From contig MU006038.1 in NCBI GenBank assembly GCA_010093745.1, positions 1 through 46,876 on the forward strand: a stretch of DNA of 46,876 nt, read 5' to 3'. The DNA is from Piedraia hortae CBS 480.64 (lineage: Eukaryota). Made by a program: the position numbers and the translations under genes. A model generated the notes under the pieces. That model was not told where the DNA came from and searched no databases. It saw only the letters and a list, made by a program, of their open reading frames with translations. Positions 1 to 46,876 of the stretch are shown here, piece after piece (position 1 is the stretch's first letter; every line of letters starts with the position of its first letter).

Positions 1-32
1 CCGCGCACCGTGGAGTGCTGAATCGAATCAGC

Positions 33-165
33 AAGGGGGAGTGTTGTGAATATGCGGTATATTACGCGCATTATTAGTAACCGTCGCTCGGCTCTCGACT
101 TCACGCGTCAACTAGTTTTCCGTAGAGATTTGTATGCAGGTACACATCTGCTCACAATTATAATA
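33..165 (+). mobile_element. 3' end of an LTR retrotransposon: polypurine tract (33-41) plus short LTR (42-165)
   Basis: AAGGGGGAG is immediately followed by TGTTG. The segment ends ...CACAATTATAATA, and 107-165 is a perfect 59-bp reverse complement of 46818-46876, which defines the right boundary. Confidence 0.7.
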
Positions 166-3100
166 AGAACCCGTAGAAGATGTAAGTTTGTGTTGCAGTG
201 CACCAATACAGGTGAAGGTGATGATGATGCTGCTGCTGCTAACTGCGCTCCTGCTGTGTGACACCACTCGCGTGGCGGACGCGGAGATTTTATGTTGGTG
301 GCTTGCATGAATTTGCGGCATTTCGCTTTTTTGATTTTAGACTTGTGCATGGAGGAGGCGCTGCTGCAAAGAATTATGTTGTTTTCCTGCCATAACCCGT
401 TGCACTGTATAATCCGGAAAGAGATACTGTGAAGGATATCTTGCGTTATGGATGTGTTGTTGGGTAATGACGTGCAGAGGGATTCATTCCGAAAGTGTGG
501 AATTTGGAAAAGATGAGATTGGGAGGGATGGCTTATGGCGCATTAGGATCGGCGAATGGATGCATTCAGAAATCCCGGTTCAGGTAAAGCAATGGCTATG
601 TCAATTTATTATGGTCAGGGTGTAGCGACGAAGCAATCTCTTTGGCTGTACCTTTTTGCCAGAGGTCGTTGGGACAAATGGTAGGCGTGAAATGATGGTT
701 GATCTTCGATAGCCTCTCTATTCGTGGGTTCTAAGCGAATGAGCAAAGCATGCCTCAAAGTATTTAATATGAACAGGCATTTTCGAGTCTAATTCCCCAA
801 GGCAATGACAGCCAAAGGAATTTGCACATGATTGGGATTATCACTGCCGACCTGCGGGATACATCCAAAAAGGAATGATGTCGTTAGCTTGACATGATAG
901 CCTACAACGACCGATAGCAGACAATTGTCATAGGGGCCAAGTCGGCCCTGATCAATGCTTTTTTGGTGTGGCTCAAAGCCAGAGCCAACGTCATATCGGA
1001 GTGACGGGGCAAGAAAAAAAATTGCACAAGTATGTGGCTGTTCCAACGAGAGCGCCTAACACCGCCAGCATACCCAGCCGTTGATGGAGGGCGCTTGGCT
1101 GGTCATTGTCATGAGCTTGATGCGAGCAGAATCGTACTGGTCCCGCAGCTTCGGAAGCTTTGTTAGTTGTGTGTGGCTCAGCTGCAGTTATACCGACCTA
1201 TCACAAACGTCGGTCAACGATCCCAAGTAATGTAATCTTTCAACGTCGGACAACGTCCAAATTTGGTCGTTGCCGTCAACTCGGAAGCTTGACGATAGGA
1301 ATGGACGCAGTGAACCATAATCTAGTCTAGCGTAAAGGGAAAGAAGGCCTAGCATACGGCTTCGTGCACAAGAGGACGACCAAGCAACCGTCGACAAACT
1401 CTGGCTTCAAGGAAGCGGCCTCGTCTAACAGAGTTACGTGGGGTTGAGATCATGGGGCTACGCTCGCCTAACGGTGCAGACTCATAATGAACGTAGCAGC
1501 AGCAGTCATCGACCAAGAGGTCGTCAACGGCAGGTTCCATGTCCAAAGTGGAGAGTGCATCATGTTGATGTGCGCGAGATGACATTGGGTGTGGCTTGAC
1601 GGGTGTAAATCCCTCGCGGCCCCTGAAAGGTGACCAAAACAGCGCGAGCCGTTTTGACAGATATTCATTTATTTCACTTTGGCTATGAAAGAATAGGCTT
1701 AGCGTCGGCGGTCGGCGCGCCAAACTACCGATATTCCGGGGTTCCGGGGCGAACTTGCGCCGCGCCACACGACCCTGAGATGAGAGATGGCACGGAGATG
1801 ACGACAGCGAAGAAGCGAGCAGGGGCGTGCGCCAGCGGTGAGCAGTTGCAGTCGCGTGTGAACTGCGCGGCGAGCTTCCGTAGACCCCTTAGGTCAGCTC
1901 CGCTAGAGTGGTACAGCACATTGCGACGGTTCCCGCTGACTGCCGTGCAACGTTTCGTCGAGACAGCGGAAGGCTGCGCCGGCTGCGCCGGGTCAACGGA
2001 AGCGGTGTATCAAGGCCCCAGGGATGATAACCGCCGTGTCGGCTTGACCGCTCGCTTGGGTCACGTGGCTGAGATCATCATGCCTCGGCGAGCCCGTTGT
2101 CTTGACGTTTATGCGGACGTTTCATCAAACGATACGACAAGGATGGCCACGAGCAGCAGATCACAGCAGCGCATCAGTTCGCCGGCTGTCAATTATGGGT
2201 GCACAGCACATTGGCACATTACAGCAGGTGAACAGAGACCACACTCTTGTCCCGAAAACCATTGCCACAATCAATCTCAACGGCGACCGTTGGCTGACAG
2301 TCCCAGAACGTTTTAGCGAGGTTTAATTTATTGGTTCAGGATGAAGGAGAAAAATCAGGGGTCAAAAATCAAATACCGTGGGCAGATGCGCTAGGCACGC
2401 GAGGAAGACCCAAGGGATCGGAGCAGATCTAACGGGGCCCCGTCCTCGCCTAACGCTACCCGTTTCGGGCCTAGCGCTGCAGCCGATCGATCTGCAGTGG
2501 CTTGTTCGGGTCAGCCACAGCGACGTGACAGAGGTGACGCTGGCTGCCAGACAGATCCATGTTTGCAACGGGTGAAATGGTGTGGGGGGCAGCAGAGATG
2601 GGGAGGGGCATGTTCCATGGCAGGTGTCGGTGAGTGCTGGGCAGGCGGCCAGGGTTCTGCTAACCGATGGGGGGTGTGTGGAAGACCATCTGAATGCCCC
2701 AATTGGTCAACGCATACATGCCTTATGGTATTTGCAATTCACCCCTGCCAAAAGTGGCGAAGCGGTGCCAGCCACAACCCTGTTGCGGCGCCTCAATGCC
2801 GATGGCCACGCTTCGTGCCAGTCCCAAGGGACAACGGCGGGTGATCGGTGCATCACCCAAGCTTCTGCTGAACGTCACGTCCTTCTAGCCCTGGCCCACC
2901 CGGGGGTTGTTAATAAGCATTCCGCAAAACAGGCTTGCTACCGGCTTTCCGGGGCAGGGCAGCGTTAGACACAGCGGTAGGCAGCGCAGGCACCGCTCCG
3001 ACTTGACGTCTCCCCGGCGCCGACATCCCCCGGTGACAGCGCCATGATGGCATTCGCCACGATTGCCGCCACAGTTGCACGCCTCCGTCCTGACCCTTCA

Positions 3101-3320
3101 TCCACCCCGGGCGACGCTTAAGTTTGGGCCATGGTCGTGAACGGCGCACTAAGCTCCGAGCCCGCCTCGGTGCTCGATACCGGTACACGTGCCCAACGTC
3201 TCTGTAAATATATCCTCTGCGCCCGCGCCACCTACCTCCTGCTTCAAAAGGTACTTGGTCTCTTTCCTTCCCTAAGTCTCCTTGCATTCTTACCACACAC
3301 TCGCTCAACCTCTGTCCACC

Positions 3321-4292
3321 ATGCCCCAACACAAGAGAGGTCCCTGGTCGCAGGGTGAGGATCAGTACCTACTGCATCTTGTGAACCAGTTTGGAGCCCA
3401 CAACTGGGTGCGCATCTCGGCGACGATGCAAACGAGGTCGCCCAAACAGTGTCGAGAGCGTTTTCATCAGAGTCTCAAGCCAAACCTCAACCACGACCCC
3501 ATTACGCCCGAAGAGGGTATGTTGATTGAGCAAATGGTTGCTGAGATGGGGAAACGCTGGGCCGAGATTGCCCGCCGGTTGCGAGGTCGCAGCGACAATG
3601 CCGTCAAGAACTGGTGGAACGGCAGCATGAATCGTCGGCAGCGTGGTCAGCACAATCAGGCTCGGCGGTCAGACCCCAGACCGGTCCCGCAACAGCCTCT
3701 CCCCACCTATCAGCCTCCGCCCTTGTGCTATGGGCAAGCAATGTACCAGCAGCCCCCCTATCCGCAGCCATCTAGCCTGCCATCCAACGCCCCGCCGTAC
3801 CCGCAACGGCACTCTGGTCTCATCGATACCCCTTTGCCCTCGCCTTCTGCGTTTTCTCAGTTTTCGGCCGATGGCGCACCGTCTCTGACATCTGACAATT
3901 CGTCAGCTTCGGGACGTTCTCCAAACAACGGTCACGTTTCCATTGAACTTCCGCCTCTGGGCAGCGACCGTCGGCAGTCTGGCAACAATGCTCGTTGTGC
4001 CCCTTACCCAATGGAAGACTATTCGGCCAAAGCAGATCCCAATTCGCTTCTTCACAGCTCATATTTGGGTCCTTCTTACCTCTCGAGGCCGATGCGGCCC
4101 CAGCAGCAGCCTCTCCCCCCGGCACCGCTGCTGCGCAGCAACGCCGGGCCCTCTCCGCCTCAGCTACCCAGCATCTCTAGCTTTCACATTGATCCCGCTC
4201 TGTCAGGTCGGGGAAGCATTCCTACATCTATGCCGTCTTCGGGCCCAGACTCTCCCAAAAACAAGATGAGTCTTTCAAACCTGACGCACTAG
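3321..4292 (+). CDS. flbD: R2R3 Myb transcription factor, FlbD-like (conidiation regulator)
   Basis: ATG at 3321. KRGPWSQGED...NWVRIS...RSPKQCRERFHQSLKP...WAEIARRLRGRSDNAVKNWWNG closely matches FlbD repeats, followed by a P/Q/S-rich tail. No intron needed; TATA-like TAAATATA near 3205. Confidence 0.88.
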   Translation: MPQHKRGPWSQGEDQYLLHLVNQFGAHNWVRISATMQTRSPKQCRERFHQSLKPNLNHDPITPEEGMLIEQMVAEMGKRWAEIARRLRGRSDNAVKNWWNGSMNRRQRGQHNQARRSDPRPVPQQPLPTYQPPPLCYGQAMYQQPPYPQPSSLPSNAPPYPQRHSGLIDTPLPSPSAFSQFSADGAPSLTSDNSSASGRSPNNGHVSIELPPLGSDRRQSGNNARCAPYPMEDYSAKADPNSLLHSSYLGPSYLSRPMRPQQQPLPPAPLLRSNAGPSPPQLPSISSFHIDPALSGRGSIPTSMPSSGPDSPKNKMSLSNLTH

Positions 4293-6288
4293 CCGTCATA
4301 CAATAGAAACAATGTACAGTGATTTACTGCGTTCAAGCGTGGGGGGATTGGGCAAAGGGGTCAGGAGTCGGTAAGACGGAGATGTTATTATTGGTATGAG
4401 TTACGTGCTAGTCAGCGACAAAACTCGTTCACGATCACCTTTGTCTCCATCTGATTGCCATGTTCCATGATTACCTTCAGAGTAGTCAAGTCAGTCGAGA
4501 AGTGACGTCCACGTCCACCCCACAAATCCAAATCTTTGGAAAGGCATGTACCCCTTGGGGCCGTTTTGAGGCGTGCTTGCATGCGCCCATGGCCCGTTTC
4601 CCCTTAGACCCCCAGCCCCATCGACTCCCAATTCCAAATGTGTTGCATGCTCCACTGACCCAAAGGGGCATGGCGTCCCTTTGCTTATGTCACCTCTTGC
4701 ATAGGTGGAGATCCGCTTACGTTATGGACTGCATTAGTGGCTGATTGAAGTTGGCGTCCAATCGGTGGCCAATGGCTTGCGCGTCCTTTACTTGTTGGGG
4801 CTTACCTCTTTGTGGAGAAACGGCCGACACCAAGCAACAATCCTCGAGTGTGTCAGTATCATTCCTCTCGTATTTTTCTTTACGGATCGTGATCTCGCCT
4901 AAGCTAATCCTCGAGCCGTGTAATCATCAACAGAAAGAGAAAAAAAAACATGCGACCAGGCTGACCCCGGCCTGTTTCTGATCTCTTGCCCGTTTCTACG
5001 GCCGATGAGGAGTTTCTTGCCACCCGGCACAGATCTACAATTGTCCGATGATCGTATGCTAGAAGCTGGGGAAAAAAGCCAGGATCGCTTGTGCGTTCCG
5101 CCAGATCTGCCACCATCTGTGATGATCGTAACCTCCACATTCTTCTTCCTTCGGGCGAGCTTGCTCCCAAGGAACAGGCACATCTTGTGAATCCCCATGT
5201 GGATACATGCCATGTGGCCTCGGGTCGTACGGATGGTGTTTTTCCCGAAACTGGGAAACAGCGGTTTTTTGCCATTGCACTTGGGTTGTTACTATTTACG
5301 GATACGCTGTGTTTTGTGTTCTGTTCTGGTAGGACCAGAGCGTTGGTAACGGCTATTTGTCCAAGGGATATATACACTACATAGTAGTGACTATTGTACT
5401 CCTCGATAGTTACTCAGGTCACGTATTGTTTGTTCTTTAGGCTCAACAAAGTAAGGCTCTACCTCAGGCTTTATGGCATCTGAATCATGCCCGCGTACAC
5501 GCTTACGGGGCCTTGGATGCGTGGTATCTGCGTACGGATGGTCCAGGGAGCGAGAGTGAGAACATTGTAGAAGGTACTAGAATGCACGTGCAGTCAATTG
5601 CTGGAGAGAATATCACCTCCAACTTCCATGGCTAATATGCGATTGGGGACCCCAAAGGACTTTATAGTGGTCGGAGACTCACACACGGGGGCTTGGCGAC
5701 CGCTCTAGAGCTCAATAGAGTCAATTCTGGTGAGAAGCTGAGCAGAGTCATGTTAATGACCTGCCATTCATGTCCACGGGCTTGGCAACCGATCTATCAT
5801 AAGTCTGAGCAAAGTTATACCTGTAAAGCAATTGTCATGCTGACTTTCCAGCGCCTAAGTGTCAGCGAGTTGAGCCACCGCTCTGGGGCTGAGTAGAGTT
5901 ATAGTTACTATTTAGCTTCACCAACGGCACGTCAGAAGAATTTGTCTTTGTCCCAAACATATTGTCACAAGTTGAGTTGGCAGCTCCGTTACATATGCCA
6001 TATTCAACGTTATAGCTGTGATACTCCTCGTGGGAATAACCCTAGCAAACTGGCACTCACATGGTCATAGACTTCACACCAACGATGGGAAGTTAACATG
6101 ACATCTCCATCCACCTAACCTCAATGGTTTGGAGTGGTGGGTTAATCTTCCACTCAGTGGACACCAATCTATATCAGACTCACCTCAACAAACCTGCTCA
6201 TCCACTACACGTCCAAAAATCAGCACCCGCATCCCAACCAACTAAAGACTCACCTCCTCTTCAACACAGCCCGCTCAGCATCAGATAG

Positions 6289-7261
6289 TTAAACCTCCGG
6301 ATAAACATCCCTACACCCATCAGCACCCACCCCCCATCACGAATCTCTAAACTCACGTCCTCCTACACAACGGCAACCCCCTCCTCGTCTCCCTCACAAC
6401 CCCCAAATCTACCTCTACAACCTCAACCCCGACCCCCTCCCCCTTAACCTCCGCAACAACCTCCCCACACGGATCCACCACCATCCCATGCCCATAACTC
6501 TCCCTAGTCTCACTATGCCACCCCCTCTGCGCCGCCGCAACAACATAACACTGGCACTCAATCGCCCTCGCCCTCAATAAAACCTCCCAATGCCTCCTCC
6601 CCGTCTGCACCGTAAACGCCGACGGATAAAGCAGCACTTCCGCCCCCATCCTCCTCAACGCGAGCGAAACCTGCGGAAACCTTAGATCAAAACAAATCAT
6701 CGGTCCGATTTTTCCAATCGGGGAGGAGAATGGTTCGGGGAGGGTGGCTCCGGGTTCGGTGGTAGTGCTTTCGCTTAGGACTGCTCCGCCGGTGCTGCTG
6801 AGGTCGAGGTCGAAGAGGTGGAGCTTTTGGTAGCGGTTGGTTATGACTCCTTCGGGGGAGATCCAGATTAGGGTATTTGAGACTTTTTGGGGGGTTGGGG
6901 AGGGTTCGTGGATCCCGACAGAAAGGGAGAGGGAGTGGATTTTTGCTTCGGTCACTAGGCCTTGGACGAAGGGGGATTTTGAGACGGGGAAGGTGAGGGA
7001 GAGGGTTTCATGGGGGGAAGACGCGATGAAGTCGCTTGCTTCGGGGAGGAAGAGGACCTGGGTTTTGTTGGGGGTGTAATTTTTTTTGGGAGGGAGGGGG
7101 AAGGGATGGAATACCTTTGCGCCATGGGAGATGGCTTTTTGGATTGCGAGTTTACATTGGGCGAGGTTGTGGAGCATGTTGGCTGTGGATGTGATTTGGG
7201 CGATTGCCTATATCTTGTTAGGTTTGGTTGGGGGGCTAGGGGGACGGACGATGAGGGACAT
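6289..7261 (-). CDS. NIT2: Carbon-nitrogen hydrolase, Nit1/NIT2 type (deaminated glutathione amidase); 4 exons
   Basis: Catalytic motifs LFLPEASD, YQKLHLFD and ICFDLRFP. Exons 7261-7250, 7207-7115, 7057-6357 and 6310-6289 with GT..AG introns of 42, 57 and 46 nt give MSLIAIAQITST...RRTDVYPEV*. Confidence 0.85.
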
Positions 7262-7337
7262 GTTGATTGACTTGGGTAGATGATACGAGCGAGGGTTGAC
7301 CACTTGAGAGAGTTGATGGGTGCGGGGCACTTCCAAC

Positions 7338-7862
7338 ATGTCACTCCAACCACCACCCTACACTACTTTTCCGCCTTTCTACACGTTACAGTCGAATTTA
7401 CAAACCCGTGCGAGACAATTAGAGTTGTGGACGTCATGGATCTTGATGTATTGCGCCCATCACAGGGTTTACAAGCTGTCGCTTGCGTCGCCTCCGTCGG
7501 AGTTGTTTGGAAATTCGAAGATTAAGAGGGGGTTGAAACCTTCGGACTGCGTTACTGTACTAGAGCACATGGCGAAGGTTGAGGGCAGGGTTGAGTGGCT
7601 TGATAAGACCAAGAGGTTTTGTTATGTGCATTGGAAGCTGCCCGATGAGTGGGCGGATGTAATTCTAAAGTGGATTGAGGACACGGGACAGAAGGGCTCG
7701 GTGTTGACAGTTTATGAGCTGAGAGAAAGCGATGCGGTGAGAAATATGGAGTGGAGGGATATGGATGAGGATTTGTTGAAGAAGGTTCTCGGTGTATTGG
7801 TCAAGAAGGGGAAAGCGCAGATTTTTGGGCAGCAGGATGGGTTGGGGGTGAAGTTTTTTTGA
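7338..7862 (+). CDS. VPS25: ESCRT-II subunit Vps25
   Basis: PPPYTTFPPFYTLQ, LFGNSKIKRGL, W.EDTGQKGSVLTVYEL and C-terminal GVKFF; ATG at 7338. Confidence 0.93.
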   Translation: MSLQPPPYTTFPPFYTLQSNLQTRARQLELWTSWILMYCAHHRVYKLSLASPPSELFGNSKIKRGLKPSDCVTVLEHMAKVEGRVEWLDKTKRFCYVHWKLPDEWADVILKWIEDTGQKGSVLTVYELRESDAVRNMEWRDMDEDLLKKVLGVLVKKGKAQIFGQQDGLGVKFF

Positions 7863-7989
7863 TGGGGGGTGTTGTGTGTGTGCGTGCCAAGCCTCACCCA
7901 TAGCTCAGAACTATGCGGTCGAGTGAGTTCATGTTATGCGGTATGGTTACTGTAATTGATTAGCTATAAACTGAATGTGCATGGGTATA

Positions 7990-10125
7990 CTACGCTATAG
8001 AACTATTCAACTGACTTTCATATTCGTGTCCCAATCGTCGCCTCCTCTTTCCCTCCCAGACCGCTCGAATAGTCCTTCTCGTCTGATCACGCCCCTCATT
8101 AAAATTGACCTGGGCCAGCCGAGTCACTTTCTCAATCTGCTCTGGTGTATATACGAAATTCCATGTCGACATGTAATCATCATGCATTGGGTCTACGCCC
8201 TCGACGGTCGCGTTCTTCAAAAATGGAAAGTAAACCAAAGTGATTCCGGCGTTGGGCGATGATAGGCAGCGTTCGCCCAACTCCCACGTTGCATCGTCCA
8301 TCTTTTGCGCCTTACCCCGTTCCTCCTTTGTTCCAACCCACACCGTGCAGCTACCGAGATCGGCAGAGCTATTGTCTTCAGACGCGTTGATATGTTCTTC
8401 CTGGGCTTTGGCTTGTGCATCCTCGAGCTCTTGTCTAGTCTCTTCCTTTGACTTGGATTTTGACGGCCATCCGGCTCCCATGGGCCATCCCTTGATATTA
8501 CGCTGACGGACGTAACCGTCTACAACACCAATCCAGTTATCCTCCCTTACATCAGCCGACGCATCAAAAGCGATGATAACATCGACCTGCCGCCCGGGAC
8601 GCAAAAGCGGATAGATTGGCAGGTTATTGGCCATGCCGGCGTCCATTAGCTGTAGATGCGTTGACTCGAGCAAGCCTTGTGAACAAGCGGCTGGCAAACG
8701 CCCTTTTAGACCCAATGCATAGTTTGGAATCACGGCGGGATCAATCGGATGGACCTTGGACATCTCATCCTCCCGGTCAGTCAACAAGGCGTCTAACCGT
8801 CCAAGACCGCTGATTGTAAGCAACGGTCTTACTTCACGATAGTAATGGGATAGAGTTGCGCAAAACGCACTTCCCCACATGCCCATCATCATCGGCACTC
8901 GCAGTTGAGGCAAGACGTAACCTTCATGAGGCCATACAGTATGGCCAGCGGACCATTTACGACCAAGGGCCCAGGTGGGAATCCCGGCTTCGAGCTCCTC
9001 GCTAAAGAACTCGTAGGGAGTCCACTCGAACCATTGAAAATAGTCGCGCCCGTCTTTCTCCTCGGGAATCTCATGACGCACGGCAGTGTATATGGGCAAC
9101 GGATGGTTCCCCTTGTCAGTGTGAATGCGCTGGTTGGACAGCTTCAGATCACCATCATTAACCCTGATGTTGTCGTGGGGAACAAGAAGGCGTGCGGCCA
9201 GCGTTAGACCGTACAAATCCACCAGACCAAAGTCTGCGTCGGGCACTCCTTTGAGCTTTTCCAGGAATCCTTTGAGGAGGTATTTGTTGGTGGGTGATTG
9301 GCTGAGGAGGTCAAGCAAAGGCGGCGGATATGCGATATGCTGACCCAGCCGATCTTTGAGGTGCTTGATGATATGTGCATAGTTTTGCTGGCCTATGGAT
9401 GTGAAATAGAGTGTTTGCAGCCAGCAGCTGCCACTGACGCCTGCCGTATATGTGACACAGTCAAAAAGGCCGTCTTCAGCCGCAGCAAGACATGAACCTG
9501 CGCCAGATACGAGAGCGCGAATGCCACCACCGGACCCGCACATGGCAATAACGGGCACATCGTCAGGATGCACATCAGACTCTGGAACACCAAGATATTT
9601 TGCCAAAGCTTTTACAGTGTGTTGGCGACGATTGGAGAGGAAATCTTTTTCTTCATCGCAAAGGTCTGTGGATAATCGCACTTGGGCTTCCCAAGATATC
9701 TCAGGATTCACTGCTGGATCACGCGCTTCTTCCCAGATTTCAGAGCTCAAGCTCCATGGTGCCATGGATAGTTCATCTTCAATCTTTGCTTTCCAGTCTG
9801 GTAGATAGCGAACCCATTTGGGGATTAATGCATCCGTTACCTTTTCACGCACACTTGCAAAGTCAAGACCGGGTCCTTTTGACTCAGTCTCTGGCGCTTG
9901 GGGTGGCGGAGCTTGGGTGCTGACCAGTCTTTGTTCCCTTCCATTTGAGAAGCTTGGGGTGAATCTGGACGTCCAGTTATCGGGTGTTTCTTTACTATCG
10001 GCTAAGACGGGATTCTTCTGTGCGGCATAGACGGCAATTCCACAGGCCGCCGAACCACCAATGCCGATTTTTAAAAGCTTGTCGCGCCGCAATGCGCTTT
10101 GCATCCGTCTCAACGCGCGAATCAT
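7990..10125 (-). CDS. Cytosolic phospholipase A2 / lysophospholipase (PLA2c domain)
   Basis: GSGGGIRA, GVSGS (catalytic Ser) and LMDAG (catalytic Asp). First ATG at 10125 (alternative 10104); the Arg-rich N-terminus resembles a mitochondrial presequence. Confidence 0.88.
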   Translation of the reverse strand: MIRALRRMQSALRRDKLLKIGIGGSAACGIAVYAAQKNPVLADSKETPDNWTSRFTPSFSNGREQRLVSTQAPPPQAPETESKGPGLDFASVREKVTDALIPKWVRYLPDWKAKIEDELSMAPWSLSSEIWEEARDPAVNPEISWEAQVRLSTDLCDEEKDFLSNRRQHTVKALAKYLGVPESDVHPDDVPVIAMCGSGGGIRALVSGAGSCLAAAEDGLFDCVTYTAGVSGSCWLQTLYFTSIGQQNYAHIIKHLKDRLGQHIAYPPPLLDLLSQSPTNKYLLKGFLEKLKGVPDADFGLVDLYGLTLAARLLVPHDNIRVNDGDLKLSNQRIHTDKGNHPLPIYTAVRHEIPEEKDGRDYFQWFEWTPYEFFSEELEAGIPTWALGRKWSAGHTVWPHEGYVLPQLRVPMMMGMWGSAFCATLSHYYREVRPLLTISGLGRLDALLTDREDEMSKVHPIDPAVIPNYALGLKGRLPAACSQGLLESTHLQLMDAGMANNLPIYPLLRPGRQVDVIIAFDASADVREDNWIGVVDGYVRQRNIKGWPMGAGWPSKSKSKEETRQELEDAQAKAQEEHINASEDNSSADLGSCTVWVGTKEERGKAQKMDDATWELGERCLSSPNAGITLVYFPFLKNATVEGVDPMHDDYMSTWNFVYTPEQIEKVTRLAQVNFNEGRDQTRRTIRAVWEGKRRRRLGHEYESQLNSSIA

Positions 10126-10279
10126 GGCGTCTGTCCCAAGGCGCGTCCGGCGCCTGTCATCAGAACCCCACACCGTGGTAAGGTCCGGGCCGCGCCGCTC
10201 CACGCGAGAGTGGGTCCGGGAACGCCCGCCGCGACCTCACATCACGACGATGTGATAGGAGTTTCTCAGAGCCGCAGAG

Positions 10280-12172
10280 ATGGTGGCCCCAAAGGCCTAT
10301 GCCGAGGAGGCAGCAGAGGTGGAGGTTCTATCTGCTAATCTCGACAAGCTGAAATCGCTCACCAAGAGAATCGGTAGCTCGTTGCATCGGCTGGAAGCGT
10401 CGGGCCAAGTGATGCACGAGGCCATGGATCCCGTCTATGGCAATACACAGCGGTTGCAGACGATGAACAAAAACGTAGATAACATAATGGCTGCGATCGA
10501 TCGGGTCCAGCAGCCGCTGGATATCCGTAATCGGGAAGATCAGATCATCCGGGCTGGGCCGGAACAGGTGGGATTGCAAGAGTACATGGCCAGTATAGAC
10601 AGGACCAGCCAAGCATTGAGTCGTTTACAGGCTACAAATATGCGCAGTAATCAGACGGCCATTTCAGAACTGTCCGAGTTGTTGTCCACCGGCACGGGGA
10701 AGTTGGATGTTGTCTTTCGAGATCTGGTCCGTCAAGAATCACACCCTCTTGAACCGCTGAGACAGATTATGAGCGGTAGTGAATTCCCTCGTATAAACCC
10801 CAACAAGGCCAGTCAGCTCAGAGCCATTGACCAGCATACACACCGTTCGGCGCAGGTGCAGCCTGGGGAGCTGTCATCCTGTGCCCGCACGTATGCGCGC
10901 GAACGAGGGCACTTTATTCAACTTTCACTACAGAATCTGGCTGCCGCTGCCATTCAAACCGCTCGCAAAATGAATGCAGACGCCGTGTACGCTCCGGGCA
11001 GTAATGGCATCACATCTTATGTTGCCGGTCTCAAGGGCATGTATGCAGCTGAATACGATAGCGTGTGTGCCATCTTTCAGCGGGATGAGTGGTTGCCCAT
11101 CCTCCAGGCCGCTTGCCAACCCTCGCTGTCTGCCTTTGCCATGACTTTGAAAGAGCTCGATGTGCACATCCGCTCGCATCTGCTGACCGACTGCTTTCTG
11201 GCATATGAGATCAACGATGTGGCATCAAATGCAGCTCTGCAACTCGAAGCCACGTGTGGTGAAGCTATAAAACACGCAATGCTAGATGCAGTCAAGCCCG
11301 TCCGCGAAACAGCAAAAGCCTCTCTCTCATCTCTCCTCCACGATATCCGCACCAAAGTCCGGGGGATGGTCACTCTCCCACCTGACGGAGCCGCCGTCCC
11401 ATTAACAACCGAAGTGGTACAACGTTTGCAGCTCATGACCACGTACCTCTCGCCTCTCACTAGCATCATGCGTAGTCTAGGTGATGGTGGCTGGTCCAGC
11501 CCTGCAGCAGGCATGTCAGCCCAATCCGTTCCAACCCTGAAATCCTTCGACGTCGGCGCAGACGGCCGCCAACTCTTCTCACACTACGCCTCCGACAGCG
11601 TCGAAATGCTCCTCTCCGGCCTTGAGGAACGCGCTAGACAGGGTCTCAAAGGCAAAAGCCTACAAGGCGTCTTCCTCGCCAACAACATCATCGTCATCGA
11701 ACGACTCATCCGCTCCTCCGACCTCAACAGCCTAATGCAAACCGCCCTCACCAAACTCGAAGCCGCCCGCAAACGCGCAACAGGCTTCTACATGGAAATG
11801 TGGAAAGAACCCTCAACCCACCTCCTCGACATCCAGTACACCTCAAAAGGAGGAGCAGCCGCCCGTCCCCCATCAACCGGCCAGGGCGTCGACTCCGCCG
11901 CGGTCCTCAAATCCCTATCCTCCAAAGACCGTGACGGAATCAAAGAAAAATTCCGCAACTTCAATACCGCGTTTGATGAGTGTGTGACCCGTCATAAGTC
12001 TTACCGCATGGAACCTGAAGTGCGACGTCAGCTTGGTCGTGATGTGCAGCATTTTATTGAACCGCTGTATAATCGTTTTTGGGAAAGGTATCATGATGTG
12101 GACAAGGGGAAGGGGAAGTATGTGAAATATGATAAGACGCAAATGGCAAATGCTCTCGCCAGTTTGGCTTAG
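10280..12172 (+). CDS. EXO70: Exocyst subunit Exo70
   Basis: 630-aa uninterrupted ORF with AEEAAEVEVL, GVFLANN, KDRDGIKEKFRNFN, FIEPLYNRFWERY and KYVKYD. Confidence 0.95.
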   Translation: MVAPKAYAEEAAEVEVLSANLDKLKSLTKRIGSSLHRLEASGQVMHEAMDPVYGNTQRLQTMNKNVDNIMAAIDRVQQPLDIRNREDQIIRAGPEQVGLQEYMASIDRTSQALSRLQATNMRSNQTAISELSELLSTGTGKLDVVFRDLVRQESHPLEPLRQIMSGSEFPRINPNKASQLRAIDQHTHRSAQVQPGELSSCARTYARERGHFIQLSLQNLAAAAIQTARKMNADAVYAPGSNGITSYVAGLKGMYAAEYDSVCAIFQRDEWLPILQAACQPSLSAFAMTLKELDVHIRSHLLTDCFLAYEINDVASNAALQLEATCGEAIKHAMLDAVKPVRETAKASLSSLLHDIRTKVRGMVTLPPDGAAVPLTTEVVQRLQLMTTYLSPLTSIMRSLGDGGWSSPAAGMSAQSVPTLKSFDVGADGRQLFSHYASDSVEMLLSGLEERARQGLKGKSLQGVFLANNIIVIERLIRSSDLNSLMQTALTKLEAARKRATGFYMEMWKEPSTHLLDIQYTSKGGAAARPPSTGQGVDSAAVLKSLSSKDRDGIKEKFRNFNTAFDECVTRHKSYRMEPEVRRQLGRDVQHFIEPLYNRFWERYHDVDKGKGKYVKYDKTQMANALASLA

Positions 12173-12559
12173 GAATCCCCTGCGAGAAGGCAGAGTGCGA
12201 GGTTGTTTCACCAGGGACATGTCCTGCCGATTAGGCGTGCGTTTACGAATGTCGGGAGGTCGGTGTCTAGGCCGGTGTAGGTTGACAGTTTTGGGGGTGA
12301 TGGTTCTACGAATGGCTTTGAGAGAGTCGGAGTAATGACAGCTTGAAATATGCATGTATACCAAAGAGCCTTCCAGATAATGTTTCGGTGATCATAATCC
12401 GTCGATGCCTCTCTATACAGTCTGACAATGGGCAGAATCGAGCAGGAAATCGACAGTCTCTCAGACCAGCGTCCTCAACTCTCAAAGACGACTCCACCCA
12501 TGTTGTAGAACAGAGCAACTTCGAGTAATCAACCAGCTCTCGACAAGCTTCTCAACATT

Positions 12560-14400
12560 CCCAGAAAAATCCCCAGCAGAAGCGGTAGGCGTTTCGGAAG
12601 CAAGAGGTACCCGAGCGCAGTCCATAGGCGTGAAGCTTCACCAGCTGATGGCTACTTTGCGTCGAAACTGGGCTGGAATATTATCGAGCGTTGTGAAGAG
12701 AATTATCTTGTCCAAATATGATGTCTTGGACTGGTCACAGCGAACTGCCTTGAACCTGTGATGATTCTGGATTGAGTCAAGTGATGTTGGAATTTCACCA
12801 AGTTGACTGTATAAGTTGCAAGATCAGAGAAAACCAAATCAATAGCCTTGGAGGTTTGAAGCTTCTCCCTCAGCCTGTCTGTTACATCGTCAGGGCGATT
12901 GCGTTGAAGTAGTTGGATTGCTTTACTTACTGCATTGAGGCTTGCCAGATGCTTCACGTTGAGGCGGAGGGCAGAGAGTTCATCATTATCTCTTTTGCCC
13001 TTACAGGCGAGGTTGTGCCCAAGCAAGTCATTCGTGACTACGAAGCGATGAAGGCCATCCAACTCGTGCACATGGAAGTCGCCGCTGGTCGTTTCTTGCC
13101 GCCTGCCCGGCTTCGTCCTCTGTCACGACGGTCGAATGGTAAATTTTCAGGTGGCGTAGCGGGATTGTAGTGCTGTCGGTAACCTTGTCCTTGGACACCC
13201 ACAGAGTGGGCACTCACAGTACTCGGCACAGTCCAAAATAACACGTCTGGATAGTCCTTCCCCATCATCTAATCCGTCCACGAGCGAAAACCCGCAGATC
13301 AGGAGAAATACTCATCCCCTTCGAACCGTGAGACCCGGCGTTCCACGTTTGCATCTGGGTCATGGCATTCGTCGAACCGCAGAGTCCTTAGCTGTGGAAA
13401 CGTAAATTTTACATGGAGGATGCTAGGCTCAGACGTATCTCGTTCCTCCAGTCAAAGGGTGGATGTGTGCATCGAGCCGGTTGATGTGCTTGGGGTAAGC
13501 CTGCATCATTTCAGGATGCAGGCCCAAGAAAGTTTCCAGTGGTGGGCCGTGCCACATTATCTCAACTGCCGTGTCTCGCACACATAACCGCCACGTTGGA
13601 CGAGCATTCGATTGCTGCTGGGTGGGTGCGCTAGTTATGCTGTATAAATTTGTGGGAATTGTTCTTTGATCCTAGAGGCTGGGAAGTGGTGTGGACGAAG
13701 AAACGTTGCTGTTCTGTGTTGGAGGGTGGGTTATTCTCCAGCGTAGAGACTGATAGGCACCTCGCGCGGCTTTGGAGTCGGATGCTTGGGATCGAACCGC
13801 CGTCTTTCCAAGTCGCGGGACCGTTGCGGTCCATGCAAAATGCACCCGAGAAGAGACATTCTCAGTGCTGATTCTCAGGTTTTTGGTTGGTGATCCGAAT
13901 GACAATAACCCGTAGGTAATCATGAGTTTCCCCCACGGTGGCATCCGAAAGGCTTGATTCCTTTCCATGTCTCGCTCTCAGAACATCTGTTCCATAATGG
14001 CACAGGATCCAACCACGTCGACCTACTCATCATCATGGTCTTCCAATCCACAGGCCCTCGCCTCTTTTGACGTTGCCACTTCCAAATCGGTCTATGCTGC
14101 GGGATCCAGTCTCTCATTGCTCGGCTTTTCCACCGGGGCTCTATCGCTTCTCCATCGGTGTAAATTGTTTGCCTGCAAACTGTTTCCCCATGCAAAGATA
14201 GATTGACGTCGATACCCCGCAGTCTTGAACGGAAGACTGCTCCGGGTCGCATCGCCCAAGAAAGTCGTCTTCCACATGTTCAGTTGCAAGCTCAAATATG
14301 GGAAATATTCTGGGTTGACATTGTGGTGGTGGGGGATTTGTGGGTCCCCACACGGAAAGACCCGCTTTCGAAAAATTTCGTGAGACGTCAGGCAAACGAT
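12560..14400 (-). pseudogene. Possible decayed protein-coding gene (F-box/LRR-like character)
   Basis: A chain of broken minus-strand ORFs with protein-like segments such as IFPIFELATE and FTFPQLRTLRFDEC; many stops and frameshifts; identity uncertain. Confidence 0.25.
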
Positions 14401-14636
14401 CTTTACGCTGTTTCGCGGCTGCTCAATGGCGGTATCTCTTTTCCGTGGCGCGCATCAAGCTGCCTATAGGATTATGATTTAGAACACTGGAAGTCTTTTG
14501 ATACAGATGACACCACAACAAGCGCACAAATGTCTACAAAATTCCATTCTCCTTACCTAAACTACACGACTGCTCCAAAATCTACACACAATCCTCTCCA
14601 GCCCCCAGCCAACGCTGAGCAATCGATGGAAAAAAG

Positions 14637-14832
14637 TGGGGTCGCATCAGTTGGAGATAGTGCGAAACTCGCGACACTGTGCTCCCGGACATGAGCATGC
14701 TCAGCGGTCGCGGGAACGGGAACGGATTTCAAAAATGAATTTAGTCAGTGAAGCCCCCGTAGATGCATATCTGAGATTAGACTGATAAGAACAGATACTA
14801 CGCTTGATCTAAGCCAAAAGGCAAAGAGAGCT
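14637..14832 (-). ncRNA. U2: U2 spliceosomal snRNA (variant)
   Basis: Minus strand reads AGCTCTCTTTGCCTTTTGGCTTAGATCAAGCGTAGTATCTGTTCTTATCAG, with branch-recognition GTAGTA, Sm-like ATTTTTG, a 3' stem-loop containing GCAC and a downstream T-run. Confidence 0.92.
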
Positions 14833-16006
14833 GAAAGAGTGAAAAAAGGTTTTGGGCGGGAGAAACTGAAATAGGTGGGATCGGCGCCAACGAGTCATGT
14901 TGCCGCGCTAGTGAATCTGTGAGTTATGATTGGTTGAAGAGACCGGGCTAGAGCGAATTGGGTTACGGCGACAACTATGTTTGGGGCTATTATATGTCAG
15001 ACAACGACTAAGCGGTTCAATTGACTATGAGCACACAGAAGACGAGCGTTAGAGGGTGGTATCGTTACCAGCGTCCCCCTGGGGCAGTTTAGCCTGGCTA
15101 TCGGACACTGGATACATCTTCAAACCGGACTGTCAGCACCCAGTCTCGCCTTCACTCACCTGTCGACACTTATATACAGTGAATCCTTGACACAGCGTAT
15201 GGCATTCCCGCGCCAAATCGATCCGCTATATACCGTACGAACGCGGGGCATGGGATCCTTTGTCAAAGTAGCTCATGTGGGCATACAGTAGGCAGGAACA
15301 GATGTTCAACGCACGGGTCAGGTAAGCTGAGTATCACATCGGTTTGCAGGCGATGGAGTTGTTGTGTCAAGGGAGTCGTGAACACTCTCCTGGCGAATTA
15401 TTACCATTGGTGATGAGTTTGGTTGGCTGATTTCCTATCCTCTGGTATGGTAGACTCGACTATGAGAAGACGGTTCTTGCATTGAGTGCTGGATCTCCTG
15501 CAGGCATGACTGCATCTTTATCTGCTTGAAATAACTATGGGTGAAACATCCGTTTAGCTGATAAGGTTCATTCCTCTCATAGAGTAGACTAGACAATGAG
15601 GATTGTTCCAGCTGGCCTGACTCCATCGTATTTACCTCACTTCAAAGGTTGGAATAACATGTTTTCTCTTTAACGGAACATATGCAATTCGGCACTGAAA
15701 TAGCATTGTCCCAACCTTCCAAACTGAACCGTTAGCACCTCCCTTAAAAATCACCAGGGCGTCGACATGAAAGGCAAGCTCTCTGCTACGGCCATTCTCA
15801 AACTATGTAGGTATTTTGTACTTGTTATCTGCAGTGACAACTCGACTCTGACTAGACTAATACCATGATAGTGCTTCCCCACTAAGACCACCAAAGTCAT
15901 AGTACCAGGACAAAAACAGCTTTCGGCTAAAATACATCAGCAAGAACCTATAATCATTGCATCCTAACGGTAGGGACGCAGTTCAGAACCAAAAGTTTTA
16001 GCTAGA

Positions 16007-17542
16007 CTAGCCACGGATGGAGAAGCCTTTCTTCTTGGTACCCTTGTCTTCGGCCGGACGGCCCGTTTCGAGACGCGCCTTCTTCTCCTCGAGGTCGGCG
16101 CGTTGACGGTCCAGCTGTTCCTTCATCTCACGGTGACGCGCATAAAGCTCGTCCTCGCTTTGCTTCAACTTGCTCTCTTTTTCCTGTACCTTTTGCTGGA
16201 AGACCATCTTCATCTCTGACTCCATCTTGGCCAGTTTCTGCTCGTGCAGCTGGCGATCCTCCTCGAGCTTAGCGGCCGGGTTGATCTCCTTGAAGACCGA
16301 GGCGTCCTGGGTAACGCCCATGTGCGTGAGCTTGTCGGAGCGGTAGTTTTCGTAAAGGACATTGTTAGTGTGCTCCTTGAGCTCTTCCATGTGCGTGCGA
16401 ATCAGCATTTGGCGCAGCTTGACAAAGTCGCAGTGTTCCTCATTGTCGACATCGATGACGCCCCAAGGGTAGCTACGGCCACGAACGCGGTGACCCTGCG
16501 GCGTCATGACGACAGCGTTGGCGCCAACGACGGCAAACGGCACCTTGGATGCAATGTCGTTATTCTCGGCCACCGTCTCTTCGTCGTCGAGCTCGTAGCG
16601 GGGGCCTTCAAAGATGTGGATGCCCTGGTATTCAATGTCGTTAAGAACCTGTCACGTCAGCAGGGGATGCTTTGGAAAGGGGGGGAATCTCTTACCCGGC
16701 GTTTGAAGCCGGTAATCTCCTCTTCACTCATCGTGTCCGACTTGGCGATGACGGGAATGAGGTTGACCTTGGAGTGCAGACGGCGCATGACCTCAATATC
16801 CAGCGCCTTGAGGGAATGGCCCGTTGGCTGGATAAAGTAAACGCAAGCATGGATGCGGTTATCAACAATGTTCATGCGGTTAAGCTTGTTCTCAGCGTCA
16901 AGGTAAGCGTCGAAGCGCTGGTCAATGTTATCGATGATCGGACGCCACGAGTTGTCGTTATTGACAAAGTCACCAAATCCAGGGGTGTCAACGACCGTCA
17001 GCCTCAAGCGGACTCCACTCTCCTCGATGTCAGCACTAATGCTTTGGATGCTGACCGTTTTGTGGGCGAGGTCGTGCGAGGGCTGCTGGCGCTCGCGCGG
17101 CGGGTACAACGACGTGTTGAACAGCGTGTTGACGAGCGTCGACTTGCCCAAACCAGACTCACCGACGACCATGACATTGAAGTTGAAGCCTTTACGCACA
17201 CTCTTGCGGTGCCATTGGTTGGGTAGATTAGCAAAGCCAACATAGCCGGTGAGCTTGCGGCGGATGATGTTGCGCGAGTCGGACGCCGCTGTCGTCGTCG
17301 CCTTTGGGTCGCGCGAGGACGCCGTCTGCGGTACAGCCTGGCTGCCATTGGTCGCGGGCACGCTACCGCTGGTCGACGGCTGTGTCATTGGCTGTGTCAT
17401 TGGCTGTGCCGTCGGTGCCGTCGACGCTGGGGAAGGTGGCTCCTGCTGGGGGGTCATGGGCGCCAAGTTTGCTGTGTTTGCTACAGCCGCTGCAGTCGAG
17501 CTTAGCCGCATGTTAGCTGACGGATGGAAGGCACTTACCCAT
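16007..17542 (-). CDS. CDC3: Septin Cdc3/AspB; 3 exons
   Basis: [22 protein letters not shown]-loop [20 protein letters not shown] and GRSYPWG, plus a coiled-coil tail. Exons 17542-17539 (ATGG), 17489-16696 and 16648-16007. Confidence 0.93.
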
Positions 17543-18173
17543 TTCTTACACTACACGAAACTGAGTGTGAACTGGTCGTGCGTCGCTGGCACCGTGGGGC
17601 TAGGCCGACGCGCTCTAGACCCGTTGGGAAAGGATTCAAGGGTGCGGGGCAGGGTCTAACGGTAAACGGTGCAAGGAAAGAAACTGCGAATCCCGCAGCA
17701 GAAAAAAGGGCAGCGAAGATGGGAAGGAGCTACGCGTCTGTCGTTCGCGCATAGAAAGTCTGTCCCTGTTCCGACGCACGAACCTGCACGCGGCCCGACC
17801 CGCTACACTCTGCCTTTTTCAATCTGCAACACCAAAGGGTCGAGGGCCATTGAACGTGTGCCAGTTCTGCTGTCCACCTGTTGTACAGGTCGCCTTTGTG
17901 CACACACTACTAACACTTACAAGTTGTACTCAAAGAACTGTGCCGTCGGATGACCCGAAACGGCACGATGCAGGCGCTGCAGGCAGACGTCCAAGACATG
18001 GGCTGCCAGGCCGACATTCCTTTTTGGGGTTATCATCTCCTGTGAAACGTGATCAATTCAGGCAAGCTTACTGCATGATCAGATGTATAATCGGAGCTGG
18101 GCGCCAAACTGCTAGGGAAGTATGGTTGGTTGGTTGGTTCCGTCTAGCTTCATCATATCTGAGTCATGTCCAA

Positions 18174-19413
18174 TCACACAGTTACTTCTGTCTCCCTTTC
18201 CATCGATGACTTGATATCCGCCCACTTGGTCTCACTGAACCTTCCACGCTCGAAGCTCTTCATCGGCACCAGGCCGTAGCGATCAAACATGGCTTTATCC
18301 TCACTCCATCCTACAGCTTCTGTAGTCAGCATCTTCTCTCCTGTAAATACTGCGTTAGCGCCGGCGGAGAAGCAGAGTATCTGCTCAGCCTCGCTCATGG
18401 TTGTGCGACCTGCGGCGATGCGGATGATGGTAGCCGGCATAACCAGCCGCGCCGTGGCAATTGTCCTCAACATGGCGTCAAACGGAATCGGCCGCTTCCC
18501 TGGTGGAAGCTTGTCACCGAGAGGGGTGCCCTTGATGGGAACCAAGGCATTTACAGGGAAAGACTCGGGGTGCTTGGGAAGCGTGGAGACGGTGTGCAAG
18601 AGGCCGACGTGGTCTTCTGCCTTCTCTCCAAGCCCGAGGATGCCTCCCGAACACACATTTATTCCAGCCTGTCGGACGTTGGCCAGCGTCTGCAACCGCT
18701 CGTCGTAGCTTCTCGTTGTGATTACTGACGGATAGTGTTCGCGGCTGGTGTCCAGGTTGTGGTTGTAGGCTGTAAGACCAGCGTCGGCCAACTCCTGTGC
18801 CTGACTTTCGTCGATCATGCCCAGCGTCACGCAGACCTCCATGTCCATTTCCCGAATGCCTTGGACCATGGCTTTGATATTCTTCAGACTCGTCTTGCGT
18901 CCGCGCATATCCCTCCACGCCGCTCCCATGCAGAATCGCGTACTGCCGTTCCCCTTTGCTATCCGTGCCGCTTCCAGCACCGAATCTACAGACGACATCT
19001 TGGTTGCTTGGAGCCCGGTGTTGTGTCGAGATGACTGCGAGCAATAGGAGCAGTCTTCCGAGCAGCCTCCTGTCTTGATATTCATCAAAGTGCACATCTG
19101 AATTGCTGAAGGACGGTGGAAGCGGCGGTGCAAGGTGCCCTTTTAGGGATTAGCCTGGCTCGGTTGGCTTGGGAAAACATACGGATTGATAAGCCAGCTC
19201 CATGAGTGGCGTATTGTATATTTCTCTGATTTCATCTCGAGTCCAGTTGTAGCGAGGCTCTCGAGCGTTTACTGCTTCCTGTAAAACGCGCCCTGTCTCG
19301 GGCTGCCGAGGTTCAAAGACGGAGAAGCTGTCATTGACGGGTGTGCTGAGTAGGCGAACGCCTATATTGTGCACTGGGCGAAGAGCCGCCCTTTTGGAGC
19401 AGAAGAGGGCCAT
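18174..19413 (-). CDS. BIO2: Biotin synthase (radical SAM); 2 exons
   Basis: CSEDCSYCSQS (CxxxCxxC), YNHNLDTSRE and VCSGGILGLGE; 43-nt intron at 19182-19140; mitochondrial-type N-terminus. Confidence 0.95.
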
Positions 19414-20678
19414 GGTGGGATGAAGAGGGATTTGGTGGGGTTGCGGTGGAAAGTGGGGCCATTGTTGTCAACGTTGGTGGCGGTTCCTGACTGATAGAAT
19501 TTGATAGGCGAAACGTGAACTCTGTTTGTGATGGTCTGGCGAGCACAAGGCTCTGGCAATGCCGGTATCATCTACCAGTCCCTCTATTCAACGATCGTTG
19601 TGGGGCAAGCATGTAGATGAGACAACTGTGGAGAAACCCACCCACGAACGGGTAGCATACCACGATACTCGGCAGGATATCTCCTAACCAGATTGTAGGC
19701 TCGGTCTTTGCACTGGTTGCATCCTCAATAGTGACCCTAGGTTGTACGATTTTATCTGATGCTCCGTACCAAAAACTCCCAGTTATCATCCCTTCCCTCC
19801 AGTTCTCTGTACTAATGCCCTTCTTTATCGGTACCAGAACACTCCATCCACTCGCAAGAAAAGCCTACTTGGCTCAATGCTCGCGAAGCTTGTCTACATA
19901 CCAGGCTCGACATCGACATACGCATCATCATGCCGTGGCCAATGAAGACGGGAAGTGCACTACTGTATGCCCATCATATTCTCGACAAAGTCTTCAAAGA
20001 TCTTGCCTTTAGCTCCATCTGCTTCAACACGCGGTTGTCGGATGACAACCCTGTCTTTAGGCCGAGGTCGGGGCCGAACAACAAGCCCATAAACCCACAG
20101 CAAGAAGTCTTTACACTACGAGCAACATAGCGACCTCCAGCTATCCATCATCAACAACAGTCGTATCATGGGACCAGCCAACTCGGCGCTTAAACAACTC
20201 AAACCGTCGCATTCACTCTATTTTAGTTAAAGTTCGACGGGGTGATTTGGGGATTGACAACGGGCCGCACCATGATCATCCTTGACATCTGGCCATGGCC
20301 GGAAGTTGAAAAGCTGGGGTCAAGTTTCCTTGCTTCCCATGTTATCGTCCACCAAATGTATCTACCAAGACGCAATGCAAGCTATAGCACCAAAGAGTAT
20401 CACCCTAAGCCACTGTATCAACCCCATTCTCCCAAGATAATAAGAACCCTCCCCTCCCACGAAGTATCCCTTCTCCTCGCACTGATCCCCGAACCCTCTC
20501 CCGAATCTGAAACAACCCGCCAAACGTTTTTAAAGACCCCGACAATTCATCAACGGAATATCATAACCCTCCTTTCCCCCTCTCCCTCTCTCTGTTCCTC
20601 TCTCTGTTCTCCTCTCTGTTCCCTCCTCATCATTCCTTAATCACCAACTAAATCCACTCGTTTCTCCCCTTCAAGAAA

Positions 20679-21334
20679 ATGTTTCGCCTCCTCGCCCTAA
20701 CCCTCCTCACTCTCCCCTTCACCCTCGCCGACTCGGACCAATACTGCCCCGATTCCGACTACGCCCTCGAACCCGAGGATGCGTACGATCTAGCCTACAA
20801 CTTCGGCAAGCTCGTCTCCAACTACAACAGCGATCTCGCGGACAATACCCTCGACCCCAGCTTCGTCGATTTCTCCGAGGGAGTTAACTCGATGATCGAC
20901 AACGGGGGTGATTCGCCGGTGTCATTGCTCGGTCCGACGTTCTCCTCCCGTACGGGATTCAAGGATGCTTCGTCGAAACAGCCTTCTGTGCCGTTTAGGT
21001 TGAAACAAGTCTGGGTCTCGTGTGATTGGGTCACGTTTAGGTGGGAGAGTGATCAGTCCCCGAAGCCGGTGGTGGGGATAAGTGTCGGACATGCTGTCCC
21101 TGCTCCGTTTGGGAATTTGACGCCTTTCAGGTATGTGTGTGATTTTGAGTAGGAGGGTGATGAGCTGACAATGATAGGTTCGATAAGGTGTACGGCGAGT
21201 TTGATAGTGCGGCTTGGCTTACGAATGTTGGGGTGTTGAAGCAGAGTAATTCAAAGAGGGCCGTGAATCCGTTCAAAGCCCGCAGGGAAGCCTTGATGGC
21301 TCGTCGAGGGGAAGAGAAGAAGAACGGACAGTGA
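20679..21334 (+). CDS. Small secreted protein, possibly NTF2-like fold; 2 exons
   Basis: Signal-peptide-like MFRLLALTLLTLPFTLA. Intron 21131-21177 (GTATGT..GCTGAC..TAG) joins to FDKVYGEFDSAAWL; stop at 21332-21334. Confidence 0.8.
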
Positions 21335-21398
21335 AAAAAAGGAGTGTTCTGTGTGACTGGGTTTGTTTTTACAATGCGTAATTTCTTTTTTCATAATG

Positions 21399-23402
21399 TC
21401 ATTCGGCTATATCGACATTATAAGCCGCCGCAAAGTCCATTTGTGCGAGTTGACCTTGGATTCGGTCGACTTCTTGACTGAGGTCTTGGGCGTTTTGAGT
21501 GAGGGTGGATATCTTATCGAATTCTCGTTTGCGTTGGGCTTTGGTAATCATTTCGCTTACAAAGAACTTTTGCTCTTCGAGGACGATGAGTCGCTCGTTT
21601 AGGGTTTTTTCTTCTTTTTCCAGGGTGTATAGTGCGGAGCTGGTGGTACTACTCGCCCTGCTGCTACCGGGCCTGATATGGGCTAGAGTGTTGCTGCTGC
21701 TACCGCCAAACGCCTGCCGTCCTTGCACTTCTGCATGCTTGAGAGTTTTGGGCAGTGCTTTTAATGGCAGCATGTGCACATGTAAGAAATTGGTGGCTTT
21801 GGCATATATAGCTTTTTGCACCCGTTGTTGTGTTGGACTGTCAGTTTCCAGGTCTCGCAGTTTTCTCGCCGCCAGGTCATATCTGGTAAAAGAGTCTGTT
21901 AGCCTCTTCCGTAGTTTACTGGCGTCTGAGAGCTGTGCATGGGATGGTGGCTTGCTGGTATCTTGCAACGCAGTGATTAGACGTTGGAACTTGGGTAGTA
22001 GTAGCCTAATTCCATGCTCAAATTGGACGAGATGGTTATAACTCCTTTCCAGAGGGGTCTCCGTAGCTATATCCCTTTGGAAGTCGGCTTTGCTGAATAT
22101 TGTTCGATGACAATCTCTGCATAACCTGACCTCGACAACCTTGGGTGTTACCTTTTCAGAGTCGGTTACTATAGAGTTAGCACCACTGAACAAGGGAGAG
22201 CAGGCTGCATTACCAGTGTCAACGTCCAGGCCAACTTTGGACGAACAGGCCGTAGGCGACTCCCCACAGACAACACGGCCACATGTCCTACAATGATGTC
22301 GACGCAGGAGATATTGTGAAAAGGGCTGCTGGCAAAACGGACACTCAACGACATCAGCGTCATTTTGCCAGGACACAACCGTCTGCTCCAGATATCGGAT
22401 ATGAGACTTGTTACCAGCTATCATGGTCCAAATGCTCTGTTCCGGGTCAGACTGTGGATCCGCCAGAAGCCGCGTGAGACGTGTCAGTCTGCTTTCCAGT
22501 CGACTGGTCTCCAGATTCTGCTTGTCTATCCGCTTGGCTCGACCGCTGGTGAAGAAGCTGGTGTGATTCTGCTCCTGTCCGTGATGATCATTGTAGCCAT
22601 CGCGGCTCTTGTAGCATGTCTCGCACACACGATACCACAGGCCCCGTACTGGCTCATGCTGGGCAGACCGTGACAGCTTCATCTGGTACATTGTGTGCTC
22701 CTCACAGAAAAGCTTCCCGCAGTGGCGGCAATTGACAATGCCATTGGCTGCCCCGAGCCGTTTCCCACAAAGTGGATCTGAACAGGCATCGTAGCCCGTT
22801 GGTCGCTGCCAGTGGGTCTTAGTCACCACGTCTTCGGGGTCTACAACCATCTCCAGCGGCCGAGGAGACGTTGTCCGTTGTCTCTGCGGCTCGTTGTTGG
22901 ACTCAAACACTTCGAGGCCACGCAGCTTCTGGTTGAGCAGCTGCAGCGGCTGGAACTTTTTGGCCTTGACCATCTGCTGCGTGAACCACGTCTTGGCTTC
23001 GTCCTGCTCGCTAACCTCGAGGTTGGCATGGCTGTCATCAATGTGTCTACGGCAGTCAGGACTGGCAGAGCAGCGGCAGATCAAGGCAGCATACCTACCT
23101 GTTCAGCTGGAGGAGCGTGACCTGAAAGCGTCAGTCGAGAAAGAGTCTCACAGCGGCGGAAGGCCCACCATGTCCTCGGCGCAAATGGGACACACCAGCC
23201 GCGACCCGGCCGCCGCCGCCCGCGCCACGCCGTTCTCGTCAAAGAGCATCTCGTGCTCCGTCAGCGACGTGCTCGACGTCTGCGAGTTGAGCGAGACGGA
23301 GCTCTCCGACGGCGACAGCAGCGGCGGGGCGGACGACGGCGGCGCGAGGCTTTTGCCGCTGCCCAGCACGCGGCCTCCTCCAAGACTCCGTCTGGCCGCC
23401 AT
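21399..23402 (-). CDS. PEP7: Vacuolar segregation protein Pep7/Vac1 (rabenosyn; C2H2 plus two FYVE domains); 4 exons
   Basis: CPIC...LLQLNRHIDDSH, VNCRHCGKLFCEEH and RRHHCRTCGRVVC. Introns at 23168-23122, 23098-23047 and 22213-22169. Confidence 0.92.
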
Positions 23403-23450
23403 TACATCCTCCTTTGGCTGTGTCTTCTCTGGTGTGGAGTGCTGATTTCA

Positions 23451-23458
23451 CACGTGAC
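23451..23458 (-). promoter_or_regulatory. Cbf1-type E-box GTCACGTG in the 56-nt PEP7/MET8 divergent gap
   Basis: Exact RTCACGTG directly abutting the MET8 ATG. Cbf1 regulates MET genes in yeast; function here is inferred. Confidence 0.4.
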
Positions 23459-24270
23459 ATGGACGTCCCCAATGTGCAGCCTGGCGGATCGCTGCTCGTG
23501 GCGTGGCAGGTGAGAGACAAGCGCGTCGTGGTCGTGGGCGGCGGCGAGGTGAGCAACCTCCCTGTGTCTGCTGGCCGTTGCCGACCGTTGCTGACCCGCT
23601 CCAGGTGGCCGCCGGCCGCATTCTAAACCTACTGAACGCCGATGCCAAAGTCACCGTCATCTGTCCGCGCCAAGGCCTCAATAAGGAGGTAGCCTATCGC
23701 GTCACCCAGAAGCAAGTAAACCATGTAGACCGCGTATTTGAGCCGTCGGACCTTGACGATACGGCCATTGTCATGGTCTTAACGGCCATCGATGATCCCG
23801 AAGCTTCAACTCGCATATGGAAGCTGTGCAAAGAGAAGCGAATCCCCGTTAACGTCGCTGACGTGCCGCCCGAATGTGACTTCTACTTTGGCAGCGTGCA
23901 CCGCGACGGCCCTCTGCAGATCATGGTCAGCACCAACGGCAACGGCCCCAAGATGGCGGCCATGGTGCGCAAGTCCCTTGCGCAAAATCTGCCTCCCAAC
24001 TTGGGCGACGCAATCACAAAGGTCGGCGCGCTGCGAAAGAAGCTGCGGATGCTGGCGCCTGGCAACGACCAAGGCCCCAAAAGGATGACGTGGATGTCCA
24101 AGGTCTGCACCAACTGGAGCCTTGAGGATCTCTGTGACATGAACGAGGATGACATGGACGCCCTGTTGCAGTTCTACGAGCCTGACCAGACCCCAAGTCT
24201 GAATAAACTACGACACGGGGAGGACGAGTCCATTTTCGACGGCTCATTCGGATGGTCATGTGTTATATAG
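23459..24270 (+). CDS. MET8: Precorrin-2 dehydrogenase / sirohydrochlorin ferrochelatase (siroheme synthesis); 2 exons
   Basis: GGSLLVAWQV...VVVVGGGE|VAAGR, VNVADVPPECDFYFG and STNGNGPK; intron at 23549-23604. Confidence 0.93.
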
Positions 24271-24322
24271 AATCCATAGATAAAACTCTCCGTCACCACC
24301 TCCCTCCATCACCACCTCCATC

Positions 24323-25540
24323 ATGCCAACCAAAACCAGCTACTATGACCGCGACGTGAACTTCGACCGCCTCACCGCCGCCGACCCAGATATCGCTCCC
24401 CTACTCAAATCCAGCAAAGCGCGAGGACATATAAACTTCCAAGACGCCAAAACCGTGCAACAACTAACCTACAGCCTCCTCAAATGCGACTTCGGTCTGA
24501 CCATCACCCTTCCTGACGACCGCCTCTGCCCACCCGTTCCCGTTCGATGGAACTACATCCACTGGATCCAGGAACTCCTCGACACCACCAGCCCAACCTA
24601 CCACGTTCGCGAAGCTATCCGTGGCCACGACATAGGTGTCGGCGCCTCATGCATCTACCCATTACTTGCCTGTTCATCCCGTCAGGGATGGACCTTCACC
24701 GGCACCGAAATCGACCCTCACTCCCTCTCCTTCGCCCAACACAACATCAACACCAACAGCCTCAGCGACCGCATCACCCTCGCTCTCGTCTCCCCCGACG
24801 CGTCCCTAATCCCAACCCAAGGGAACCTAGATTTCACAATGACAAACCCCCCCTTCTACTCCACCACCTCCGACCTGGAAGCCGACAACTCAACCCCCAA
24901 ATCGAACCCCGCGTCAGCAGTCTGCACCGGCTCCGCAAACGAAATGGTCACACCCGGCGGTGAGGTCGCCTTCGTAACAAGAATAATCACCGAAAGTCTC
25001 ATCCTGAAAGACAAAGTCCAGTGGTATACCGCCATGCTGGGCCATTTACACAGCCTCCAAACCATTGTCATAACCCTAAAAAGGCATAAAATCGGAAATT
25101 TTGCGGTCGCGTCGCTTCAAGCAGGATGGAAGACGAATCGGTGGGCTGTTGCGTGGAGTTTTAGGGACTTTAGACCTAGGTGTGATGTTGCCAGGCATGG
25201 GAACCTCGTGAGGAATGTGTTACCCGTCGCAACGGCGAGGACGGTGCAGTGTGGGGATGCGTTTGCGGCGAGGAAACTTGATGAGGCGATGCGGGGGTTG
25301 GGGGTTGAGTGGAAGTGGGAGGTTGAGGGGAAGGTAGGGATTGTGATGGCTGAGAGGAATGTGTGGTCAAGAGCTGCTAGAAGACGAAGAGATTCGAGGG
25401 AGCCTCCGGCTCCCAGGGAGGTTTTGCTCGCTTGCAGGATAGTGCTGCAGGGTATTTCGGTGGAAGTAAACTGGTTGAAGGGGAATGATGATGTGCTGTT
25501 TCTGTCGTTTTGTGGGATGTTGAAGAGATTGCTTGCGTGA
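24323..25540 (+). CDS. METTL16: METTL16/RlmF-family U6 snRNA m6A methyltransferase
   Basis: DRLCPPVPVR.NY, DIGVGASCIYPLL, catalytic NPPF, GGEVAFV and RWAVAWSF. Confidence 0.92.
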   Translation: MPTKTSYYDRDVNFDRLTAADPDIAPLLKSSKARGHINFQDAKTVQQLTYSLLKCDFGLTITLPDDRLCPPVPVRWNYIHWIQELLDTTSPTYHVREAIRGHDIGVGASCIYPLLACSSRQGWTFTGTEIDPHSLSFAQHNINTNSLSDRITLALVSPDASLIPTQGNLDFTMTNPPFYSTTSDLEADNSTPKSNPASAVCTGSANEMVTPGGEVAFVTRIITESLILKDKVQWYTAMLGHLHSLQTIVITLKRHKIGNFAVASLQAGWKTNRWAVAWSFRDFRPRCDVARHGNLVRNVLPVATARTVQCGDAFAARKLDEAMRGLGVEWKWEVEGKVGIVMAERNVWSRAARRRRDSREPPAPREVLLACRIVLQGISVEVNWLKGNDDVLFLSFCGMLKRLLA

Positions 25541-26052
25541 GAGAAATAAGAAAGATGAGAGACTAGACATTCGATCAAAATTTTTATGGTTGCTCATCGG
25601 TGGATGGGCCTAGACTTGTGCAGGGTGTGGAGCAGCTGGACTGAAGCGTTGTAAATTTGTGAAAGCTCTCGTTCGTGATCGAGCAACCTTGAGTTAAAGG
25701 TTTTACCACGACATCGGTGGGAACAACGATGGAGTCCAAGGAAGCAATCTGTTCATTAGTCCCCTGAGCAAGTCTAGCGTAAATTATCAGCGGGCGTTCA
25801 CAGATTCCATAAACAACCACCCGCAGCCCGCGCAACAGTCTCAACTAACGTAAACACTGGTATAACATAGAGCAAGGCTTTGCGCATCTACTCCACGAAT
25901 CTGCCAGGTTCTTAGAGCGCTACTCGCTTACGTTGGGCAAAGCTGAGAGACCCCATTACTGGTGGGGTAATAGTCTCTGGTAACGAACGTCCTGCCACGT
26001 CGGGATGGGAATCGCCTTATGGCGGTATAGGCTCCCATCCCGCCCACGCTAG

Positions 26053-26400
26053 TTTTTCCAGTCATGCTCAGCGGAGCGATGTGCCATCATGGCCTGTACG
26101 GTTTCCATGGTATGATTGCATCGGTTGCAGGATACCACCACCAGGGTAAACTGGAAACTCGTCCAGGGGTTCGCTCAATAATTCCGGGAACACCACGTCC
26201 TTGAACCTTTGGGCAGCCAGGGGAGGTGTTTCGATGGAGATTTGAAGCTCACGCCTCTGGTTGACCGTGATATTCTTGTGTTCGTTGCGGTCAAAGTGCC
26301 CCCTGACGCAATCCGCCATCATTCCAATCTCGCACGCCGCGCATTGGACCATCTTGAGACTTGGATGCGGAATAAATAGCCAATGGTGCTTGGCTCCGAT
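26053..26400 (-). pseudogene. DUF3505/OrsD-like zinc-finger fragment, frameshifted
   Basis: QCAACEIG...GHF...EH...VVFP...FPVY, then after a frameshift SCNRCNHT...MMAHRSAEHDW. This is the tandem C2H2-like architecture of DUF3505 N-termini. Confidence 0.5.
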
Positions 26401-26629
26401 ATCGCGGTGGTCCGTTCGTGCATGATCTCACGGGGACGATGGTTCGTGTAAGGAGTTGTCTTTGTTGCCGGGTTTGCGATCTAGTTGACGGCCTCAAGGT
26501 CCGTTGGATAGCAGTGGCTAGTGCAACAAGAGTTACATTGGAGTCAGAGTTCTCCTTCGAGTTGTAGATATCGGAGTCATTGTTCTCAATGTCATCGTTT
26601 GATGATTCATCATCGGCGTCGGTGATCTC

Positions 26630-26745
26630 GTAACAGCATCCTGGTGGTCAAGGCGGTGGTGATTAGCCGTGAAATCCCTATGTCCCGTCATCAGGGCTAG
26701 GAGGTGTGGCAGGTCGGCCCTTTTCAGCTGTATTGCAGAGGGCAC
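26630..26745 (-). mobile_element. Diverged LINE ORF2 C-terminal fragment
   Basis: LLALMTGHRDFTANHHRLDHQDAV aligns by eye with LLVLRTGHGDFAAYHRRFHHDNAV of the adjacent LINE. Confidence 0.65.
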
Positions 26746-27134
26746 ATAAACCAATGATGAGTGAGATTTGTGGATGAATGGAGGGATGTGTTGAAAAACG
26801 GAGAGAACGCGTTGGTGCCATGACCTACGACGACAAGGATGCGATGGCGCGTGGTGTTAAGATAACATGTTTTGCGTGATACGCAACGGACAAAGCCATG
26901 GCCCTGCAGAATCTCTTATACGGAAACGGGCTTTGCGGAGGGTGGAGAAAGATGAGGCCCGCTTGGATGTTTTTTCCGGCCATCCTTGTTTACGAAAGAC
27001 GTAGGGCGAGCAATCTCGGCAGGACGCTATCATTGTACTCCTTCGATGTCTAAGGTTACGAGTGTGCAGGCAAGTTTGTTGTGCTATGCGGTCCCAATGT
27101 TGTGTACCAGACAGTCTACGAGGTCGGTCGCTGA

Positions 27135-29572
27135 TTTGATTTGATTTGATTTGATGTTTAACGCCGGGCGAAATGACCGCTAACGGCCATTCGCAGCCTC
27201 CCAAAGGGCATGAGGGCGTGCTAAACTAGGTCTACCTACATACGTTAGGTTCTTTAGCAAGCATCTTGAGCCTCAATGGGCTGTTATCCAGCCGCGGTCC
27301 TCCTCCGCATTGCGAGGATAGCCTGCGGCCTGTGTTTCCCATAGATGTTGCTCAGCCACGCGGACAGATTTCTCGAAAGAAACCTGTGTTGGCAACAAAC
27401 GCGGCAAAGTCTGTGGGCCTTCTGACCAGGTCGGCAAGATACTTCTTCCGCCCTTCGAAATCCAGCATCCGCCTCGGTCCATCCCAGAACCAAGGCCAGA
27501 CTCACCACTGGCGAACAACCCGCGGGCAATGCACAAAGTGCTAAGAGGCCTTTGGTCGGCCGCACCTGCAGTTGAGAACTGCGTTGTCGTGATGGAAGCG
27601 GCGATGGTATGCCGCAAAGTCTCCGTGTCCCGTTCTCAGCACCAGAAGGCGCTGAAGGATCGGGCGTCCCAGGTGGAGTTCGGCGTTCTCCCGCACCGCA
27701 TACGGGAGTCGCCAGGACTTGTAAAGGTCAGAGAGGGTCGCTTCCAGCTCCCGCCAGTGCTGTCTCTCTATGTCGTCCAGAATCTTCTTGGCCTCGGACT
27801 TGATGCCAGCGGCCGTTGGTCCAGCCTCCGGGTCCAGATCGCCCTTGCTGCCGTCCTTTGCTAGTTCGTCTGCGGTCTCGTTGCCCTGGACGTCGCAATG
27901 TCCTGGACACCACTTGATTTCGACGTCGTGCGCATCGGCAACTTGGTGAAACGCTTGAAACGCCCAGTGGAACGAGATAGAGGCATCCGCACGTAAACAC
28001 CAGATGACGGCCGTGTTGTCAACACAGATCCATATCCTTCCCTGCCCTGTCCTTTCCCGGTGTGCAACAGCCCGCTCTAGGGCGCGCCACGCACCTACTG
28101 CCTCGGCGTCAAACACGGCTGAGCAGGGGTCGATCCTCGCCTTGCCCATCCCCACGTACTGGCCGCCTTGTTGGAGGACGTAGCCATAGCCAATGTCCCA
28201 TTTGCCCGTCTGTGAACCGTCGCTGAACGCCGCGATATCTGACGAGGGTAGGGTGGAGAGCTACGACACAAAGTGTGCTGCGGCCTCTTCTTTGGACTTG
28301 CCGTTCGTAGGATCTAACCGACATCCGGCGGTGAAGCGTCGATCAAGCAGAGGGGGTCGGTCAATCTCTTGCAGTAAAAATCCTGCCCGTTGTAGTTTTG
28401 TCCTCAGCCTCAAGGTGCGGCTGCGCATTGTTTGGGTAGTGGAAGCCCTGATTGCCAGCGGGTGCTTTCCATCTACAGTTCGGATCCGTCGTGCAAAACG
28501 AAGTCGTGCATCTTCGAGCGCCATTCGTGCCGTCGGCAGCCCTGCCTCTCTGCTGAGTGCCGCTCCTGGCTCCAGCATGTAGCACCTTCTGTACTTCTTC
28601 AATGTGCCAGTCAATGCCAGCGCGGATCGTGCCCCTGCCGTTGGCTGCGGGTTTTTCCCGTCCCCCGTACTACGCCTCCACTCCATATAGAGCCGTTGGA
28701 ATTACACAGGTGACTACAGCTTTTCTCAACGCAGCAGCAGGCGGACCATAGGAACATCCGGCCAGACTACGAAGGTGGTTCGTGATTTTCCGTGCCTTCG
28801 CACACCGCTCGGTGACGTGTTTCTTGAAGCTCAGCTTGCGGTCCAAGTGAACTCCCAGCCACTTGATAGCAGGCAGGGGCCCATCCGTGGTGGGCTCGAT
28901 TGAGAATGTGTCGCTAGCTACCAGGACGCGAGCCCCTGCGTCTCTGCCTCGCGAAAAATGCATCAATTCTGCTTTTTCTGGCGCGAATTGTACTTTATTG
29001 GCTTCGCCCCATTCGAGAACGGCGCGAACATCCTCCGCCAGTGCGTCAGTAGACTCTTCAAGGTCCTTTCCTACCCTGTAAAGGCAAATGTCATCGGCAT
29101 AGCCAAATCGTAGCTGTTGGTTCTGATTCAACAGCTCCGCAAGGTATAGTAGGTAGAGGACAGGAGACAACGGGCTGCCCTGGGGGGTCCCACAGGTGAC
29201 AGCAGCTGGCGGAGTAGTCTGTTCTTCCACCCTCACTCGGGTGCTGCGTCCTGAGAGAAATGAGTTGACGAATCTCAGCAATTCGATGGGCCAACCCTGA
29301 CGCCGCATGCGATCCAGCCAACGGCGGGGCAGAAGAGCGTCAAAGGCGCCTTGGACGTCGAGAAGAGCCATGGATACGACTTGCTTTCTGGCAAACGCAA
29401 TCTCAACATCGTGCACGAAGGAGGCCACAAGGTCCATGGCCGATCTTTTGGGGAGGGCCCCGCAGTGCTGAGAGCTGATGATGCCGGTTCGAAGAGCAGC
29501 CCATGAGATTCTCCCAGCCACGAGCCGCTCCAAGCCTTTTCCGAGGCAAGATAGGAGCGCTATTGGCCTCAG
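27135..29572 (-). mobile_element. 5'-truncated Tad1-like LINE (RT, RNase H, C-terminal Cys/His motif), with stops and frameshifts
   Basis: RPIALLSCLGK, GTPQGSPLSP, GYADD and RNase H WCPGH..VQGNETAD; (TCAAA)n 3' tail; 13-bp TSD GGTCGGTCGCTGA at 27122-27134 and 29573-29585. Confidence 0.93.
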
Positions 29573-29959
29573 GGTCGGTCGCTGACTGTCCTCGGATTGC
29601 TGGGTTGGTACAGTTTGCTCTTGATGGCCCAAAATCTCAGACGTCGCCCCAGTCCCAGGTATGATAAGAGGGATATGGGCCATCAGGTACCGTTGCATGC
29701 ACGCGCTGGAACCAAGGTTCGATAACAGCTGGATCCTCGCACTTCATGGTGTTGGTGGTGAGAAGGTAGAAGGTGGAACGGTGTGGGAAAAAACTTCGGG
29801 CAGTCTTAAGAAAACGTCACCCTCTCCCACGAGCTGCCCACAGCATTCAGGGTTACGTGTTGCTCGCATAGTGTAAAAAACGATCGAGACCACAACTCGC
29901 GGGCCCTGAGGGTGGACTGGAAGGTTGGGCTTTCTCGACTGCTCAAGTATTACAGAATA

Positions 29960-30720
29960 TGTTCACCAGCATCTCCGCAGTTTAATTCAGGAGGCGATTT
30001 CGCAACTTGCTGTGAATATACCCGAACGTGGACCAGTTAATTTCTGAGGCACTTGATGTTCGGGCAATTGACATGAGCTGTTTCGCCAACTCCGACATCT
30101 CGTCCTCGTAGTGCATAGACCAAGTGATGTGGTCAATACCACACACGTGGCCCAAATGGCTTTGTCGGCGTAGGGGCCTTGCCTTGCGTGAAATTAAACT
30201 ATTCACTGGTTTAACTTCTTGGCCTTAGGTCTTCGTATCTTTGGTATAGCCAATTCCTGATCGAGAGGCTCACCGAAAGGATCAATTCAGGACGTCGATC
30301 TTCCGGCAAAGAAGGATCCAGAATTGCGGCCAAAAGAATTGGTGATGACTGGATTTTGCTAGCGCTTCGAGATAACCTTCTCCAGAGCCTCCCGCGCGAC
30401 TAAATCTACACACTTCCGAGTAGCCTGGCTTACCCTGCGAAACTGGCCGTAGACGTGAGATCACCTGGGCTTGATAACTTCCGACAGCTGCTGCAGGCCG
30501 GCCCACCACAAATTGTCCTTAACGAGCGTACGCAATCTGTCGTGCTCCTTTGTGTTCTTGGTGCCAGCTTTGAAACCAGGGGCCCCTCACGCCTAGTTTT
30601 ACCTTCTCTTCTGAAGCAGGGTCCAGGCAGTTGTTGTTCGACTGCCTGCTGGTCCTGGAGCAGCTGGTCGCTGTAACTCTACTCTTTGTTCTTAACATAT
30701 CCCCTATGACGTTCAACGAA
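29960..30720 (-). pseudogene. Decayed hAT transposase (C-terminal part with dimerization domain)
   Basis: LVKDNLWWAGLQQLSEVIKP, PILLAAILDP and SSASEINWSTFGYIHSKLRNRL across frameshifts. Confidence 0.7.
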
Positions 30721-30819
30721 TTTGGCTGACCAGTTTTTGCTTAGGGTCTGTTTGCACATCCATTTGCGGCAAAAAACGCTCGCACAAAAGAGCTGTTACG
30801 ACCCGTGATGTGGCAATCA

Positions 30820-31300
30820 TCATACGCCCACTGGGTGTAGTCGTTGAGTGGGGCTATCCAATAGGGACCAGGGCAATGGGTCGTCCGTCTCCACTGGCTG
30901 GATGGACGGGTTGTTCCCCACCACCCGAAACATCTCCTCCAGGTACTCGAACTTTGGGAGGCCGGCCTTATCCCTCCCCGTCGTGCCGAGCCTGTCGCAA
31001 TGGACTTCCATGTAGTTTTTGTACTGGTCCTCCAAAGCAGTCCGTTTGCTTTTGCATTAAATCATTGTCACGGGGTATTGGACTGGTAATTTGGGTTAGT
31101 ATATAAGACGGAAGTGATAGCTGTAGACTCACTCTTGTCGGGGCAAGTCCTCCACCGCATGCTTCTCACGTGGGCATTTGCCAGCGTCTGCCAGTGGCTT
31201 TTCTGGTCACCGTTGTCCGCAGCCGCGAACAGTGGCTGCATCTGTTCGCGAAGGGTGATCAAACGGAGTGTCTCCCGCGCTCAGGCCTTGCTGGCATTGC
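30820..31300 (-). pseudogene. Myb/SANT-like (trihelix-type) DNA-binding protein remnant, probably TE-derived
   Basis: A*ARETLRLITLREQMQPLF...KSHWQTLA, then QYKNY...LGTTG...FEYLEEMFRVVGNNPSIQP. Confidence 0.5.
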
Positions 31301-33464
31301 CCCTCTTGCAAGCGGCATGGTGATCCGTCGCCTCCTGCCCTCGCACGCGCTTGTTTGCCTCCTTGTCGCGAGCTTTCCTCGCCTTCCTGGCCGCCTGATC
31401 CGCATTTTATGCCTGTCGCACGTCGCGCCTCACATGCGCGACCTGCTCGTTCCTCGATGTCATTGGGACATCGCTGGGTGGAATTGGTTGAAATGGGATG
31501 CTGAGGGCAATTGTTGGGGGAAAATGTCGGGCAGTTTGGAGGAAAAAACTGTTCTACCAAATTCGTGGGAAATTGCTCGTCTAGGTGCATCCATTGTTGT
31601 GTGAGTGTAGGAGTCCTCAGGGACGTGAGGGAATTTTGCTTCTTTTTGGCCTGGCAGTGCCAAGAGCGGAGGCATTGTATAATGGTGCCTCTCAGATCAA
31701 CTCGGCGGAATCGCAAATTGGGAAACCTTATAGAACCAATTAATGGAGCAGACGACTTCTCGATCTACGTTACCACATGCGTGACTCCTTCCACGAGCCT
31801 TCGACGGTGGGATATACACATGGTAGACCAACTTCGTCAAGGCAATTTGCGAGCCTTTTGCTTCAGGCTTAGGCAAAAAGGGTAAGAAATATCTCACAAA
31901 CATCGCGGTAAAGTCTAATAGCGTCCATAGGATCCGCATTAAGCAATCACAGAGCCGTGCAAGCGAAAATACAATTCACTGCGTCATGACGAGAAAGCTT
32001 ATATGACGCGTTGCATGAGACAAACACCGGTTCTCCTATGTCATTGAGACGCACGGCGAGCGAGAGCTCTGTACGATTACAGAGAGTGTTTCCGCAATCC
32101 GTCAGTCAACCCCTCCATTCGTTAATCGCGAATGAACTGGATAAAGGGCTTGTTTAGTTTGTTTGTATCATTGACGCCGAGGAGTTGTCGTCCCGAAGGA
32201 CTGCCCGGGGCCTCTCGAGGGGCATTGGGGCGTGCTATATAAGCTAGGTAAGGTATTTACGACCTTGTGACCGACCTAGCCAGCTAATTTAACTTCGAGG
32301 GGTTTTTCGAAGGAAGTCGGGTCGTGGAAATTCTCTACAAAGCGAGGAATGTCCACGGGGCTGTAGTTACCATTGTTCCTGTGCCGCACCAAACTATAAG
32401 AGTAGACGTGATGTTTCAGTACACAGCAAGCCAACGAGCCATTAGGGTCGCTCTTAACCTAAGCCATTCAGCAATGCCAATGATATTGCCTTCAACAAGC
32501 CTGTGAGTCAAGGATTCTACAAGGTTTTGTCGTTCGGTTCAGCAAGCCCAGCTCTTGATCATTTGAGGATGTTTACTAGACAAAATGGGAAGCGTCGGCG
32601 AAGGCATTCTCCTCCTGTGGCTGCACTTGCAGCTTCCAGCCAACATCTTGGGAGATTCCCCATGATTATTGTTGGTGCGTGCTCCTGAGGGCATGACAAT
32701 TACTGCGCTCTGACTGAGGACATCACTTCCTAACTGGCAGCAAGAAGAGGGTGAATGTTTTGGTTCTTCACGCCGGGCAGCTCGAGCGCAGGAAAGTGGA
32801 AGCAGCCCTACGAATATGGCTCTACAATCGTAAGGACGGTGAATATACGTCAACGATGATTCCACGAAGTCACTTCCACCACGACTTTTGCCAGTGCATT
32901 AGCACCTAGCACCTGCTTCCCATCAGTTGACGCGTCTTCAGAATGCGTGTTCGCCATGCCAGGCTGAAAACATTGGTCTTGCTGTTTGATACGATTTAGG
33001 GTGCAAGGGTTGATGTAAATGCTCTGCAATAGGTCAACCTTCGCCGGGGAAAGGGACTTTCGAAGCGGCGAGTGAATGAGATTTGAAATTGAAAGGGCCT
33101 CTCCGCTGCGACCAAGTTGGCCGGAGTCATGACGAGACTGCGTCCCACCAACGATAACGCGTAGGAGTGGCCCGTTTATCTGCTCCCAGAAAGACTGCCA
33201 GCCTTGATCGAGAGTTCCAGAAGCCGGCCCGCGGATGGAAAATACCCTCACGGTGACGGAATTCATTGAACTTCTCCATTGCACCGACCGGGTCATCGGA
33301 CAGCTGCTGTATAACCTTAAACAAAGACAGGTGCCAGTCCTGTTCCTTGCGAAAGGGAATAAGGTTAGCCATTGTAGGCGACTGCGGAACCCAGGACGAA
33401 GGCCGCGGTATGATAATCGATCATATGCTCGTTAAACCTGTACACAGCCAATCCCGCATCAGAC

Positions 33465-33780
33465 TGCCACCACCTGAAATCTAAAATCAGGGTACCATAG
33501 GGTCATGTTTTCAGGCTGTCACAGTCTGCGTTCCAGGAGACCTGAGATCAGGATGTCACAGGGCGTTGTTTTCCAGGCTGTCATGGCCTGAATCCTGTGG
33601 TATCTGCAATCAGGATGTCACAGAGTATTCTTTTCAGGCTATCACGGTCTGAAATTTGTGGGATCTTAAGGCAGATTGTGACATGTTGCTTGGCACAAGC
33701 CTGTCACTGGACAAGTTTTCAGGCTGAAATCCGACATTTATCAGATGCTCCGCATTTGAATATCACAACTGAGAAACCGG
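33465..33780. repeat. Left subterminal repeat array (about 61-bp period; TTTCAGGCTG core)
   Basis: TTT(T/C)CAGGCT units near 33508, 33570, 33631 and 33716; ATCAGGATGTCACAG occurs twice. Confidence 0.75.
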
Positions 33781-34020
33781 GGAAAGTAATCAAGTGACAA
33801 GATCGAGACTGACACAGCGTGGACCTGAACTACCTGGTTCTGAAACTACATAATAAGGGACATTTCATCAACATGTGCAAAATGAATCAAAACTGTCAAA
33901 AGCCACGCGGTGGTGGAGAAACCCTGTCACGCTTGGCCTGCCAATCAGCTATGCAAATTAAGCATATGGACATCGACCCTCCAGCGGCTAGACACGCTCT
34001 CTGCCTCGTGCTGCCATACA

Positions 34021-37000
34021 TCATTTGGGGCCATCTGCCTTTCCTTTCGATAAGCGGTGAGAACCTGCTTCACGCCACACCCCTCGCCAAACAAATGCAT
34101 CACATTGAGAATGCGAGCCCAGATCCTCTATCGGAACGATTTTGTAACCTCGTGTGGAGGCAAGCAAGGGAACTTTGACCGACGCACCAATGTCTTCGTT
34201 GGCGTTCTGGGGAGCCACAGCCCGGAACTCCTCAACTAGGGCAATCGCCGTCTGCGGTGTCTTAACCTGTTGTAGGGGCGCGTTGACGCGGAATATTGTG
34301 CTGCTTTCCCAGCATTGCACGAAGGAGCCCGCTCCACATGATATAGCTTCGAGACATCTAGAGAACTGGCGATATACTGTCCGGCTCCACCTCAGGTCAT
34401 ACGTGCTGACCAGCCTGTTGTGCGGGGCTTGGGTCGTTGCAGGAAGCTGATGGCGCAGGCGTTGGGTCTTAGGGCCGGAAATCTTAGGATATGGCAGGCC
34501 AATCATGGACCTCATCCATATCTCTTGACAAAGGTTGAGAAGTTCATCCCCTGCTCGTGTCATATATTCGTTGTCCACACACCACCAGCCTTCAAGGGCG
34601 ATGTGCTGTTCCAAGAGAAAGACCGAGAACTTGTTTATGAGATCCAAACCAGGGGCGTGGTGATTGGTGAGGTCCAGATTGCGTCGAAGGGGCTTGCTCA
34701 AACTCTCCAGCCGCTCTGTCATCCCTCCAACAGGCCCATGCCACCAGGTCCCTGCGGGCATATGGAACAAAAGCTGAATTTAGTCTTCTTCTTGATGGAA
34801 TCAAGCCCCCATATCTCTGAACAGGTCTCTACCAGCTCCCGACTCGCTTCCCCAACAGCATCGCACCATTCCTGCAGGTCGCTGATGCTAGTGGCGTAGA
34901 GCAGCGTCCTGAGCTTTCCTCCAAAGCACCAAAAATGAATCAGATTATCAATGTCCGCAAGCCCACCTTTGGCTGTAAAAAATGCGACCAGGGTCAGCGG
35001 CCAGACCTAGAGTAGGTTTCGAAAACCGCCGCCTGTGAACGACTTGTTCCAATTGGCGATTTGTCGGGTGAGGGGAATGTCGCACAACCGTCCTTTTCGG
35101 CTGAATGTGCACGAATTGCAAGCTTCCAAGAGTTTTTCCTTGATTACGGGGAGGTTAAGCGTATCCAACCACGGGTATATAATCACTCCCAGAAGGAGGG
35201 AGTGGAGCATATCATAAGTAAAATCCTGGTGTGGATCGAACCCTTTGAGTCGGTAGAGCTCCGTGAGAGGGTGCTCTATTCCAACGAGATCGGCTTCCTT
35301 CGCCGGGAGCCCCTTGGTATGCCGTAGCACCCTCAGACTGGAAACATCGATAATATCCTTCCATTGACTGACTGCTGTCCAGCGCCAGTAGTAATCATGA
35401 CAAGGCTGTCCTCCTGTCCAATGGATCGAGCAAAGCGCCGCCGCGGCAGAATTATCGGCCATGAACCGACAGACGCATCCAGAGATGAGCACAGGGCGGC
35501 CACAGCCCAAGTCGAAGGCCTGGACGCCGCGCCGGGGCCGAACCAGATCCGGCATCAGCCCACGGAGCATACTGGTGGCCTTCATCTTGGCACCAACCGC
35601 AACACAGTAGTTGGCAGAGACATGAAATCATGCTAGACCAGATCACACATTAGGTCCAGTTCTTATAATAATTTGTTCGCATTGAAAACCAAGACTCACC
35701 CTGCGTGAAAAGCCAGCCAAATTCATTGTCCGCACTTCCAGACGATTCCATCGTTTTCCTCCTGCCGCACTCATCCCGTCCTGCCAAAAGCTGACATTGA
35801 GCTGCACAACACGGGCTTCATGCTTCATGCAGAACTTCTTTGCCGGATGTGGGGGCCGCAGGAATGGACCAAAGTCCTTATGAAGCGGCGTGCCATCTTG
35901 CGGAACAAACTTGATATCTTCATTAGCCAGGGTATCCATAATTTGAGTCTCTTCGAGGAATACCACGGTCGTCTCGCTCACCTCCAATGTACCGCCCTTG
36001 GTAGGAATAGAGAACTTCGGCTTCCTTGGGTGCACCCGTTCACCGGCTCTAACAGACCAGCGAAATCGCTCGAATAAGACATGTCTTTTTTCCTATGTCT
36101 GCGGGCTAGAGCGAATTTTCAGGCCATGATACAAGGCGTATCTGGTCGAGCTGGATGGACTCATCCGCAGGACGTCTCCAAGCCAGATACTGACTGGCCT
36201 CAGATCCAGATAATCTTCATAGGTAGCTGTATACGTAGCTTCCAACGCCACTTGGTGCCATGCCACATCTCGGAACAACTTTTCGAAGCAAGCCCATCAC
36301 TCGAGGTTGCCACTTGCTCTACCACATCGGGATACTGGATAACTTCAGTAATGTTCCTACAGGTTTGCATGCGTACGATGTCGAGCACACTAATCTGATA
36401 AAATGGTGCCCCATCTTTAGTCTCGCGACGAATAACCTGAGGTTTGGGAATGATTTTACGATACTTCTTCAGTTTTCCCAATGAGGGTACTTTGAGTCTG
36501 ATTGGGATCTTTGCAAGCTCCTTCACCACTTTTAAAACGGTTTTCATTAGAGTATCACTGATAGGATGACGATGAGAATGGTACATTGCAAATAGAAGGG
36601 CATCTTCTTTGCAATCAAACGGGTTCCATGGGTTGTGAGGCAGTCTCATGTCGATGTTTTTCGGCGGAATAAAACAAGAAGAATACGGTATATCTTGGTC
36701 GATCGGTACTGAAGTTTCGACGTCTAACATCTCGTTAACTGTCGGAAACTCGCCATCTTCGTCCTCATGAGCTGACTCGCTAATATCGCTGGCATCGCTG
36801 ATGATAGTGTCGTCATCTTCAGAATCCCAGTCACTCTCGTCGTAACTGCAACTGTCTTCGTCTTCCGCCTCTTGATCTTCATCTCGCCCGTCAGCTTGGT
36901 CGTCAAAATCCATGCAAAACTCGGAAAAATCATTGTATAATGTTTGGGCGTTCATGTTCCAGGAAGGCGCCGGATTCACAGTGCTTGCAGCTTGAGTTGT

Positions 37001-37246
37001 GGCCTGTCGAGCTAGGATTTTGGGGTCCTGCGCTCGCGATTCCAGGACCAGTCTCATGCAAGCATCGGCATCTTCGGATTCTTCGAAATCCAAGGCCGCT
37101 CGGTACTCTTCCGGATCGTGTCTCAAGTTGTTCTTGTTCCTTTGATGCATTGCCGTCAAAAAGTGAACCCCTTTACTGTACGGCGTTTTTATGGTTGACT
37201 TGCCCGTCCCAATTCTATGACAGATGTGGCACCGCGTAGCAGGCAT
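34021..37246 (-). pseudogene. Decayed CMC-like transposase of the element
   Basis: N-terminal CxxC and acidic tract; PWNPF, EMWHGTKWR, FWQDGMSAAGGKRWN, FMADN, GFDPHQD...MLHSLLLG and TERLES...TNHHAPGLD; one GTGAGT intron near 35698; several premature stops and frameshifts. Confidence 0.7.
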
Positions 37247-38288
37247 CTTGAGAGGTCTGAACTGTTGTATATACGGTGATATGTTAGTCCGGTCGTTTGG
37301 ATATCGAAAAGCTTTTGAACTAGTTTTGCGGCGTTAAGCACGGAAGGTCAATGCGGCATGCAATCCTCAAATTATACCCTAGACCTTTCCCTAAGTTTAG
37401 GTACAAGGTATAGCTATTACTGAATGGAACGAAGGCGTTGTTCCACTCTCGTTAGGCGGCTACCAAGGTGTGGTATCGTATCCAATTCTCATTCTCATAG
37501 AGAAGTAACCATTCAAGAGATGGGAGTGATGGTAGGAGAGTTGTGACTATCTTAAAGTGTATTGTTAACTAGGTTGAGGAGGTGTGGTCACCTCGCGGCC
37601 TGTTCCGGCCCGACCCGCTTGAGACGTCATTCGACAATATTCAACAAGAAGGGACGATCCCTAGCGCGCCGCCAATCTGAATCTAATTCTCCGGCTTCAG
37701 CCTATTAGATAGAGCTGTCATCCTATGCCTTTAGTACACTACACCTAAACTTGCTTAGGGTCCGAGGGCAGTCTCTGTTTGATTGGCTAAAGCGAGGGAA
37801 TAGACTCAATGGCACTCCGGCGTGAAAGTACATTACTAGAGATTAGCAAACAAGGCATTCTAAGCTAAACCCTTTTAAGCATGCGGAATTGGGTCCGCGG
37901 ACCATTTTTGATCTGGAATGACCAGTGACCCCGCATCCCATTCATCCCATTGGCGGAAGCTCGCTTCCCCACATCCCAAAATAGTTTAGTTCTGGATGCC
38001 TTTTTTGCCGGTCTCTATGGTATTTAGTCGTCCGTCGCCTCACCTGCAGAGAAGACACTTCCAAGGACAAGTTCCTCAACACTACGAGGCGGTGGCCCCG
38101 GGCATGATGCTTGTCGGTGCCTCGGCCCGTTGAGACTTCCTTGTCGTATGATCGACATTATTGTAGCAGTTAGATTAGTCGCTTCATGTTTATAGTTGGC
38201 CCTCGCCAGATTGGACGGTCGTCGCGTTGTGGATATCCATCGCTGGTTCCTTTGCTCCCTCACAATAACAGACCAATACTGTCACAAG

Positions 38289-39935
38289 ATGCCCAACACA
38301 AGATCCAACGCGCGACTCGTAGGTCGAGGCGGTGCAAGAGGTCGAGGGAAAGGTCGCGGAAGGGGCAGTGCCAGGGGCAGTCGCGGAGGCAAGAGAACAT
38401 TGGTTGAAGAAGCCCAATCTGTGCCAAACCTCAAGCGCGCACGCATCACAGCCGAAAGGTATGATCAATCACCTATTACGAGCTATGTACGCCGCTAATC
38501 TGATACCGCATCTGATTAGGCCAACTGCCAATAATCACGGCTCTTATGAAGAATTTGGTTATGTTGTTGGTGAGGCTGACAATGATTACGAGGACAACGA
38601 TCAGTCTGATGATGAGGACCATGTTGATGATGAGACACGCGACGACCTCGGCCACATTGGCAATGCCAATTATGTGGATTTTGTTGAGGATATCGAGGAT
38701 GGTGCCAACATCGCTCCTTCGGTTACCCACCCGACTTCCCTACCAAAGTCCATTTCCACTGTCACCACAAGGCGGGCTGAGAGCGGTGGGCCCAGCATCT
38801 TGCGGGCACAACATCAGCGCCGGGTTACAGCTCCCTTGGGCTTATTAGCGCCTCGCGCGCCTCTCGCTGGTACCCCGGTGCCCTCAATGAGTGGCGATCC
38901 ACTTGGCATCGCTGACAGTTTGTTGCAGACGGCCCGTGTGCGCCCTTTGGCGCCGACTATGACCACTGCAGATGCAGTAAGCAGAGTCAGGGCAGCTGAT
39001 ATTAGCAGCTTCTTTCTCTTGGAGGATGTGGTTGAGGTACGTAAGCAATTCCGGGCTTGAGCGACCAAATCAGTGTAATAACTCTCCAGGCGCCGCCCAA
39101 CGTGGCCCTAGGGGTTGCGATTAAATACATCGGCGAGCTCGTCACGATGAATAAAGAAATGCATACCCAGCTCCAGGCCCTTGAAGCGCGGGTAAACGAA
39201 ATGCACGAAACGAAAGCGGCCAAGGGAGTGAGTCAAGACCTTCATTTTCAATGCAATTAGGGACAAGGCTAATTCTACCTTAGGGAATTCGCGCCGCAAT
39301 GCGGCAGCTGCTCTTCTGGGAGCACGCTGGGGGCGCGTTGTGGGGCGACAATTCCGCCATCGCGGTAAGAGCTTCAGCACGACCTTCTTTCTAGCATCAG
39401 GGTCGTTCTAATGGAATTTCTAGGCCGAGTTGCGCTCCCGGGGTGTTATGGCAAAGGCCCCTACACAGTCCGTCCTCTCCAAGATCTCGCAGATCAAATC
39501 TGATCTGCGCCAAGACCTGCGAAAGCGGTTAAGAGACGTCCATCTGCAGCCTGTCCCTCTCGCCTTCAACGTCTCCGAGGAGCAGGCGAAGGCTGCTTCG
39601 CTATGGGTAAGCTAACTTATACATGTTCCAATCCAATGCTAATCATCCTGACTTCTACGTTGCAGAAGTGGAAGGTGTCGCAATGCTCCGCCAGCCGAGC
39701 CGACTTTTGGGAGCAATGGGACCTAAGTTATCACCTTCTTTCCGCAGACGACAAGTGAGTTCTTCGCATATGAACTGCAGTCCCTGACATTATCTCTAGG
39801 AGGCTCATTTTCGAGCGAGACCTCCAGTGCCATGGATGGGAGAAGAAGGGGGACGGTGGGCGGGGTCTCCCAGGACGGCAAGGTCCTAGCCGGGCAAACC
39901 GCCTGATCAGTAATTCCTGGACCTCCGGGAAGTAG
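38289..39935 (+). CDS. Element-borne 7-exon gene, about 437 aa, unknown function (TnpA-like accessory candidate)
   Basis: Exons 38289-38458, 38520-39036, 39090-39227, 39284-39364, 39424-39606, 39666-39754 and 39800-39935; six GT..AG introns, most with a CTRAY branch site; splicing gives a continuous 1314-nt frame. Confidence 0.7.
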
Positions 39936-40009
39936 GTCGCAAGAGGACCTCGGCACAGTGTAATGTTTGTTAGATAGGCCAAAAGCCGTCAACATGATTC
40001 TGAACATGG

Positions 40010-40296
40010 CACACCTGATTTCAGCCCATTTAAGCCTGATATCAATCTGACGGAGTGCCTTGAATTAGAGAGCTACAAGCACGATATCAGGCGGAAACCA
40101 GCTAGAGGCAGGCTGCCACAGATACGATATCACATAGGAACAGACTTGATATCAGATAGGAACAGGCCTGAAGTCAGGCTAAATCTCACCTGAAATCAGA
40201 CAAATATTTCACAGATTCCAACCGATCACAGGGCTGAAACCAGCCAGATCCCAGATAGATTTTCAGTCGGTTTCAGACCGATTTCAGGCTGATTTC
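40010..40296. repeat. Right subterminal repeat array
   Basis: Clustered TTTCAG / CCTGAAATC / GATATCA motifs in both orientations, including ATTTCAGGCTG at 40281. Confidence 0.7.
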
Positions 40297-41505
40297 GTCT
40301 GATGCAGGATTGGCTGTGTACTCAACCAAGGGCAGCAGTCGCTTGGCATTCTCCGCAAAGATCGGATGCTTTGTCGCATTGTTGAAGGCCTGCTCGATGG
40401 AATAAAAGGCGGGTACGCAGTGCCTCAGCATGTAGGAGTCGGATTCGGCCATTTTGATGGCGTTGGTGGTTACCGTGAACGTTTGAATCGTGAATGATAA
40501 CTTATTACAGAACTCGGGGGAATGGGTAAGGTGCCGAACGGTTTTAAGCCCCTCTGTATCTATTGTTGCCGGTTTCGTGAAATATGCCCGCAAATACAAA
40601 CAATGCTGACTGGGCCTCGGCCACTGATCGCCACATTGCCAACTGCGTCCCCCAGCGAGTGATGACAGAAAGCACAACGCGAAGACCTTACCGTCCTCAG
40701 TTTGCTTCATGACTTCTCTGAGCCTACCGAGCTGTTAGGGCGAGTTCATCATGTTTACTGCTATTGCTTAGGCATCTAGGGTAACGACTTTGAAGAGTGG
40801 ATCGTCTCGCAGGGCATCAACAACGAGCAACGGCAAGCTGTGGGCCTGGCAACCAACAGTGATGACCCTGGGGTACACCTCTCGGATTATTCCCCATGCC
40901 TTGATACTGTAGGACACATTGTCCGTCACTGCTGAGTTGATTTCACACCCCTCGAACTCTCGGTTTAGTTTTTCTAGGAGCCAGGCGGCCACCACATAAA
41001 GGACCGTCGATTGAACAATTGCCGGGATTGAAGTCTGACTTAATATAAAACGCCCCATAGCCGGGGACGTGGGCGCACAGATTCATTATGCGGTGCTTGT
41101 TGATATCGTTTGATTCATCCATCACAGCATTGATCACGTAGCTGCAGGACTTTGCTATCGGTATGAACTTGGCTCGGTTCTCCTGGTAAGCTTCTTCCAG
41201 GAGGGGGCCCGGCCAGTCCTTGCGGTCGAGGAATCCTAACCGCCGGCTGCAGACGGCGAAGAGCCTGCGTGACAGACTTGTTCTGGTAATAGGAGAAAGG
41301 AGAGTTCGTCAGATATACCAACAACACGAGCTACTTTCGGAAACGCTCGGCCAGGTCCTTGGTTGGTGGGGGAACCTTGAGATCCTTGGGCTTGTCGTCC
41401 ACGACCTTCGTATATATATGGATTTCCTCCTAGGGGTGTAGCTGTTGCACTCATCAAGATGCCTCATCAACTTGGTGGTATTCCAAGCGTCATCTTTCCC
41501 GCAAT

Positions 41506-41701
41506 CACAGGCCACAGGTTATCCTTGCAATGCGGAGGAGGACCGCGGCTGGATAACAGCCCTTTGAGGCTCGAGATGCTTGCTAAGGAACCTAACGTAT
41601 GTAGGTAGACCTAGTTTAGCACGCCTCCATGCCCTTCGGGAGGCTGCGAATGGCCGTTAGCGGTCATTTCGCCCGGCGTAAAACATCAAATCAATCAATC
41701 A
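41506..41701 (+). mobile_element. 196-bp 5'-truncated copy of the LINE 3' UTR
   Basis: About 10 differences over about 180 nt against the reverse complement of 27150-27334; (TCAA)n tail; 14-bp TSD ATCTTTCCCGCAAT at 41492-41505 and 41702-41715. Confidence 0.93.
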
Positions 41702-42129
41702 ATCTTTCCCGCAATGACGACAAATTCCTCCATCACCCTTCAAACCAGATTCTTCCGACGGTCGTTGACGAAACATCCTCTCCTCAACCTTAACGTTGGT
41801 TCGGGGGGCTTTGCGCTTGAGGCTACTCCGCCCAGCGATGACTTGTTCAGAATTACTGGACATAGTAGAATGTGAGGATATATCAAGCACTGTATATAAT
41901 GGATATTGCGTGGGAGAGAGCTTAGAAGGGAGTAGCGGGTACTGCCAGATGGTAAAGTGGGAAACACTTGTTTATGCTCCTCTGCCAGGAGAGGGCGATC
42001 TATATACACCCATAACACCCAAATTGCAATCTACCAAAGAGTCTTGGTCATCTACAAGGGCATGCCGGGAATGAATATGGATGGGTCATCGTGACATCAT
42101 TCTGACCAGTTCGTTGCAGGTAGGTTAAC

Positions 42130-42750
42130 AAGCCTCGAGGGCGTACGCACTTATTCAGCCATAAGTGAAAGTCTGGACTGTCAGCCTCCACGGTGGAGAA
42201 TTTCACTAACGTGATGGCCCATATCTCTCTGCGCAACACATCGAAAATCTTTGCCAGTGAAGAAGTCACTCCAGCGATAGATTTGCTTGGCGCTTGGACG
42301 TCTCGGTTCATCACCGTGGCTCACAGTGCAAGGTTCCAAGAATGCCCGGCTTTACATCTTCATAGTCTTTTGTTGTTCTCTAGATGATCTTGACGACGTC
42401 GAGGAGGATGCAATGTAACGACTCAAAGGGACAATCTATGTGCAGATTGAACCCTTTGGGGAAATATAGAGGTGATAGAGGCTGACTGATACCTTTATCT
42501 CCAGGCCGTGTTTTATCTGCTGCAAGGCTCTGGTGTCCCAAACATCCATCATTTGGGCCATATATTGGACCTGTGGGCGATAAAGTAGGCAACACACGAC
42601 ATGAGTAGTTGCTCTTGAAACGGTGTGACCCAGCTTGTGAAGCCGTAGGCCTCCAAATAACATTCTCAGCCCCCTTTTTGGGTCGAACGCAACTATGCCC
42701 TGCTGAGCGCGGGAAAGATCATTCTTAATCTCGCGTATCATGTTCATGGC
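42130..42750 (-). pseudogene. Second, diverged CMC-like transposase fragment
   Basis: DLSRAQQGIVAFDPKRG and KGFNLHIDCPFESLHCILLDVVK parallel DLVRPRRGVQAFDLGCG and KGFDPHQDFTYDMLHSLLLGVI of the 34-37 kb transposase. Confidence 0.65.
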
Positions 42751-42789
42751 CTTTTTCCGGGGTTAACGGGTGGTGAGATCAAGTTGTAT

Positions 42790-43130
42790 TTGGCAGGCAG
42801 CTCCATGTTACCCTGTCTGCAATTTGCCCTTGCCCAGGCGAGCTGTTTTTTCTGCGTCCGGGTCCCTGAACACGGTATCCAGTATCGTTAGTAGAGCCAT
42901 CTCAGGTGAAATCTGGAAAGTCCCTCAGTTGGACGCGAAATACGGTCGCACTTTAATCCAGTGCTTGACTCGCAGAAGAGAGAAGCTGTACGCGAGTTGC
43001 TGCTGTTCGGTATCAAACCAGCCACGGTTCGCCGCGAGTTCGAGCTTCAGCATGATCGAGAAACTGTCAAGATCTTGGCGAGACCCCATAAAGTGACTTC
43101 TTGGGTAGGGCAATCCCTCGGAACAGTGAT
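42790..43130 (-). pseudogene. Ty3/Gypsy gag fragment
   Basis: FMGSRQDLDSF...ELAAN...FDTEQQQLAYSFSLL...VRPY...LDTVFRDPDAEKTAR resembles fungal retrotransposon Gag. Confidence 0.6.
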
Positions 43131-44446
43131 GGATTGCAGTAGCTGCGAGACGTATTTCAAGTTCGCAAACGCGGTGAGTAGCCTCATGCGTTCAATCAAT
43201 GCTACAGCGAGCGAACGGGGTGGCGGTCTGTCCCATTTAATGGTTTAGGAAGAGGGATCGTGCTCCCTTCATGAACGATAAACACCATATCTTGTAGTTG
43301 TCTGAGAGCCGACTTCTATCTCGGTCAAGTTTTCATCATCTGCTGGAATAGCATTTAAATATTTTCATTCTGGTGCCGCTGTTCTCCCCGGCGTTGCTCG
43401 TCGGCCTAGCCAGTGTTGATAGATTTTCCAAGAAAAGGAAGAGTTGGAGAAGGTTAGTTTAGTGTGACGGCGTCATAGAATGATGCGCTTTGGTGATCTG
43501 CTCTGGAAGATCTTCCAGCCGTTCGGGAAAAGGGTCGTTTACCGCGTGTTTCTTTGCGGAGAGTCGGCGCGGGGGTTGTTCAATGGGTGCGTCTTGTGAC
43601 GTTTCGATGTATTTCTGTCTCCTCAAGAGGATCGATAGCGGGCGTTGCAACCACAGCGACTTCTGGAGAAACCGACTAAATCGTCCACATTTCGAGCAGC
43701 TTGTCAGCTAGACAATGGCCCGGTTGTTCAGAAAGGTCGAGTATCCCCCGGCGAATATCAAACCACGGCCGCTTCAAGTTGCCGTATGACCGTGACACCA
43801 ATCTACCCTCCCATCCCAGCATTTAGTGACCTCGAAGAAGGCCCTGTGCGAGCAGATGGACGTATTTGCCCCTGGGCACCTTGTGTTGTCCGTGTAGACC
43901 GGAAGAAATTTTTATCCGAAGAAAAGAAATTCAAGCTTGGCAAAGCCGTCAAAAAGTCCTGCCAGAAGATTCTGCAGATTCTGCCAACAGAACCTGCTAG
44001 AAGATTACACAAGAATCGCGTTGAAGTACACAAAACCGCCAAAATTACGCAAATTCTTCAACAAGTTACATGTACTGTGCATGAATGTTACGCCAAATCA
44101 CCACAAAGTACACCTCTTGCTCCGCGGATTCTGCTGTACTTTGCCCAGCAGGTTCTGCAGAATTGCCGGAATAAGAATTCTGGTCTGCTATTTAACAGCA
44201 AAACCAACCCATGGGAGCTTGACAATGAAACTAGCCAATTAACCAACGATAGAGCGGATGAAAGGGAACACATGCTGGCTTCTATTTGAGAGACGCGTCG
44301 CTTTCCCTAGCACTAGCCTAAAAGCGGTTAGATTATCTAGATTTTTCTAAAGATTACCCTAGCGTTTTAGGTGGGACGTGCATACCTAGCGATTCAAGTG
44401 GGACGCCTAATGACAATCTTTGTCGCTACCATCTGCCACGGCGAGA

Positions 44447-45838
44447 ATGTCTACCTCAAACAGCCCCAAATCCAGCAGCCCCAGCTCTGATCCAGGAACA
44501 CCCAACTCTGCCTCCATGTACGGGTTCTCCGACGAGCCTTATGACACATTTCAACCCAAAATCGCCGCACTGCTCGAGAGCATCGGGCATTTCAAAGACA
44601 TAGTCCTGGAGCACCTCCGCGGAGGCAGCTTTAACCACGTTATCATTGCGCGAGCAACAAGAATATCTACCAACGATCCCATCCAAGGAATCTTCCGTAT
44701 CCCGCGTGATGTCTTCAATGAGCCCATCGATGTCGAGATCGAAGACCAAGCAGCTGTCCTACAGATGCTAAACGCCCAAAAGAATCTGAACACGCCCAAG
44801 CTCCTAGCTTTTGATGCATCCCTCAACAACCCAATCCACTTCCCTTTCACCTTCATCGAACTCGCCCCAGGTCTCCGTCTCCATGACGTTTATCGTGGCA
44901 TGTCTCTCCCCGAGAAACTAAGCATGGTCGATGAACTAGTCAAATACCTCCTCGCCGCCGAGCGAGTCACCTTCCCTCGTCACGGCATCATCACCGCCGC
45001 CAAAGACTCTCCAGTCAAAGGCTCCATCTACGACCCGTCTGGGTTACCACCCATGCAACTCGATTTCCGCCACCTAGGCGAATTCTGCAACCTGGGCGAC
45101 CGCTCAAATCGCACAAACTCCAGTCCCGAATCATGGACTGACACGCTCTTTAACATGATCGCATCCGAGTGCAACGGCGCTGATACCTCAAGTGATTACG
45201 ATCCCATTCTGGAGATTTGGGAGAGGGTTCGTGAGGTTTTTCATCAAATGTGCGACTCAGGACACTTCTCTCTCCGCCACGAAGCTTCCCTCTCAACTGC
45301 ACCGAGTATCCTATACCACTGGGACCTCGAGCCGAGAAATATCATCGTCACACGAACGGACGAGGGGTATAGAATTGAGAAAATCATTGATTGGGATGGC
45401 GTACAGGCCGTGCCCCCCGTAATGGCACGTAGGCCGCCGATATGGCTTTGGGATACCACGGACGAGATGTGGGACTTTACGATTGGAATTGAGATGGAGT
45501 CTGTCGGTAGTGATTTTGATGGTGATGCTGATTTGCTTGATCCAAGGAGGTATAATGCTTGTAAAGGCAGGCTTTCGGATGATGAGCGACTGATACGAAC
45601 TCGGTTTGAGGAGAGGCTTGTTCAGGGACTTGGAGAGATTTATGAGGGGTATAATATGAGGGATTATATGGAGGAGGCATATGGGAATGGAAGGTGGATT
45701 CGTCGCATGACGAGGATTGTTGTAAATGGGATTCATTCGGATTGGGAGGAGAAGAGGTTGGAGCATCTTATTGAGAATCGGGGTGCGTTTATGAAGAGGT
45801 CGCAAAGCGGTGCGGAAAGTGAAGTGAGCAGGGGATAA
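44447..45838 (+). CDS. APH / protein-kinase-like phosphotransferase
   Basis: GGSFNHV, IFRIPR, HWDLEPRNII and IIDWD; intact ORF from ATG at 44447. Confidence 0.85.
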   Translation: MSTSNSPKSSSPSSDPGTPNSASMYGFSDEPYDTFQPKIAALLESIGHFKDIVLEHLRGGSFNHVIIARATRISTNDPIQGIFRIPRDVFNEPIDVEIEDQAAVLQMLNAQKNLNTPKLLAFDASLNNPIHFPFTFIELAPGLRLHDVYRGMSLPEKLSMVDELVKYLLAAERVTFPRHGIITAAKDSPVKGSIYDPSGLPPMQLDFRHLGEFCNLGDRSNRTNSSPESWTDTLFNMIASECNGADTSSDYDPILEIWERVREVFHQMCDSGHFSLRHEASLSTAPSILYHWDLEPRNIIVTRTDEGYRIEKIIDWDGVQAVPPVMARRPPIWLWDTTDEMWDFTIGIEMESVGSDFDGDADLLDPRRYNACKGRLSDDERLIRTRFEERLVQGLGEIYEGYNMRDYMEEAYGNGRWIRRMTRIVVNGIHSDWEEKRLEHLIENRGAFMKRSQSGAESEVSRG

Positions 45839-46817
45839 GTGGAGGAGCACGGGGTTCTGCCGGGTATAACTGGAATTTGAGTTTTCATGGTGCAGAGTGG
45901 AATTTTTGATGTGCTTGTAATTGCAAAAATTTCGTGGGGGGTGGTGAGACAGTGTGATCTTTCAATGCGCCTTGGCCGCTGACTAAGGTCATGGTACTAC
46001 CGCCTTCTTGGAAGGGCTATCGTCCCCTAAACCACAGGCTTGGTTTCTGGGCCAAGACTGACCTGCGCCTAGAGTTTCTTCCTGCCGCAAAGAATACTGA
46101 GCCTTCCAAAAGGTGTTCGCGCGTATGATTCCGCCCTGAACTTCCAAACCCTCTCGCGCGACTCCATGTCCACTGGGGTCTCAATCCGGTGGGAGTGAGC
46201 TCTCAGTGGCAATGGATACAGCTTCTGTCGCACGCCAAGTTGAAGGAGCGTGGACTCTGCAAGATATGATGTTATTATCCCGGTGTCTGGGAACGTGGAA
46301 ACGCCTCCGCACCAATTCCATCTACGAGAAAGAGCTAGGTCTGATTAGGTGTTCCCAGACACCCCAAATAGATATGTGCTCGGTTCCCCCGAATAATTCA
46401 CATATCTCGAAGGGCCGATACAATGCCGTCCATATGTCTCATTTCCAGTCATTGATTGGATCATATAGTTGATAGAAGGTGAAGGTTATGATCTAGCGCA
46501 GTGTCATGTGCAAGATGGACACGGAGAGTGGGAACAAGAACAGTATCTGTGATTACACTCATGTATTGAGTTGTGTTGTCTTATTGTCACTGAGGAGTAC
46601 ATGACGAGCGTGGAGGCGAGATTTCACATTCCTCCGGTAGCAGCCGGAGGTGAAATTTTACTCGCGACAGCTAACATTGACATAGTGCTCATAGACCCGC
46701 AAGGGAACCAGATAGCACTTTAAATTGAGTCATTATTAATATTATTATTGTCTTGATTGAAGTGAGGGGGTGATGTGAAGTGCCATGACTGCCCCACATT
46801 CCAGCACGGTCCGAATC

Positions 46818-46876
46818 TATTATAATTGTGAGCAGATGTGTACCTGCATACAAATCTCTACGGAAAACTAGTTGAC
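46818..46876 (-). mobile_element. Partial LTR (same family as 42-165), inverted and cut by the window end
   Basis: Perfect 59-bp reverse complement of 107-165. Confidence 0.75.

What the first reader, a model, noticed from the sequence alone, without database searches (positions are those of the whole stretch)
38289..39935. Hidden intact 7-exon passenger gene beside a dead transposase
Seen: six introns of 45-61 nt join fragments that the ORF track shows separately into one open 437-aa frame. It has an RGG/GRG-rich basic N-terminus with an NLS-like KRAR, an acidic tract, a coiled coil (MNKEMHTQLQALEARVNEM) and a helical Trp-rich C-terminus. The transposase in the same element has multiple stops and frameshifts. 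Inference: the asymmetric decay suggests purifying selection on a TnpA-like regulator, an anti-silencing factor or a domesticated gene.
Basis: partly seen in the sequence, partly recalled or inferred. Interest (0 to 1): 0.75.

Follow-up and report, generated by a model that had tools for sequence, protein, structure and literature searches.

The report
Spliced second gene of a transposon
The seven-exon gene is real and spliced, but it is the ordinary, already annotated second gene of a many-copy cut-and-paste transposon, and its intact frame beside a broken transposase is what chance would often give.

Summary
Exons 38289-38458, 38520-39036, 39090-39227, 39284-39364, 39424-39606, 39666-39754 and 39800-39935 give one open 437-aa frame with six GT..AG introns of 45-61 nt. 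Contigs of run X2 skip five of the six introns exactly; none of the DNA run X1 does.

The gene is not hidden. It is identical to an annotated hypothetical protein of Piedraia hortae.

It is not a lone passenger either. It lies head to head with a Plavaka/EnSpm-like transposase inside a 6876-bp element (33443-40318) with CACAG..CTGTG ends, 22-nt inverted repeats, a TA target duplication and repeat-rich subtermini. The family is highly repeated, with at least five annotated paralogs at 82-87% identity.

The evidence does not show selection on this copy:
- Copies diverge about as much in this gene as in non-coding DNA.
- Some copies carry frameshifts.
- The window copy has lost 13 residues of the conserved C-terminal domain in frame.
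- A neutral model leaves the frame open in roughly 13-44% of cases.

A 28%-identical relative in the same genome shows long-term constraint on the C-terminal domain. No relative was found outside this species, and there is no Pfam, PDB or fold assignment.

Best reading: a lineage-specific accessory protein of the transposon, working like TnpA. That function is inferred, not shown.

The parts
33441..33442 (.). Left copy of the TA target-site duplication
   Evidence: TA sits directly outside CACAG. Contigs of other copies run on unlike the window before 33441: 8 in X1 and 3 in X2 (table 7). Removing the element and one TA in silico restores the flanking minus-strand frame.
33443..33464 (+). Left terminal inverted repeat, CACAGCCAATCCCGCATCAGAC
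   Evidence: the repeat finder pair I1. The end-to-end alignment shows 21 of 22 identical to the right end.
33465..33800 (.). Left subterminal repeat region, including a unit of about 61 bp repeated at 33486-33666
   Evidence: 5 of the window's 16 SCTGAAAH matches lie here. Self-blastn finds offset matches. See also the k-mer counts.
33945..37246 (-). Transposase gene of Plavaka/EnSpm-like type, degraded in this copy. ATG at 37246-37244. Predicted intron 35633-35699. Intron at about 34774-34832.
   Evidence: The Atlas feature search puts piece 35007-35627 next to Plavaka (PF18759) clusters at score 0.95 with 177 shared features. LNVSFWQDG fits the first half of Transposase_21 motif I as quoted in PMC1636069. 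Lesions: one-base length differences from other copies at 35624/5 and 34118-20 (table 4); in-frame TAGs at 36093-95 and 35007-09; a frame change between 36200 and 36296.
37247..38288 (.). Intergenic region between the two divergently oriented genes, presumed to be a bidirectional promoter
   Evidence: This follows from the geometry. X2 depth is lowest here at 24-99, against 213-1930 over the genes (table 2). The tool warns that contig depth cannot rank genes.
38289..38458 (+). Exon 1: RGG/GRG-rich basic N-terminus and KRAR
   Evidence: The joint over 38459-38519 appears in X2 only.
38520..39036 (+). Exon 2: acidic tract and Pro/Ser-rich linker. Lacks 21 nt after 38703 that an X2 contig and all four annotated paralogs carry.
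   Evidence: table 4.
39090..39227 (+). Exon 3: start of the long helix (MNKEMHTQLQALEARVNEM)
   Evidence: Donor 39036 is used in an X2 contig with a variant acceptor.
39284..39364 (+). Exon 4: start of the conserved C-terminal domain
   Evidence: Joints 39227>39284 and 39364>39424 appear in X2. Aligns to P0006.
39424..39606 (+). Exon 5: conserved domain, with a derived 39-nt in-frame deletion at about 39539-39542
   Evidence: Other DNA and RNA contigs carry 34-35 extra letters here (table 5c). P0003, P0004 and the distant P0006 keep the segment.
39666..39754 (+). Exon 6
   Evidence: Joints 39606>39666 and 39754>39800 appear in X2.
39800..39935 (+). Exon 7 and the TAG stop
39960..40296 (.). 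Right subterminal repeat region
   Evidence: 4 of the 16 SCTGAAAH matches lie here. Tandem units of 22 and 11 nt.
40297..40318 (-). Right terminal inverted repeat, ending ..CTGTG on the + strand
40319..40320 (.). Right copy of the TA target-site duplication

Best explanation
The gene is the second, accessory gene of an autonomous cut-and-paste DNA transposon of 6876 bp, with CACAG..CTGTG ends and a TA duplication. The element belongs to, or lies near, the EnSpm/CACTA-Plavaka-ESTA ('CMCT') group.

Shown:
- The gene sits inside the inverted repeats, head to head with the transposase.
- It recurs in many diverged copies of the element in this genome.
- The family is transcribed and spliced at the predicted junctions.
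- Its C-terminal helical domain (about residues 274-413) is shared at 28% identity with a second, divergent, also repeated family in the same genome. The protein type has therefore been kept by selection over a long time, as expected for a gene the transposon needs.

Inferred (about 40-50%):
- The protein enters the nucleus through its basic N-terminus and KRAR.
- It pairs through the long helix.
- It binds the repeated subterminal motifs of its own element through the Trp-rich helical domain.
- It thereby assembles or regulates the transposition complex, as TnpA does for En/Spm or the Myb-like protein does for Harbinger.

The copy in this window is a decaying insertion. Its frame stays open by chance, helped by its short length, and it has lost 13 residues of the conserved domain. 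It is probably not under selection and may be impaired.
For: - Element anatomy: inverted repeats; copy boundary at 33441 (table 7); TA on both sides and the flanking frame restored on in-silico excision; subterminal motif clustering, 9 of 16 window matches in 1.5% of the window.
- Transposase type: Atlas score 0.95 to Plavaka clusters, with Transposase_21 further down the list. CA..TG termini and 2-5 bp duplications are the group's traits, and TA duplications define ESTA, according to passages of PMC12730594.
- Multi-copy: 5 paralogs at 82-87% identity; 512 X1 and 127 X2 contig pieces laid on the element.
- Splicing: 5 of 6 introns are skipped exactly in X2 and never in X1.
- Deep conservation: P0001 against P0006 gives 28% identity over 158 residues, pairwise E 2e-13, and profile E 3.5e-5 against 1.84 billion proteins.
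- Precedent: passages of PMC1636069 say that the second proteins of CACTA-like elements of animals and fungi are not detectably conserved and are presumed TnpA analogues.
- Decay of this copy: 21-nt and 39-nt in-frame losses.
- Neutral expectation.
Against: - There is no sequence or fold link to any DNA-binding protein or to TnpA. Pfam gave nothing even at E up to 10. A PDB profile search gave only a low-complexity match at E 0.65. Both AlphaFold models are unreliable, with mean pLDDT 39.5 and 38.5.
- The transposase has no Pfam match either. Its family rests on a language-model similarity and partial motifs. I could not locate the C(2)C and H(3-4)H motifs.
- I could not read the DNA around the paralogs, so 'always beside the transposase' is untested.
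- Among the 13 listed coding sites where the other copies differ from the window, 6 are synonymous against 29% expected. That hints at omega near 0.5 rather than 1. The sample is small, not significant, and confined to the N-terminus.
- The subterminal motif was chosen from those same regions, so its enrichment is partly circular.
Confidence: 0.72

Rival explanations
1. Captured host gene fragment. The transposon picked up a cellular gene, or part of one, which now rides along without any role in transposition.
For: No similarity to any known transposon protein. A distant relative, P0006/P0007, exists elsewhere in the same genome and could be the donor.
Against: No homolog was found in any other organism among 1.84 billion representatives or in the word-indexed 5.8 billion, which is unusual for a host gene. 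P0006 and P0007 are themselves two 93%-identical partial copies on one contig, so they look repeated too. The gene has its own intron set, its own start and a divergent promoter geometry inside the element.
Confidence: 0.12
2. Anti-silencing or regulatory cargo. The protein protects the element from host silencing or activates its promoter, rather than binding the ends for transposition.
For: Fungal transposons of this group repeatedly carry extra genes thought to counter silencing, such as TET/JBP (passages of PMC12730594). TnpA itself reactivates a methylated promoter (passage of PMC1636069). The RGG-rich and acidic tracts fit a chromatin or RNA-binding factor.
Against: No enzymatic or known chromatin domain was found. 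Nothing here tests it. The differences between copies are mostly transitions, in both directions (table 1), but I did not test whether repeat-induced point mutation acts on this family.
Confidence: 0.1
3. One reading: this particular copy is domesticated or kept by purifying selection while its transposase decays.
For: The frame is open across 437 codons beside a transposase with about 3-5 lesions. 6 of the 13 listed coding differences are synonymous.
Against: - It is multi-copy and other copies carry frameshifts.
- Identity is flat along the protein.
- Coding divergence is about equal to non-coding divergence (table 8).
- It has a 13-residue loss in the conserved domain.
- P(no stop) under neutrality is 0.29-0.44.
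- No orthologs were found.
Confidence: 0.05

Closest known systems
TnpA of maize En/Spm (CACTA)
   Same: A non-transposase protein encoded inside a CA..TG-ended element that has many subterminal repeats. PMC1636069 (passages) describes it as essential for transposition and as a regulator of the element's promoter.
   Different: No sequence similarity. TnpA comes from the same transcription unit as TnpD by alternative splicing, whereas here the two genes are divergent. En/Spm makes 3-bp duplications; this element makes TA.
SmTRC-PrA and the other second proteins of animal and fungal CACTA-like elements (PMC1636069)
   Same: Lineage-restricted, fast-evolving second proteins with no detectable homologs elsewhere, presumed to be TnpA analogues (passages).
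   Different: Those arise by alternative splicing of one unit. No sequence relation was tested, because I held no reference sequence.
ESTA and Plavaka elements of the CMCT clade (PMC12730594)
   Same: TA duplication (ESTA); 2-bp duplication (PlavakaA, and B in part); CA..TG ends typical of the clade; extra genes beside the transposase (passages). The Atlas places the transposase piece nearest to Plavaka clusters.
   Different: The termini CACAG..CTGTG differ from the quoted Plavaka termini (TGT..ACA and CATCA..TGATG). In the passages I read, ESTA and Plavaka families come from Basidiomycota, and the word Dothideomycetes does not occur in that paper. Pfam's Plavaka model does not match. The cargo here is not a TET/JBP enzyme.
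Myb/SANT DNA-binding protein of PIF/Harbinger (Nuwa) elements
   Same: A two-gene cut-and-paste element: a transposase plus a separate DNA-binding partner (passage of PMC12730594). This protein also has a helical, Trp-rich domain.
   Different: No Myb/SANT match was found for this protein. The transposase superfamily is different.

Membership tests
CMCT clade of DNA transposons (EnSpm/CACTA, Mirage, Chapaev, Transib, Plavaka, ESTA), for the element | 5'-CA..TG-3' termini (as quoted from PMC12730594) | tested here: met
   CACAG at 33443 and CTGTG ending at 40318; 21 of 22 terminal bases match.
CMCT clade of DNA transposons, for the element | Target-site duplication of 2-5 bp | tested here: met
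   TA on both sides. The copy boundary lies at 33441 (table 7). The flanking frame is restored on in-silico excision. This rests on one insertion only.
CMCT clade of DNA transposons, for the element | DDE transposase recognisably similar to EnSpm or Plavaka transposases | tested here: inconclusive
   Pfam gave no match for any piece, even at E up to 10. A word-indexed search among longer proteins gave none. The Atlas feature score is 0.95 with 177 shared features to Plavaka clusters. LNVSFWQDG fits the first half of Transposase_21 motif I as quoted in PMC1636069; the second half deviates.
CMCT clade of DNA transposons, for the element | [quoted passage not shown] | tested here: inconclusive
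   Read by eye in piece 35007-35627. The sequence is CHDY where C(2)C might be expected, and I saw no clear H(3-4)H. No alignment to reference transposases was possible.
ESTA (EnSpm-like elements with TA duplications) | TA target-site duplication | tested here: met
ESTA (EnSpm-like elements with TA duplications) | Transposase groups with ESTA transposases in a phylogeny | not tested
Plavaka A/B | Termini TGT..ACA (A) or CATCA..TGATG (B) | tested here: not met
   The termini are CACAG..CTGTG.
En/Spm TnpA family, for the 437-aa protein | Sequence similarity to plant TnpA-type proteins (the Pfam family name and number are recalled, not taken from a call) | tested here: not met
   P0001 and all seven exon translations match no Pfam family at all.
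En/Spm TnpA family, for the 437-aa protein | Binds the repeated subterminal motifs of its own element | not testable with these tools
   Candidate motifs exist. Binding itself needs a bench test.
Domesticated transposon gene | Single copy, detached from a mobile element | tested here: not met
   At least 5 annotated paralogs. The gene lies inside intact inverted repeats. Hundreds of contig pieces match it.
Domesticated transposon gene | Orthologs in other species | tested here: not met
   Only proteins of the same species were returned: 2 hits and 7 hits.
Domesticated transposon gene | dN/dS well below 1 on the copy's own branch | tested here: inconclusive
Rough proxies: 6 synonymous against 7 non-synonymous among 13 listed sites; coding and non-coding divergence about equal (table 8); flat identity profile.

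The most novel reading that the evidence does not exclude
The protein founds a new, so far species-restricted family of TnpA-like cofactors. The family has at least two deeply diverged subfamilies, the P0001 type and the P0006/P0007 type. It serves a previously undescribed TA-duplicating, CACAG-ended CMCT transposon lineage in Dothideomycetes. That lineage has recently amplified, and is still transcribed, in the smallest genome of its class.
Probability: 0.4. Interest if true: 0.4.

Novelty: new member of a known kind. Interest (0 to 1): 0.3.

Why it matters
The main value is as a correction. An open frame beside a broken transposase is not in itself a sign of domestication. The gene is shorter than the transposase, the family is multi-copy, and neutral drift explains the asymmetry.

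Two smaller points follow:
- The window holds a complete, well-bounded two-gene element of the EnSpm/Plavaka/ESTA group from an ascomycete class. I found no such element described for that class in the passages I read.
- The element carries an orphan accessory protein whose conserved C-terminal domain could be tested for binding to the element's subterminal repeats.

Tried and rejected
- Whole genome: none is held for this window. Copy context, full copy number and codon-level dN/dS could therefore not be computed.
- Pfam on all seven exons, on P0001 and on the transposase pieces: nothing above noise.
- A read-through Pfam query across the transposase breaks was rejected because the translation held stop codons.
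- Transposase piece against longer proteins: no hit.
- AlphaFold2 of P0001 and of P0003, each with the 6-sequence alignment: mean pLDDT 39.5 and 38.5. This is too poor for a fold search, so none was run.
- PDB sequence-profile search: only an RGG-type match at E 0.65.
- Atlas search on the C-terminal half: the nearest clusters are unnamed Basidiomycota proteins (0.92-0.93), then DUF6698 (0.88) and DUF6532 (0.84). These are leads only.
- Homodimer prediction for residues 215-429 of P0003: no answer.
- Sequencing runs: no listed holder is on record as RNA. X2 is only guessed to be RNA. I read it as containing RNA because it alone holds the intron-less joints.
- Earlier findings of this scan: nothing was returned for place, sequence or words.
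- Literature: 'K470DRAFT' occurs in no paper of the library.
- Alternative introns to explain the transposase breaks at 36093-36296 and 35007-09 were examined by eye. No canonical short intron resolves the first. A 54-nt GTTTTC..ACAG candidate could hide the second TAG, but its donor is poor.
- Tc1/mariner, which also makes TA duplications, was considered and dropped because the transposase is long and Plavaka/EnSpm-like.

Full report
**1. The observation**

From ATG 38289, I combined the six consensus donors (38459, 39037, 39228, 39365, 39607, 39755) with every AG lying 40-99 nt downstream. The longest open frame uses acceptors 38519, 39089, 39283, 39423, 39665 and 39799. That gives:
- seven exons and 1314 nt including the stop;
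- 437 aa;
- introns of 61, 53, 56, 59, 59 and 45 nt, all GT..AG, with fungal-type branch motifs.

The window is fungal. Exon 2 alone retrieves a 437-aa NCBI protein, P0001, at 100% identity: hypothetical protein K470DRAFT_260723 of Piedraia hortae CBS 480.64, on a contig of 46876 bases. A script confirmed that my spliced translation equals P0001 letter for letter. The gene is therefore real as a model, but it is not hidden. The public annotation already holds exactly this model.

**2. Splicing evidence**

Two coded runs hold the stretch: X1 (DNA?) and X2 (guessed RNA). I laid both on 33300-40500 at 80% likeness or more.
- X2 contigs skip 38459-38519, 39228-39283, 39365-39423, 39607-39665 and 39755-39799 with GT..AG ends.
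- No X1 contig shows any of these joints.
- For intron 2, the rows shown give only a variant: donor 39036, 60 skipped, 10 other letters. Eight joint rows were not shown.

I take this as direct support for five of the six junctions, and as evidence that X2 contains spliced RNA. At this likeness the contigs can come from any copy of the family. Expression of this particular copy is not shown.

**3. Surroundings: a complete two-gene transposon**

- *Ends.* repeat finder pairs 33440-33481 with 40280-40321. Aligned from the ends, 21 of the first 22 bases agree: CACAGCCAATCC(C/T)GCATCAGAC, at 33443-33464 and 40297-40318.
- *Target duplication.* TA lies just outside both ends. Contigs of other copies run on unlike the window before 33441: 8 in X1 and 3 in X2 (table 7). 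That fixes the family's left boundary.
- *Excision test.* Removing the element and one TA in silico lets a flanking minus-strand frame read through the junction...LLPLVE|YRFNEHMIDYHTAAF.... One contig in each run joins 33405 to 40382, so uninterrupted versions of the flank exist (table 5).
- *Subterminal repeats.* Both subterminal regions are full of short repeats. 9 of the window's 16 SCTGAAAH matches fall in these two regions of about 360 bp. I picked the motif from those same regions, so the enrichment is partly circular. Tandem units of 22 and 11 nt lie on the right, and a unit of about 61 bp repeats on the left.

**4. The transposase**

It lies on the minus strand, from ATG 37246 down to about 33945, head to head with the passenger gene.

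*Family.*
- Pfam matches none of its pieces, and a word-indexed search among longer proteins found nothing.
- The Atlas feature search places piece 35007-35627 next to Plavaka (PF18759) clusters at 0.95 with 177 shared features. Twenty-one of 30 hits belong to that set, and a Transposase_21 cluster appears lower down.
- LNVSFWQDG fits the first half of Transposase_21 motif I as quoted in PMC1636069 (passages).
[quoted passage not shown] They also say that ESTA is defined by TA duplications, and that Plavaka A and B end in TGT..ACA or CATCA..TGATG.
- This element fits the clade's terminal features and ESTA's duplication, but not the Plavaka termini. I could not verify the C(2)C and H(3-4)H motifs.
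- I therefore file it as a CMCT-type element of unresolved lineage.

*Is it dead?* Partly.
- Two of the apparent breaks look like introns. One is 35633-35699 (GTGAGT..CTAAT..TAG, predicted). The other is about 34774-34832, where an approximate X2 joint exists.
- Most other copies differ from the window by one base in length at 35624/5, just after the first intron, and at 34118-20. In both places the other copies' length gives a continuous frame and the window's does not (table 4).
- In-frame TAGs at 36093-95 and 35007-09, and a frame change between 36200 and 36296, are not resolved by any canonical short intron.
- That makes about 3-5 lesions in about 3.2 kb.

**5. The family**

- Four more annotated proteins of the same species, P0002-P0005, are 82-87% identical to P0001. 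Their gene models drop different exon parts, as expected if the annotation steered round defects.
- 512 contig pieces of X1 and 127 of X2 lie on the element, spread from 99% or more to under 90% likeness (table 1). Some carry frameshifts in this gene: one base more at 38361 and one base less at 39118 (table 4). Some are internally deleted (table 5).
- P0005's N-terminal extension matches the translated region upstream of the window's ATG. That copy therefore shares the upstream DNA too.
- I could not read the DNA round the paralogs, so strict co-occurrence with the transposase remains untested.

**6. Selection**

Several rough measures agree that nothing marks this copy as selected.
- *(a) Identity profile.* Pairwise amino-acid identity among the five paralogs is nearly flat: 0.80 (1-57), 0.84 (58-230), 0.84 (231-273), 0.87 (274-415) and 0.75 (416-437).
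- *(b) Coding against non-coding divergence.* In the 16 contig pieces listed out of 680, divergence from the window is 7-12% over this gene, 9-12% over the transposase, and 10-11% over subterminal and intergenic DNA (table 8). That implies an omega near 0.9.
- *(c) Listed coding sites.* Of the 13 coding sites among the 40 best-supported differences (1209 more were not shown), 6 are synonymous and 7 are not, against 29% synonymous expected. That is omega near 0.5. The sample is small, not significant, and confined to the N-terminus. I report it as the one hint the other way.
- *(d) Neutral simulation.* P0001 has 13 private residues in the 271 columns where all five proteins are present. P0002, P0004 and P0005 have 11, 18 and 11; P0003 has none. 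A neutral simulation on the real codons at the matching 2-3% divergence leaves the frame without a stop in 29-44% of 3000 runs.
- *(e) Lesion density.* Scaling the transposase's lesion density to 1.3 kb predicts 1.2-2.1 lesions, so P(0) is about 0.13-0.29.
- *(f) In-frame losses.* The window copy lacks 21 nt at 38703 and 39 nt at about 39539-42 that other DNA and RNA contigs carry (tables 4 and 5c). The second loss removes 13 residues that P0003, P0004 and even the distant P0006 keep. These residues lie in a predicted helix of the conserved domain (low confidence). The frame is intact, but the protein is probably not.

**7. Deep conservation**

- A profile of the five paralogs, run against 1.84 billion representatives, found only the family itself and P0006 (E 3.5e-5).
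- A profile that included P0006, run against the word-indexed 5.8 billion, added only P0007.
- Both come from the same species and the same 407-kb contig. They are 93% identical over 75 residues.
- P0001 and P0006 share 28% identity over residues 274-413, pairwise E 2e-13.
- P0007 shows the same layout: a basic N-terminus, a Pro-rich linker and a helix.

A second, old branch of the same protein type therefore exists and is also repeated. Long-term constraint on the C-terminal domain, together with near-neutral drift among young copies, is the usual signature of a gene that serves the transposon.

**8. Function**

No Pfam, PDB or fold assignment was obtained. The mechanism is inferred from anatomy:
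- the basic RGG tract with KRAR suggests nuclear import and nucleic-acid contact;
- there is an acidic tract;
- the long helix suggests pairing;
- the conserved Trp-rich helical domain suggests recognition of the subterminal repeats.

This is how TnpA works for En/Spm and how the Myb-like protein works for Harbinger elements. PMC1636069 makes the same inference for the unconserved second proteins of CACTA-like elements in animals and fungi. I put this at 40-50%. Captured host fragment gets about 12%, anti-silencing cargo about 10%, and domestication of this copy about 5%.

**9. Verdict**

This is an ordinary, already annotated accessory gene of a multi-copy CMCT-type transposon, and it represents a new, species-restricted protein family. 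The genome paper (PMC7082219, passages) reports this species as the smallest genome of its class at 16.95 Mb. That makes a high-copy, transcribed DNA transposon there mildly notable.

Papers, and what I saw of each:
- PMC12730594, PMC1636069 and PMC7082219: passages only.
- All other titles: search listings only.
- Supplements of PMC12730594, which hold the reference sequences, were not seen.

Noticed in passing
window 32850-33440 and 40321-41518, minus strand: The element sits inside another repeated sequence, whose minus-strand frame is restored when the element and one TA are removed. One DNA contig and one X2 contig join 33405 to 40382, which are uninterrupted copies. There is a weak DUF659 match (E 0.016, below cut-off) at 40768-41082, so it may be hAT-like.
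   Followed up: partly
proteins P0006 and P0007 (same species, one 407-kb contig): A second, deeply diverged family with the same layout and the same C-terminal domain: 28% identity to P0001, and the two are 93% identical to each other. It may be the accessory gene of a related element. Its DNA context could not be read.
   Followed up: partly
window 33583-33828, 34550-35418 and 37802-38238: Contigs with internal deletions of the element, of 244, 867 and 435 nt. Two of the three appear in both the DNA and the X2 run. They suggest non-autonomous derivatives of the family.
   Followed up: no
window 28673-29743, minus strand: An open frame with a reverse-transcriptase domain (RVT_1, E 1.1e-23). 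The right third of the window is a nest of mobile elements.
   Followed up: no
window 1-27000: Ordinary housekeeping genes by Pfam: lysophospholipase, Exo70, a FYVE/Rabenosyn protein, an RNA methyltransferase, biotin synthase-like radical SAM, septin, a CN hydrolase and a Myb protein.
   Followed up: no
window 44414-45835, plus strand: A 474-aa open frame with a weak match to the phosphotransferase (APH) family, E 9e-7. Its function was not examined.
   Followed up: no
window 33486-33666: A unit of about 61 bp repeated in the left subterminal region (72% identity between offset copies). No equivalent array of that period occurs on the right end.
   Followed up: partly
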